NCBI RefSeq assembly: GCF_018350175.1
Contig: NC_058368.1
Coordinates: forward strand, 14,324,001-14,388,000
Direction of reading: 5' to 3'
Source of the DNA: Felis catus
Taxonomy: Eukaryota
Length of the DNA stretch: 64,000 bases
A program made the translations under genes and the position numbers. Under the pieces are notes generated by a model. It did no database searches and was not told the DNA's origin. It saw nothing but the letters and a program-made list of their open reading frames with translations. Positions 1 through 64,000 of this stretch are shown piece after piece. The first letter of the stretch is position 1; each line of letters opens with the position of its first letter.

Positions 1-109
1 AATTTTCCATTGAGACTAAAGAAATAAAGCCTTAATGTTATGTAAAAAAATATATTTCCAGTTATGCATTGTTGTTAATAGTGCCTACTGTTTATTTCCT
101 CATTCCTAG

Positions 110-234
110 CCAATTGCATGATTTCTGGCGTTTGGATTACTGGGAAGATGATCTTCGTCGAAGGAGACGATTTGTTCGTAATGCGTTTGGCTCCACTCAT
201 GCTGAAGCACTGCTCAAAGCTGCAGTAGAATATG
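110..234 (+). CDS. NBEA: NBEA (neurobeachin) internal coding exon, 125 nt: (S)QLHDFWRLDYWEDDLRRRRRFVRNAFGSTHAEALLKAAVEY(G)
   Basis: Pyrimidine tract and acceptor tttcctcattcctag at 95-109; donor TATG|gtcagt at 234/235. Peptide recognised as NBEA (HDFWRLDYWEDDLRRRRRF). End phase fits the next exon. Confidence 0.95.
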
Positions 235-336
235 GTCAGTACCAATACCTCTTACACAGCACTTCCCTGGATACGATGGGACTCTTTGTGGTCGAAAATT
301 CTTTTTTTTTCACTAGCATTTAAAATTCAGCATGTC

Positions 337-567
337 GGGGTACCTGGGTGGCTCAGTTGGTTGAGTGGCCGACTCTTGTTTAAGGCTCAGGTCATGATCT
401 CAAGGCTCATGGGTTTGAGCCCCACATCGGGCTCTGCACTGACGGTGTGGAGCCTGCTTGGGATTCTCTCTCTCCCTCTCTCTCTGCCCCTTCCCTGGTC
501 ATTCTCTCTCTCTCAAAACAAATAAACTTAAAAATAAATAAATAAGTAAGTAAGTAAATAAATAAAT
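337..567 (+). mobile_element. Can-SINE (tRNA-derived carnivore SINE)
   Basis: GGGGTACCTGGGTGGCTCAG head, (CT)n, A-rich tail; TSD AAAATTCAGCATGTCG at 322-337 and 568-583. Confidence 0.95.
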
Positions 568-712
568 AAAATTCAGCATGTCGTAAGTCAAAAATACTAT
601 GTTCTGCTTTATCCTTCAGTGTCATGTAGGTGACACTTACTCAACCCAATATTTCACCCACTTGATATATTTTAGACCCTTAAACTTCTTTTTAATAGAT
701 TAAAAGACTCTA

Positions 713-904
713 GGGGCATCTGGGTGGTTCAGTCGGTCGAGCACCTGACTTCAGCTCAGCTCATGATCTCACAGTTCGTGAGTTCGAGCCCCATGTCAGG
801 CTAGCTGCTGCCACCGCGGAGCCTGCTTCAGATCCTCTGCCCCTCTTCTCTACCCCTACCCTGCTGGCGCCCTCGCTCTCAAAACTGAATAAACATTAAA
901 AAAA
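713..904 (+). mobile_element. Can-SINE
   Basis: GGGGCATCTGGGTGGTTCAG head, GTTCGAGCCC B box; TSD AAAAGACTCTA at 702-712 and 905-915. Confidence 0.93.
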
Positions 905-2131
905 AAAAGACTCTATACGAAGGATTATTACTCAACATCAATCTTACACAGCCTGAAACAAGAGTAAAATCAGTTTCTTTATCAGTTTCAAAGTCTTTCA
1001 AAATTTTGGTGACCAAGATACAAGGTGGCAAAACACACGATTGTAACTGTGTACTCAGACTTATATATTTTTATGTACAATTTGTGTATGTGTACATACA
1101 CTCATATATGCTATATAAATATACATATATGCATGATATATATATACACATATGTATACTGTTTGTATATATATACATGCACATATTTGTGTATTTAACA
1201 GAAACAAATGTCTTATTAATAATCTCATCATATGACATTCTCAATTTTTTTACTGTTTTATTCTCTTCAGTCTAAAACAAAACAAAAAAATAAATACTGC
1301 TACAATAGGTGAATTGAAATTACCAGTCCTCCAATGGGTTGCAAATAAAGTTTAAAAAAAAACCATCTCACATTAAATGTATCATCAACTATTACACTAC
1401 AGTAGAACTGTACCGTAATTTTTCCATTAAAAAATCTATATTAAATAGAAAATATCAAAATATTTTTATAATTTAATAAAAAATGCTACTATTTTAGTTT
1501 GCTGTCTACCAAGAAATATAAATAGGACTATTTTGTACCATTTTTAAGTGCTCCAACAAATTGAAGTGTAATTGATCAACTCAGAATTGAATAAACTATA
1601 TACACTCAGAAAATACCATTAATGAACCCCTATCTATATATTTTTGTTATTAACCACTTTTGTTCTTACAATTACTTGTGTTTTTATTATGATAATTTTC
1701 ATTTACTTGAGTATAATAAGTGAGCCATCTGTTTTAAAATTTACCATAGTTTATAACATTTAATACTATTCATGTTCTTGATGGATTAGACAGAGAAAAT
1801 ACTTAATCCTGATAAAAATAAAATGTGCAAAGCTTTTAAAACTTGTTGTACAGGTAGTCCAGGAATTGATATAACTTAGTAAGACTCAAACATATTAAAT
1901 AAATAGATGAGGATTTCATATTAAAGTATTATGCCTAAGATAAAAGTTTCAACATAACTTTATACAATAAAAGTAACTATAGGAAAGAACATGCTAGAAA
2001 AAAATTATAGTTCACTGGTACTATAGGGGATTTCTTTAATGAACAAGAGAGATCACCTAAGGATTTTAGTGCCTAAGGATTTAAACTTAACTTGTTGTGT
2101 TATCTTTATGCTTAAAATAAGATATTGTCTT

Positions 2132-2338
2132 GGGCGCCTGGGTGGCTCAGTCAGTTAAGCGCTGACTTCGCAAGGTCATGATCTCGCAGTCCGTGGGTTC
2201 GAGCCCCTGGTTGGGCTCTATGCTGACAGCTTGGAGCCTGGAGCCTGCTTTGGAGTCTGGGTCTCCCTCTCTCTGCCCCTCCCCCACTTGTGCTGTGTCT
2301 CACTCTCTCAAAAATAAGCAAACATTAAATTTTTTTAA
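2132..2338 (+). mobile_element. Can-SINE
   Basis: GGGCGCCTGGGTGGCTCAG head, CT-rich body, A tail; degenerate TSD ending ATTGTCTT. Confidence 0.92.
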
Positions 2339-2949
2339 ATGACACATTGTCTTTACACTCTAATAGAAGAGATTTTTAGAAATACCTAAAATGTCATGCT
2401 TTATAATTTGAACTTGAAATTATTAAAACTTCACTTCATACACTTTAGACTTTTTCACCAACCCATCCTATTTGAATTCATCCCATTTGAAAATAGAAAC
2501 ATATAGAGACAGTTTGTAACAGAGTTAGGCTAAATTGATATTAGTAGTGATACTGAGTTGACAAAGGTTTATTTATACAAGATCCACATTATACTGTATT
2601 CAGCATTCTATAGGTTGCTTTTAAAGAGTCTGTTAGTTTAAAAAACAAAAACAAAAAACAAAACAAAAAAAAGGAGCCTGTTAGAAAAAAATGCCATTCT
2701 CTGTAAAAGCAGATACTTTGTATGTTTAATTTGTAAAATATCTGTATTATTAAACCATTGTTAAAGCCTATCAGAAACAAATTTTAAAACCTTTACTTTA
2801 AAATCTTTTAAGACATCTGATAGTCAGCTTTTGATGCCATAGTAACTACTGTTACTGAACCTAAACTGAAAATAGCAGTTTAATTTTGAAATAGATGAAA
2901 GATGTAGGTAATACTAAACATCTTCTGAGTGTAGTGTAAGAGTATTTTA

Positions 2950-3692
2950 TTTTATTTTTTGTCTACACATAAATAAACCCTTTTGTTATTAAGTTTTTTG
3001 ATTCCAATATAGTTAACATACAGTGTTCCTTTTAGTTTCAGGTGTACAATATAGTAATTCAACGATTCCATACATCAGCCAGTGCCCATCACAAGTGCAC
3101 TCCTTACTCTCCATCACCTATTTCACCCATCCCCCCCACCCAGCTCCTCTCTGGTAACCATCAGTTTGTCCTCTATGCTTAAGAGTCTGTTTCTTGGTTT
3201 GTCACTCTCTCCTTTTTTGCTTTGTTTTGTTCTTAAATTCCACATATGAGTGAAATCGTATAGTATTTGCTTTTCACTGACTGACTTATTTTGCTTAGCG
3301 TTATGCTCCATCCGTGTTGGGGCAAATGGCAAGATTTCATTTTTTATGGCTGAATAATATTCCATTATGTATATATATACCACTTCTTTATCCATTCATC
3401 TATCAATGGACACTTGGGCTGCTTCCACAATTTGGCTATTGTAAATAATGTTGCTGTAAACATCGGGGTACGTGTATCCCTCTGAATTCATGTTTTTGTA
3501 CCTTAGGGGTAAATATCCAGCAGTGCAATTGCTGGATCACAGGGTAGTTCTATTTTTAACTTTTTGAGGAACCTCCATACTGTTTTCCAGAGTGGCTGCA
3601 CCAGTCTGCATTTCCACCAACAGTGCACAAGGGTTCCTTTTTCTCTACATCCACAGCAACACCTGTTTTTCTTATATTTTAATTTGAGCCAT
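2950..3692 (-). mobile_element. 5'-truncated carnivore LINE-1 (ORF2 C-terminus plus 3' UTR)
   Basis: ORF 3123-3395 (-) contains MEYYSAIKNEILPFA, the L1 ORF2 C-terminus. 18-bp TSD TAGTGTAAGAGTATTTTA at 2932-2949 and 3693-3710. Confidence 0.92.
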
Positions 3693-4142
3693 TAGTGTAA
3701 GAGTATTTTAAAGTATGGAGCAATTTATGAATTTGAAATTTGGAATGAGCGGTATTCAGAACTAATTATCTCTCTTGAGTTGAGTTCATTGATAGAAGGC
3801 AAGAGGGTATGTTTTTTTATACATAACTAGAACAAAGACCACGTGTATGCCATAAAATATTCAGGAAAGCTATATGGTACCCATGCCAGAGTTATTGTCA
3901 CATCATTCTCAAGATTAAGATTGTGTAATGGAAAACAAAAGAGAACTGAAACAATTCTACCTCCAAAACCAGCTCTAGAGCATACCTCTTCAACCTTCAG
4001 CACAGTTTCTATCGGTGGGCCTTTGCAATTGTGTAGAGAGTAGGGAGTAAAATATGGAGGATGTGAAGAGATGAGAGGGAAAGTGCCCCCTGGTGTGAGC
4101 TGTACACAGAAATAGAAAGAAGTATTAAAAACTGCCAAGAGA

Positions 4143-4361
4143 GGGGCGCCTGGGTGGCGCAGTCGGTTAAGCGTCCGACTTCAGCCAGGTCACGATCTCG
4201 CGGTCCGTGAGTTCGAGCCCCGCGTCAGGCTCTGGGCTGATGGCTCAGAGCCTGGAGCCTGTTTCCGATTCTGTGTCTCCCTCTCTCTCTGCCCCTCCCT
4301 CGTTCATGCTCTGTCCCTCTCTGTCCCAAAAATTAATAAAAACGTTGAAAAAAAAATTTAA
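4143..4361 (+). mobile_element. Young felid Can-SINE (SINEC_Fc-like)
   Basis: CpG-intact GGGGCGCCTGGGTGGCGCAGTCGGTTAAGCGTCCGACTTCAGCCAGG; TSD AAAAACTGCCAAGAGA at 4127-4142 and 4362-4377. Confidence 0.96.
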
Positions 4362-7014
4362 AAAAACTGCCAAGAGAAAAAGGTAGCATTGTATCATCTT
4401 CCAAACTCTCAACATGCCTCCTAACCTATATGTAAAGTTATTTCTTCAGAAGAAATAGAGAGTAAATGTAAGTTATTATTACAAAGCACTTCATCCAATA
4501 AAAATAAATGTTGAACACCTTAATTAAAAATATTTTAAATAAAGCTTTTTATTCACATATTGCTAGAACATTCATATAAAAGTAAAATTTCAGCCCATCA
4601 TCTGGCCACTCTGCCTGCCATTAAACTTTTAAATGTGTTTTAAGTACCTTCAAGTCTAGCAGCATATAGACTTAACATCTAAATTATTAAATATTTTGGT
4701 TTGTGTAGACCTAGGAAAGGTACATTTATTGTACATTTTTGTAAAAGGCTTCACATTTTGAGAGGGCTTCTAGGACAAATTGAAATTCAATTTGTTTCTT
4801 CCTCAATGTTAAATAATTAGAGTATTTCAATTTCCCTGTACATTGTGTCTTGAAAATTAAGCATTAAATGCACAGAAACTCTGCTATAATCTTTGGTCCA
4901 ACAAACTATATTCATCTACATTGTGGCAGCAAAATTCTTTTAAGAGCAGAAGAATATTTTGTGAATGGAACTTTCAGTATGGATATAAGTGTTTGAATCA
5001 GTGATCAATGTTTCCAGACTATTAAACAAGTTGTACATAAATAGAGAATACTTACATGGCCATCAAAGCAGTCCCTGGGATTTGAACACTGGTAAGGTCT
5101 ATCTGTTCATTCCTATAGTACAGTAAGTTTCAAGAAGGTGAGCCTATACTAATGTAACAGAACTGAAACTGAATTAGCAGACTTAATATTTTATTTAAAA
5201 TGTTTTGAATCACTTGACTTTTCCCTAAATTCAGTCATTTAGATTAAACTGGAGTTAAACTTTCATGTGATGGGTGGGAACACTTAGCCATAATTTGAAC
5301 ATTCTTTTCAGATAATCTGTGTGGAGCCACAAATCAAATATATTAACAGTGCTTTCTTTTATATGAGCAAATAATCAAAACTGGGTATATTTTCAAGAAG
5401 ATAGAAAGGACAACAATTTTGTTTCATACTGACTTTGAAAGCTTTCCTTCCCATTTCATTACTAAAACTTTTGGTTGACCTTTTTCTGTTGGAAAACATT
5501 CTTAATACTGATGGAGTTTTTCATGCTTCTTAGTAATACTAATGAGTTGAATAATTTATGAGGTTGTCATGCGCAAAAGATTTGGTGTGATTTGATATAC
5601 TTTCAGCCTTGGTGTTGGAATGTGATTAATAAAACCTAGAGGCATGTAATTTTTTCCTGATGTTCAATGTTCTAACTTTGTATGAAATATGTTATTTAGG
5701 TATTTTCTAATAGTAAAATTTCTTAAAAGTGCAAATTTAATTGATTAGTAGGAATTTTACAGACCATAAGGAAGAATATAAGGAAAATATTTTAAACTCA
5801 AAATTCATCTTCTGACCTGCAGGATTTTCTTCTTCAGGGCAAATTAGCCAATGGGGAAATGATTGAAAAGGAAGGGTTTTGTGTATTGTTTATGTGTTTA
5901 AATAAAACCTAGACTAGTCAACTTCTGGTGCCTTTCTGGTGCTTAAAGATTATGCTGTCAAAGAAGAGTACAAAATCTTAATAAGTTTGGTTGTCTTTGT
6001 TGACTGTCAATTATCATTTAAGACTCTGTTTCCCTTCCATAAAATTATAGTGGAACAATGTTTCATCAAAGCCTAGGATCGCAAGCTCCCCATGTCTGTG
6101 ATCAAAGACATCATCTTAAATAGGTCTGATCAGGCATCGCAAAAGAGGGCAGGCTGCTTCAGCTGGAAGAAAAAAAACATAGAGCAAAGATGACAAAGTT
6201 AATCAGTCATTTCTTTGGCAATAAATAATAAGATATGCTGAGAACTGCAAATGAGAACATCCTTAGGTTCCTCAGAGATGTGTCTGCTTAACACCTGATT
6301 TATCTAAGCTTGTGAAGCCATCAAGATATGACCTTGATGAATAAAAAGCAGCTCTGTAATGAATCTGGAATTAAATTAGTTTTGATGGTATATGCATGGC
6401 TACTGTAATGTGCTGCTTGCAGAAATAAGAAAAGCACTTGAGACTAAAAAATACTAATGCAACTATAAAAATTGAGAAAGAAGCTAATTGACTTCTTTTT
6501 AAGAGTTTACAGTTATTATCATATTTGAGAAATACGATTTGATTTTTTTACGTAATAATCTATCGTTTGTATTATGTAGAAGCACTCGCAAACATCTTAT
6601 TACTGTTCATCGATAACTCCATTTTAATTGGTGTGTTATTAATCGAATCTCCATATCTTGAATAAATGAGGTGATCTGATTATGGTTAAAATAATTTACT
6701 GAAAGTTAATGATGTAAACTCTTTTAAAAGAAGAAGAAAAAGACATACAAGGAATCATCTTTCAGCTCTTTTTTACGCCAGTGTCACATTTTAATATCAG
6801 AGCATTGTCTTCACTTCTCATTTTTATATTCTCTTAAAATAATTGAAACAGATTACATAAATACTGTTACAAAATATGCTTATCAGATGCATTTTACAGA
6901 CTTTATATAGCATTTTTGTACCAACAAATGTTCTAATTACAACTCCCCTGTCTTTGTTTTGAAGATGCAGATTGTAGCTTTAAACAGATTCAGAAGAATC
7001 AAATCACTGTATTA

Positions 7015-7500
7015 ATTTAGAAGCATTTATTGAATATCTTCTATATTCCAAGCATTTGCTACATGCTGGCTTTGAAGTTTGAGACAGTTTCTACCCTCTA
7101 AGAGCATATAGTTTAGTGCTTTATAACAGGGTGGAGGTGGGGGTGTGTTCCCAGCATCTACTGAATAGAGACTGCTGCTAGAATATCCTGTCATGCACAG
7201 GCAGCTTCCCTAGAATGATGACAAAAACAAAACTCCAGCTCTAAATGCCACTAGTGGAATGCCAGAATGCCACAAGGTGGAAAAACCCTGGTCTACTGGT
7301 GAGAAACAGTTATCATAAAGAGAGGTAGTAGTTCATAAAGGAGCGCAGGGGACAGAGTGACTAACTGTGAGTCTGATGGGTTGGAGTAGGCTTCATAGAA
7401 GTAATTACTTAGGAACCGTCTTGAGAGAAGATTAGGAATTTACCAGGTGAGCCAGGAATGGCAGAGGTAGTATCAGAAATTACCAAGATATGAAGGCATA
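7015..7500 (-). mobile_element. L2 fragment interrupted by a MER20-like hAT element (~7110-7290)
   Basis: AAGCATTTATTGAATATC is an antisense L2 3' end. The inner segment resembles recalled MER20 (GCATCTACTGAATAGAG...TGCACAGG...GGTGGAAAAACCCTG). Confidence 0.6.
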
Positions 7501-8584
7501 ACTTATTCCTTTGAATGGCCTCAATGTTTTGCATTTTGTGATAGGCCCCTGTGTAAAAATTTCAGAAAATGTTTGACTTTAGGTGTATCATATTCTGAGA
7601 TAAAAACGATTTGAAAACAAAAAATGATATCTTCTGTTCCATTTAGAGCGTAGAATTAACTCAATTCTATGTAGTTAGTTGCTGTTTTTTATTGAATTGA
7701 TAATCGATTAATTTCAAGGTATACATACAGTATTTTCATCATTTAAAGTAGTAGTATTGAAAAATAGGATTTTTATGGAATAGGTCTACAAGTATGGTAT
7801 TTTCAAATTCTGAAATGTATTTTTTATGCCTACATTTTCTTTCCACTTAGAACATCAAAGGCTGTTTAAGATAGGGAGCTGACAAAATTATATTACTGCT
7901 GAGTGGCATAGAACTATCCATAATGTTATTTATGTTCTTTCAGACTAATTTTTCATAAAGTGTATACACAATTGCATTTGTAAGTAATTACAGTGCACCA
8001 TGATAAATATTTTTGTCAACGTGTGTTAAAATGCTATCTGAGCTCAGTGAAGGGAGTTGCCTAACTGAAGAAATACATTTTAGCTAGACTTGAAAGGATG
8101 AATGGAGATCTTCACAAGCCAGTAAGTGAAACGGTGGCAATGTGAGAAAGGGGCCACACAGTACAACATAATGTGTCCAGGGGATGCAAAATGGTGCTAT
8201 GTGACGGAACACAGGATAGTGGGGACAACTGTACAAAATGAGGCTGAAAAGCCTGTTTGAAGCCACATTGTGAAAGGATTTGTCAATAGACAGAGCCATT
8301 AAAGGATTTTTATTTGAGAGAATGACAGACCAAAGAAGTTAGATGGCATGCTAGTAAGTGGTAGAGAGAACAAAAATGCAACCAAAATACCATTCTCTTA
8401 CTATATAGTATGTTGCCTTAGGTACACTTGGAATTCTGACTGCAAAGAGCATTATTGAACACTTTCCTGCTTTGAAGTTTACCTGTTAAATTTTGGTTAC
8501 TCCTGTAGCCTACAGATGAACTTAGTGTCGTTCACAGCATGCGCTTCAGGTGTCATGTACAAGACGTATTTTGAAATGTTCTGA

Positions 8585-8686
8585 GGGGCAGGGCACCTGG
8601 GTGGCTCAGTGGGTTAAGCATCTGACTTCAGCTCAGGTCATGATCTCCAGGCCCATGCGTGCTGACAGTTCTGTGATCTCTTCTTT

Positions 8687-8741
<55 letters not shown>

Positions 8742-8835
8742 CCCTCTCCCCCCTCCCCCTCTCCCTCTCCCTCTCCCTCTCCCTCTTCCTCTCCCTCTCT
8801 CTGCCTCTCAAAAATAAATAAAAATTTTAAAAAGA
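8585..8835 (+). mobile_element. Can-SINE with expanded (CT)n/(CCCTCT)n; first of a tandem pair
   Basis: GGGCACCTGGGTGGCTCAG head, long CT tract, A tail. Confidence 0.9.
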
Positions 8836-8850
8836 TTTTTAATGTTCCGT

Positions 8851-9067
8851 GGGGCTCCTGGGTGGTCAGTCAGCTAAGCAACCGACTCTTTGATTGCAAC
8901 TCAGGTCATGATCTCACGGATTGTGAGTTCGAGCTCCGCATCTGGCTCCAGGCTGACAGTGCAGAGCCTGTTTGGAATTCTCTTTCTCCCTGTCTTTCTG
9001 CCCCTCCCCTGCTCATGTGTGCACTCGCTCTCTCGCTCTCTCAAAAATAAATAAACTTAAAAAAATA
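8851..9067 (+). mobile_element. Can-SINE; second of a tandem pair
   Basis: GGGGCTCCTGGGTGG head, GTTCGAG B box. The pair is flanked by AAATGTTCTGAG at 8574-8585 and 9068-9079. Confidence 0.9.
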
Positions 9068-9465
9068 AAATGTTCTGAGTGTTTTAAAAGTGCTTTAAAT
9101 AACCTATATCAACACCATCTCTTAGCTATTCCATGTTTTTTAATGATCAAGGAGAAATTTTTATCAGTTTTTTTCTCCCATATTTGAGCCACTTACTTAT
9201 GTAGCCAAAATATCTCCTACTCCCCGTTCCCAGGATCTTAAAGTAAATTTTCCCCACTGACTTCTGTGACAGGCTTTCAGAAGCAAAACCAAGCATCATT
9301 CCCTAGGTTGATGCCCCCCACTGCCATAGGAAGTGTGCCCATCTCTCAGCCCTTGGTTCAGTTGCCCGATGCATCTTTCATTCCTAGAGTTGTCAAAACT
9401 TTCTTCCTTCCATTCTGCTCCTATCTGCCATTTACTCCTCTTGACTCACCATGCAAGGTTTTAGT

Positions 9466-9556
9466 CCTCCCTCCCTCCCTCCCTCCCTTCCTTCCTTCCT
9501 TCCTTCCTTCCTTCCTTCCTTCCTTCCTTCCTTCCTTCCTTCCTTCCTTCCTTCCT
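9466..9556 (+). repeat. (CCCT)n(CCTT)n microsatellite
   Basis: Read directly. Confidence 0.95.
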
Positions 9557-11212
9557 AAAAAGAAATATGCTCATTGTAGAAAATCTAGAAAAGGCCAGAA
9601 AAGTACAAAATGGGGAAAAAAATCTCTCACTGACACCCATGTAAAGCAGCTATCTGCCGGTTTTGATGGCTTTATTTCTTGCTAGTCTTTTTCTAAGCAA
9701 ACTTCAGCATAGGACCCAAACACTATGCTCTGTATCAAATAATCGCAAAGATGAATAATGCATCGTCTCTGCTCTTTATGATACTGACAGGGTTCCAAAC
9801 TGCCCCAAGTTTTCTATATGTTTTAGCATTTTTTTCCATAAGTAAAGTGTGCCATGTGACTTTTAATGTAATAAAGTCCTAGTTTGAATATTTCACAATT
9901 ACCCTAACTTCATGGCTAATCAAAACCCAACCGAGTAATATCCAGTCTAAAATGCACAGGGATTCTACATTTACTATCATGTATATTCTTAAAATATGGC
10001 TTATCAGATTTCCTTTAAAAAGCACAGAATGCATTTTTCTACATTCACTCCATTAAGAAGCTTATTGAGTTAGCATTTTATACTTCTATAGTGCTGCACT
10101 TAAATTCAATAAGATTTTCTTGCACCTTTTTAATTGCATTTTTTTTTCAGTTTAAAAATGCTGTTTGAGAATATCCCCTTTGTTGGTCTGCTCTAAGAAA
10201 TATTGCTTACATATGAATATTTTGAATTAGGAATAAATGAATTTCCATTTTTGCTGTCAGAACCAAATTGTAAAAATGCATTGCATGTCTTGGAAAATCA
10301 GTATACTCTATTAGCAGGCCTGTCAATATAAAAAGTGCCTTCCATTTCCACCTCTTGCTCTAATAACCTTTTCTGTGTTACTCTGAGGCAGTTCACATAA
10401 TCAGAGTATATTGTCAGCTTACTGGAGTTGGGGAAGCATGAAATGAAAATCACGTTAATATTGATCCAATTCTTTTACTTGCAAGTGTCCTTGATGTCCT
10501 TTTCCACTAAGCAATAACTGTTGATGTTAGGTAGCCATTTTCTTATTTTAGTTCATACAGTCCAGTAAATCATTTACAAGCATAGCTAATCTAAATAAGA
10601 ATTTGCTGCTCAGAATAATTTCTGTGAACACTCTATCTTAATTAATGCCCCTATTGCTAATTCTGTATTTCACTCTACCACTGAATATTTTCCTGCAGCT
10701 TTCCAGAGAACAGCCTACCTGCAGATATAACATTTGTCCGGTTTGAAACAAAGTCTGTGCAAGTTTTTCATTGGTAAAAAAAAACCCACAAGGGATGTGG
10801 CACTCTAATTTTATGTGATGCAATGATGTGCTGAAGATGAACCATAAGTAACATAATTATTGATTCAGGCAAGGATTACCACTTCTGAATCAGGCTCAGT
10901 GTAAATTTGAAGCCGGGATCTTGCGTTTTTAGTTTTATGGTAGTTGAGATAATATCTATTTTGGATTATTCAGTGTATTCTCAGACAACAAAAATGAAGT
11001 GGAAGCCACAATTAAATCTAATGCATTCAGAATGCATTTATGTATCCATTTATTGCATGTTTATTGAGTCAGTGACCACTTAGATTTTTACTTAAAGTGT
11101 GTTGTTTTCATAAGATGATTTTGTGTTAATGAAGGGAGTCTCCTGACTCAGCACCAGGTATAGAAGAGAGAAAATTTTGAAATTTTTAGTCATTCTTTTT
11201 AGTAGTGTTTTT

Positions 11213-11432
11213 TTTTTAATTTTTTTTTCAAATTTTTATTTATTTTTGGGACAGAGAGAGACAGAGCATGAACGGGGGAGGGGCAGAGAGAGAGAGAGAC
11301 ACAGAATCGGAAACAGGCTCCAGGCTCTGAGCCATCAGCCCAGAGCCCGACGCGGGGCTCGAACTCACGGACCGCGAGATCGTGACCTGGCTGAAGTCGG
11401 ATGCTTAACCGACTGCGCCACCCAGGCGCCCC
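11213..11432 (-). mobile_element. Young felid Can-SINE (SINEC_Fc-like)
   Basis: Ends GACTGCGCCACCCAGGCGCCCC; TSD TAGTAGTGTTTTT at 11200-11212 and 11433-11445. Confidence 0.96.
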
Positions 11433-12139
11433 TAGTAGTGTTTTTATTCAGTATCACTAACAGTTTTCATCATTAGGATATTTCTACTGTAAAGTCTTGG
11501 ATTTTTTAAAATTTGTTCTACATAAACCATGATTTTTTTCGTCCTTATGTCAGCAGTATTTCTTATGAAAATATTTCCTTCTTTCTTAAGGAAAGAAATA
11601 CTATGTCTGTGATGTAGAGTCAAACACAAAATTTAATTTTGAATTTAAAGTATTTACAAAGAAAAATATTTACTTTAAACACTTTTTAAATTATATTACA
11701 GTAAAGTGTATTGTATATATGTATCTACTGCATTTATATTATATTAAGATCGGCCTAAAATGTTTTTGAGTCCTATGTTTCTCAATATAGAAAAAATTTC
11801 ATCTTATTTGAAATGTTCAAAATTATAATGTTCTCATTAATAGATTGGTTCATATATATTATTGCATGGTAACATGTCACTATCTAATAATATTAGGTGA
11901 GAGGTATATTTACCTTAAAATCTTTTCCTTTTAGTAAAAATTAAACTTAAAGTTACTAAAAGCACTGTTCTATAATAGTATTTGTTGCTCTGATTTCAGC
12001 TTTAATGAGGAAATGTAATCTTTGTTTTACAAGATGCCAAGAAATTAATACCTCATTAATATTTCTAAAAGCATTTAGGTTTGAAAATGAATTGCAGCAC
12101 ATTTTTATTACTGAGGTATAACTGACATCGAATTGAAAC

Positions 12140-12315
12140 TTTTTTTTTTTTTTTTGGAGGAGAGGGGAAAGACAGACAGAGAGGGAGAGAAAGAGAGAAT
12201 AGTAAGCAGGCTCCATGCCTAGTGCTGAGCCCGATGTGGGGCTCAATCTCAGATCATGACCCGAGCTGAAATCAAGGGTCAGATGTTTAACTCACTGAGC
12301 CACCCAGACGCTCCC
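12140..12315 (-). mobile_element. Can-SINE
   Basis: Poly-T, GA-rich body, ends CTGAGCCACCCAGACGCTCCC; flanked by CGAATTGAA. Confidence 0.88.
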
Positions 12316-14250
12316 GAATTGAAGCATTTTATCTTATTTACATAAGAGAAGATTTTGTCAAAACACATTTTACAACCCAGAAATATTGTAAAGTGGTGTA
12401 TATTGGAAAGAATTTCTCTTTCACAAAAGAATGTTATCTTGCGAAATCGACTTCCAGATGTTTAGAAACATTAGAATTTTCCCTGATGTTACATTTAGCC
12501 GAAATTGAAATGATACTAAATTTCCATTCTGCCCATTCTCTTCCAGTGATGGAGAAGTATATATTACGTGCATTATCTAAACATAATACTCTAAAGCAAA
12601 TTCTGATGCTAACTTTGTTGAGAAAGCTGTTCTTTTCATTCGAATGTCTAAGATATTAATAATACTTACATTCTAAAGATACCAATATACAAAATCACAA
12701 ATGCATGCCAAATACATTGATGCTTATGTAGTTTTATTTAATGATGTCTTTAAATGAATATTACGGTTATTGGGGAAAAACAGTTTTTAATGTAAGCTGT
12801 TTACATTCCATTGAGTTTCACAAACACTTCATGGCACCTGTCTCCAGGCCCTCCTTCCTGTCTTCAGGGAGCATCTAATCAATGGAGGAGTTGAAGGCTC
12901 ATACTGTGTTTTAGTGAATATAAACAGAGAAATGACAGCATGGCAGAGGGAAGATTAATCCCAACCGAAGGAAAGAAAACATTTATTTGTTGAATACCTG
13001 TTGTTTGTTAGGCATTCTGCTAAGACCTTACATGCATGAATTATCTTGAGGTGTTTTGGTTTTTTTTTTAAATTTTAATCCTCACATCAGCCTAGTTTTT
13101 TTTTTCCCCCTCCTTTACATAAATCTTAAAAGCATTATTATACACAATAAAATACTGGCTGTATTCTTTTTCAATTTTAAGTTATATGCTTAGTAAACTC
13201 TTTTAATACTCTCTGGTTAATTTTTTATTTTACCATAATTTTAACAAACATTTTTGAAACCTTATTATATAAATAAGCTTCACACACTTTAAAGTATTTT
13301 AATATCCACTGTCTCATTTTAACATTGCAATAATACTATAGGAGTTTGGTTGATAGATACCTATTCCTCCTTCACAGTTTGAGAAACTGAAGTTAAGAGA
13401 TTGGTCTAAATATGTTTTCAAAATATGCTCTTAATAGATGTTAGAGGGGAAAAATAAAGTAAGAATTGCACACCTCATAGCCCAGGTTCTTCATTTTTGA
13501 GGAAGCTATAAAGGACATAAAGAGTCAAGTGACTTCTGTATTGTGCATATAAAAAAATGATTACTATTTGAATTATGCTTATATTTTCATGTGCTCATTC
13601 AACAAATGTTTGTTGATTTCCACTTTGTTTGGTATTTGGCACATATCTAATTAAAGTCTTATCAGGATAACACCTAAATGAAAGAATCCAGAAAATACCA
13701 AAAAATCGTAATATATTTTGACTAATTTGTTAGATACAAAGCTTATACAGAAAAGGGAGTAATCAACTAAACTGAATCTTGAAGGACAAGGCAGATAAGA
13801 GAATTCCCTGTGAAAGAAATTACATATGTCAGATTTAAAAGCTTGAAAAAGTATTGCATGTTTGGGACCAGACACATCCAATTCTTGGGGGATATGAGAT
13901 GTGAAGATACCAAACCAATGAAATAGTGAGGTTAAATAAGTAGGGGGCAGACCATGAGTCATAGATCATGTATTTAATTGTGCAGGTCGATTAATACTGA
14001 AATTGTATTCTTAAATAGTAGATTTACATTAGATAGGTAAATAGATGCATAAACACATGCATATATCATTTTTAATAAATAACAAATTAAAGCCATATTT
14101 CTGTACTCAGTGAAAAATAAATAATAGCGTAAAACTGGTAAGAAGCTGATGCTGTGCTAAAATTGGCTTATTACGGGTTTATATCTTTTCTCTGTGTGTT
14201 AGTCACATATATATAATTTATAGCTTACTTATGGCTGTAAATTACTTTTT

Positions 14251-14644
14251 TTTTCAATATATGAAATTTATTGTCAAATTGGTTTCCATACAACACCCAG
14301 TGCTCATCCCAAAAGGTGCCCTCCTCAATACCCATCACCCACCCTCCCCTCCCTCCCACCCCCCATCAACCCTCAGTTTGTTCTCAGTTTTTAAGAGTCT
14401 CTTATGCTTTGGCTCTCTCCCTCTCTAACCTTTCTTTTTTTTTTTTTCCTTCCCCTCCCCCATGGGTTTCTGTTAAGTTTCTCAGGATCCATATAAGAGT
14501 GAAAACATATGGTATCTGTCTTTCTCTGTATGGCTTATTTCACTTAGCATCACACCCTCCAGTTCCATCCACGTTGCTACAAAGGACCATATTTCATTCT
14601 TTCTCATTGCCACGTAGTACTCCATTGTGTGTAGAAACCACAAT
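14251..14644 (-). mobile_element. 5'-truncated young felid LINE-1 (L1_Fc-like 3' end)
   Basis: ORF 14482-14706 (-) contains HTMEYYVAMRKNEIWSFVATWMELEGVMLSEISHTEKDRYHMFSL, the L1 ORF2 C-terminus. TSD TGTAAATTACTTTTT at 14236-14250 and 14645-14659. Confidence 0.94.
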
Positions 14645-14885
14645 TGTAAATTACTTTTTATCTTTGTTAGTATAGATGTTTCAGAGCTGTATAGAATATT
14701 CATCAAATAATTTCTGAAACAAATAAACTACAATGTGCTCTTTTTCTTTATATTAACTGTTAATAGTTATCAATAATAATTTAAAAGAGGACGTGATGGG
14801 TAAATGAAATAACTTCTTTTGCCTAGATTGTCCTGACTCTCCAGATGGACATATTCTCTGAGTATTATTAAGATAAGTGAATGTC

Positions 14886-15098
14886 GGGGCGCCTGGGTGG
14901 CGCAGTCGGTTAAGCGTCCGACTTCAGCCAGGTCACGATCTCACGGTCAGTGAGTTCGAGCCCCGCGTCAGGCTCTGGGCTGATGGCTCGGAGCCTGGAG
15001 CCTGTTTCCGATTCTGTGTCTCCCTCTCTCTCTGCCCCTCCCCCGTTCATGCTCTGTCTCTCTCTGTCCCAAAAATAAATAAAAACAGGGAAAAAAAA
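14886..15098 (+). mobile_element. Young felid Can-SINE (SINEC_Fc-like)
   Basis: Near-identical to the copy at 4143; TSD AAGATAAGTGAATGTC at 14870-14885 and 15099-15114. Confidence 0.96.
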
Positions 15099-15276
15099 AA
15101 GATAAGTGAATGTCTTCAACTTGTCATTTCTATATTTAACATATTTAATGATAATACATTATAGTAGTAATATTAAAGTATAGAAACAATTCTAGAAACA
15201 TTTTAGTTCTCTTGTTACTTCGGTTTTAGAATATACTGTGTTTCACATGGATCTTGTTTATTAATAAATTTAATGA

Positions 15277-15487
15277 GGGGTCCCTCAGTGGCTTAGTCGG
15301 TTAAGCATCCAACTTCCGCTCAGGTTGTGATCTCACGGTTCGTGAGTTCGAGCCCCACGTTGGGCTCTGTGCCAACAGCTCAGAGTCTGGGGCCTGCTTC
15401 GGATTCTGTGTCTCCCTCTCTCTCTGCCCCTCCCCCACTCATGCTGTGTCTCTGTCTCTCAAAAAATGAATAAATGTTAAAAAAATT
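15277..15487 (+). mobile_element. Can-SINE
   Basis: Head, B box, CT tract and tail present; TSD TTAATAAATTTAATGA on both sides. Confidence 0.93.
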
Positions 15488-16843
15488 TTAATAAATTTAA
15501 TGAAAGAGGAGCTTTATTTAGGTTCATATAACAGATTATTCTACATTAGATAACATTTTCACATACAGCGCTTCAAACATATATTTACTAAGAAATCTAA
15601 TGAGTATAGAATGTCTTCCTGTAGTTGTTGTTTGTAACACAATGTGGAAAATAATGTAAGAGTAACTTTGGATTTGGATTAATCTATAATTTGGTGGCAT
15701 TTTTTTTGTTTCTGAACCTTCCCAACTTATGGCATTTTGATGTTTTCTTAGAAAATAAGTATATATGTGTATACTATCCAATTTTACACACAATTAACAT
15801 TTTCAAATCTAAGTAGGGAGTTCTTATGGTCTGTAGTATTTGCTTGTTAATTTCTTGATGAATGGTTAAAGAGGCCAAGAAGTGCACTCAGTCCAACATG
15901 TCTTCTGAAGACAGATGATCTCAAATAAATTCTCTTCCCAATCAGATTTTGATTTGTTGGGTGTTCAACCAATTCTTTCCAAGGACAGTGTTTATAAGCC
16001 TTGTAATGAGACAGCCCTTTGAGACCTTACCTCTTTTTGCCTGTAATTTTGATGAATGAATCTCTAATTCATAAAAGGTATTGTGATTGAAAAGCACCTT
16101 TGGATCTTGTACACTTTAATTTAGATAAATGTTTGGTGCGATACCACAAAATCAGGAAGTTTACTGAGCTACAGACTGATAACACTTCCAACAGTTCAGT
16201 GTGTTGGTACAGATTAGTTTACTATCTATCTTTTAAAGGCATGATTGTTTTACTACTTTAAAACCAGAGATGATAAAATTGAAAGCTTAATATGCATTTC
16301 AGAGTTTACCTTCCTTTGACTACATTTATTTTATTTGTAGATTTTAATAACACAAGAGTAATGTAAAGCATTTTTCTTAATGACAAAGCAGATTAAACAT
16401 GATTGTGTACAAGGTAAAACATGTTTTATCAGGCTGACTCACACTTAAAGGGTTTAACTGATTATTTCATGTAAAGAACCAAGTTCCCTTTTGTGTAAAT
16501 ACACAGATTCTCCAGTTTGCCCCCAAATTGGAGGCAGATCAACCAGAATCTCTGAGAAATCTTAGGATCTTCAGATTAAGAAATATCCAGAGGTGACGTT
16601 TATGTCTCAGTTCATCCATTTGTTTAGCGTTTAGGAGGGCTCACTCTGTGTCAGGCAGTGTGCTAAGAACTGAGAAGACAAAGACAGAAACATGTTGCCA
16701 GTGATCAAGGAGCTTTCGGGCTGTGTGGAGACAACAAGCCAACAGCCAATTCCAATACCTGTAACTCCAGTAGTAGGATTTGCAAGGGTGGGGGAAGCAT
16801 AAGGGAAAAAGCACACAAACTTAGCTTAAGAAATCTGCGAAGA

Positions 16844-17475
16844 GGGGTGCCTGGATAGCTCGGTCAGTTAAGCGTCTGACTCTTGGTTTCCCTCAGGTCA
16901 TGATCTCATGGGAGTGAGATCGAGTCCTGGCCTTGGGCTTTGCCCTGGGCCTGGAGCCTGCTCTCTCCCTCTCTCTGTGCCCCTCTCCTGCCCCCCCCCC
17001 ATAAATAATAAAGAAAAAAATAAGAGAAATCAGAGGGGTGCCTGGATGGCTCAGTTGGTTAAGTGTCCCAACTCTTGATTTCAGCTCAGGTCATGATTTC
17101 ATGGTCTTGTGAGTTAGAGCCCAGCATCAAGCTCTGTGCTGACAGTGCAGAGCCTGCTTGGGATTCTCTCTCCCTCTCTCTCTGCCCCTCCCCTGCTCTT
17201 ACTTGCTGTCTCTCTAAAAAAGCAAACAAATAAATAAATAAATCAGAAATCAGAAGGGCGCTTGGGTGGCTCAGTTGGTTAAACATCAGAGTCTTGGTTT
17301 CAGCTCAGGTCATGATCTCATCATTTCATGAGTTTGAGCCCAAGCATCAGGCTCTGCACTGACAGTTCAGAGCCTGCTTGGGATTCTCTCTCTATCTCTC
17401 TCCCTCTCTCTCTGCCTCTCCCCTACTTGCACTGTCTCTGTCTCTCTCAAAAATGAATAAATAATTTTTTTCTTC
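16844..17475 (+). mobile_element. Three head-to-tail Can-SINEs (starting 16844, 17035, 17256), inserted in an L2 remnant
   Basis: Three GGG(G)YGCYTGGRT heads, each with a CT tract and A tail; AGAAATC(A/T)G motif at each junction. Confidence 0.92.
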
Positions 17476-17910
17476 AATAAGAGAAATCAGAGAAGTGAAC
17501 ACAGAGTGGGTAGACTTGAACTCATTCAGCGAATGTTTGTTACATGTCCCCTGGGTACCAGGCGCAGAGGCTGCAGAAACAAGGCCATAATCTAATGGAA
17601 AGGACAAACACATAACAGATTAACACCTGTACAGTGTAGCTGAGTTCTATGTAAGCTGTGAAAGCACAGAGTGGTTGGCTAAGAAAGGCACCTAAAGGAG
17701 GTAATTTGAAAGATCAAATAGGAATTAGCCCAACAAAGGAGGAATGAAGGAACACACCATACAGAGGGAATAATATTAGCCCTGGGTGAAAAGGTCCGAG
17801 CACGTATTTTGGAAGCTGTAACTGGTTCAGTAATGGTGATAGGGGAGTAAGAAAATATAATGCAAAACTGGTAATGAGGAAAAAAGGCCTAGACCAGCTG
17901 TGCTAAGGAG

Positions 17911-18131
17911 TTTATTTTTTTATTTTTTTAACGTTTATTTATTTTTGAGACAGAGAGAGACAGAGCATGAACGGGGGAGGGGCAGAGAGAGAGGGAGACA
18001 CAGAATCGGAAGCAGGCTCCAGGCTCAGAACCATAAGCCCAGAGCCTGACGCGGGGCTCGAACTCACCGACCGCGAGATCGTGACCTGGCTGAAGTCGGA
18101 CGTTTAACCGACTGAGCCACCCAGGCGCCCC
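17911..18131 (-). mobile_element. Felid Can-SINE
   Basis: Ends GACTGAGCCACCCAGGCGCCCC; CpGs retained. Confidence 0.95.
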
Positions 18132-20085
18132 AAAGAGTTTAGATTTTGACTCCTATCATGTAAGACTTGCATTGAATGTTGTTGATTGGGAGGAGTTAGT
18201 AAACAATATTCAGCAGGAAAATATCAATTTATTTTTGCTTTGTAATAATCACTCTGACAAAAACATGGGGATAGAGTGAATAAGGGAGCTTTTGAAGACC
18301 TCCAGTCTAAAACAACAGGAGCCTGAGCTGGGGCCATGGCAGTCACCTTCCAGGATGACCCCCAAGGTTTGTGGCTTAAGTAAGTGGGTGTATCAAAACA
18401 GGGAGAGGTGGAGAAGCCAGAGATGATTCATTCAGTTAGGGAAATGTGGAATTAGGAATATCCAACTGCAGATGTCTAATAGAGATATGGCTTCTCGGTT
18501 ATTAATCATTGGATTTGCGTCTTTTGTTCTCAGATGATGCAAGCTCTGAGTTGCTCAAATTAAGTTACTACCCAAGAAGCAAACAAGTTATAAAGATAGC
18601 TACCCCCAGAAGAGTTCTGTTTTACTGGCTTTATATCACCAAGAAACCAAATAAAATTAAGATAAGATTCTGGAGCATTCAGTAATCAGTCCTGCTTTTA
18701 TTCCAGAAGTAAGAATCATCTGTGGGCCTGTGAAAGAATATACATATAACCTGTTTAATTCCTCTCACCTCCCACATAGCATTAATTTGTAATAATATTG
18801 TTTGTTTCTGAAGTATTTATCAAAATATGTTTTAACAAATCTATTACTTTATGCTGTTCTAATTGCCATTATCCAGTAAGAGCTAGGATAACAGACCGTA
18901 CCTCTCTGACAGTGACATTCTACAGTGCTATTATGATATGACCGTGTTCCCCGTATGTTTTTTATTCCTCCACGTGCTACTTTTGAGCCAACTTATTAAC
19001 GTCTTAAGCAAACAGAATTTGCTCTGTGTCGCTGACAGAAACAAGTGTGTAAGTTGCAATGAAAGGCTAGCTCTTTTCCCATGCAAGTTTTACAGCGGCT
19101 AGATGTACTTCTGAGGAAATGGTCGAGCAGATATCACAGACATTAATGGACTATTAATATGCAAAGTCCTATATTGAGGCTGGGAGAATGGACCAAAAGT
19201 ATTGCTAATTGTTCACTGTAGAGAATTTTGGCTAAAGGTGTGATAGGTTTGGAGAGTTATTGCACATGTACACAAACATCATAACAGCCCCTAGAACTCT
19301 GATGTGACACCACCATGCAGCAGTGATGTATTAGGCTCCCATTTTCAGGAATATTTCCACCATGCCTAATGACGTGTAGGTATTTTCCCAGGAAATGCTG
19401 CTTCCTTGAAGCCTATATGCTAATACTACAGCTAGAACACATTAAATTACATTTTCTTCCAGAAGAAATTCCTCCTTCAAGTGATATGAAATAGAGGTAT
19501 TTTTTAGCTATCTATATACATAGATAGCTAAAATATACATAGATAGCTAAAATATATGTATGTTTACATATATATACATACACACATATATATATGTGTG
19601 TGTATGTGTGTGTATGTATATATATAAGTTTACTTGCTCTTCAGATCATTTGAGTCATCATCACCTGCCAAAGCGGGTGGCTGAAGTGGCTGTTCTTAAG
19701 GTATTTTAATATAATGTAGAAATTTACTGAATTATATCCATTACGCAGTCAGATCCATGAGAGATTCAAATGCGTTGTAATTTGTAACCTTAACTGATTG
19801 CCATGTTAATGCTAGGTCAGCTTTGGCTGTATTTCAATTTTTCTGACTTACTTTGTTTTTATATATTTGGCCTTCTATACTATTTTATATAACAAAATAA
19901 GGCTATCAGTTTAGAAAAACTATTGATTTCACTAACTGTTAATAGCAATTGTGCAGCACATTTTATGTCTATACTAGTCCTAACTCCACCTGTTTGTAGC
20001 TTCCCAGTGACAACCACTTCTCTCTTCAGATGTGGATGCGTTCTTGTTTTCTTCATACTTCTGTACTTTCAAAAATGATCTGATT

Positions 20086-20265
20086 GGGATGCCTGGGTGG
20101 CTCAGTCAGTTAAGCAAGTGACTTTTAGCTCGGGTCATGATCTCACGGTTCAGGAGTTCAAGCCCCACATTGGACTACCGAGCCTGCTTGGACTTCTCTC
20201 TCTGCCCCTTCCTCACTTGCACACTCTCTCCCTCTCTCTCAAAATAAAGAAACTTTAAAATTTTA
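20086..20265 (+). mobile_element. Can-SINE
   Basis: GGGATGCCTGGGTGGCTCAG head; AAAAATGATCT on both sides. Confidence 0.9.
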
Positions 20266-20691
20266 AAAAATGATCTCGTCTAATGATTATCCAATTCACA
20301 CAAAAGTACAATTGTGTAGAATTGTGTACTTTTATGTATCAGAAAGCCAAGTTTGTGGGGAGGTGCAGATTTTTTATAGAAAGTGGTGATCTTAGAGCCC
20401 TGAGACATGGGTCTGTAGAGTCCTTTCTCCTAGGCCAACTCCTAGGTCTCCACGAGACATGAACTTTCTCGGCCTGCTTCCTCATCCATGAGATGAGGGT
20501 AGGTGATTACACCCCCCACCTTTCTCAAAGCTATTCTGAAAGCAAACCAGATGAAGGGGAAAATGTTCTCTAATTCTGTAATTGTGAAGTCATATGTAAG
20601 TGCAGCATAAAATTATAAGAAAGTAATAGGTTGTTTTTTATACAAAAAGCCAAGCAATCATGATCACCCATATTATTTTGGTTGTGATTAG

Positions 20692-20835
20692 GCACTGAAG
20701 AAGATGTGGTCAAGTCCAAGAAAACCTTCAGAAGTCAAGCAATAGTGAATCAGAACGCAGAGACAGAACTTATGCTGGAAGGGGATGATGATGCAGTCAG
20801 TTTGCTGCAGGAGAAAGAAATCGACAATCTTGCAG
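20692..20835 (+). CDS. NBEA: NBEA internal coding exon, 144 nt: (G)TEEDVVKSKKTFRSQAIVNQNAETELMLEGDDDAVSLLQEKEIDNLA(G)
   Basis: Acceptor ttgtgattag| at 20691/20692; donor GCAG|gtaaat at 20835/20836. Phase 1-1, continues the frame of exon 110-234. Not shown in the ORF track. Confidence 0.93.
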
Positions 20836-21464
20836 GTAAATGTGTAAATATTTTTCTTCTATTTGTTATGAGTGATAAATAGACACAAAATTCCTGAACT
20901 GGAGATCTGTCTCCTGGTGAATGAGTTTGTACCAGTGGTTGGAACGAGGCTGAATCTCGTGAACATTAATCATTTACTTTATATCGTTTCTTGTATTGGA
21001 GAGAAGAAAGTACATACCAAAGAATTATGTATTTTACTACTAATAATTAAATACTGTACCTACTCTCTTTGTAATGAGGAGCAACATTTTAATGTGAGAT
21101 AGTGTATAGCATAAATTGTCCTCTCTAACTGCCTGAATAATTGGAAGGGGGGACAGAATGCTAGACTCATCAACATACATGTGACTCCAACATGCTAACG
21201 GCTGTGAAGAACAGCCACCTCAGCCCCGAGACCATCGAATTTGCCATTTTTTTCCCTGCTGTCACTTTTGGGACTGTCCCTCCCCACTCCTGTTTTTTTT
21301 TTTCTCTATCCCCACACTACTAACCCCCACATTCTTTCACCTGTCTGCCCTCAGTTTCCATCTTGTCCTATGCTGGTCTAAGGTCAGTTCAGAGCAGTAC
21401 CTGCCATGACCATGTGGGATATGGATATCTCAGAGTGTTGGCCTATACCCTTGTTTGGGTTTTA

Positions 21465-21605
21465 AACCATCTTTGAGACTCTGATGAAAACAGGTTGCTT
21501 CACGAAGGTGCACATATAATTTTGTACACAATTTCAGGGGGTTCACTGACCCCTGGAAACCAGTCCATAGAATCATATCCTGGATCTCAAGTGAAAAACT
21601 CCTGC
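21465..21605. mobile_element. Ancient hAT-type MITE remnant (MER-like; family not assigned)
   Basis: CTTTGAGACTCTGATGAAAA...ACAATTTCAGGGGGTTCACTGACCCC...AAAAACTCCTG resembles recalled hAT-Charlie MER consensus sequences. Confidence 0.5.
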
Positions 21606-21787
21606 TTTAGAGTCAAAAAGTGGCTGAGTCTTCCCTCAATTCTGTATTTTCAGTCCATACCACGGTGGGGAGGCAGGTGCCAGTAGAGAAGTGGACTTGT
21701 ATTCATCATTCTGTTTACAAAATAGCACTTCTGTTTCCAGAAATGTGCTGAAAATGATCTGGCATGCTTTATGAAAACCTCCAGTGA

Positions 21788-21922
21788 GGGCCACCTGGGT
21801 GGTTCAGTCAGTTAAGCATCTGACTCTTGATTTTGGCTCAGGTCATGATCTCAGGGCTCATGGGATGGAGCCCCACATCGGGCCCTGCACCACCAGCACA
21901 GAACCTGCTGGGGATTTGGGGA

Positions 21923-21980
<58 letters not shown>

Positions 21981-22013
21981 ATAAATAAATAAGCTTTAAT
22001 TAAAAAGAAAAAA
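21788..22013 (+). mobile_element. Can-SINE with long (CT)n
   Basis: GGGCCACCTGGGTGGTTCAG head, (CT)n at ~21927-21977, A tail. Confidence 0.92.
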
Positions 22014-22703
22014 GAAAGCCCCTGGTGATGGTTTCTACCAGTTAGAGATTTCTCTTTTTCCCAGAGGTGTTCTTATTAATTGTAAACTAGAGGTGGCACA
22101 TTATTCTCCCTCTTCTATAAAATGTTTAATAAGGTTATTCTAATGCCAGCTCCTGCATATACCTAGTCTAGTCACTGACGTTTCTGTATCATGAAAATTA
22201 TGTGTTCCATTTGGAACTCATCCTAAGTCTATGTACAAATGTTTGCCTTGAATTCCTAGGTAAGTGTTGAAGTTTTGGTTTTGTTGTTTTTGTGGTTTGT
22301 TTTACTAGTTCAAAGATTTACTCTGAGGCCATTTGGAAGTTTAAGCAAATGAAGTCTGTGATTTCTTTTTCCCAAAGATTTGTTTTCTCTTTTCCCGGTC
22401 TTATTCTTGATCCTAAAGACGTAGAGAAAATTTATAAACATGTTTTGTTACCTTTTTAGATAATGTGTTGTCTTTCCTCATTCACATATGGTAATAAATA
22501 TGTTCAATAATTATACAATTTAGTTTATACTCTCCATTATAAAAGTAATTAATTAGTTGATACAAATTTGGCTGGTACTCTGAAGTTTATTATAAAAAGA
22601 TTTTCCCTGTACTACCAGAGGCAAAATCCAATAAAGACTCATAACTTCTTTATGTTTCTCTCCTTTAATGGTAGCTAGAGTAATTATTAATATTAATTAA
22701 CAG

Positions 22704-22888
22704 TTTTTTTTACTTGTATTTATTTTTGAGAGACAGAGAGAGACAGAGAACAAACAGGGAAGGGACAGAGAGAGAGGGAGACACAACATCTGAAGCAGGC
22801 TCCAGGCTCCGAGCCATCAGCACAGAGCCTGACGTGGGACTCAAGCCCATGAACCATGAGATCACGACCTGAGCCACCCAGGCGCCCC
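22704..22888 (-). mobile_element. Can-SINE with an internal deletion in the head
   Basis: Ends CTGAGCCACCCAGGCGCCCC; flanked by TATTAATTAA. Confidence 0.92.
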
Positions 22889-25366
22889 TATTAATTAATA
22901 CTTTAAACAAAATTCCCAAAATAACATTAAGTTAAAATACCTACAGGACAATGAAAGTATGCTTGCAGTAAATTAGTTAAAAACCTAATTATGTGGCTCT
23001 TGACCAACTCACTGTCAAGACTCTTCTAACTTCAGTCTTTTAAACAGATTTTTCTTTGAGCAGATCCACTCCTATCTATTTCCACCTGGTTCTAATTCAT
23101 ACTATTTTTGCAGAATGCCTGTGTCCGATAAATCTTACAAACTGTCCTAAAATATTGATCCCTGATCTGGTCAGTAATGTTCATCTTTAAAACAGCAATC
23201 CATGAATGTGACACTGAGCTTTGAATGCAGTAGAAAAGAAGGAGGGGATGGATGTTTTGTGAAGGGAGAAGTAAAGGTAACAGAAATAGTCTGCATAATA
23301 TATAGGTATATAGGTTCATCTTGTAAATGCTGAAGCCTGTTTATTATCTAGACTGGCGGGATAGTTACAGTGTCACAGAGAAATCATTTTTAGAAGCTAA
23401 TTACAAACCACTATTCTTAGATTTAAGAGGTTAATAAAATTGTGGACCACCTAAATATGTAACTTTTTGGTTGTCTTTGTCTCAAAAACTAAAATTTATT
23501 CAATAATAGTGGCTTTCTTGTATATAACTTAAAGTTCTATATATCCAAATAGTGCTAAGCTGCCTTTATAAAGAGTGCTTCTGTATCACAGGAGATGTAC
23601 ACTCATTAAAATCCAGGACATCCTAAAATTAGTATAATCTGATACTGTTGTCTGGAAATATTATGTAAGATAACAAATGCCCATTTTCCATTTCTGGGAT
23701 TAAAAATTACAGGTTGATCTTTTCATGATTTAGTGATAGGACTTGCATATCAGTAATGTAAGAAATGTACCTTCAAAAGTATACAAGTACTTAAAAGTTC
23801 TTACATTTTAGAGTTTCGTTGAATGAAGGCACCATTTTTATAATAATAATGGTAAACCTAAGCCTGCCGATTAGCCTAATTCATTTTCTTGTTCTTACAA
23901 AGCCCTGTTTTGCTGATAGGCACACAAATGAGGAGGCCATGCATTATAATTTGTCAATATGCAATATTTCTTATGAGTCAAGTTAAATTCCAAGAAAAAA
24001 AATACACTAATTAGAATAGAAAACTAAGGAAAGTACTAATTTGGTTAAGATTAATTCTATTTTGTGGCTTACAAGACAGGTTCAGTTTTTGTTTATAAAA
24101 AGAAAAAAAAAGAAGAAAAGAATAGCTAGCATGGCTTCCTAAGAACCAGGCGGTGTTCAAAGAGCTTTATATGCAGTAACCTATTTCATGTTCACACTAA
24201 CCCTATGACCTAGATACTATTATTACCCTAATTTTACAAATGAGGCTTTAGAGGCCAAGACAGATTAATTTGCTTGTGTAAGATTAAAAAGTAAATAAAA
24301 TAATGTATTTCCTCTTAAATACATAGTTTATGGTTTGAATTGAAATATACCAAATACTATATTTAAATATGCATGTGTATATACTTAAAGACCCTCCTAA
24401 AATAATGTCAAAACAAGATCCTCAGCTTATACCTCCATTTTTACATTGGTCCATTATACTATATTTAGAAGTCTTTGAATATGCCCAATAATTAATTTTG
24501 GTTTTATATATCAGTTCTCTAAAATCATTCCGGTAAGTTAAGAAAATTTGGTAGAGTATTTTTTAGCACAATTTTATTTGCATTTTGACTCCTTTTTTTC
24601 CCCATTTTCTTTGGAGTTTTCTAGTTTTAATAAAGATAAAATGGTCCACAAATTTTACAGCTTTAAATGTCATACAATTTTCTGTTTCACTTTTTAGTTC
24701 CCTTTCTTCCCAAGCTGTTCATCTCAAGAGGCAAGTTAAATGTGTGTGATTATTAATTACTCAATTTATTATTCATTGTAGCAAGTGGCTAATATAATTA
24801 TAATATAGAAGTATGCAAATCAGTTAAGTAATTATTATATTAATAACACCTAACTTTATTTTAATTGCTTTTTTTAGTTTGTAGTGATTCACCAAAGTGA
24901 ATTAGCACCTAAGATTCCATACATAACTAAAAATTTCAATTTACTAATTATATTGTTACTTAAAACATTGTAATTAATATAATTTAACTGATTTTAATCT
25001 AAAACCCCGATATACATTTTAATTTGAAACTTACTTTGCCAAGTTATTTCTTCAAATAATTATTAAGTAACTGAAATTTAAGATTAACTCAAATTTATAT
25101 GAATTGACAAGTGAATGATTTACTTCAACTGATAGAATTGTGTACCACTGATAAAACGTACCTCCTTTTTTTAGGATGGTAGTTCTGTCACATACACTGA
25201 GTGAAAGTACAAATATTTTCCATAACAGATTTGGAATTTGTACAGATTTCTTTATTGTTACTTACAAATATTAGTCATTTTGCAAAGTTAGGGAATTCTG
25301 GGTTCATGTTGATGATGGTCACTTATGGTTCCATCAGTTCTGCAAATTATCAAAAAAATGTTTTAT

Positions 25367-25496
25367 CTGTGTAAGCTCTTTTTACCAATAATCCACCCAT
25401 CCATTCCTACACCAATATCCAAACTTCTTAACTGTGTAAGCTCTTTTTACCAATAATCCACCCATCCATTCCTACACCAATATCCAAACTTCTTAA
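25367..25496 (+). repeat. Perfect tandem duplication, 2 x 65 bp
   Basis: CTGTGTAAGCTCTTTTTACC...AAACTTCTTAA at 25367-25431 and 25432-25496, identical base for base. Confidence 0.97.
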
Positions 25497-25639
25497 CCAG
25501 AAATATCCTTCACATTTTTCCATTCTACACCTTCCCTTGTATCACTTATCAAAATCTCTACCCATTTTTTATACGTATTTTAAACACTTCATGAAGTATT
25601 CACTGGCCAGTTTTGTCACCCCATAACCTTTGTGTGGTA

Positions 25640-26330
25640 GCAATTTTATTGAGACATAATTCACGTGCCATACAACTGACCCATTCAAACGGCACAATTT
25701 AATGATTTTTAGTATATTCACAGAGTCATGCAGCCATCATCACAATCTTAGAACACTCCATCACACAAAAAGAAACCTCCACACTCTTTGGCTATTCCAC
25801 CCAATTTCCCATGCCCCCTCTACCGGCCTAGAGGACCAGTAATCTACTTTCTGTCTCCATAGATTTGACTATTCTGGACATCTCGTATAAACATAATTGT
25901 ATAATATGTAGTCTTTTGTGATTAGTTTATTTTACATACCATTATGTTTTCAAGACTCATCCATGTAATAGCATGCATGTCCTTTTTATGGTGAATAATA
26001 TTTCGTTGAATGGATATTTCACATTTTGTTTATCCATTCATTAATTGTTGGACATTTGGTGTGTTTCCACTTTTTGGCTACTGTGATTAACAGTATGAAC
26101 ATTCACATACAACATTTTATGCCAACATGTGTTTTCATTTCTCTTGAGTATATACCTAGGCATGAAATTTCTAGGTCAAATAATAACTCTATCTTTGACT
26201 TTTTGACGACCTGTTAGACTCTTTTCCAAAGTGGCTGCATCATTTTACATTCCTATCACCAGTGTGTGGGGATCAGATTTCTCCACATCTTTACTGCTCA
26301 TTATTATCTGTCTTTTTTATTATAGCCACT
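25640..26330 (-). mobile_element. Old mammalian LINE-1 3' end (L1MB-like)
   Basis: TTTATTGAGACATAATTCAC...TTTAGTATATTCACAGAG...TTGTTTATCCATTCA...TTTTCCAAAGTGGCTGCATCATTTTACATTCC, typical antisense L1M 3' UTR and ORF2 end. Confidence 0.85.
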
Positions 26331-26522
26331 CCTTGAAATTTTGATTATATCACTCTTAAGATACTGATACAATACAAGATGTTTTTGTATATGTTTTCTT
26401 TTTCCTTTTAGATTGCAAATTCCTTAAATATAGTGACCATATCCCATATATCTTTGAACCGGGAAGAAATCTAACACAATTACTTGCACTAAAAATGTTC
26501 CCATTGAAAAAAGTTTATGTAG

Positions 26523-26735
26523 GGGGCGCCTGGGTGGCTCAGTCCATTGAGCGTCTGACTTTGGCTCAGGTCATGATCTCATGGCCTGTGAGTTTGAGCC
26601 CCGCGTAGGGCTCTGTGCTGATAGCTTGGAGCCTGGAGCCTGCTTCAGATTCTATGTCTCCCTCACTCTCTGCCCCTCCCCCACTCATGCTCTGTCTCTA
26701 TCTCAAAAATAAATAAACATTAAAAAATTAAAGAA
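26523..26735 (+). mobile_element. Can-SINE
   Basis: GGGGCGCCTGGGTGGCTCAG head; TSD AAAAAGTTYATGTAGG. Confidence 0.94.
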
Positions 26736-27861
26736 AAGAAAAAGTTCATGTAGGTTGAAATAAGCTAGAGAGCTAGTTTAATAACTATAGGTTATTATCT
26801 AGTTAATTTATACCAAAACCAAAAAAACAATTGAGCTATTAGAATTAAGTGTTTGGGGCTTAAATTATTCAGATCATCTGTTCATACTAATTGAATCATT
26901 CAAATTACTCAACTCATCAGTTGACTTTTTCAGGGTATTATGACTAAACTAATCTTTCTTCCGTTCCAGTTTTTGCTAATTGTATCATTTTAACTAAATG
27001 TCTCTTAAGACTCCCATTTTTAAAGTCAAGATACCACTGTGACTCTTAATCAAAAATTTTTTTTTCTCTATCGCACAGAAAAGATATTCTATAACCAAAG
27101 GATTATATTGTTATTTTGAATACTTAAAAAGAATTAACTAGTATAGAAAACTGGCAACGTGGGAAAAAAGTGTTAGAATATGAAAGTTGGATATTTTTAT
27201 ATGGCTTTTTCAAAGTGATAGATTTTATTATCCTTTACACACACACACAATCACCCCACATACCACACACCAAAGTCCAGAATCCATAACTCAGAAAAAA
27301 ATGCATTATGTAAATTTAAGAATGAAAAAGATATAGAAATGAGGAGAACATCTACTAAAAGAAACAGGATGTAATCAGTAAGAGGTTCTCCTAAATGACA
27401 GTCAGCTTCCCTGCAGGACACCCCCCTTTAATGCCCTAGACAGTTCCCAAGTATGCTTTCACTGATGTTTAGAGGGCAGTACCTTTTTAGACTATTTTTC
27501 TGGTTGTTAATGGGTCAAATTTTTGGTCTGTTTTCTGTTATCTTTATTAATTCATGGTGAATGCAGATATCAAATAATTGGAGGGGAGCTTGCTTAGACT
27601 TTGTTTTAAGGTTGACCATTCCTACCTCCCTAAGTCTCTGTTTTCTTACATTCACACACCAACTGATTTGCTTACTCATTAACATCTATTAAATATTTAG
27701 GAGATAGAACTCTGGGACTCAGAGACTGATAGAAAAAAAATCATCAGAAGGATTAGCACTGCTACCACTACCTCTCAGTAACTTCAGTAACCAGAAAGTT
27801 ACTTCATAAAATATGTCTACCCTAATAAGTGAAAGTAGACAATTCCGATGATCAGATAAGT

Positions 27862-28030
27862 GGGGCGCCTGAGTGGCTCAGTTGGTTAAACATCTGACTC
27901 TTGATTTAGGCTCAGGTCATGATCTCATGGTTCGTGAGTTTGAGCTCCACATCAGCCTCTGGGTTGACAGCTTGGAGCCTGCTGGAGATTCTCTCTCTCC
28001 CTCTCTCTCTCAAAATAAACATTTTTTTAA
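27862..28030 (+). mobile_element. Can-SINE
   Basis: GGGGCGCCTGAGTGGCTCAG head; GATGATCAGATA on both sides. Confidence 0.92.
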
Positions 28031-30859
28031 GATGATCAGATAGATACTGTAGACCTTCCAGTGTTCTAACTTGGAATGTCCAGATACCAGAGGCAAAAGT
28101 TGTTTATATATACATTGAACGTTACCTAAAAACTGAGCTAAGAAAGGTGGATAAAGCAAAATATACAACATACAAGGAGGACAAACTCAAGATTATAGAA
28201 AAATATAATAAAAATACAGGAACAACAGGAACTTGAAAAGCTAAGAGTTTTTCAGAGAAATGTTATTTAAAAAGAAAAAAGTTTGAACCTAAACACAGAA
28301 AAGTTTTATTATAATTGTTTAATGGAATAAGAGAATACATACTACAGAAGGAACAGGTTCAGTGTTAAACAGATAAACTCATGCCATATCTGCTTAAGCC
28401 TAACTACTCCATGCAATCCAGTTCAAATATGGTTAATGCACAGTATTTCCCTAACAAAACTAGTATTTTTTGCAAGATTTCTCCATATTTATTTTATGTA
28501 GTTTTAGTTACAGAGTCAAACTAGAATTGAATCGATCTGATACTTGTATTTAGGGGGAAAATGCCTTGGAAACATTCTGGATTCTCTAAGATGCATTTTG
28601 CTCAGTATTTTCCCCTTAATTTTTAAGCCCATGTGTATTTCAAGGGAAATTTAATCCATATGTCCCTGACTCACTCACACTTAACTCATCAAAATATTGT
28701 TTAGTAAAAGCATTTGATGTTGAAAAAGCCTTATGAGTCTTTATAAGTCTTTTTTCTCTCTCTTTGAATTAGGAAGTTGCTTTGCTAGTCATAAATAGTA
28801 TACCCAAAGGGTTCACATTCAGCTTCAAACACAGAATTCACAGAGCTCTTGGACACAACATTAACACATGCCCATTGCCTACAAAAGCTAAAATATTTAA
28901 ACTCCTAACTCAATTTTTTGATTCGGTTAAAGAATTGTAAAAATAAATAAAAGCTTTACCTTGACTACCTAGCCTTTCTACTCTCTCCTCATTATTTTTG
29001 CAATGTCTACAGGGCCATTTTAGAGTCTACAACATTTTGCTATAATCCATATTTTGTTGTTTCCAAAAATGTATGTCTCCTTCCAGCATGTAGTCTATAA
29101 AAATGCTTTTAAGGTACTCTTAATTATAACACAACCTGCTAGCCCAACTATGTCAATTTAAAATATAATAAAAAGACAAATTCAACTGTTATTTAGTAGT
29201 TCACCAGCCATGATTCAAATAGTATATAGCATTTTTCCATCTTTTCTTAAGAAACCATCCTTTGTTATGCTGCAAGTGTTCCACAAACCACAACAATGCC
29301 TATTCTTCCTAATACAGTTCTAGTTGAAACCTATTTTTATTTTTTTACTTATTTCTCTGTACAGAGACTTTCCCATAAAGTAATTCCTCTACAGACTTAT
29401 AATTATATTTATTCCCAACCTGAAAAGCAGAGGTGACAAAGAACTGAACTAACTTATCAGTAGACCAGATCTCTCCTACATGTAGGGGACTAAACTCTCC
29501 TATGCTGTGTTTTTTAAAAAGTACGTGAATGAGTATGTTAATCACCTACTGGAAATATATGGGTCATCTTGTCTGTCACACTTGGAGGAATAAACAAACA
29601 AACAAAAAAAGTTCCTACTGCCAAACTGTGGATGTCAGCAACTTGCAGAAGAAGAGATGAGTATTCATCATCGCATATTGCCACACCAGTGAGGACTCCG
29701 GTGGTCTCTCCAAAAGAATTTAGCACTAATACAAACATTATATAAAAACTGATCTTGCCACTGCATTTAAAGCCGTAATATACAAAAGGACAAGTAAGTT
29801 TTTCTGCAGAGCGAAAATATTTTATTTATTTGATTATTTTATTTCCATGGCTTGGTGTTATAGAGCCAGAGGAATATCCTGCAGAAGGTACTTAAGGACA
29901 AGTATTTACATGGCGGTCAATTTGTAAGTTGTTATCACAGTAGAAGCTGCTCCATCAGTTCACATCATCAGCCCAATAAATACAAGTGTAGAACTTTTCC
30001 AGCAAAAAGGAAGGGAAAGTCAGACTGAGTTGCCTGTCTAAATATTGTTTTTTGTATTGTATCTTTTTCCAGTTAAAATGTTTAGGCATTTACTTGATCA
30101 GAAGATGACTGATTGCAATGTTTTATGCTTTTTTAATTCAAAAGTTCTGTTGAATTTTTCCTTCATTTAGGTCACTAACAAACAAAACTGCTTAGTTGTA
30201 GCCTTATTACAGTTCAATTGTATACAAAACAGGATTGTTAAGAACCAGGTATCACAAAAACTTTCTTAAAAAATCTTCTATCTGAGGTTGAGCTAGAAGG
30301 AGTCTCAATTCACCAACCAGTTTTCTGGGGAGAAAAATGAGCTTGATAGGTAGTAAAGAGGTATGTGTGGATGAGCACATGAAGCTGGGAGACATAGTTA
30401 AAATTTATTGAAAGAAAAAAAATACCATAGGCAGTAACTTTCAATTCTGAATTAGGTAGCATAGTTCATTTTAGGGTGTAGACATTAGGGGTTCAGACAT
30501 TGGGGTATTTACTCATGATCACATTACAAGCAAAGAGATAAGGTGAGATTTAAACCCATTTTTCTTCCTCTGTTAAAGCCCTTGTTCATTTCACTATTCC
30601 ATTATATATAAACCAGTGTTTGCTTGGTTTTTAATTCTAAGTTGTAACCCATTGTGGGTAAGCAAATCAACTATGTGGATTATTACCCACATTATTTGTA
30701 AATAAAATAAAATAAAAGAGAAAATAATAAATTCAAATACCAAACTTCAAAATTCATCACACATAGTAAAGATAAGAACTGGAAGGACTTGCTGGGTCCT
30801 TATTCTCTGATGCCAGATCCCAACTTGATTGAGGTTGGATGTGGTTATCCAAGCAAGAC

Positions 30860-31900
30860 AATTATCAATATTGAATATCTACTATATGCATGATATTATG
30901 GTGGGTGCTTGGAGTAAAAAGACACATACGATTAAAGTTTCTGCTTCCAAGGAGGTTATAGTCTAGAGGAAACATACACAATGAAAAACAGCAGCAACCT
31001 AGATATACAAAGGGAACAACAATAACACAAAACAGGACCCTTGACTACCACGCAGATTCTGGAAGGCCTTCCTAGAATAGGTGTTTCCTGTATTGAGTCC
31101 AGAAACGTAAGTAAAGGATTTCAAAAGATTTAAAGCGTTGTTATTGCAGACAGTGGAAACAATTATATACTAAAATATCACCCTCCCTGTGAAACTACAG
31201 TAGTTCTAAATTATTCAGGTAAATGTATGAGGCAGGGAGTTTGTGAAGTTGAGACTAACAAGCTCCTGGGGGAACGTTATGTGCCATGAGGACCCTGGAT
31301 TGTTATCCTGAAGGCCACAATGAGACAGTGAAGGATTTTAAGCATGGAAATGATAAGATCCAATTTAAAAAATTTGAAAGAAATCACTCAGGCCACTGGG
31401 TAGCTTATGGTTTTAGGATGCCGAAACTTGAGGTAAAGGGCTGTTGTTCGAAGTAGAGGCAGTGAGAGCCTGAACCGAGTTTAAACTGGTAGTGGCAGAA
31501 AAGGGAAGGGGACACTTAAAAAAAACACTTAGAAGGTAATATGTCAGGGACTGCGATAATGGGCTGGTTGTGAGGAGTAAGAACGAGGGGCACCTGGCCT
31601 AGGAGAGGGAATGATCTAGGAATTATTAAATGTTTTTGGGAATGCGAAGATGCAAGGTTTTAGGGGAGAGGAGAATGACGATGATTGGTTTAGCTTGGTC
31701 AGATGGCTATCTGACATTTTCAAACGGTTGTCAAGGTTTGGAATTTGAGAGCCAGTGTTGGACATAGAGTTTATAATTAAAACACTGAAATCGCCCAAGG
31801 AAAGTGAGAATACATATGGAGAAGAGCAGCGGGCCAAAGTCAGAACCCACCAAGGATACTAACAAGGAAGTCAGGCACTAAGAGAACAATAAAGAACAGT
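30860..31900 (-). mobile_element. Degraded L2 fragments
   Basis: Purine-rich antisense L2-like tracts (GAAGGATTTTAAGCATGGAAATGATAAGATC; TTCTGCTTCCAAGGAGGTTATAGTCTAG). Confidence 0.5.
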
Positions 31901-32954
31901 ATGCTCTAGAAGTCAAAGAACTCTCCTCTTGTTCAACATTTTTCACACTGATATTCCTTAGGACACAAGTATTTTGAAATATGCTAATGAGGGGGGAGTA
32001 TCGCTAAATGTGTTTGGAAAACACTGGGTTTAAATATACAATGTTATGCAGGGTTTTTTTGGACTGATGGATAGATTTTCTGAGCTTTTAACACATGAAT
32101 TCACATGTGCTCCTCTGCCACTGTGGCCTAAGTAGAGGATAAAAGTGCAGGCAAAAGGAGTGAACAGGGATGGAGAACTAAGAGGGAGAAGCTGATGTGT
32201 AGAAACTTAACAAAGGAGGGCAGGGACAAAGATAAGACAGATGCTAGAGGGGGCAGGGAGGGTAGGACCAAACCCCAGGTAGAGTGAGTAACTGGTTTGA
32301 ACAGGATGAAAGATACGTTTTCTGAAACTGGGGGTAAAAAGAGAGAGAGAAAGATAATGACAAATGCAGAGGCAGAAAAGTCTCAGATGGAGGAAGGCAT
32401 CAAGATAAATGACAAATTTTCATTTTTCTCCAAAATATGAATACTTCATTTATTACCAAAGCAGGATGGACAGATGTTCATAGTGAATTTTCTAGGAAGG
32501 AGCCATATATCTAATCATCTTCTCAACAAGATGTGTGACCACAAAAAAAGGATAAACACCACCGTGCCACACTGTAATATTTGAGCTTTAATCATTGATT
32601 CCTTAACCTGAAACATCTCACATTCACAACTTGGTATGTGTTTTCAGTTTCACATCATACTGTCCCTCCCCCTTCACACGTCCTAATCACTGGCCAGTCT
32701 TACTTCTCCTGTACACATACTGCAGCTGTGTGTTTGTTCAAACTCTTCTGCTCTGCTTACAATGCTCTTCCCCCTCGTATCCATCTGTCCACATCCTACC
32801 CATCCATTACAGCTCACTTCAAATACCATTGTCATCATCCTGTCCCAATTACAGCTATCCCCCAAAAAAGGCTGGGTGGAAACCATCACGGTTCAGTGAA
32901 TGTCTATGGAATTTTTTTTTTCTGTCCCTTCCTTGTTGGGAGGCATGTATACAT

Positions 32955-33165
32955 AACAGCCCTGACTTTGAAGTCAGATAACCAGGGCAGAATCTTGTCT
33001 CTACCATTTACTAGTTGTATGACCTTCCCTAAATTACTTCACCACTTCGTCTCATTTTCTATCTGTGAAATGGACACAATAGCAGTTCCTGTATATCATA
33101 GGTTTGTTGTTATGAGGAACGAATGAGATCAGTTCATGTAAAGTGCTTTAACAATGCTTAGATAG
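32955..33165 (+). mobile_element. MIR SINE
   Basis: TTTACTAGTTGTATGACCTT...CTCATTTTCTATCTGTGAAATGG...GTAAAGTGCTT resembles the MIR core. Confidence 0.75.
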
Positions 33166-34644
33166 CTTTTCTCCTTTATGTCATTACCGCGTGTATATAT
33201 TCCTTACCTCTACGATGTACTATAAGCTCTCGAGTAAAATTCATTTCTCATACTTTAGTCTGTGCTCTCTTAGTACCCAAAACAGTGAATAATTTTTGTT
33301 GACCACATGAATGAATGAATGGATGCTGAGTTAAGTATGTTTCTCTAAGCATTTAAATTATAAGGAGGGAACAACTTAGTAGGAAAACTATGGCAGTTAT
33401 AACATTATGCCATTTAAAAAAAATAATAGTATACATGTGACATAGCTACAATGACCAATTACATTATAACCCTTGTTGGTTTTCAGCATATCTTTTACTT
33501 ATGTTTTCTCTAAAATGCAGTGTCTTTCATATTTTTAAAGCACAACTTGAAATGAATTCCAGAAAAATGTAAAGGGTGTGATCTGTTAATGTAAGTGTCT
33601 TTTTACTAGTACATCCACATGCAATAATGGTGCATTTCTTTTTCTGTTTTCAATTCCATAAAGATATATTGCATACCATGCAACAGCCACTGTGTTAGAG
33701 GAAGAAGGTAACACCCTTTTCTTTAAGTAGCTTATGCCAAATGGGAGGATAGACGTTTAAACACATATATGAAATATATTATAAGGCTGCAGTAAACGTG
33801 CACCCATGAAGGCTAGGCCCTTACTCCACCCAAGGGTACAAAGACTTGGTCCTCCTGGTCCAATAGATTTAAATCATCTCCTCTGGTTTATTCACTCATC
33901 TAGTCCAGTAGGAATTTACTCTTCTCAATCATTAAATGATATCCTCGTGCCATAAAAGAGTCACTACGCTTCCAGAAAGTAAAAAATGTATTCCATATGT
34001 TGAACTAAATGTGATATAACTAGAAACACAAATCTCATCTGGATCACCTAGTGAATCAAAAGACAGAACAAATGAGCACAATGAACATTAAAACGATCAC
34101 TGTTTCTTAGTAAATTTTTGTGCTAAAAATAACTCAGTTAAAATTTACTTAGCATATATATGCTTTATAAGTTTTTTTTCCTATAAAATTACTCATTGCC
34201 TTTGTGGAAAATGCACGGGTTTTTGTTGACTTATTTTTTATAGAAAAAATTATCTGTTCTACAAATATATTGGAAAACCTAAATGGTAGGTTAAAATTAG
34301 AGCCTGTCAGATTATCTCTTGGTACATTTAAAAATTATTTATTATAAACATGCTAAATATGATGATGCTAGATAATATTAGTGCAGGAATAGGTGTTCTA
34401 CCATGATGAACAAATATTTTGTTAAAATGCAGTTTTCTATTGCTCTTATATAGAGCGCTCCATTCTTTCTGTTTCCATTTCAGACTGTGTTGAGTTTTAC
34501 CACAGGTAACTTTACTCAGATCTGAAGACCCTGAAGTGGTTCTTAAACACGTGTATAATTTTGTACAATAATAATCTAAGGAAACCAGTGTATTATGGGG
34601 ATGGTTGGTTATTGTCCATCTCAATCTAAAAATAGATTACGTTT

Positions 34645-35067
34645 GGGGCACCTGGGTGGCTCAGTTGGTTAAGTATCTGACTTCGGCTCAGGTCATGATC
34701 CCATAGTCCGTGAGTTCGAGCCCCATGTCGGGCTCTGTGCTGTCAGTTCAGAGCCTGGAGCCTGCATCGGATTCTGTGTCTGCCTCTCTCTCTCTCTGCC
34801 CCTCCCCACTCACGCTCTGTGTCTCTCTGTCTCTCAAAAATAAATAAATGTTAAAAAAAATTTTTTTTAATAAAAATAGATTACATTTGGGGCACCAGGG
34901 TGGCTCAGTTGGTTGAGCATCCAACTCCAGATTTCAGCTCAGGTCATGATCTCACTATTGGTTCAGTAGATCCCTTCTTAAAGCTCTGTGCTATCAGCAT
35001 GGAGTCTGCTTGGGATTTTCTCTGTCCCTCTTTCTCTGACCCTCCTCTACTCATGTGTCTATGTGTG

Positions 35068-35122
<55 letters not shown>

Positions 35123-35159
35123 CCTTTCTCAAATAAATAAACTTAAAAATATGTATAAA
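34645..35159 (+). mobile_element. Two head-to-tail Can-SINEs (starting 34645 and 34889)
   Basis: Two GGGGCACC heads, each preceded by TAAAAATAGATTACRTTT. Confidence 0.93.
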
Positions 35160-35264
35160 TAAAGGCAGATTATGTTCAAGAAGTCACCAAAGAGCTTAAG
35201 AAGCTACTTCTTGGACACAGTGAGCTTTGTAAAAAATTCAGGTTTATAGAGTGTTTGTAATCAA

Positions 35265-35266
<2 letters not shown>

Positions 35267-35317
<51 letters not shown>
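35267..35317 (+). repeat. (GT)n(GC)n microsatellite, potential Z-DNA
   Basis: Read directly. Confidence 0.95.
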
Positions 35318-35320
<3 letters not shown>

Positions 35321-36439
35321 TTGGGAGGGAAGGAGGGAGAGAATAATGCTGGAAGTTAAATTCATAACTCTTGCGATGTGTATTCCATTAGTTGTTCACA
35401 TTATATTTTTTTTTGATTCAAGCATAAACATTTTATAACTATTTTCCTGCAAGAAGTTTTTGAAAGCTTCAGAGGATTATTATTCTGAAATTATATTTGG
35501 ACCACTATCAATATTTTCTGTACATAAAGAAAAGAGTCACTGTCTAGAGACTTTGTTACTATCCTATCTTTTTTCTTGGGGAATTTCAAATGCTAGAAAT
35601 CAGGGAACTATCCTGGCTAATAGAAATCTCAGATCTTAACATTTCCTCTTAACTCCCTCTCCCCCAGGCACATACACAAACACCTCCATTTTCTTTATGC
35701 CTAAAGCTTTCCTAAGATTTCAAAACAAAGTCCCAGCTCTCTTATATTCTTCATTAGTTCCTTTTAAGTTGTTTTGAGATTAAAGCATGTTATTCTTTGA
35801 ATTCTATGGGGGAAATGTTTTCTTTAAATTGATATTGCCATACTTAAAGTAATAGAAGTCCATTGCAGGTAGATACTTTACATGTGTTCAGCTACTCACT
35901 CTAGGAGTTTTTCCTACAAATTGTATCATATTATAGAAGAAATTGTAAAGATTACTTCCATATTAAAATTTTATCTTAATTGTTTTTGGAATGATACCTT
36001 CTTCCACTAAACAAAGGATTTCAGATTAGTTCTTTTTCTTCTAAGTAATGTCAGGATTTTAAGTTTAATGATTTTATAAAGATTAGTCAATGTTTATTAT
36101 CCCTCAAATAATTATCTTCTGCATGCTCCTAGAGCAAACTGAATATGTAGTTTTAAAGTAATTGAGGTTGAAGAAAATCTATCTAGTTAATAAAACTTTT
36201 ATTAATATTAAACTAAGTTTAGAAAGTATTCAAGTGATACTAAAATTCATTGTAACTTCATGTACACTAAATATAGGTTTGGCCAGTTGAAATTCATCAA
36301 ATAATTATAATGATGCCAATTTTCATTCAACTTCAGCTCTTTGTCCCTATATAGTCTTCGTTGTACTTTATATTGAAACTTGTAAGGAATCTTAGCCTTG
36401 TTTGAAAAATTAATTGCCATAGTTGCCTGTTAATGCCTG

Positions 36440-37057
36440 TTAGTATGTTACTGACACCCCTAAAAATGACTAATTCCTGTATGTGAGAAAAAGAAAAGCA
36501 GCCCTTGACCTCTGGAAACTTGCCTGACCCTCATGAGGAAGCCCAGTATTGTCAGGAGCTAGTATGGAGCTCATAGCTAGGCCCTGGTGTTTTCTTATTG
36601 GTCATAAACAATCTCACAGAACACCAGCATCAGACAAGAACTCATGATGATGATGTGAGGCAAAAAATAACTTTATAATTTTGTGCAAGCATTGACAAAA
36701 GCAAGGTCACTCTGCATACCACCTAAATACCAAACATTCCCCCGCCCATCTCCTGGTTTATATGGGGGACTGCTGCTTCTTTGCTAATTATAGCTTTAGC
36801 CTAGATCTTGCCCTCCATCCCTCTAGATAAGATTTATTAAGACCCATAATCACAGAATTATCCCTGCTTCCCGACAGAGCCCAACTCAGAGCAAAGCCAA
36901 GCTCCTTGAACTCTTCTCAGAATCACTTAACCAAAGCCCATATCCTACAAAGTCCCTTATGAAGTTGCCCGTTTCTCCCTCATTGCACTGAGCAGTAAAC
37001 CCGACTTCTTCAGCTACACATGTGTTCCTGGCGGTCTTTGACAAGAGGGTATTGACA
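36440..37057 (+). mobile_element. Solo LTR, ERVL class (MER21/MER68/MER77-like); left edge approximate
   Basis: CTAGATAAGATTTATTAAGAC...CAGAGCAAAGCC...AGTAAACCC...TGTGTTCCTGGCGGTCTTTG...ATTGACA 3' terminus resembles recalled LTR consensus. Confidence 0.7.
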
Positions 37058-38749
37058 CATCCATAGCCCCCAAAACTGTCAATATTGAACTAGTAGTTAA
37101 GTAAAAATGATGTAAAAGAACCTTGTACACTGTAAAGCTTTATTAGAAAGTTGATGTATTATTAAGATTTCCAGACTTGGAATTTTGTTTTCAGTGGAAT
37201 CATCCAAACCCACAAGTATTTTTTAACATTCTACTTTTTAAATATATTTGATGAATAGTTCCCTTTCCAAATATAAAACATGTGTATTTTCTACTCTAGG
37301 TTCACCATCTCAACTGATTAAAGATGGTGTAACTCTCAAGAGAAGTTCATTCATTTAAAGATTCTTTTCATTATGCTTGGGTGATCTTTGTTCTAGTTCA
37401 GATTTTAAATTAGCATTGAAATGAATGTCAAGTAGTATCCCTATCCTTTCAGAAACAGTGATGGATCAATATTTCTTAAACATTACCTGCCAACTCTAAA
37501 AGCAAATAACACTTATTGTTGCTTTCGTCAGGACTTCAGATGGTGGCGTTTTAAACTGCTGTGTTCTACACATCAGTATGGGGGAGGAGGTTCTGACCCC
37601 CCACCCATCTGTTTAATGGCCATCACTAGACTTCAGTAGGTGCTAAGAACATTATTGTGACATATCCTTTATTGCCATAATAGTGGTTGGAATGGATATA
37701 CCTACATTCAGTCCGGAACTCACCACACCAAGCAAAGTTGGGAGGTTGAATTTGTACCCAGTCATCTTCCAGGACAGAGTCTGCAAGATCGCCATCTTTC
37801 TGGGATCCACAGATGCTGCCCTCTTTAAACTGTTTTTATTTGAAAAGGGATCCCAGGTTTTCACATGGAAAATCTCCCACATGGAAGATCTGGTTTGTGA
37901 TGGTGCCTTATGTAAACATTTTAATATCAGATCCCTAAAATCCAGAGGCTCCCCCAAAAGGGATTAAAACATAATCCCCTCTCTCTATTGCTGTAGTGGA
38001 TTAACTGTATTCTCTCTGCGGCTGGTTTGCTCCCTGAAGGCTGCAACAAAAAGACTCGGTGCTCCTTAAACATGCTATGGAATTGGAAGTTGTAATTGGA
38101 GATTTCCAAAGGACAGGGGTAAAAATGACACACTATTAAGGCTGAATGTTTCATGACGCCTCTTTCTGAAAGAAGAACCAGTTCGAAGTCCTTTTATAAG
38201 CCCCCAGAAAAATCTCAGTTCAATAGAATCAGATTGGAGTAAAAGCAGAGGCAAGCGCAGTGTCCTTTCAGAAACGCAGAGAATCCAGTAGAGAGAATGT
38301 GTTCCCTGTGAAAAGTTCACGGAGACGTGTACTTAGAATCCGTAATATATTTCAGTAAATCACTGTATATGGTTTTGATAATGTGTTTCGTGATTTTTTT
38401 TCAATTTCTCCCAATTTAATTGCTTGAATATGTTAAATTACTCTTTAAGAAAAAGGAATAGTTCGCCATTTTAAATGTTTTTGACCATTCTTCGTCTCCA
38501 AATGCCAGAAACCTCTATTAAACCAGAAGTCACTAGCCTTCGCTGTATATATAGCATGACGACTTTTGTAAGGTTTTAGCAAGGCCCAACGATGTATAAG
38601 AAGGCACTGTTTTCAATGTCAGTCACATCACCTTCTTTCTCACCTCGCCCCAGTCGAGAGTAAGCCTCCAGTCAAGATCTCTCCAGAAAGGAAATAGGAA
38701 AAGTGGCATCCACTGGAGCGTCCTGGTGGCTCAAGGGTTAAGGGAGCGG

Positions 38750-39460
38750 TTCGAACCGGCCCGAGCGTTGGGGGATTCCGAGGAGGACGCGGGAGGCAGG
38801 AGGCGCCGCGGAGCGCGCGCACAGACCCTCCAATAAACACAAAGGAGGGCCTGGGGAATAGAAACCCAAATCCACTTGTAATCGTACAAGAGATTCGGGC
38901 ATAATTACTTGAGCAACCTAGATTAAGATTGATGAGCCTTTAAAGTGGCGCTTCAGATCGACCGCCTCGCCCTTTGGAAAGAAAAACCTTGTGCAGCCGA
39001 GATGGACCCCGACTCCGCTTGGCTACGCGGCGGGAACTGGCGGCCCGGGACCCAGGCCGGGAGTGCGCGCGCCCCGGGGCCGGGCCCCCCGGTGCGGGCT
39101 CGGGGGGTACCGAGGGCAATAAACTAACCGAAAGGGCTTCGCGTTAGTGTGACCCAGGCGGTCAGCTCGGGGGTGAAGGCTGACACTGACGCAGTTGGCT
39201 TCCTGTCCACCCGGTTAGGCGCGACCGAAGCCGGCCGAGAGCCCTCTCCGTGCCTCCCGCGGCAGAAACGGCCCGGCTTTGTGCAGGACGGTAGCGGCCT
39301 CGGGGCGCACGCCTCCCTGGGAACGTGAACTTCCCCGCAGTCCCCGGGCCCCGCCGGGTCGGGCCTGCCAGCGGTGGCCTCGGCGGTGGCGGCGCGAGCC
39401 GGTCTCACCGCGAGGAGCCGCCGCCGAGGGGCCCGAGCCCGAGCGGCCGCAGGGGACCTG
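38750..39460. promoter_or_regulatory. Intronic CpG island, about 1 kb upstream of NBEA exon 40527 and downstream of the MAB21L1 3' end
   Basis: Abrupt GC-rich, CpG-dense block (gcgcgcgc, ccgccg, GCGGCCGC) in AT-rich intron. Confidence 0.85.
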
Positions 39461-40526
39461 CCTTTTTATTGCCTTTATCCTACTGTGACTGTGACTCGTT
39501 TGACTATGTGCATTTCAGGGCGTGGGGGGAGATGGAGGGGGGGGAGGAATGGAGGGGAACTTAAGGCGCCCTTGCTACAAAAAAAAAAAAAAAAAAGAGA
39601 GAGAGAGAGAGAAGAACAATAAAAAAAAAGAATAATTTCTGTGTTCCATGTCTGTGTTTTCAGTACAGGATAGCAAAGAGTGCCTCCCCTTTCGGGGAAT
39701 CTTAAAGGGGCAGTTAAGTGATCCCCTTTGAATTAATATTCTAATACGTAATTTTCAACATTAACTCAGATTGAGGGAATTCGAAGTAGGCACACTTTCT
39801 GAAACATCTTTTCCTGAAGATTAGTTTCTCTAGTTTCAAAAGTTGAGAAATAGCACTTCTGGCACGCTTTTCTGAGAATCGCCTTGTTCGAGCGTCTTAC
39901 AATTTCATCACTTTTGACTGATTCTCTGTGAAAATCACTGCTACGATTTTTGTTCTTTTCTACATAAGAAACGTACTTAATATCCTTGTGTGTGTGTGTG
40001 TGTACGTGCGTATGTGGCGCGGTTTAGGACGCCGATGTGAATCTTCATGCAAGTTGCAAACCCGTAAGTTAGTACAGTGGAATTCATACATCCAGATCCT
40101 CTACGCCTTCACACCCTCCCGCCCATCCTTGGGGAACTCCGCTGCCCAATGGACCGGGCTTTCCCGGATGGCTGGCCTTTGGGGGCAGTGCTGACTGCCT
40201 AGGGTCTCCCAAAGCCGGTGGTGCCCCACGGAGAATCGGGGCATTTGTGGGATTTCTAGGCGGAGGTTACCAACTCTCTTGCTAAGGGTCACTTACTCGG
40301 TATTCTGACCTCTTGGGGCTTTATAGGATTCTGTATCTCTACTCTCGTTATAAGATAATGTGCAAAAGCTAAGCAGACCTTATCTCACACGAGAGGAGCT
40401 AGCCGCATGACCACAGGCACCATTTTCTTAGTACATCTTTAAAAATAAAGACCTGCGGCACCCTTCGGGAGGGAGCGGGAGAGGGCCACAGGGATTCAGC
40501 CTGACTCCGGTGCCCTTGTCTTTCAG

Positions 40527-40663
40527 GCCCAGTGGTTCTCAGTACCCCAGCCCAGCTCATCGCTCCTGTGGTGGTGGCCAAGGGGACTCTCTCCATCACC
40601 ACGACAGAAATCTACTTCGAGGTAGATGAGGATGATCCTGCCTTCAAGAAGATCGACACGAAA
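40527..40663 (+). CDS. NBEA: NBEA internal coding exon, 137 nt, start of PH domain: (G)[45 protein letters not shown]
   Basis: Acceptor cccttgtctttcag| at 40526/40527; donor AAA|gtgagt at 40663/40664. In frame with the previous exon. [15 protein letters not shown] is typical of the BEACH-associated PH domain. Confidence 0.95.
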
Positions 40664-41984
40664 GTGAGTTAGAGTGATTCTGTAAACAGTCCTGGTGGCT
40701 TTGTGGCAGGAAGTGGTTTTCAATTTTGCTTGGTTTTAAATGACAGTGGGGGAGGGGAGCATGTTTCCATCTTTGTCATAGGAAATAAAATGAATGAAAT
40801 AACACATGCTCTATTTTATGGGACTGAAGAATATATTAATGATTTTAAATCCCGTGTTACCAGAGCATGCTCATTTTAATACTTTCTACATGAGAGCCTT
40901 TGTCTGCACTTGGGTAGATTTGATAGTTAAGCCAATTGTTCAAAGTCTCTGGGGTACAGCATCCCAAGCTCTTTGGGAAGACTGGGAAGGTTTTTCTGGA
41001 ATACCTTAAGATCACTTTTAATTTCCAGACGTGTACATTGAAATGTGAATTATTATTCATTAAAAGGTTATAAGGAAACGGGGGGGGGGGGAGCGAGGTG
41101 GCATTTAAATATAAATTCATCTCCATTATTACATCCATTTTTCATCTCCTGAAATAAGAATGCGCTTTACATGTGAATTTAAGAGCAGGAGAAACTAATT
41201 CTCTAAGAAGCATCGATTTCAAGTGTGTAGGTCATATATACTAGCAATCAGATGTTTAAAGTTTGCGTTCTTCTGTGGGTGTAATGCCAGAAGATACATA
41301 TTTGGACAATTTGAAATGCATAAATATTTATTTAGTATATCTTATTGTGTAGATTTTAAAACCTGATGTTGGGACAGCTCTACACCTCTGCACTTTCTTT
41401 TCAAATCAATGTGATTGTTGTTTTAACTTTTATGTTACCCTGCAGTCTGTAAACTTTTCTGAGGTTAAGAATTCAAGTGTCCTGCTAGATATCCAAGCAT
41501 CAGTATACAGAAGATCTTCCTTTGCAAGCTTTATCAGAAGCAATTATTCTAAAATAGTCAAAGACAAATGCTCCCACAGATTCAGAACTTTATTATTTGT
41601 ATTTAATTTTTGTATAGAAATAAAGTATTATAAAACACGATTTGTAGAAGAGGAACTGAAACTCCAAAATCTACCCTCACCTGAATTAACTGCCTACCTT
41701 AGGGCCTGTAGGTGGTTAGCTCTCAGCACTTGTTGACTATTAAAATACTTGGAAGGACAGTCAAAGGACTTCTTACACTTCTGGCTCCCAAAGGATGGAA
41801 TGTTTAAAATGAGCTGAAATGTAGTGTATTTGATTTTTAAATAATTTAAAGTTTGTCTTTATGCTTTTATCATTAGCTTGCCCTACAAAGGAAAAATAAA
41901 TTTTGGGTTTCTGATTAACTTATTCAGCTAATGGAACACTAACTGCATAAAATAAGATTTGACATAAAGTGGTCAGAAATAATC

Positions 41985-41995
41985 TTTATTTTATT
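41985..41995 (-). terminator. Candidate distal polyadenylation signal of MAB21L1 (two overlapping AATAAA)
   Basis: + strand TTTATTTTATT reads AATAAAATAAA on the - strand, ~1.27 kb after the stop. Confidence 0.55.
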
Positions 41996-42384
41996 AGCAT
42001 AGTTAGTTTTCATATACAAATTTTGAAACTTTCATTGTGACTTTGAGTTCACTTTCTCTGAGTCAAATTTTTAACTCCACAGTCTTTGCTGCCATGACAT
42101 ATTTTTTCCTTATATTACCAGAAATGCTACAGAACCTAGTCCGGAAGAGCAGACTTTCAAGGGTAGATTTAAATCTGTCTGTCATAGAAAGGAATAGTCT
42201 TATAAGTAGATCATTAGCTTCTGTAGCCGTACAAAGAGTTTTCTCCGGTATTTTAAGGTTTTATTTTTAATAATTCCATTAGCACACTCCTCAAAATGTT
42301 TAAGATACTCAGGTGGGTTCAGTTTCCAAAATGAAGCGTTACATCTTTTGATAGAAAAACAATTTAAAGTGAGACACAACAACT

Positions 42385-42403
42385 TTTATTTACTTCATTT
42401 ATT
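42385..42403 (-). terminator. Candidate proximal polyadenylation signals of MAB21L1
   Basis: Two AATAAA on the - strand followed by a GU-rich element (GTTGTTGTGTCTC, + 42371-42383). Confidence 0.45.
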
Positions 42404-43252
42404 AGCTTCTAATTAAATAAAAACCAGCAACAGAAATTAAAATCTAAGTCACAAAAGTAGTTATCCAGTGTATTTCAAGTGCATTTTCAAATATATAATT
42501 CAGATATTCAAGCGTTATTATATAAGCTGAATTCAAATTTCTTTGAATATATTTAAATAACATTTCAAGTATATTTATGGAATGTTAGAAATAGAACAAG
42601 CATTATATTTGAAACAAAATGTAAACTTTTTTAAAGTTCAGACACTTTCAAAGACAGATAAAAGTACCGGGAGGAAATCTACCTTTAAATGGTATCTTTG
42701 TTAGCGGAAAATGTCTGGAAGTATCCAAAACGGCAATTTAACTTCTGTTCACCAAATCACAAAACACCAACATCCACACGTTCAAAGACAATGTGAGATC
42801 ACAATATTTGTTACAAACCAAAATATACATTACACTTTCCTTCAGATGGCATATCCAAATGGTGTTTACTCACAGACAGATGCACCTAAATCACCAGGAT
42901 TGCTATAATCCTTTGATAGCTGGGCAGAGTGTTCTCTGTGGTCTTGCATTACAGCCGGGTTGCTTTCCGGGTGTTACTGTGTACTTTTCGAGGGCGATAA
43001 GAAATCCTTTGTAAAAGAAGTCTTCTAATACTTGTGGGTTTGGGTTTTTCTCTATCCGTTTTCCCTACTTCTTCTTCTCCCCTTGGAGGGGTGGGTGAGA
43101 TGATGCCTAAACATTGTACTGTTATTCCTTTTTAAGGAAGAGATTGTTTGCACTGACAAGTGGAATATTAGATAGGAATCGACCAGGAAGTTTACACCGA
43201 AGTAGGTCTTTGAGAAGAGCAATCACATTTCGGCTCTTGACGAAACGGTCCT

Positions 43253-44332
43253 CTAAAGTTTCTCCAAACTTTTCGGGTTGGTCAGGATCTCTCTCGCCAG
43301 TCGCCACGTTTGTTTGGCAGCGTTCTCCAGAGCCGAATGAGGTTTGCCTTGGAACAGATCTAAGTTCGGGAGGAAGTAGTGAGGACACCGCCGGCACTGC
43401 AGGCAGGAGATAAGTTGCAGCAAAATCCCGTTAAGCCGATCACCCAGGCAGGACTCGTCCCAGTCCGACTCCCGGGGATGCTTTTCACACTCGTAGGAAA
43501 CCAGAGTCTTCATGTGGTAATTGTTGAGGGGCTGGCCGGGCAGTTCGAGGTGCCGATCCCGCAAGGTTTTGAGGATGGAGAGGCATTTCTTCCTGCAGCC
43601 CCCCATCTGCAGTCTGTTCTCCGCTTCCGCGAACTGCAGCACCCAGGCGTCGCTCTCGGCCGAGCTCTGTTTGCCGGCCAGGGAGTGGCACTCCTTGGAC
43701 AGGAGATTGAACCCTTCCGCTTTGACCTCCGCCACCCGGTTGGGTCCCGGCCAGGGGATGTGGGGAAGCGGCCAGTGGGCAGCACTCCTGGGCCAGATGC
43801 CGGTGCACTTAAAGGCCGGGGTGATCTGCACCACGTACCTATCTCGGATTCGCAGTTTCACTTCGCTGGTGTCCGCCACCATTTTCACCACGTCCCTGTA
43901 GCTGCATTTGTCCACCGCCTGGGCCACCAGCGTCTGGAACCTGGACCGGATCTTGCGCGCCGAGAGGTAGCCGGAGGCGGTGATGAATTCCACCCAGAGG
44001 GACATGCTCCTCTTGCGCCCGTCGCTCAGCTTCAGCACCGCGCAGCCGGGCAGCGAGCCGTCGTCCACAAAGTTGAACACCCCCATCTGGTTCAGGTAAA
44101 GCACCACTTCAAACTCGGTGGGGGAGATGACCTCGAGGCCCTCGTAGCGATTGTCCATCTCGTTGAGAGAGCTGATGAAGCGGGGCTCCTGGACCTCCAC
44201 TTCTTTCAGGACGTCGGAAACGACTTTGCAGACTTCGCGGATCGTCTTGGCGATGGCAGCCTTCCTGGCCTGGCACTTCTCGTTGTAGTATTTATTCAGA
44301 TGGTACACCAGCTTGGCCTGGGCCGCGATCAT
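43253..44332 (-). CDS. MAB21L1: Protein mab-21-like 1, 359 aa, single coding exon, nested antisense in an NBEA intron; cGAS/Mab-21 nucleotidyltransferase fold
   Basis: ATG at 44332 (CCCAACATGATCGCG); 1080 nt to TAG. Runs MIAAQAKLVYHLNKYYNEKCQARK...TNPKSLEKL. YHLNKYYNEK, SLNEMDNRY and SLEKL distinguish L1 from MAB21L2, and the host gene is NBEA as expected for L1. Confidence 0.98.
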   Translation of the reverse strand: MIAAQAKLVYHLNKYYNEKCQARKAAIAKTIREVCKVVSDVLKEVEVQEPRFISSLNEMDNRYEGLEVISPTEFEVVLYLNQMGVFNFVDDGSLPGCAVLKLSDGRKRSMSLWVEFITASGYLSARKIRSRFQTLVAQAVDKCSYRDVVKMVADTSEVKLRIRDRYVVQITPAFKCTGIWPRSAAHWPLPHIPWPGPNRVAEVKAEGFNLLSKECHSLAGKQSSAESDAWVLQFAEAENRLQMGGCRKKCLSILKTLRDRHLELPGQPLNNYHMKTLVSYECEKHPRESDWDESCLGDRLNGILLQLISCLQCRRCPHYFLPNLDLFQGKPHSALENAAKQTWRLAREILTNPKSLEKL

Positions 44333-45010
44333 GTTGGGGCAGAGATCCGGATTGTACACCGGAGTCTCGCAGTAAGCTGTGGGATCCAATGCGGCTGCTA
44401 GAGCGGGAGCCAACTTCGGTGGAGAAACGGGCCGCCGCGCTCAGAAACGCACCCAAACGCTCTCCGACGTGCTGCCGCGCTGGACTCCCAGCCCGCTGCT
44501 CTCCCCCCTTCCTTTTATCTTTGAGCCCGGACGGCCTGAAAGTGAAAGCCTGCTCTCCCCCCCACCCCCCTCGGTCTTTCTTCCTCCTTTAAAGGATCCT
44601 TGTGCGAGAGAAACGCAAGGAGAGATCACCTTATCAGTAGTGAAAACAAAAGTTGCGCCGAGACCCAGCAAAGCTCCTCCCGTAGCGAAAATAACCGGCC
44701 CTCTCCGTATTTATTTACGCCTTCCCGCAATCATCGTGTCTGCCGGACTGTTAATCAGACGGAGGAAGAGTGTGCGGAGTGTGTGTCGGGGGTGAGTGTG
44801 CGTGTGTCTGTGTCAGAAGAAGCTGCTGTTGGTTTGTCTAAGAGCCCAGATGCACTCGTGTGGAAATTATAAAGGCAGGGCCAGGCAGGCTGGCGGCCAA
44901 TCGCCACTGGGCTCGTCACGACAGCCTCCTTCAGCTCCAACCCGGCTAATTAATCCCCCCTCGTGGATATAGGCACACAAACTAAAGGTAGGAGGCTGCT
45001 GCCGGCAGAA
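43280..45010. promoter_or_regulatory. CpG island covering the MAB21L1 CDS, 5' UTR and promoter
   Basis: High GC and CpG density throughout. Confidence 0.85.
44835..44960 (-). promoter_or_regulatory. MAB21L1: MAB21L1 core promoter: TATA-like TTATAA (44867-44872), CCAAT box GGCCAATC (44895-44902), homeodomain site CTAATTAATCC (44946-44956)
   Basis: Motifs read directly, at the edge of the CpG island ~0.5 kb upstream of the ATG. Spacing fits a - strand TSS near 44840 (inferred). Confidence 0.6.
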
Positions 45011-45390
45011 AACCACCCAGGCCACCTAGACAGTTTTGGAAATCAAGAGGAATCTCTCGGCTTTGGTATTAATGGAAGCATATTGACGTTTTGAAAAGAC
45101 TTGGCAAAGTGCTTCTCTTCTGTGTTGAAAAAAAAAAAAGCCCTGCTTGTCTTTTTACCGCGGAAATGCAAATACAGGTGTATTAATGGTCATCCATCAA
45201 TTAGTGAACTAGATGGGGTCTTCTAAAACCAAAGTCACTAACTTGCATTTAGAAAAGGATAATTAACGTCTCTTAATCCTGGAGGTCTTTCAAAATGCAG
45301 GTTGAGAGCTTGCTGTTGCACGTCTGTGCGAGTTGGCTTTAGATGGACTGATGCCTGTGTAATTTTTTGGATGTTCCTATAATGTCAGAA

Positions 45391-45396
45391 TGTTGC

Positions 45397-45430
<34 letters not shown>
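45391..45430 (+). repeat. (TTG)n trinucleotide repeat ~0.55 kb upstream of the MAB21L1 TSS
   Basis: Read directly. Confidence 0.95.
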
Positions 45431-45431
<1 letters not shown>

Positions 45432-46331
45432 TAATGTTATGCAGCGTTCTAACTCTGGTTTTTCCTCATTTGCAGTGGTTGAAAGGAATCTGAAAATTAC
45501 TGTTTTGTGAGACGTTGTCTACGGCTCTTTAAGTTAGGATGTTTAAAAAATGTTTAGGATCACTCCCCCTCTGTCCCCAACTGCAGCCCTCTTTGTACTT
45601 CGGTTGACTTGCCAACATAATCAGGACACTGAGTTTTGTATGCACTGGTAGAAAGCTTTAAAAAATAACTTCTCTCTGTGATCGAGAGACTGTTGTAACG
45701 TGAGTTCCTAGTGGGCTGGGTTTTAATATGTGAAATGAAGGCGAGATCATAGAGATGAGACCTACTGGAAGATAACTGTTCCAAAAATTTTCAGGCTCGG
45801 GGTTTCTGGCTTGCCTATTGATGTATAATTCAGGATATACCTCCTCTCCTAAGTGTCCTTAGTGGTGACCTGACAGACTTCTAATTTTATACGATTTCAT
45901 GTGATTTGATTGAGGGAAAAATCAGTTACGATTGTAAAAGAAAACTAATTTGCAGTCATCCAGGGTGTTAAAATTTAAATGCCATTTTGGAAAACTTTGA
46001 AAGAAAAATCAACATTTCCAAATTTTGGAACCTTGATACAGGAGGGGGGAATGGATTTATGTAGAACATGTTTTTGGTTTTGTTTTCTGGTGATACCAAT
46101 TGTGTCCTTCATGTACAGGAAAGGAAATAAATACTACTTAGGGACTATGTAGTGGTTTTAAAACCCAGGCAGATTTTTAATGCCTACCTTTAATTTAGAT
46201 GTCGTGTCTTTAAAATTAACAATATTTCCAGCCAAATCTTGTAACTCCTGGTAACAGGTCTGTAGGCACTTTCTTTCAGAGCCACTTTCAACAAGATCTT
46301 GTTCAGGGCTCCCACTTTTTACCTGAGCTTT

Positions 46332-46362
<31 letters not shown>

Positions 46363-46519
46363 GCACAGGTACAAGCATCACAAAGGCACCTATTATTTCC
46401 TTTCTCCTTATCCAAGAGTGATAGGTTCCAGATTTAGCTTAAAACAATACATTAGATTTGGGGCTCATGGCATCCATCTACTCTATTCCCCAGGAACCTT
46501 CCATTCCCTGGGGAGCAGG

Positions 46520-47230
46520 GACTGGGAACACGCGAACAGCCCCTCCCCACTTTGCAGGCTCTGCGGGTGAACGCACTGCTACCTTTTGGCAGTTGGAAGA
46601 GGGAGAAGAAGACGCAAATCCGAACCGCAGAACCCGAGGCCAAGAAGGCGAAGATGCGCCTTGGTCTCAGGGGAAAAGCCACCTCTGGCCCTCACCCAGC
46701 GTCTGTCCCCTCTCTCCCGCTGCTCCGCACTTCCAAGCCAGCCTCCTTTCCTCTCTCTGTTCCGTGGGTTTTTTTTTTTTTTTTTTCCTGCGTGCGCGTT
46801 ATTCTAAGCCTTACTCGGTGTCCTCGGCTTCTCCCCGTCCGCTCCAGGCCACGGCCTCTGCCCGCGCATCCCTCAGCCCCGCCGTCGCCCGGGCCCACGT
46901 GCGCCCGCAGCCTAGCCCCGCGCTTTCTCGTCGGCGGCCGCGAGCCCTTGCGCCCAGCGCTCTGTCCCTTGGGTGCGGACCAGAGTTGCTCGGCCAGGAC
47001 CTCGTCCCTCGATTTGCTGGGCCACCTGCAAGTACCCCGGCCGCCGAGGACGTGCGGCCTGGGACGCGGAGGCCCCGGGGCCGTGTGGGGGGACCGTGGC
47101 GCGGCGGTCCGGGTGGGTCTAACGCGAGGGACGCGAGGGGCGCCCGGCCGGCCTCGCTGGAGCCAAGCGCGCAGGTGGCGCATCTTCGGGGCTCGCTGTG
47201 CGGCTTAATTGGGTTAAAGCGAAGCTAAAC
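46520..47230. promoter_or_regulatory. CpG island about 1.7-2.4 kb upstream of the MAB21L1 TSS
   Basis: Very GC- and CpG-rich block; TAATTG homeodomain cores at its right edge (near 47206 and 47252). Confidence 0.85.
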
Positions 47231-50200
47231 ACCGAAGCACTTTGTGCAAACTAATTGGTGTAACCGGGGCCTTTTCACTAACGATTTGCACTTTGAAGAA
47301 GAAAAATGGATGGTGAGAAAAGGACTAAGAAAGTCGTTAGTCCTAGAATGTTCCAGGCAAGTGAAGTCATTCAGTTCCAAGGACGCCGGGACTGTGTTTT
47401 CCGAGCTGCTTCCCCAGCACCCTTCACGCTGGGAGCTGACAGTGATTTACATAACACAGGATTCACCCACCCGCTGTTATCACTGTAGGTGAACTGGGCG
47501 CCCTAGAATAATACTCGAGCGCAAGTACTGCTTGTTGCTGCAACACAGTGATTTTCTATCACACTGAACACGTGAAATGAATTGCCTTCTGTAGCTGAAT
47601 CCTTTCAGTGATCTTAGACACCTCTCATTGTTGAAGGGAAAATTAAACTATCCGAGGAGTGTGTTTTCTACCCCTTAATTTTTTTTTTGTTTTGTTTTAA
47701 GGAAATGACCTATGGAGAAGAATTTACAATATATAGTATACATTTATGTAATTCAGCCGCGTTTTTGGAGGTAGTTTTGTGGGAGCAACTTAGTTATTTT
47801 ATAAGATTTTTTTGTGAAATATCACTTGACCTATTGAACTAGTTATTTCAAATGATTATTTACTACCTGGGGATGGCTTGAAATCAATTTATTTACTTAT
47901 ATGAGAAGTTATAAAACAACCCTAATGATTTCAGTCTTGTATTATTTTTTTTTTACTATAAATATAATCTTAGTAGTTAGTACTAGAGTAAAAGCTTGTG
48001 CGTGTCCAGTGCTTTAGGATATAAATGCTGAATTGTTTTCAGTGCTTTGCTATGCAGTCATCTTTGACGTGAGCTAATAATAGAATGATAATTGAAGAAA
48101 ACTGACCTAATTGAAGGAAAAAGGAAAAAAAGCCAAGAATCTCATGATTTAATGATAGTTTGAGATGCTTACATTTGAATGATATTTGGGATTTTAAGGT
48201 CTAACTGGCTTGACTTTTTCATTTCATTTACTTAGGTTACTAGGCAGCCTTGACTTAAAGTGTATCATTTAGGAAAAGAATCCAAAAAAGTCACCAACAC
48301 ACCATTATCATACATTTTAGTGGTATTAATGAATACAAAACAATTAAATATTACGGTCCTTAACGTTTCAAAACATTCAAAATAACGATGGCAAAATAAT
48401 TTTTCCTGAGGTCCTGTTTCCTAAGTAACTTATTCCCCCTTCTGTAATCCTACTTAATTTGTATGGGATACACAATGTAATGTGTAAATAGTCACCTTAT
48501 TAGGTTTAAAGAAAAACTATTACCTTGAGAAATGCAGAAATGCAGGAATGCAAGGCTTCTGTGTTTAAAAAAACTAATTTAAATTTGAATTACATGTTCA
48601 TGAATTTAAGCAATTGTGACCTTTCATCTGGAAAAATGTGTCTGTTAGAGAATATACATATACATGTTAAATGCTCACATAGATATTGTTTTGTGTTTTT
48701 TATATCTGCTGGCTGCTATTCTATTCGCAAGTATTCATGAACTTAAAGTTTTATTTTTTTAATATGTGCTTATTACACTGGGGAGATAAAAAGAATATGA
48801 AGTTGAGTTTATTAAATTATTTATCCCTACTGCTGGAGTGGCTTTGAAGGCTCATTGTACGCATCTGATTTCTACCTCCCCCCACTTCGTTTTTTAAATG
48901 CACCCAGGCTATTTCATCTGTTTCATTCTGCCAGACACAATATATTTCTTTTTTTACACTAGAGAAATTAAAGACAGATATTTGTGCAGGGTTTTCTCTA
49001 TGTGTCACATTAAATAAAGTAAAATAGAGGCAGTTTTTCTGGTAATCTAATTTGATGGCATCTATACCTTTCTTCTTGTTGTGACTCCTCGTATAAGAAC
49101 ACTTGAAACAAAATAGCTTGAGAGCTTCAAAAGTTTCCATGATTTCTTAAAACAATTATTTCATATTTTAATATCAGGTTTATGAAACGGTGAAGCCGAG
49201 AATTGAGGTCACTGTTGGCACAATCTAGACCCTATTTTATTTCTTCAACCAGAGAGCATCCTGATAATTGAAGCTTTTTAAAAAAATTATTTCCTTAATT
49301 CTTCACTTGAATGATCAAGGCTATGGCCTCACTTTTCCTCATCCCCCTAGTACACATCAGATAGTCAACATTTGTTGTGGGGCGTACTTTTCTTCTGTAC
49401 AGTGTTGCTTAGTAAACTTGTTATTGGTGCTAATAAATGTTGAAAAGAAAGTAACTTTGAGATTAAAGATGGAAGTTAGAAGTGTACCTACTAGATTTGC
49501 GGATTTGCAGTCATTCTGGGTAATTCCAACCAAAGCCTTTCTCTGGGCAGAAAAAAGAAAATGGAAGGACTGGGTTATTCAGACAGTTGTCTATTTCCTC
49601 ACTTCATCTGAATGTGTACATATTGGTGTAGGATGTTTTAAGTTGCATCTGTGAACTGAAAAATTTGGGGGGGTGGAGGGTTATCAACCAGAAGATATTC
49701 TTATTGCTCAAAATAGAATGTGATCTCTTTACTCTTTCCAGAAATTTAAGGATATTGGGGTCAATCATTTATTTATTGAGTGTTATGTAGGAAGTGTTGA
49801 TTACAGTGTTCCAGTTCCTCATAGACCCTTCAGAAAGTCACTGTTAATCTTTATAATCTAGAAAATTCGAATTCATTTTGTTAGATTTCAGCCTCTATTT
49901 TTCCTTTGGATATTATAGGAATATTCTGGCAAGATAAATGGACTCACATGATTCTTTTCTTTACGAATATATGAGAAGTAGGTATTCCTTAACCCATAAT
50001 TCACGTGGATTTACTGACATTTGTGTATATGACCACAACCTTGGTACTCTTAGCACATTTGCGTTTTATTGCACTTAGAGAAAACAATGGAATCAAATGT
50101 GATTAGTGTCTTAATCTGTACATCTGTAGTGGGTCATCCAGGACTGCATAGCTCTCATTACTGTCCCATACTGTATGTGATTAAGCCACTGGAAATATTC

Positions 50201-50859
50201 AACATGACCTTGAGGCTAGAGTATGGTATATAGATAATCAACATTCAGTGATTGCATGTCTAAAATAACCTTTTCTAGATCTAATTTACCGTTTTGGAGC
50301 TTACTTTTTCATGAACGAAGCAATTCCTCTAAACCACGATTTATTATTTTTTTAATGATTAGCAACAGGAGTAATAATTTAAGGGACTAATTACATTGAA
50401 TAAAAAAACTATTATTTCTTATCATATATATATATATATTATATAATAAATAAGTGCTTTATAGGAAATGAAGGAAATGAGTTTACGAATAGGAATTTTC
50501 TTTATCGTTTTTTTTTTTACACGTAGAGATTACGAACATCCGAGAATACACCACCTAAAGAATGATTTCATTTCCACCTATGTGTGATTATTTTCACTCT
50601 TCTAATAATACACATTTTAGTATACAAGTATGTATTATTTCTAAAAAGCCCAATTTTCCATGTTTGTCAAAAATATCAAGTCAGAAGTATTCATAAGTAG
50701 TTAATACTTTCTGGTCTACATGTTTATTCCTATTGTCTACACATCTAGATCAAATCAAAAGCATGAAGAGCACAGAGTTTGTAAGACATAGTCTTTCTAA
50801 TAAGAAAATTTGAAACCAATGAAGTAGAAAGTATAGTTTTATTTGATTTTTATGTGAAC

Positions 50860-51035
50860 TCTATTTTTTATTATTGAAGCCAGGTTTACTGATGTGTATT
50901 TTGTGTACAGAACTATCCTTTTCTATGGTTTTTCCCCATGAATGTGCCATTCTGTGAATTTTAACAAATATATACAGTCATATCATGCTGGCACCAACAG
51001 AATATTTCCATTGCCACAAGTTTCCTCATGCCCCT
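50860..51035 (-). mobile_element. Short ancient L1 (L1ME-like) 3' end remnant
   Basis: TTCTGTGAATTTTAACAAATATATACAGTCAT...CAGAATATTTCCATTGCC...TTTCCTCATGCCC resembles old L1 3' UTRs. Confidence 0.5.
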
Positions 51036-52001
51036 ATTTTATTTTTTCATTCATAAATTCTGTGATTCATTTATAAGCATCTGGGTGTTTTACTTTTCTC
51101 TCAAAAAATCTTTAGATTGTAAATCTATTTTTATTCCTCTAGAATTTATTTATTTTTATCATGTTTCTAATTTAAGGCCAGTTTTAATCAGATCACACTG
51201 ACATAGAGGCAGAGTATGAAATGATACTTCAGAGAGATAAGCAATAGGCTTACAATTTTTGTTTGACCTGAGGGTTGTTTGAATTTAATATATATCACCT
51301 TTACGCTTGGTAAAAGATTCATTTTTCAAAGGAACTGCTAAGATTTGTTACGTTGGTATGAATGTACGTATTAGACTTATGAATATAGCTTATAGTTTGC
51401 ACGTCAAAGTATGTATTGAGAAACAGGGATTCCTTATGTAAGTTAGCAACATCTGAGGCATATTGGTAATGTCACCAGCTTTATGTCACTGGGGAAATAA
51501 ATCTCTCGGCATTTAAATTACATTGTATGTTATATTTCGGTAAATTAATCCTCCCTTTGAATGGTGGGGGACAAGGCCAAGGAGTTTATTAGAGCTAATA
51601 TTAATTAATATATATACATTCTTGAAACATATACCTCTAATCCTAATTTTATATAAATATACATTGTCATTGAAATTTAGATGGCTATAAAGACTCCAAA
51701 GAATTCTTAAATTATAGGAGAGCAGACATGTTCATTGACAACGATGCTCTTTGAAGTATTTTGCCTTTTTACAACTTGGAATAGTATAACTAGTCTTCTG
51801 TTTCTTTCCCCAAGATATAAAATTATTTAAATGCTTTTTGTTTTATATTTTTATTTGGCAATTACAATACAAATTTTAATGTTATGCATGCTTACAGCCC
51901 TATTAAGAAAGAAGTTATTGCTTTCTTAATAATCTTAAGCCATTTTTAGAAAGTATACTCTTTTTATGGTTTGCAAAATAGCCTGTGCATGCAGGCTGTG
52001 T

Positions 52002-52003
<2 letters not shown>

Positions 52004-52032
<29 letters not shown>
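52004..52032 (+). repeat. (CA)n microsatellite
   Basis: Read directly. Confidence 0.95.
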
Positions 52033-52033
<1 letters not shown>

Positions 52034-54669
52034 CCCCAGTATTTCAGATAATAAAAGATTGAATTGGCCTGTATACATTTGTTTTAACCTGTTAAAAGGA
52101 AACAGCTACTAAATATAGGATTCTTGCCACCAGGATGTAATATCACACTGCAAGTTTATTCCATGATAACCTATACAGTTTTCAATAATACCTTAAGAGA
52201 CTGAGGCTAAATAGACTTTTAAAATAATAATAACTGGAAGTTCTAACAGTATTTATCCAGACACATACACTGTGGCAGTTTTGAATATCATAAGATTTTA
52301 ATTGTGAATGAGAAGTTTAAACATTGCTAGCCATTCTGTCCATGTAAATACAAATATACTTAGCTCCATCGCTCACAGACCTAATATGTGTGTGTATCCA
52401 TAAAAACACTTTCATATATTTAAAATTGTTTTCTGCTTTCTTGCAAAGACAATGGTTAAATTTTTTGTGCAACCTGAACCTGTATTTGATAAGCAAATTG
52501 CATAACTCTCTTGGGGGGGGGAATTTTAGGGGTTTTTTTTTCTGGTTTTGGGGTTTTGCTTTTTGTAGTGTTTTTTTTTTCTTTTACTAGCAAATTCAGT
52601 TCTTCATTTGTTTTGCTCTCCACGCTGCATTAGCACAGTTTTCCCCTGTGTACATCTGCCAGTGTACAATTTAGCCACGGGCATCTGTAGACCTTGTGGT
52701 GATCAGTATTGCAGGCAAAAGCCATATGTGTTTAAATAAAAAAAAAATCTCTTTATTTCATTTGCTATTTTAACTGGATGGATAACTTTTGTGCCTCAAG
52801 ACAGAAGAAGAAAAAATACAGAAATAATTAATTGCCTCTATTCTTGAGGCAGTTTCATTTCCCCTCCAATATGGAATGCTTGTCAGCTTTCCTGATAAAT
52901 GACTGCATGTATTTGCATAGATTTTACATTAACACAAAAATTAGTTTTATTTGTGGAAAACTAGTTTACATAATAATATAAAACCTAGTGTTATTGATTA
53001 TGTTTGCAAACATTGATGATTTTTTAAAGGGGTTGTAGCATACTTATTTTTCAAAGACCTGATCAACCTATTTTTTAACTTAAACTTTCTTTTGCTTTAT
53101 ACAGTTTTGCACGAACAACATAAACATTCATAAAATGTTAATTTTAGAAATTCTTTTCTGGCCATATGAACCACAACTGTTTCAGGCCCACAATTAGTAA
53201 CCTTCAATTGGTAAGAAGATTCTGATTTTAAACTTTGGCCGAGGATTATTTTTAAATACTTATTACCGATTGTATACACCTCGGACGGTTGGAGGATTGC
53301 ATCTGTGTGAATGATTTTAATTTTCGTATTCATGTTCTCGAAAGGATGGGTACTCTAATGGGTGTGTAGTCGAGCTCACTCCTGAGACGTTATGAACTGT
53401 TTACAACCAAATTTAAAATATCACTGAGAATTATTCTCTCCATCTTCATTCTGTTGCCTTGAGTCTACTTAATCGTTGATCACCCCGATCCAACCTTGAG
53501 AGAAACGGTGTGCCAGAGCTATTTGGGTACTGCAGACAATTCTCGCTCTCTAAGTGGCAGGCAGTGGATGTTTATTCATACGGCAATCCGGCATCTTGTT
53601 GTCTAGAGGCAACCTGCTAACTATGTGCTATCATCGTATTATCCATGTTACGGAAAATTCAAATATGTTCACTGCTGTTAGTTACATCACAAAGCTTTTT
53701 ATAAAATATACTTGATCCTCAAGAAACCTCCTACACTTAATGGCAACCTAAACCAAGAGTCTCTCTGCCACTTCTTGATTCTGGGACACCCTGGGTGCCA
53801 GCTGTCACAGCTCAGCTAATGATGACAAATGCCCCTCTCTATGCAGATTGCAAAGCTTGCAGGCTGCTGTGAAAGGCGACCAGATTACCTTTCTTCAGAT
53901 AGTAACTTAACCTTTTAAACTCATGTCAGAATGAAATTATCAGCTGTGATTTTCAATATCTGTATCTTTAAAAAACAAAAATCAGGACAAGATCAAATCG
54001 CAGACTCACTTTTTAAAAATTCTTCCAATTTTTGTATGATTTACATGGCTTTATCCGTGAAGGCCGTAATATTCTTAAATGAGAAACTCTAGGTAAAATA
54101 TACTTTACAGCAGCATGAGAGTGTATATTTGAACTCCGCATATAACTCAAGTAGTGTGAATTATTGAGAGAATTATCAGTATTGTTTAGGCTACAAAATA
54201 GGCTGGTGGAATTTTGAGAGAAAAAATGTATTCTCTCCTTATCTTCACCTGAGTGGTAAAACGTCTGTACTCCTGCCGGGTGTATAGACCCAGCCTGTTC
54301 TGGATAAATTTTTATATCATTTCCCTAAAACTCTGTGGATTGTTCCAAAATGATTTAGAGAATAATTATTGTTAACGATTGTTTTCCCTATTTCCAAACT
54401 TGAGCTTCCATTTTAGGTTTCTAATTTGTTGTATAGAAACTTGTTGTCATATTTTGATACATACACCTACATGGATTTTTCAAAACAGTAATGAACGCTG
54501 TTAACCATGATGTAATGCGGGGGGTTAAATTGCCTGTTAAATGAGATAATACAATTGCACCGTTCTTTTAGATTTACAAAAGACTTTTATAGGCATTAAT
54601 TCACTTGAAACTTAAAATACTTCTATGACTTGAGAGAAACGGGTGATATGGAATGGGGACCAAGACTTC

Positions 54670-54800
54670 ATGAGTATTTGATCACATTTAATCTTCACAA
54701 CAAATATTAGTTCCCATTTACAGGGGGAGACTGAGGTTTGGAAAGGTTAAGTGTGTTACCGAGGGTCGCATAAGTAATTACAGAACGAGGTTTGTCTGCC
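54670..54800 (-). mobile_element. MIR remnant
   Basis: TTTAATCTTCACAACAA...CCCATTTACAGGGGGAGACTGAGG...GGTTAAGTG. Confidence 0.65.
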
Positions 54801-55871
54801 TGCAGCTGCTTTTAGCACTGCAGCGTCTAGACTTGTGTATCGCAGAGGCATATACGTTTGCATGGAGGCATGGGGCGTGCGTGTTATGTCCTGTCTGTAC
54901 CCAGAGATAATTTTCAGCAACTGCTACTAAGATAGATGTTATTCTGAAAAGAAACTACGAGGCTTGCATTTACATTACGAATATGATAGTTTGATGAGTT
55001 TTAAAGAGTAAGTTCTTTTTAGGAGGGCTTTAATTGAGTACATAGTGAGGCACTTTTTATAAGTTTTTATTTTATGACAATGATGTGTTCATCTATTACA
55101 TAGGGAGAAACTATTTAGTATCACATGTACTGTTTAATGAACATCAAATTGTACTAGTTCACCTAAAGAACTAGTTTCATTATAAAAGTTAAATTAATGG
55201 GATATGCCTTTATGAAAATGATGAAGAGAAACAATTCAGCAATTAACTTGAATAAAATATCCATATACTTTTTTTATACCTATAATTTTACTCTGTGACA
55301 CCAGTGGGTTATACAAGCCGCAGTGTTGTACATCTTTCAGTTTAAGACACGTTGAAAACTCCCTTTTATCATGAACTTACATACAGTTGTTTCAATGAAA
55401 GCTGTTGGAATGCCGATTGTTTTCATTCCTTACCAAATTTTTATTTGGTACAGATACTACAATATAGGGATTTTTATCAATGATACGTCTGTTCATGTTG
55501 TAAATGTTCCATCTTTATATGCTTTAATTATAGAATTCTATTTATAATTACTAACCGGTACTAATCCTTAGTAAGTTGTATTTCGCTACGTATAAAAATT
55601 AGGTAGAATTTACAGTGACCATCTTATAAGCTATATCATGCAATTAGTGCTGGGAGGAAGAAACTAATTCTACTCCAAGAGCCATATATTTTATACCAGA
55701 ACTTTAGAGGAGAACATAATGTAACCCTCCTCACTAACTGCCTGAGTTTTCTCTACAACATTACTAAGGAATCGTCATCCCGCCTCTACCTTTACCTCCA
55801 CTGATGAGAAATCCATTACCTACTCAGATATACACTTACAGGCAGTTCTAATTGTTAGAAAGTTCTTTCTT

Positions 55872-55993
55872 CTTCTTCTTCTTCTTTTTTTTAAGTTTTA
55901 TTTACGTAATCTCTACACCCAATGTGAGGCTTGAATTCACGACCCCGAGATCAAGACTCACATGCTCTTTGGACTGAGCCAGCCAAGTGCCCC
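55872..55993 (-). mobile_element. Short Can-SINE variant (tRNA head plus tail, no CT tract)
   Basis: Ends GACTGAGCCAGCCAAGTGCCCC; flanked by AGAAAGYTCTT. Confidence 0.85.
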
Positions 55994-56097
55994 AGAAAGC
56001 TCTTCTTAATACTGAACCAAAATCTTTTCTCCTTAAATCTATCACCTTTTGGTGTCTTCTCTATAGCCTTATTCCTTTAACGGAAATAAGTCATTTA

Positions 56098-56325
56098 GGG
56101 GTGCCTGTGTGGCTCAGTCAGTTAAGCGTCCCACTCTTGGTTTCAGCTCAGGACATGATCTCACAATTCATGAGTTAGAGCCATGTGTTGGGCTCTCTGC
56201 TGACAGCTCGGAGCCTGCTTGGCACTTCCTTCTCCCTCTCTCTCTGCCCTCCCCAGCTTGCTCGCTCTCTCTCTCTCTCTCTTTCTCTCAAGAAAAAAAA
56301 AAAAATTAAAAGAAATGTATACAGA
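56098..56325 (+). mobile_element. Can-SINE
   Basis: GGGGTGCCTGTGTGGCTCAG head, CT tract, poly-A. Confidence 0.92.
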
Positions 56326-59269
56326 AAAGAAGTCCTTTAAATTCAGCATTTAAGATATCAAATTGAATATGCTCTCGCCTTCAGCCATTACACCAATAGC
56401 ATATTTTAAGTCACCTCACCATTTAAGACCCATTCTCATACATCATTTTCTTCAAGTGTGTTGCCTAAATTTATTGCCCCCAGAGTAGATTGGTGAATGT
56501 AGAGTGGAGAGGCCTCTCACTTTATGGAGTACCTCCATAACCCTGTTGACAAATGTTCAGCTGGATGTCACCAAATATCACATTTGTTTAAACATATGAT
56601 GGAGTCCTGAGCACATGACTTTTTTATTTATCCAACTCATTTTATCTTACCATTTTTAGCTGTTTTTCCATGACTTGACTTATCATGGTCAAGTTGTATA
56701 TTATTATTTAGAACAAGAATTAACAGGCATAACAGTTCCTTCTTAAAAGTTATTATAGGCTGCATATAGAACGTTCATAGCAAAATCGAATTTTACTATA
56801 ATGAATCTATTTTTGTTCAGCTAGGTACATAAAGATGCTAATCCACTTAAGATATATGGATAGATTAAACTCACTAAATATTCCAGAACCTTTGTGGAAT
56901 TTTTTGCTAAACATTTGAAATCCTAATCCTAGTTTTTCATGGCTTTATCAAAATATGTAACAAATAAGCCCCATTTGGTATAAAGTGCACTTTATATATT
57001 TTGAAGTATTTATCAATTTTTCCTTACCAACCACTTTTTGTCTGCAAATGGAATCTATAAGTTTCCCATATGCCTGAACAATGCAGAGAAAAACTAGTAA
57101 ATTTTTAATGTAAATGTGTTCATAGAGTGTTACAGTGTTACTGGAATAATTTTCATATTGATCCACCAATATTTTGGGAATCATTTTTGATACTAATAGT
57201 TACTAAATAACTGAATATAAAGAGAGGCAAATGCTTTTTTTAAGAGTGATATATTTAATAAGTTAATGTCAGTGTAAAAATAGTTTTATTAAGCTAAAGT
57301 AGTTTCACCAATCAGGGCCCACTCCCATTATTTTCTTCAAAAGCAATGCCTAAATCTAAATAGATACAGTAACCCAGAGTGAATTGGTACAGTTAAAGAA
57401 ACATTCCTTAAGTAATGAATATATTACTGGAAAAACATACTCAGAAGATTAAGTAGTAAAAGGTAACCAATATTAAGTATTTCGATAAAACGTACTGTGA
57501 GTTGTAAAAAAAAAAAAAAACTTTTTGTGTGATGTGTTATTTTAAAGCCTTAAACTTCTCTAAGTGTAAGCTCATGTTTTTATTTGCCACGGGGTTTTTT
57601 TTTCCCTATATGAGAGTATTTCATTAATATGTTCTTTACTATTGCTGTGTCATCTAGGCGGTAAGACACACGGAGAGCCTGCCTCAGATTTGGCTTTCCC
57701 GTGGTTTGTGTCTTGAATGGAGAATAAGAAAGTCCAGTGTTTTTTACAAAAGAAACATCCCATCTGCTTCATCTGGTGGCTTATGCAATAAGAGGTGTTA
57801 TCACATGAATCTAAATGCACAGGCAGTTGTTTTATGAACTCTTTCTGCGCTTTGAGGAGTTTATAACTTGCCCACCCTTATTGTGTGTCGGTCCCAGCTG
57901 ACCCAAGTGCATTTTGCTGAGCATATTTGGGGGATAATTAGACCTAATGAAGCCTGGTACACAGCTAATTCTCTAAATGATTTATTCTTCTGTTCTTGTC
58001 TGATTCCGAAGAATTCTCCAAATCATAATCTCCGCCACTAATTTTTGCTAGCACCTTGTTGGTACAGCCACTCGATTTTTATGTTTGTTTGAACTAGCCT
58101 CTAATTCAAACACCTAATTTTATGTTTGTCTGAATTAGCATCTAATTATCAAAAATAAATCAGGTTTTTGAAATGCTGAGAAAAATGTTTCAGAGTAAAA
58201 GTTGGTAGTATTTGTTAGTCCCCAGAGTGTAGGGGACTGCCAGTTCCTCGCCATCTTCTGTTTCTGTTTGTATCTCAAAAAGTTTATGGCACCGGCGAGC
58301 AGATAAGGGGATAGCAGATAGCAAGTGGTAAGAACCTCTTTAAAAAAATGTACCACTGGGAAGTAAACCTGCAAGGAAAATAATTGAAGATCACTAATGG
58401 AAGATCCCTATTTTCTGAATTAGGTTTCTTAAGGAAATCAGAAGCTTTTTAAAAATCCTTATGAATAACCTTCATGTTTCAAAACTGTTTCCTTTACCAA
58501 TGGCTTCCCAGCACTAGCGGTGTTGAGAATGACATTTCTCTACGTGCCCTCACCAAGTAGTCACTGATTCAGTGGCCTGTAACACTTTAAATCCTATCAA
58601 CTTGCTTTCCTTTCCTGTTATAACTGTTTCAGTGAGTGGCACTTTTGTTGTGCAGGGTAAGATCTGGTAGCTTACGGAGGGCATACTAGAATGAGGCCAG
58701 ACACAATTGCCAGCACAAGAAGGCTATAACTTAATTAAAGCCTTACGCTCAGTAAATAAGACACCGAAGTCTCTTCAGGTATGTGGGTTTGTTTTGGAGC
58801 TTATGTCCTATTCATTCTCCTGTTGCCTAGAAACTATAGCATAATTCATTGTTGAGTTATTACTTTTATCTAGTGATCCCAGTACTTACAATTCACCTTA
58901 CTTGAGAGCCCAGATAATAAATACGTTCAGGGCAAGATACACTGAGATACCTAAACTAGTTAAATCACCAGCTCCACTGCCTAAGTACTGACCTAGGAAC
59001 CATTTGGTGATTCCCTGATTTTCATTACAAGATATTTAATGGTGCCTCTGAGAAGTTCTATTCTTACCCGTACGCCTCAACTTAAGGCAGTCCTCTTCCT
59101 CATCTTTAACCCACTGCCTGAACGTCACCTAAACACTCAAATAACATGTCTCAGAACATTGAAGGAAAAAGTCGCAGGTCATTGTTATTGCTTGCTCTTC
59201 AAGAACATCTTTTTTTTTTTTTTAATTTTTACATCTCTAAATGAGACAAAGAATGGGCTGATAAAATTA

Positions 59270-59480
59270 GTACTGAGTTCCTATTATGTGCTAGGTACTG
59301 TCCTAGGTACTCGATCTGTGTATCACTGCACCTTTATCCTCTGAACAGCACTAGGGCGCAGATCCTGCTGCTGTCATTTCATTGTCGGGAAACTGAGGCC
59401 CAGAGAAGTCAAGGAATTTCTGCTAGGAATTTGCAGAGTTGAAACTGTTCAGCCAGCCCCTCTGAATCCAGACTCTAGAG
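59270..59480 (-). mobile_element. MIR remnant
   Basis: TACTGAGTTCCTATTATGTGCTAGG...GAAACTGAGGCCCAGAGAAGTCAAGGAA. Confidence 0.7.
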
Positions 59481-59869
59481 CCCCCTCTTTTAGTGATTAC
59501 ACTAAACTTATCCTAAGTTTATTTTCTCTTCTGTAATATAGGGGTAGTAATAGCTACATCATCGGTACATGGATTGAATAAATGCATACACATAAAAAGC
59601 TTAGACTTTTTTAACTTGTATTACCCGAGGCCATACAGTAAATGCAGAACTAGGATTCACACCCAGCTTTTCTGTCTCTAGACCCCTGAGCTTAACTAGC
59701 ATAGTGCTTAGGTGAATATTTATTGAGTGAATAATGAAATGAGTATCATCTGTTTTGTACTTCCCAATGGAAGAATTTGTGAATTTTGCTGGTTGTTTCA
59801 GTAGCATAGAGCAGATACTCCATGGTGGTTGAATGAGTGAATGATTATTCATCCTTACCTCTAATAAAA

Positions 59870-60870
59870 TAAATACATTGATGACTCTCAAGTGTATAGC
59901 CTCAGCCAAGACCTCTCCTCTCAACTCCAAACTCATTTATCCAGCTGTCCCCCCCTCCACATCTTCTCACATATGTAACACGTGTGTCAAACATAACATA
60001 TCCAAACCTAGCACCTGCTCTCCAACATGCTTCTCCGGCAGTCATCCATGGCTCAGCAAATGGCAGTCCTTTTTTCCAGTTGGGAAAAAAAGGCAAAAAT
60101 GTTGCCTGCCATCCTTGACTCCTCCCTCGCTTTCATACCCCACGTTCAGTGCATCGGCAAATCCTCTAGAGTCTGATAACTCCTCACCAACTTTACAGCT
60201 TCGGTCCTGGTCAAGTCACCATCATCTCTTATGTGTGTTGTTAGTTATTCAAGAAAGTGTCCTGATTTTCCTCCTTATCTCATTCTTGCTATACTCCTTT
60301 ACATTCTTTTCTCGACATAGCAACCAGAGAGATCTGTCTAAAATGAAGGCCAGATCATGCCACCCTTAAATTCAGAATTCCCTAACGGCTTCCCATCTCA
60401 GAGTAAAAATCTAAACCCGTATTAGCCCTACAATCAGCACCTTGCCATTCTGTTTCTCCCAGCTTAACCTTCTGACATCATTGGCCACTACTGTCACCAT
60501 TGCTCTGTCTTCACTTGCCACCCTGGCACCCACTAACATTAGGGCCTGTGCACTTGCTGGTTCCTCTGTGTGGAGTTCCCTCTGTTTCCAGTATCTGCAT
60601 GACATTTTCTCTCACGCCCTTTAGGTGTTTACCCTACCTAAAAATGAAATATATCCCCACACAGACTCTCTCCATCCCCCCTCTGCCTTCTTTACCCCCT
60701 ATCACTGAGCACGGTCTAACATATGTTTTTACTTTCATGGTTAATGCCTCACTCCCCCAATTTAAATGTACGCTCCTAATAAGGGCAAGGGTTTTGTCTC
60801 TTTACTGCTGCATACCCAGAATCTAAAGCAGTGTCTGACTTATAAATGAGTGTTCAATAAATACCTGTTG
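59870..60870 (+). mobile_element. L2 (L2a-like) 3' region
   Basis: Pyrimidine-rich L2 body ending GCAGTGTCTGACTTATAAATGAGTGTTCAATAAATACCTGTTG. Confidence 0.8.
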
Positions 60871-61669
60871 GTGGGAAGGAAGGGAGGGAGGGGAGTAGGG
60901 GTAGATGGGTAAAGAGAAATAATAGGAGAGAAAGAAGGAATGAAAGGAGATAACCAGTTAATTCTGCTGAATGTTCCGTTTGTCATAAGGCTGTGGATAC
61001 TGTACTTAAAAGTCGTAACATAATTCACAAATCTTAACGACGTCTTGACATCATTGACCTCTCCCTCCTTTTTGAAATTTTATTCTCTTCACAAAAGGGG
61101 TGATATTAGCTATTACGTTACTATTAATTATTCTGTGCAAGGCACTGTGCTAAAAACTTTGTGCAGCAAGAGTTTGAGTGGGATTTTTCCTGTGGTCCCA
61201 GAACTGGCATCTGGGGCTCACAGCTGATAGATAGCAAAGAAGCATCTAATTAATAGCTCATTTTCTAAAGAGCTGAAAACAGTTGAGGCTAGACAATGGA
61301 GCTTAAATTCCAGTGGGGAGACATTAAGTGAACAAATATACAAGCAAGTAAACAACTATGTAACACATCAGTAGGTCATAAATGCTCCGAGAGGTAGGTA
61401 TTACTATCTCATTTTTGGAGATAAGAAAGTGAACCTTAGAAAAGTTAATCAAGGCCCACTGTTGGGGCTCGGGCTTGAAACCACTTTGTGTTGACTTCGG
61501 CATCCACGCACCTAATTGATGCTCTACTCACTACCTCCGTTCATTATTCTGTTACACCTCTTTCCTCACTGAGTTTTGACCATGAACTTTTGACTCCCCT
61601 TTCTCTTTCTCCTCAAACCCTTTATATACAGGTATTACTGTTTAGCTACTTCTTGTCTGATGTAATGTA

Positions 61670-62730
61670 ACTCGAATGATCATCTCTGTGTTGATGTGTC
61701 ACAAATCCATACCTCCAATCCTGACCTCTGTTAGTTCTTCATCATCATTTTCTATTTATTGGTGGACATTTTCCAAACTGATGCCCTTGTTCTCCTCTTG
61801 TTGTTATACTGTTATACCTCTTTCTTCTTAAGGAGAAGTCAAGAGCTTTACTTGAGAAGTGCGTCTCTCGTTTCTCCCCTTGTTTCTATCATTGACTTGA
61901 GCCATTGTTATAATTTCAGAGACTTGACATCCTAGCCATTACTGAGTCCTTTCTTTGCCCTTTGCTCCTTCTCTACTATCCCCATGCTCTGTTCATCAGC
62001 AAGTCTTGTGGATTCTCATTCTTTCCTGGTATCTTTCACATGTGTTGCTGTCATACCCACCACCATCACCCTAGTTCAGGTCTTTATCACTTTGTTACTG
62101 GACTGTGGCTCCCTGTGCTGTCTTTCCCATTTCTAGACTATCCTAAGGAATACTGCTGGACTGACTTTCTCATAGACACTTCTATCATGCTACTCCCCTG
62201 CTAAAAACCTTAGATTGACTCCCAATTCTCTTGGAAGGAGGGATGGAGGAAATGAGGGAGGGAGGGAAGAAAGCCTCCTCTGGTACTCAAAGCACTTCAC
62301 TCTCTCAGTATTCCTTAGCAGTATTTCACTATTAGCTTCTTGATGTCCATACTTGAATGCACTGCCTATTGATTATTTTCCAAACATAATTCATACATTT
62401 CTTTCTCTGCCTTTTTACCTCTCACTCTTCACCTCTCAGAATTGCATTCCTTCCTTAAGATCAAATATATCCTTTCCCTGATTTTCTCAAATAAAAGTGA
62501 TCTTTCCTTCTCGATAATCTTATATCACTTAAAGATATAAGGTAGTGTTGGTATCGTGTAGATAAGTGCTATTTAAAAGTATATATTTAAATTTATAAAT
62601 GTTTTTCATCCCCAAAATGGATTTCAAATTCCTGGGTGGAAGCAAAATTTTACCTTTTTCACCCTTGCCCCAAAATGCCTAGCATAGGACTGTATGCATA
62701 GTAGATAACCAACATGGAAATGTTGAATGG
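61670..62730 (+). mobile_element. Degraded L2 fragments
   Basis: ATCAGCAAGTCTTGTGGATTC...CCTAGTTCAGG...ACTCCCCTGCTAAAAACCTT...GAAATGTTGAATGG. Confidence 0.55.
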
Positions 62731-64000
62731 ATAACTTACCTTGAGGTATCAGAAATGTAGGAGGAAGATTAGGGCAGGTTTGGTGATTATGAGAAAAACT
62801 GCTGAAAGTGATCATAGTACCCATTTCATCTGTAGACTGATCACACCTAGAATACACAGACTGATTTTCATTCATTATATTTCATCCAAGATCACTATAA
62901 TACTGTAACGTGTTGAGTCCATTGGACAGACTGGCTGGCTTCTATTTTCTTTACTGATCATTATTAAAAACCAAACTTTGGTAAATAGGCTGAGATTCTG
63001 CACAGGCATCTCCAGTTGCCACTGTTCTCTTGGTGCCATAAGAGTGTGTAAGGGAGCAATTCCTGGGTCTCTTCCCTGCCTTATGTTGCACATGTGGCAG
63101 TTCTGAGCCTTCTTTTACCGTTAGATAGTCTTCCCTAAAGACACGGATTGCTCAGCACACTTCAAATAAATGTCTTCATTCAGGAGAACTTAGAGAGATT
63201 TTAAATAAATATTTTTAGTGCTCCAATGTACATGAATTATGAATCTCCAGTATTAAATATGTATATAAGCAGTGTTGGAAAATTATAAAATTATAATCAT
63301 CTGGCCGCTGATGGCAAATAGATATCTTACCTTGGCACGAACATACAACTGCACAGGCCTGCACGATTTCTAGTTGTGTCTGTAGAGAATGCAGTGGGAA
63401 AAAAAAATGCAGTTGTAATGCTTTCTCAGGAAAGTGCAAAAACATCCCTTTATAATTCCTCCTGGAGGACTCAGGTGAAGAACTTTTTAAGTCATTCAAT
63501 TATCAGATATTCATTGTCTATCTCTTGTGCCTTTCACTATGTCCTGATGATACCGCCACTGCCTTCACAGACTTCTTAGGCAAGTAGGAAACTTAAAAAC
63601 AACTGAGAGCACAATTACAATTCAGTGGGCCAAGTACTAAGTGATTAGAAAAGGAGAAATTATTAGGGATCATAAGGGAGGGGTATGTAAACACAATCCA
63701 GGAGAGCTTTCTGGAAGGCTGAATATGTTGGTCCTTTCAGCAGACCTGTCAAGCATATTTTTTTTTCTTTCTATCCTTCTGTTCTCAAGCATTATGCTAA
63801 TTAGTACAGTGGATATGTAACTCATAGCCTCCACAGTGAAAGGCAACTACATGAGAAAGAGAAATCATAAAAAGTATTTGGGTACACTTAAGATGATTCT
63901 CAGGTTTCTGCCTTGAGCGACAAAGGTACAGAAACTCTACCAGTGGAGATACAGAAATATTGGAGTAAAAACATGTTTTCTGGGAAGATGAAGAATTCAG

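Follow-up and report, generated by a model that had tools for sequence, protein, structure and literature searches.

The window analyzed here, a 64,000-nucleotide stretch of Felis catus DNA, carries the MAB21L1 gene on its minus strand, where the annotated coding sequence (positions 43253-44332) forms a single open reading frame of 359 codons beginning with the ATG at 44332-44330. MAB21L1 acts in eye and brain development, and it and its paralogue MAB21L2 cause microphthalmia, coloboma, aniridia, and a recessive neurodevelopmental syndrome. Residues 2 to 359 of the encoded protein are identical to those of the solved human protein (5EOG/5EOM), and the sequence matches the Pfam families Mab-21 and Mab-21_C with 151 and 103 bits, respectively, against a cut-off of 24.1.

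The MAB21L1 frame stays open for 36 codons 5′ of the annotated AUG (44333-44440, minus strand), as far as a TGA at codon −37 (44441-44443), just as an initial annotation of this DNA had described. That annotation also placed two in-frame TTG codons in strong Kozak context within the stretch, and both are present on the minus strand, where a purine occupies −3 and a G occupies +4 in either case. The first, at codon −27 (44411-44413), has A at −3, occurs in MAB21L1 only, and would yield a protein of 386 residues and 43.8 kDa; the second, at codon −19 (44387-44389), has G at −3, is common to MAB21L2, and would yield 378 residues and 43.1 kDa. The main AUG itself has A at −3 and A, not G, at +4, and the only further in-frame near-cognate codons, AAG (−28) and GTG (−9), both stand in weak context. 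Read from codon −27, the frame gives LAPALAAALDPTAYCETPVYNPDLCPN. The nearest upstream AUG opens a seven-codon uORF (44711-44734, minus strand) that begins 402 nt and ends 378 nt before the main AUG, with no AUG between the two. In terms of the criteria for a conserved non-AUG N-terminal extension (PANT), the open frame is in phase with the coding sequence and has no upstream AUG inside it, and its good-Kozak near-cognates are two TTG codons in MAB21L1 and one in MAB21L2.

MAB21L1 and MAB21L2 alike have seven upstream AUGs within the 1.4 kb before the start, and in both a short in-frame uORF ends ≈380 to 440 nt before the AUG, with no later AUG. A run of about 12 CAA/CAG triplets lies at 45392-45430 (minus strand), 1.06 to 1.10 kb 5′ of the MAB21L1 AUG; the human MAB21L1 5′ UTR contains a polymorphic CAG repeat (PMC11176344). 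A second GC-rich island is found at 39000-41000 (0.56 and 0.49), ≈2 to 4 kb downstream of MAB21L1 on its strand.

We compared this anatomy with a Markov chance model trained on the 600-nt leader (20,000 draws). Under this null, 36 codons stay open with p = 0.38, at least one strong-context in-frame TTG arises with p = 0.09, and two arise with p = 0.004. The open frame is ordinary and the TTG pair modestly unusual, so that the anatomy alone is weak evidence; given p = 0.38 for the frame, the real signal is its conservation. Across vertebrates, the first eight to nine upstream codons are variable, the last 27 are kept in MAB21L1 orthologues, and the last 19 to 20 are kept in MAB21L2 as well. The conserved core of 19 codons (44333-44389, minus strand) consists of a start-proximal block and an AUG-proximal block.

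Comparison with MAB21L2

A search of the window's own genome located MAB21L2 on another contig. It has a TTG at codon −19 in the same context as in MAB21L1, but its frame is closed by a TGA at codon −21 and spans only 20 open codons; of the two starts put forward initially, that at −19 is common to both paralogues and that at −27 has no MAB21L2 counterpart. One mammalian-type MAB21L2 model, P0232, has Trp at −21 where the window's genome has TGA; either the codon is TGG in that species or TGA was read as Trp by the gene caller. Two distant Mab-21-family matches occur elsewhere in the genome (L003 on G000:C18 and L004 on G000:C22), with 28% and 34% identity.

Over codons −19 to −1, 16 of the 19 residues are identical between the paralogues, and the MAB21L2 upstream peptide given in the initial annotation proved correct. 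The bias toward synonymous change about which it had asked is present as well: third positions account for seven of the 10 base differences (binomial p = 0.02), or for eight of 11 when codon −20 is included (p = 0.009). Only three amino acid changes separate the paralogues, against 6.5 expected when the same 10 substitutions are placed randomly (p = 0.009), and the two other sense frames have seven and eight changes in 18 codons. Paralogue identity in the extension (82% of bases and 84% of residues) is the same as in coding codons 1 to 19. Base identity drops from 82% to 37% 5′ of codon −20 (codons −40 to −21), so that conservation stops at the proposed start, a further PANT criterion. In MAB21L1 orthologues, the divergence sets in 5′ of codon −28.

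Both paralogues retain the −19 TTG; among the 40 aligned coding-sequence codons that specify Leu in the two genes, not one is TTG in both. A degenerate pattern for the start block matched the MAB21L1 and MAB21L2 loci only in 2.4 Gb, and its control gave 0 matches. The A at −3 of the main AUG is also kept in both genes. The paralogue numbers are small (10 base differences), yet as sequence comparisons they all point in the same direction. They bear on one alternative reading, that the stretch is conserved as a non-coding RNA or DNA regulatory element and is not translated meaningfully. A test built on 10 differences only leaves this reading some room, but the third-position bias and the scarcity of amino acid changes in this frame, and not in the others, count against it, and we consider it improbable.

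Conservation across vertebrates

For the wider comparison, we used database proteins whose gene models run through the region, 240 in all, 105 of them vertebrate-type. Of these 105, 56 start at the AUG itself and are uninformative, and 49 reach beyond it; a species with a broken extension would show merely as a 359-residue protein, one among those 56 rows. The full motif is found in 43 of the 49 extended proteins and a partial motif in six. Extension lengths among the 43 are 19 (40 rows), 20 (two rows), and 41 residues (one row), with one further 20-residue row outside this count. Named sources of the extended models include, among the fish, a catshark, Arapaima, carp, catfishes, and Gambusia and, among the tetrapods, Xenopus, a newt, a gecko, a rattlesnake, pigeon, sparrow, bat, sheep, and rodents.

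Among 23 distinct indel-free rows, a per-position count that includes the chimeras P0009 and P0153 described below, nine positions do not vary, nor does the final Asn. Invariant residues are Asp, Tyr, and Cys in the start-proximal block and Pro, Asp, Cys, Pro, and Asn in the AUG-proximal block, and exchanges elsewhere are mostly conservative (Glu/Asp, Thr/Ser, Tyr/Phe, and Leu/Val/Ile). Insertions are all of whole codons and all lie between the two conserved blocks: one codon in a catfish and a characin, and 22 His/Pro-rich residues in P0019, whose sequence starts exactly at the conserved Leu. By the PANT criteria, these are coding-type substitutions and frame-keeping indels (+1 and +22), alongside the published PhyloCSF scores given below. 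Insertions of one and 22 codons that preserve the frame, together with the conservative exchanges, also speak against a non-coding element.

Leu-Ala-Pro at −27 is kept in MAB21L1 orthologues (22 rows). The preceding residue is Lys, Ala, Gly, or Asp in all 20 scorable rows, and one additional row has Gln; the codons for the former four all begin with a purine, matching the need for a purine at −3. Gene-caller proteins from short contigs start exactly at −19 seven times with Met and twice with Leu, and exactly at −27 twice, both with Met, which would imply a start-capable codon at these positions, most simply TTG. Conservation of the start codon at the DNA level is direct for the two paralogues and indirect, via these gene-caller starts, across species; the residue at the start is Leu in every read-through model from shark to mammal.

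Two models, P0009 and P0153, join a MAB21L2 front to a MAB21L1 body and, judging from diagnostic sites, are probably assembly chimeras; we dropped them from the start-residue counts and kept them among the 20 tree rows. P0019 is a divergent MAB21L1-type protein whose long branch is nested among the vertebrate sequences (96/95). An AU test neither establishes nor rejects its placement outside the jawed vertebrates (p = 0.105), and an origin in a jawless fish is a guess.

A scan of metagenomes kept 80 of 153 mab-21 loci, of which 74 were scorable, all of them invertebrate-type sequences. None of these 74 loci has the vertebrate extension motif; many have stops close upstream of the Met, and in 31 the equivalent Met follows a short tail that begins with AUG. 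Weak tblastn matches in public collections that reach into the extension proved spurious on inspection, and viral contigs gave 0 matches. In their protein annotation, amphioxus and hemichordate sequences begin at the core Met. Arthropod and mollusc Mab-21 sequences (L007-L084 and many of P0025-P0198) have an AUG six to nine codons upstream of the vertebrate-aligned Met. Invertebrate Mab-21 proteins thus resemble the vertebrate ones in having a conserved short stretch before the equivalent Met (six residues in arthropods and seven to nine in molluscs), but these tails start with AUG, are much shorter, and lack the vertebrate motif; any homology to the final residues of the vertebrate extension is putative.

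The extension predates the split between MAB21L1 and MAB21L2 and, in the present sampling, is confined to vertebrates. Coding-type selection older than the duplication, which the initial annotation had suspected, is supported by the paralogue test, the vertebrate proteins, the frame-keeping indels, and published PhyloCSF.

Published evidence and probable initiation at UUG

Both human genes are among the 60 PhyloSET genes in the supplement of Fedorova et al. 2022 (PMC9789052) and are listed in its RiboSET_ext too. According to these tables, MAB21L1 has 36 codons, a PhyloCSF score of 228.3, a TTG at −27, rank 1950, coverage of 40.9%, and 0 peptides; MAB21L2 has 20 codons, a score of 291.6, a TTG at −19, rank 4331, coverage of 7.1%, and 0 peptides. 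PhyloCSF was calculated there from 120 mammals, the TTG calls came from a modest Trips-Viz Ribo-seq signal, and both Ribo-seq ranks lie below the top-500 cut. The recalculated scores in the addendum are still positive (251.0 for MAB21L1 and 193.3 for MAB21L2; PMC10764858). These entries describe the same feature in human as the one analyzed here, with the same open codons (36/20), the same TTG positions (−27/−19), and positive PhyloCSF. They differ in being confined to supplementary tables and to mammals, without discussion or re-annotation: the available main text has 0 mentions of either gene, and neither is among its 30 re-annotated genes.

Elsewhere, MAB21 genes gave 0 matches in the main text and two of the three supplements of Ivanov et al. 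2011 (PMC3105428), MAB21L1 and MAB21L2 have no entry in the supplementary material accessible for a 2024 proteomics survey of translated 5′ UTRs (PMC11317171), and both are absent from a review (PMC9082881). Literature searches, subscription papers aside, found no paper discussing the extension. The extension was thus already catalogued as a prediction in 2022, and protein-level proof was not found in the accessible parts of these sources. The present analysis adds the range from shark to mammal, the paralogue comparison, the in-frame indels, the recognition of −19 as the start common to both genes, and a published patient variant in the 5′ UTR that would change an amino acid. Since the 2022 screen included both genes, what is gained is a basis for setting priorities and a sharper test rather than a discovery.

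At the protein level, the accessible text of Baldessari 2004 reports a single 41-kDa band for endogenous MAB21L2 with a C-terminal antibody (PMC545073). The two MAB21L2 forms have predicted masses of 40.9 and 43.0 kDa, so a minor upper band could have escaped notice, and a dominant one is less likely to have done so. This band, the zero peptides and weak MAB21L2 Ribo-seq in the tables of PMC9789052, and the missing entry in the PMC11317171 supplement are what a stretch conserved without meaningful translation would give, but PhyloCSF that was positive twice over 120 mammals (PMC9789052, PMC10764858) argues against such an element. As to the longer proteoform postulated initially, coding-type selection bears it out at the level of sequence, whereas in these published data the protein level, with zero peptides and one band, does not. 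The extension is devoid of Lys and Arg, which makes its tryptic N-terminal peptide 26 or 34 residues long, with two Cys, and this may account for the absence of peptides.

We consider it probable that the stretch is a deeply conserved translated extension, giving rise to one or more minor UUG-initiated proteoforms beside the main 359-residue form. Translation and purifying selection would cover the 19 codons that precede the AUG, or 27 of them in MAB21L1. Leaky scanning is an established mechanism, and UUG is a weak start codon. A fraction of the scanning 43S complexes would initiate at a strong-context UUG, at −19 in both genes and at −27 in MAB21L1, and the remaining complexes would leak on to the AUG. 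The products would be the main 359-residue protein, a minor form of 378 residues from both genes, and one of 386 residues from MAB21L1. We infer the use of UUG as the start codon, the minor status of the long forms, and their role.

Two other modes of non-AUG initiation fit less well. No stable hairpin lies downstream of the UUGs in any of four stretches (z scores of −0.74 to +0.28, no better than shuffles), so that the hairpin shortly 3′ of the start that marks structure-assisted non-AUG initiation was not found; this lack of RNA structure beyond shuffles also weighs against a non-coding RNA element. Exclusive non-AUG initiation of the EIF4G2/TEAD1 type is not seen either, as each paralogue has a conserved downstream AUG with A at −3. 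The MAB21L2 variant c.1A>C is described as a presumed loss-of-function dominant allele in the available text of Seese 2021 (PMC8238893), and since it would cause only an internal Met to Leu change in the UUG form, the AUG form appears to matter.

The converse possibility is that the UUG form is the main or sole functional protein in vivo and the annotated AUG mostly an internal Met. The extension matches the first 19 coding codons in paralogue conservation, there is no G at +4 of the AUG, a short tail begun at an AUG precedes the equivalent Met in many homologues from arthropods and molluscs, and forms of 41.0 and 43.0 kDa are easily confused on a gel. Against this, UUG is weak as a start and both genes retain the A at −3 of the AUG; in the published material available, Ribo-seq coverage of the extension is partial (PMC9789052), c.1A>C is reported as a presumed loss of function (PMC8238893), and the endogenous band was read as 41 kDa (PMC545073). 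We regard a main or sole UUG form as highly improbable.

Entry into the coding stretch by splicing from an upstream AUG-bearing exon, with no initiation at UUG, would also produce an extended protein. Several AG dinucleotides lie inside the stretch, and the models P0003, P0004, P0006, P0150, and P0151 enter it from unrelated upstream sequence. These five automated models differ in their entry point, however, and the pyrimidine content before each AG is just 0.25 to 0.65. In MAB21L2, described in the accessible text of PMC4897736 as a single-exon gene, the sole AG between the −21 stop and the TTG is GAG, and in MAB21L1 conservation reaches −27, upstream of the TAG and CAG candidates. We give splicing very little credence and retain UUG initiation with leaky scanning as the best explanation.

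Possible role, clinical variants, and related systems

The human MAB21L1 crystal structures (5EOG/5EOM; PMC4897736) represent the same core protein, with a cGAS-like nucleotidyltransferase fold, and differ in that the construct, as described in the text available, is without the extension. According to the same source, MAB21L1 is monomeric in solution, and the pentamer contact in the crystal is formed by Ile2, Ala6, and Tyr10 (PMC4897736), residues that adjoin the attachment point of the extension. A tail there could, by conjecture, alter self-association or partner binding. The 36-residue extension has no Pfam family match. In an AlphaFold2 model built on a 65-row alignment (mean pLDDT 68.6), extension residues 1 to 21 are below 50, and a helix runs from about residue −4 on with low confidence, which would make the spine helix longer by a few residues. 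A single-sequence structure model was useless (pLDDT 36).

Candidate signal features in the extension are the two invariant Cys residues, an invariant Tyr, and a Ser/Thr-Pro site. Because the spacing between these Cys residues varies, two short modules are more plausible than a fixed metal site. Tentatively, and with somewhat less than even confidence, we suggest that the extension may be a mostly unstructured tail before the spine helix α1, carrying a short interaction or stability signal and altering partner binding or self-association at the α1 surface. A bolder proposal, which we think unlikely, is that of a pan-vertebrate UUG-gated module, possibly present in jawless fish, whose distinct proteoform would be substantial in the developing eye and brain and would control partner binding or oligomerisation through α1, with variants like c.-68T>C acting as missense or start-context alleles. 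If it were true, structural and rescue work on the 359-residue form would have missed a regulatory part.

The initial annotation had further suggested that some 5′ UTR variants could be missense, and one concrete case exists. The variant c.-68T>C, found in trans to p.Arg62Cys, is classed as a non-coding variant of uncertain significance in the available text of Seese 2021 (PMC8238893). Its equivalent in the window, at 44400 on the minus strand, is the middle base of the CTA (Leu) codon at −23, so that T>C would read as Pro in the −27 form, given a human codon that is assumed to match the window's genome used here. The position is poorly conserved: it is variable, already Pro in Xenopus and a frog model, and outside the shared 19-residue core, and a damaging effect is therefore doubtful. 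A MAB21L2 ClinVar entry in the supplement of Fedorova et al. (PMC9789052) concerns the A of the AUG and does not lie within the extension.

Expression constructs in the MAB21 papers examined, including the accessible parts of PMC545073 and PMC8238893, are N-terminally tagged versions of the annotated form and are unable to reveal initiation further upstream. Should the longer forms exist, 57 to 81 nt of 5′ UTR would count as coding for variant interpretation, start-loss alleles would have to be re-read, and an orphan cGAS-like protein would gain a new conserved module.

Conserved UUG-initiated extensions have been described for NTF3, TEAD1, and ENOX2/tNOX in the text and supplements available for Ivanov et al. 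2011 (PMC3105428). MAB21L1 and MAB21L2 share with these genes an in-frame UUG 5′ of the annotated AUG and coding-type conservation. The tNOX case differs in that its extension is AUG-started outside mammals, whereas the MAB21 extension has Leu at this position in every read-through model.
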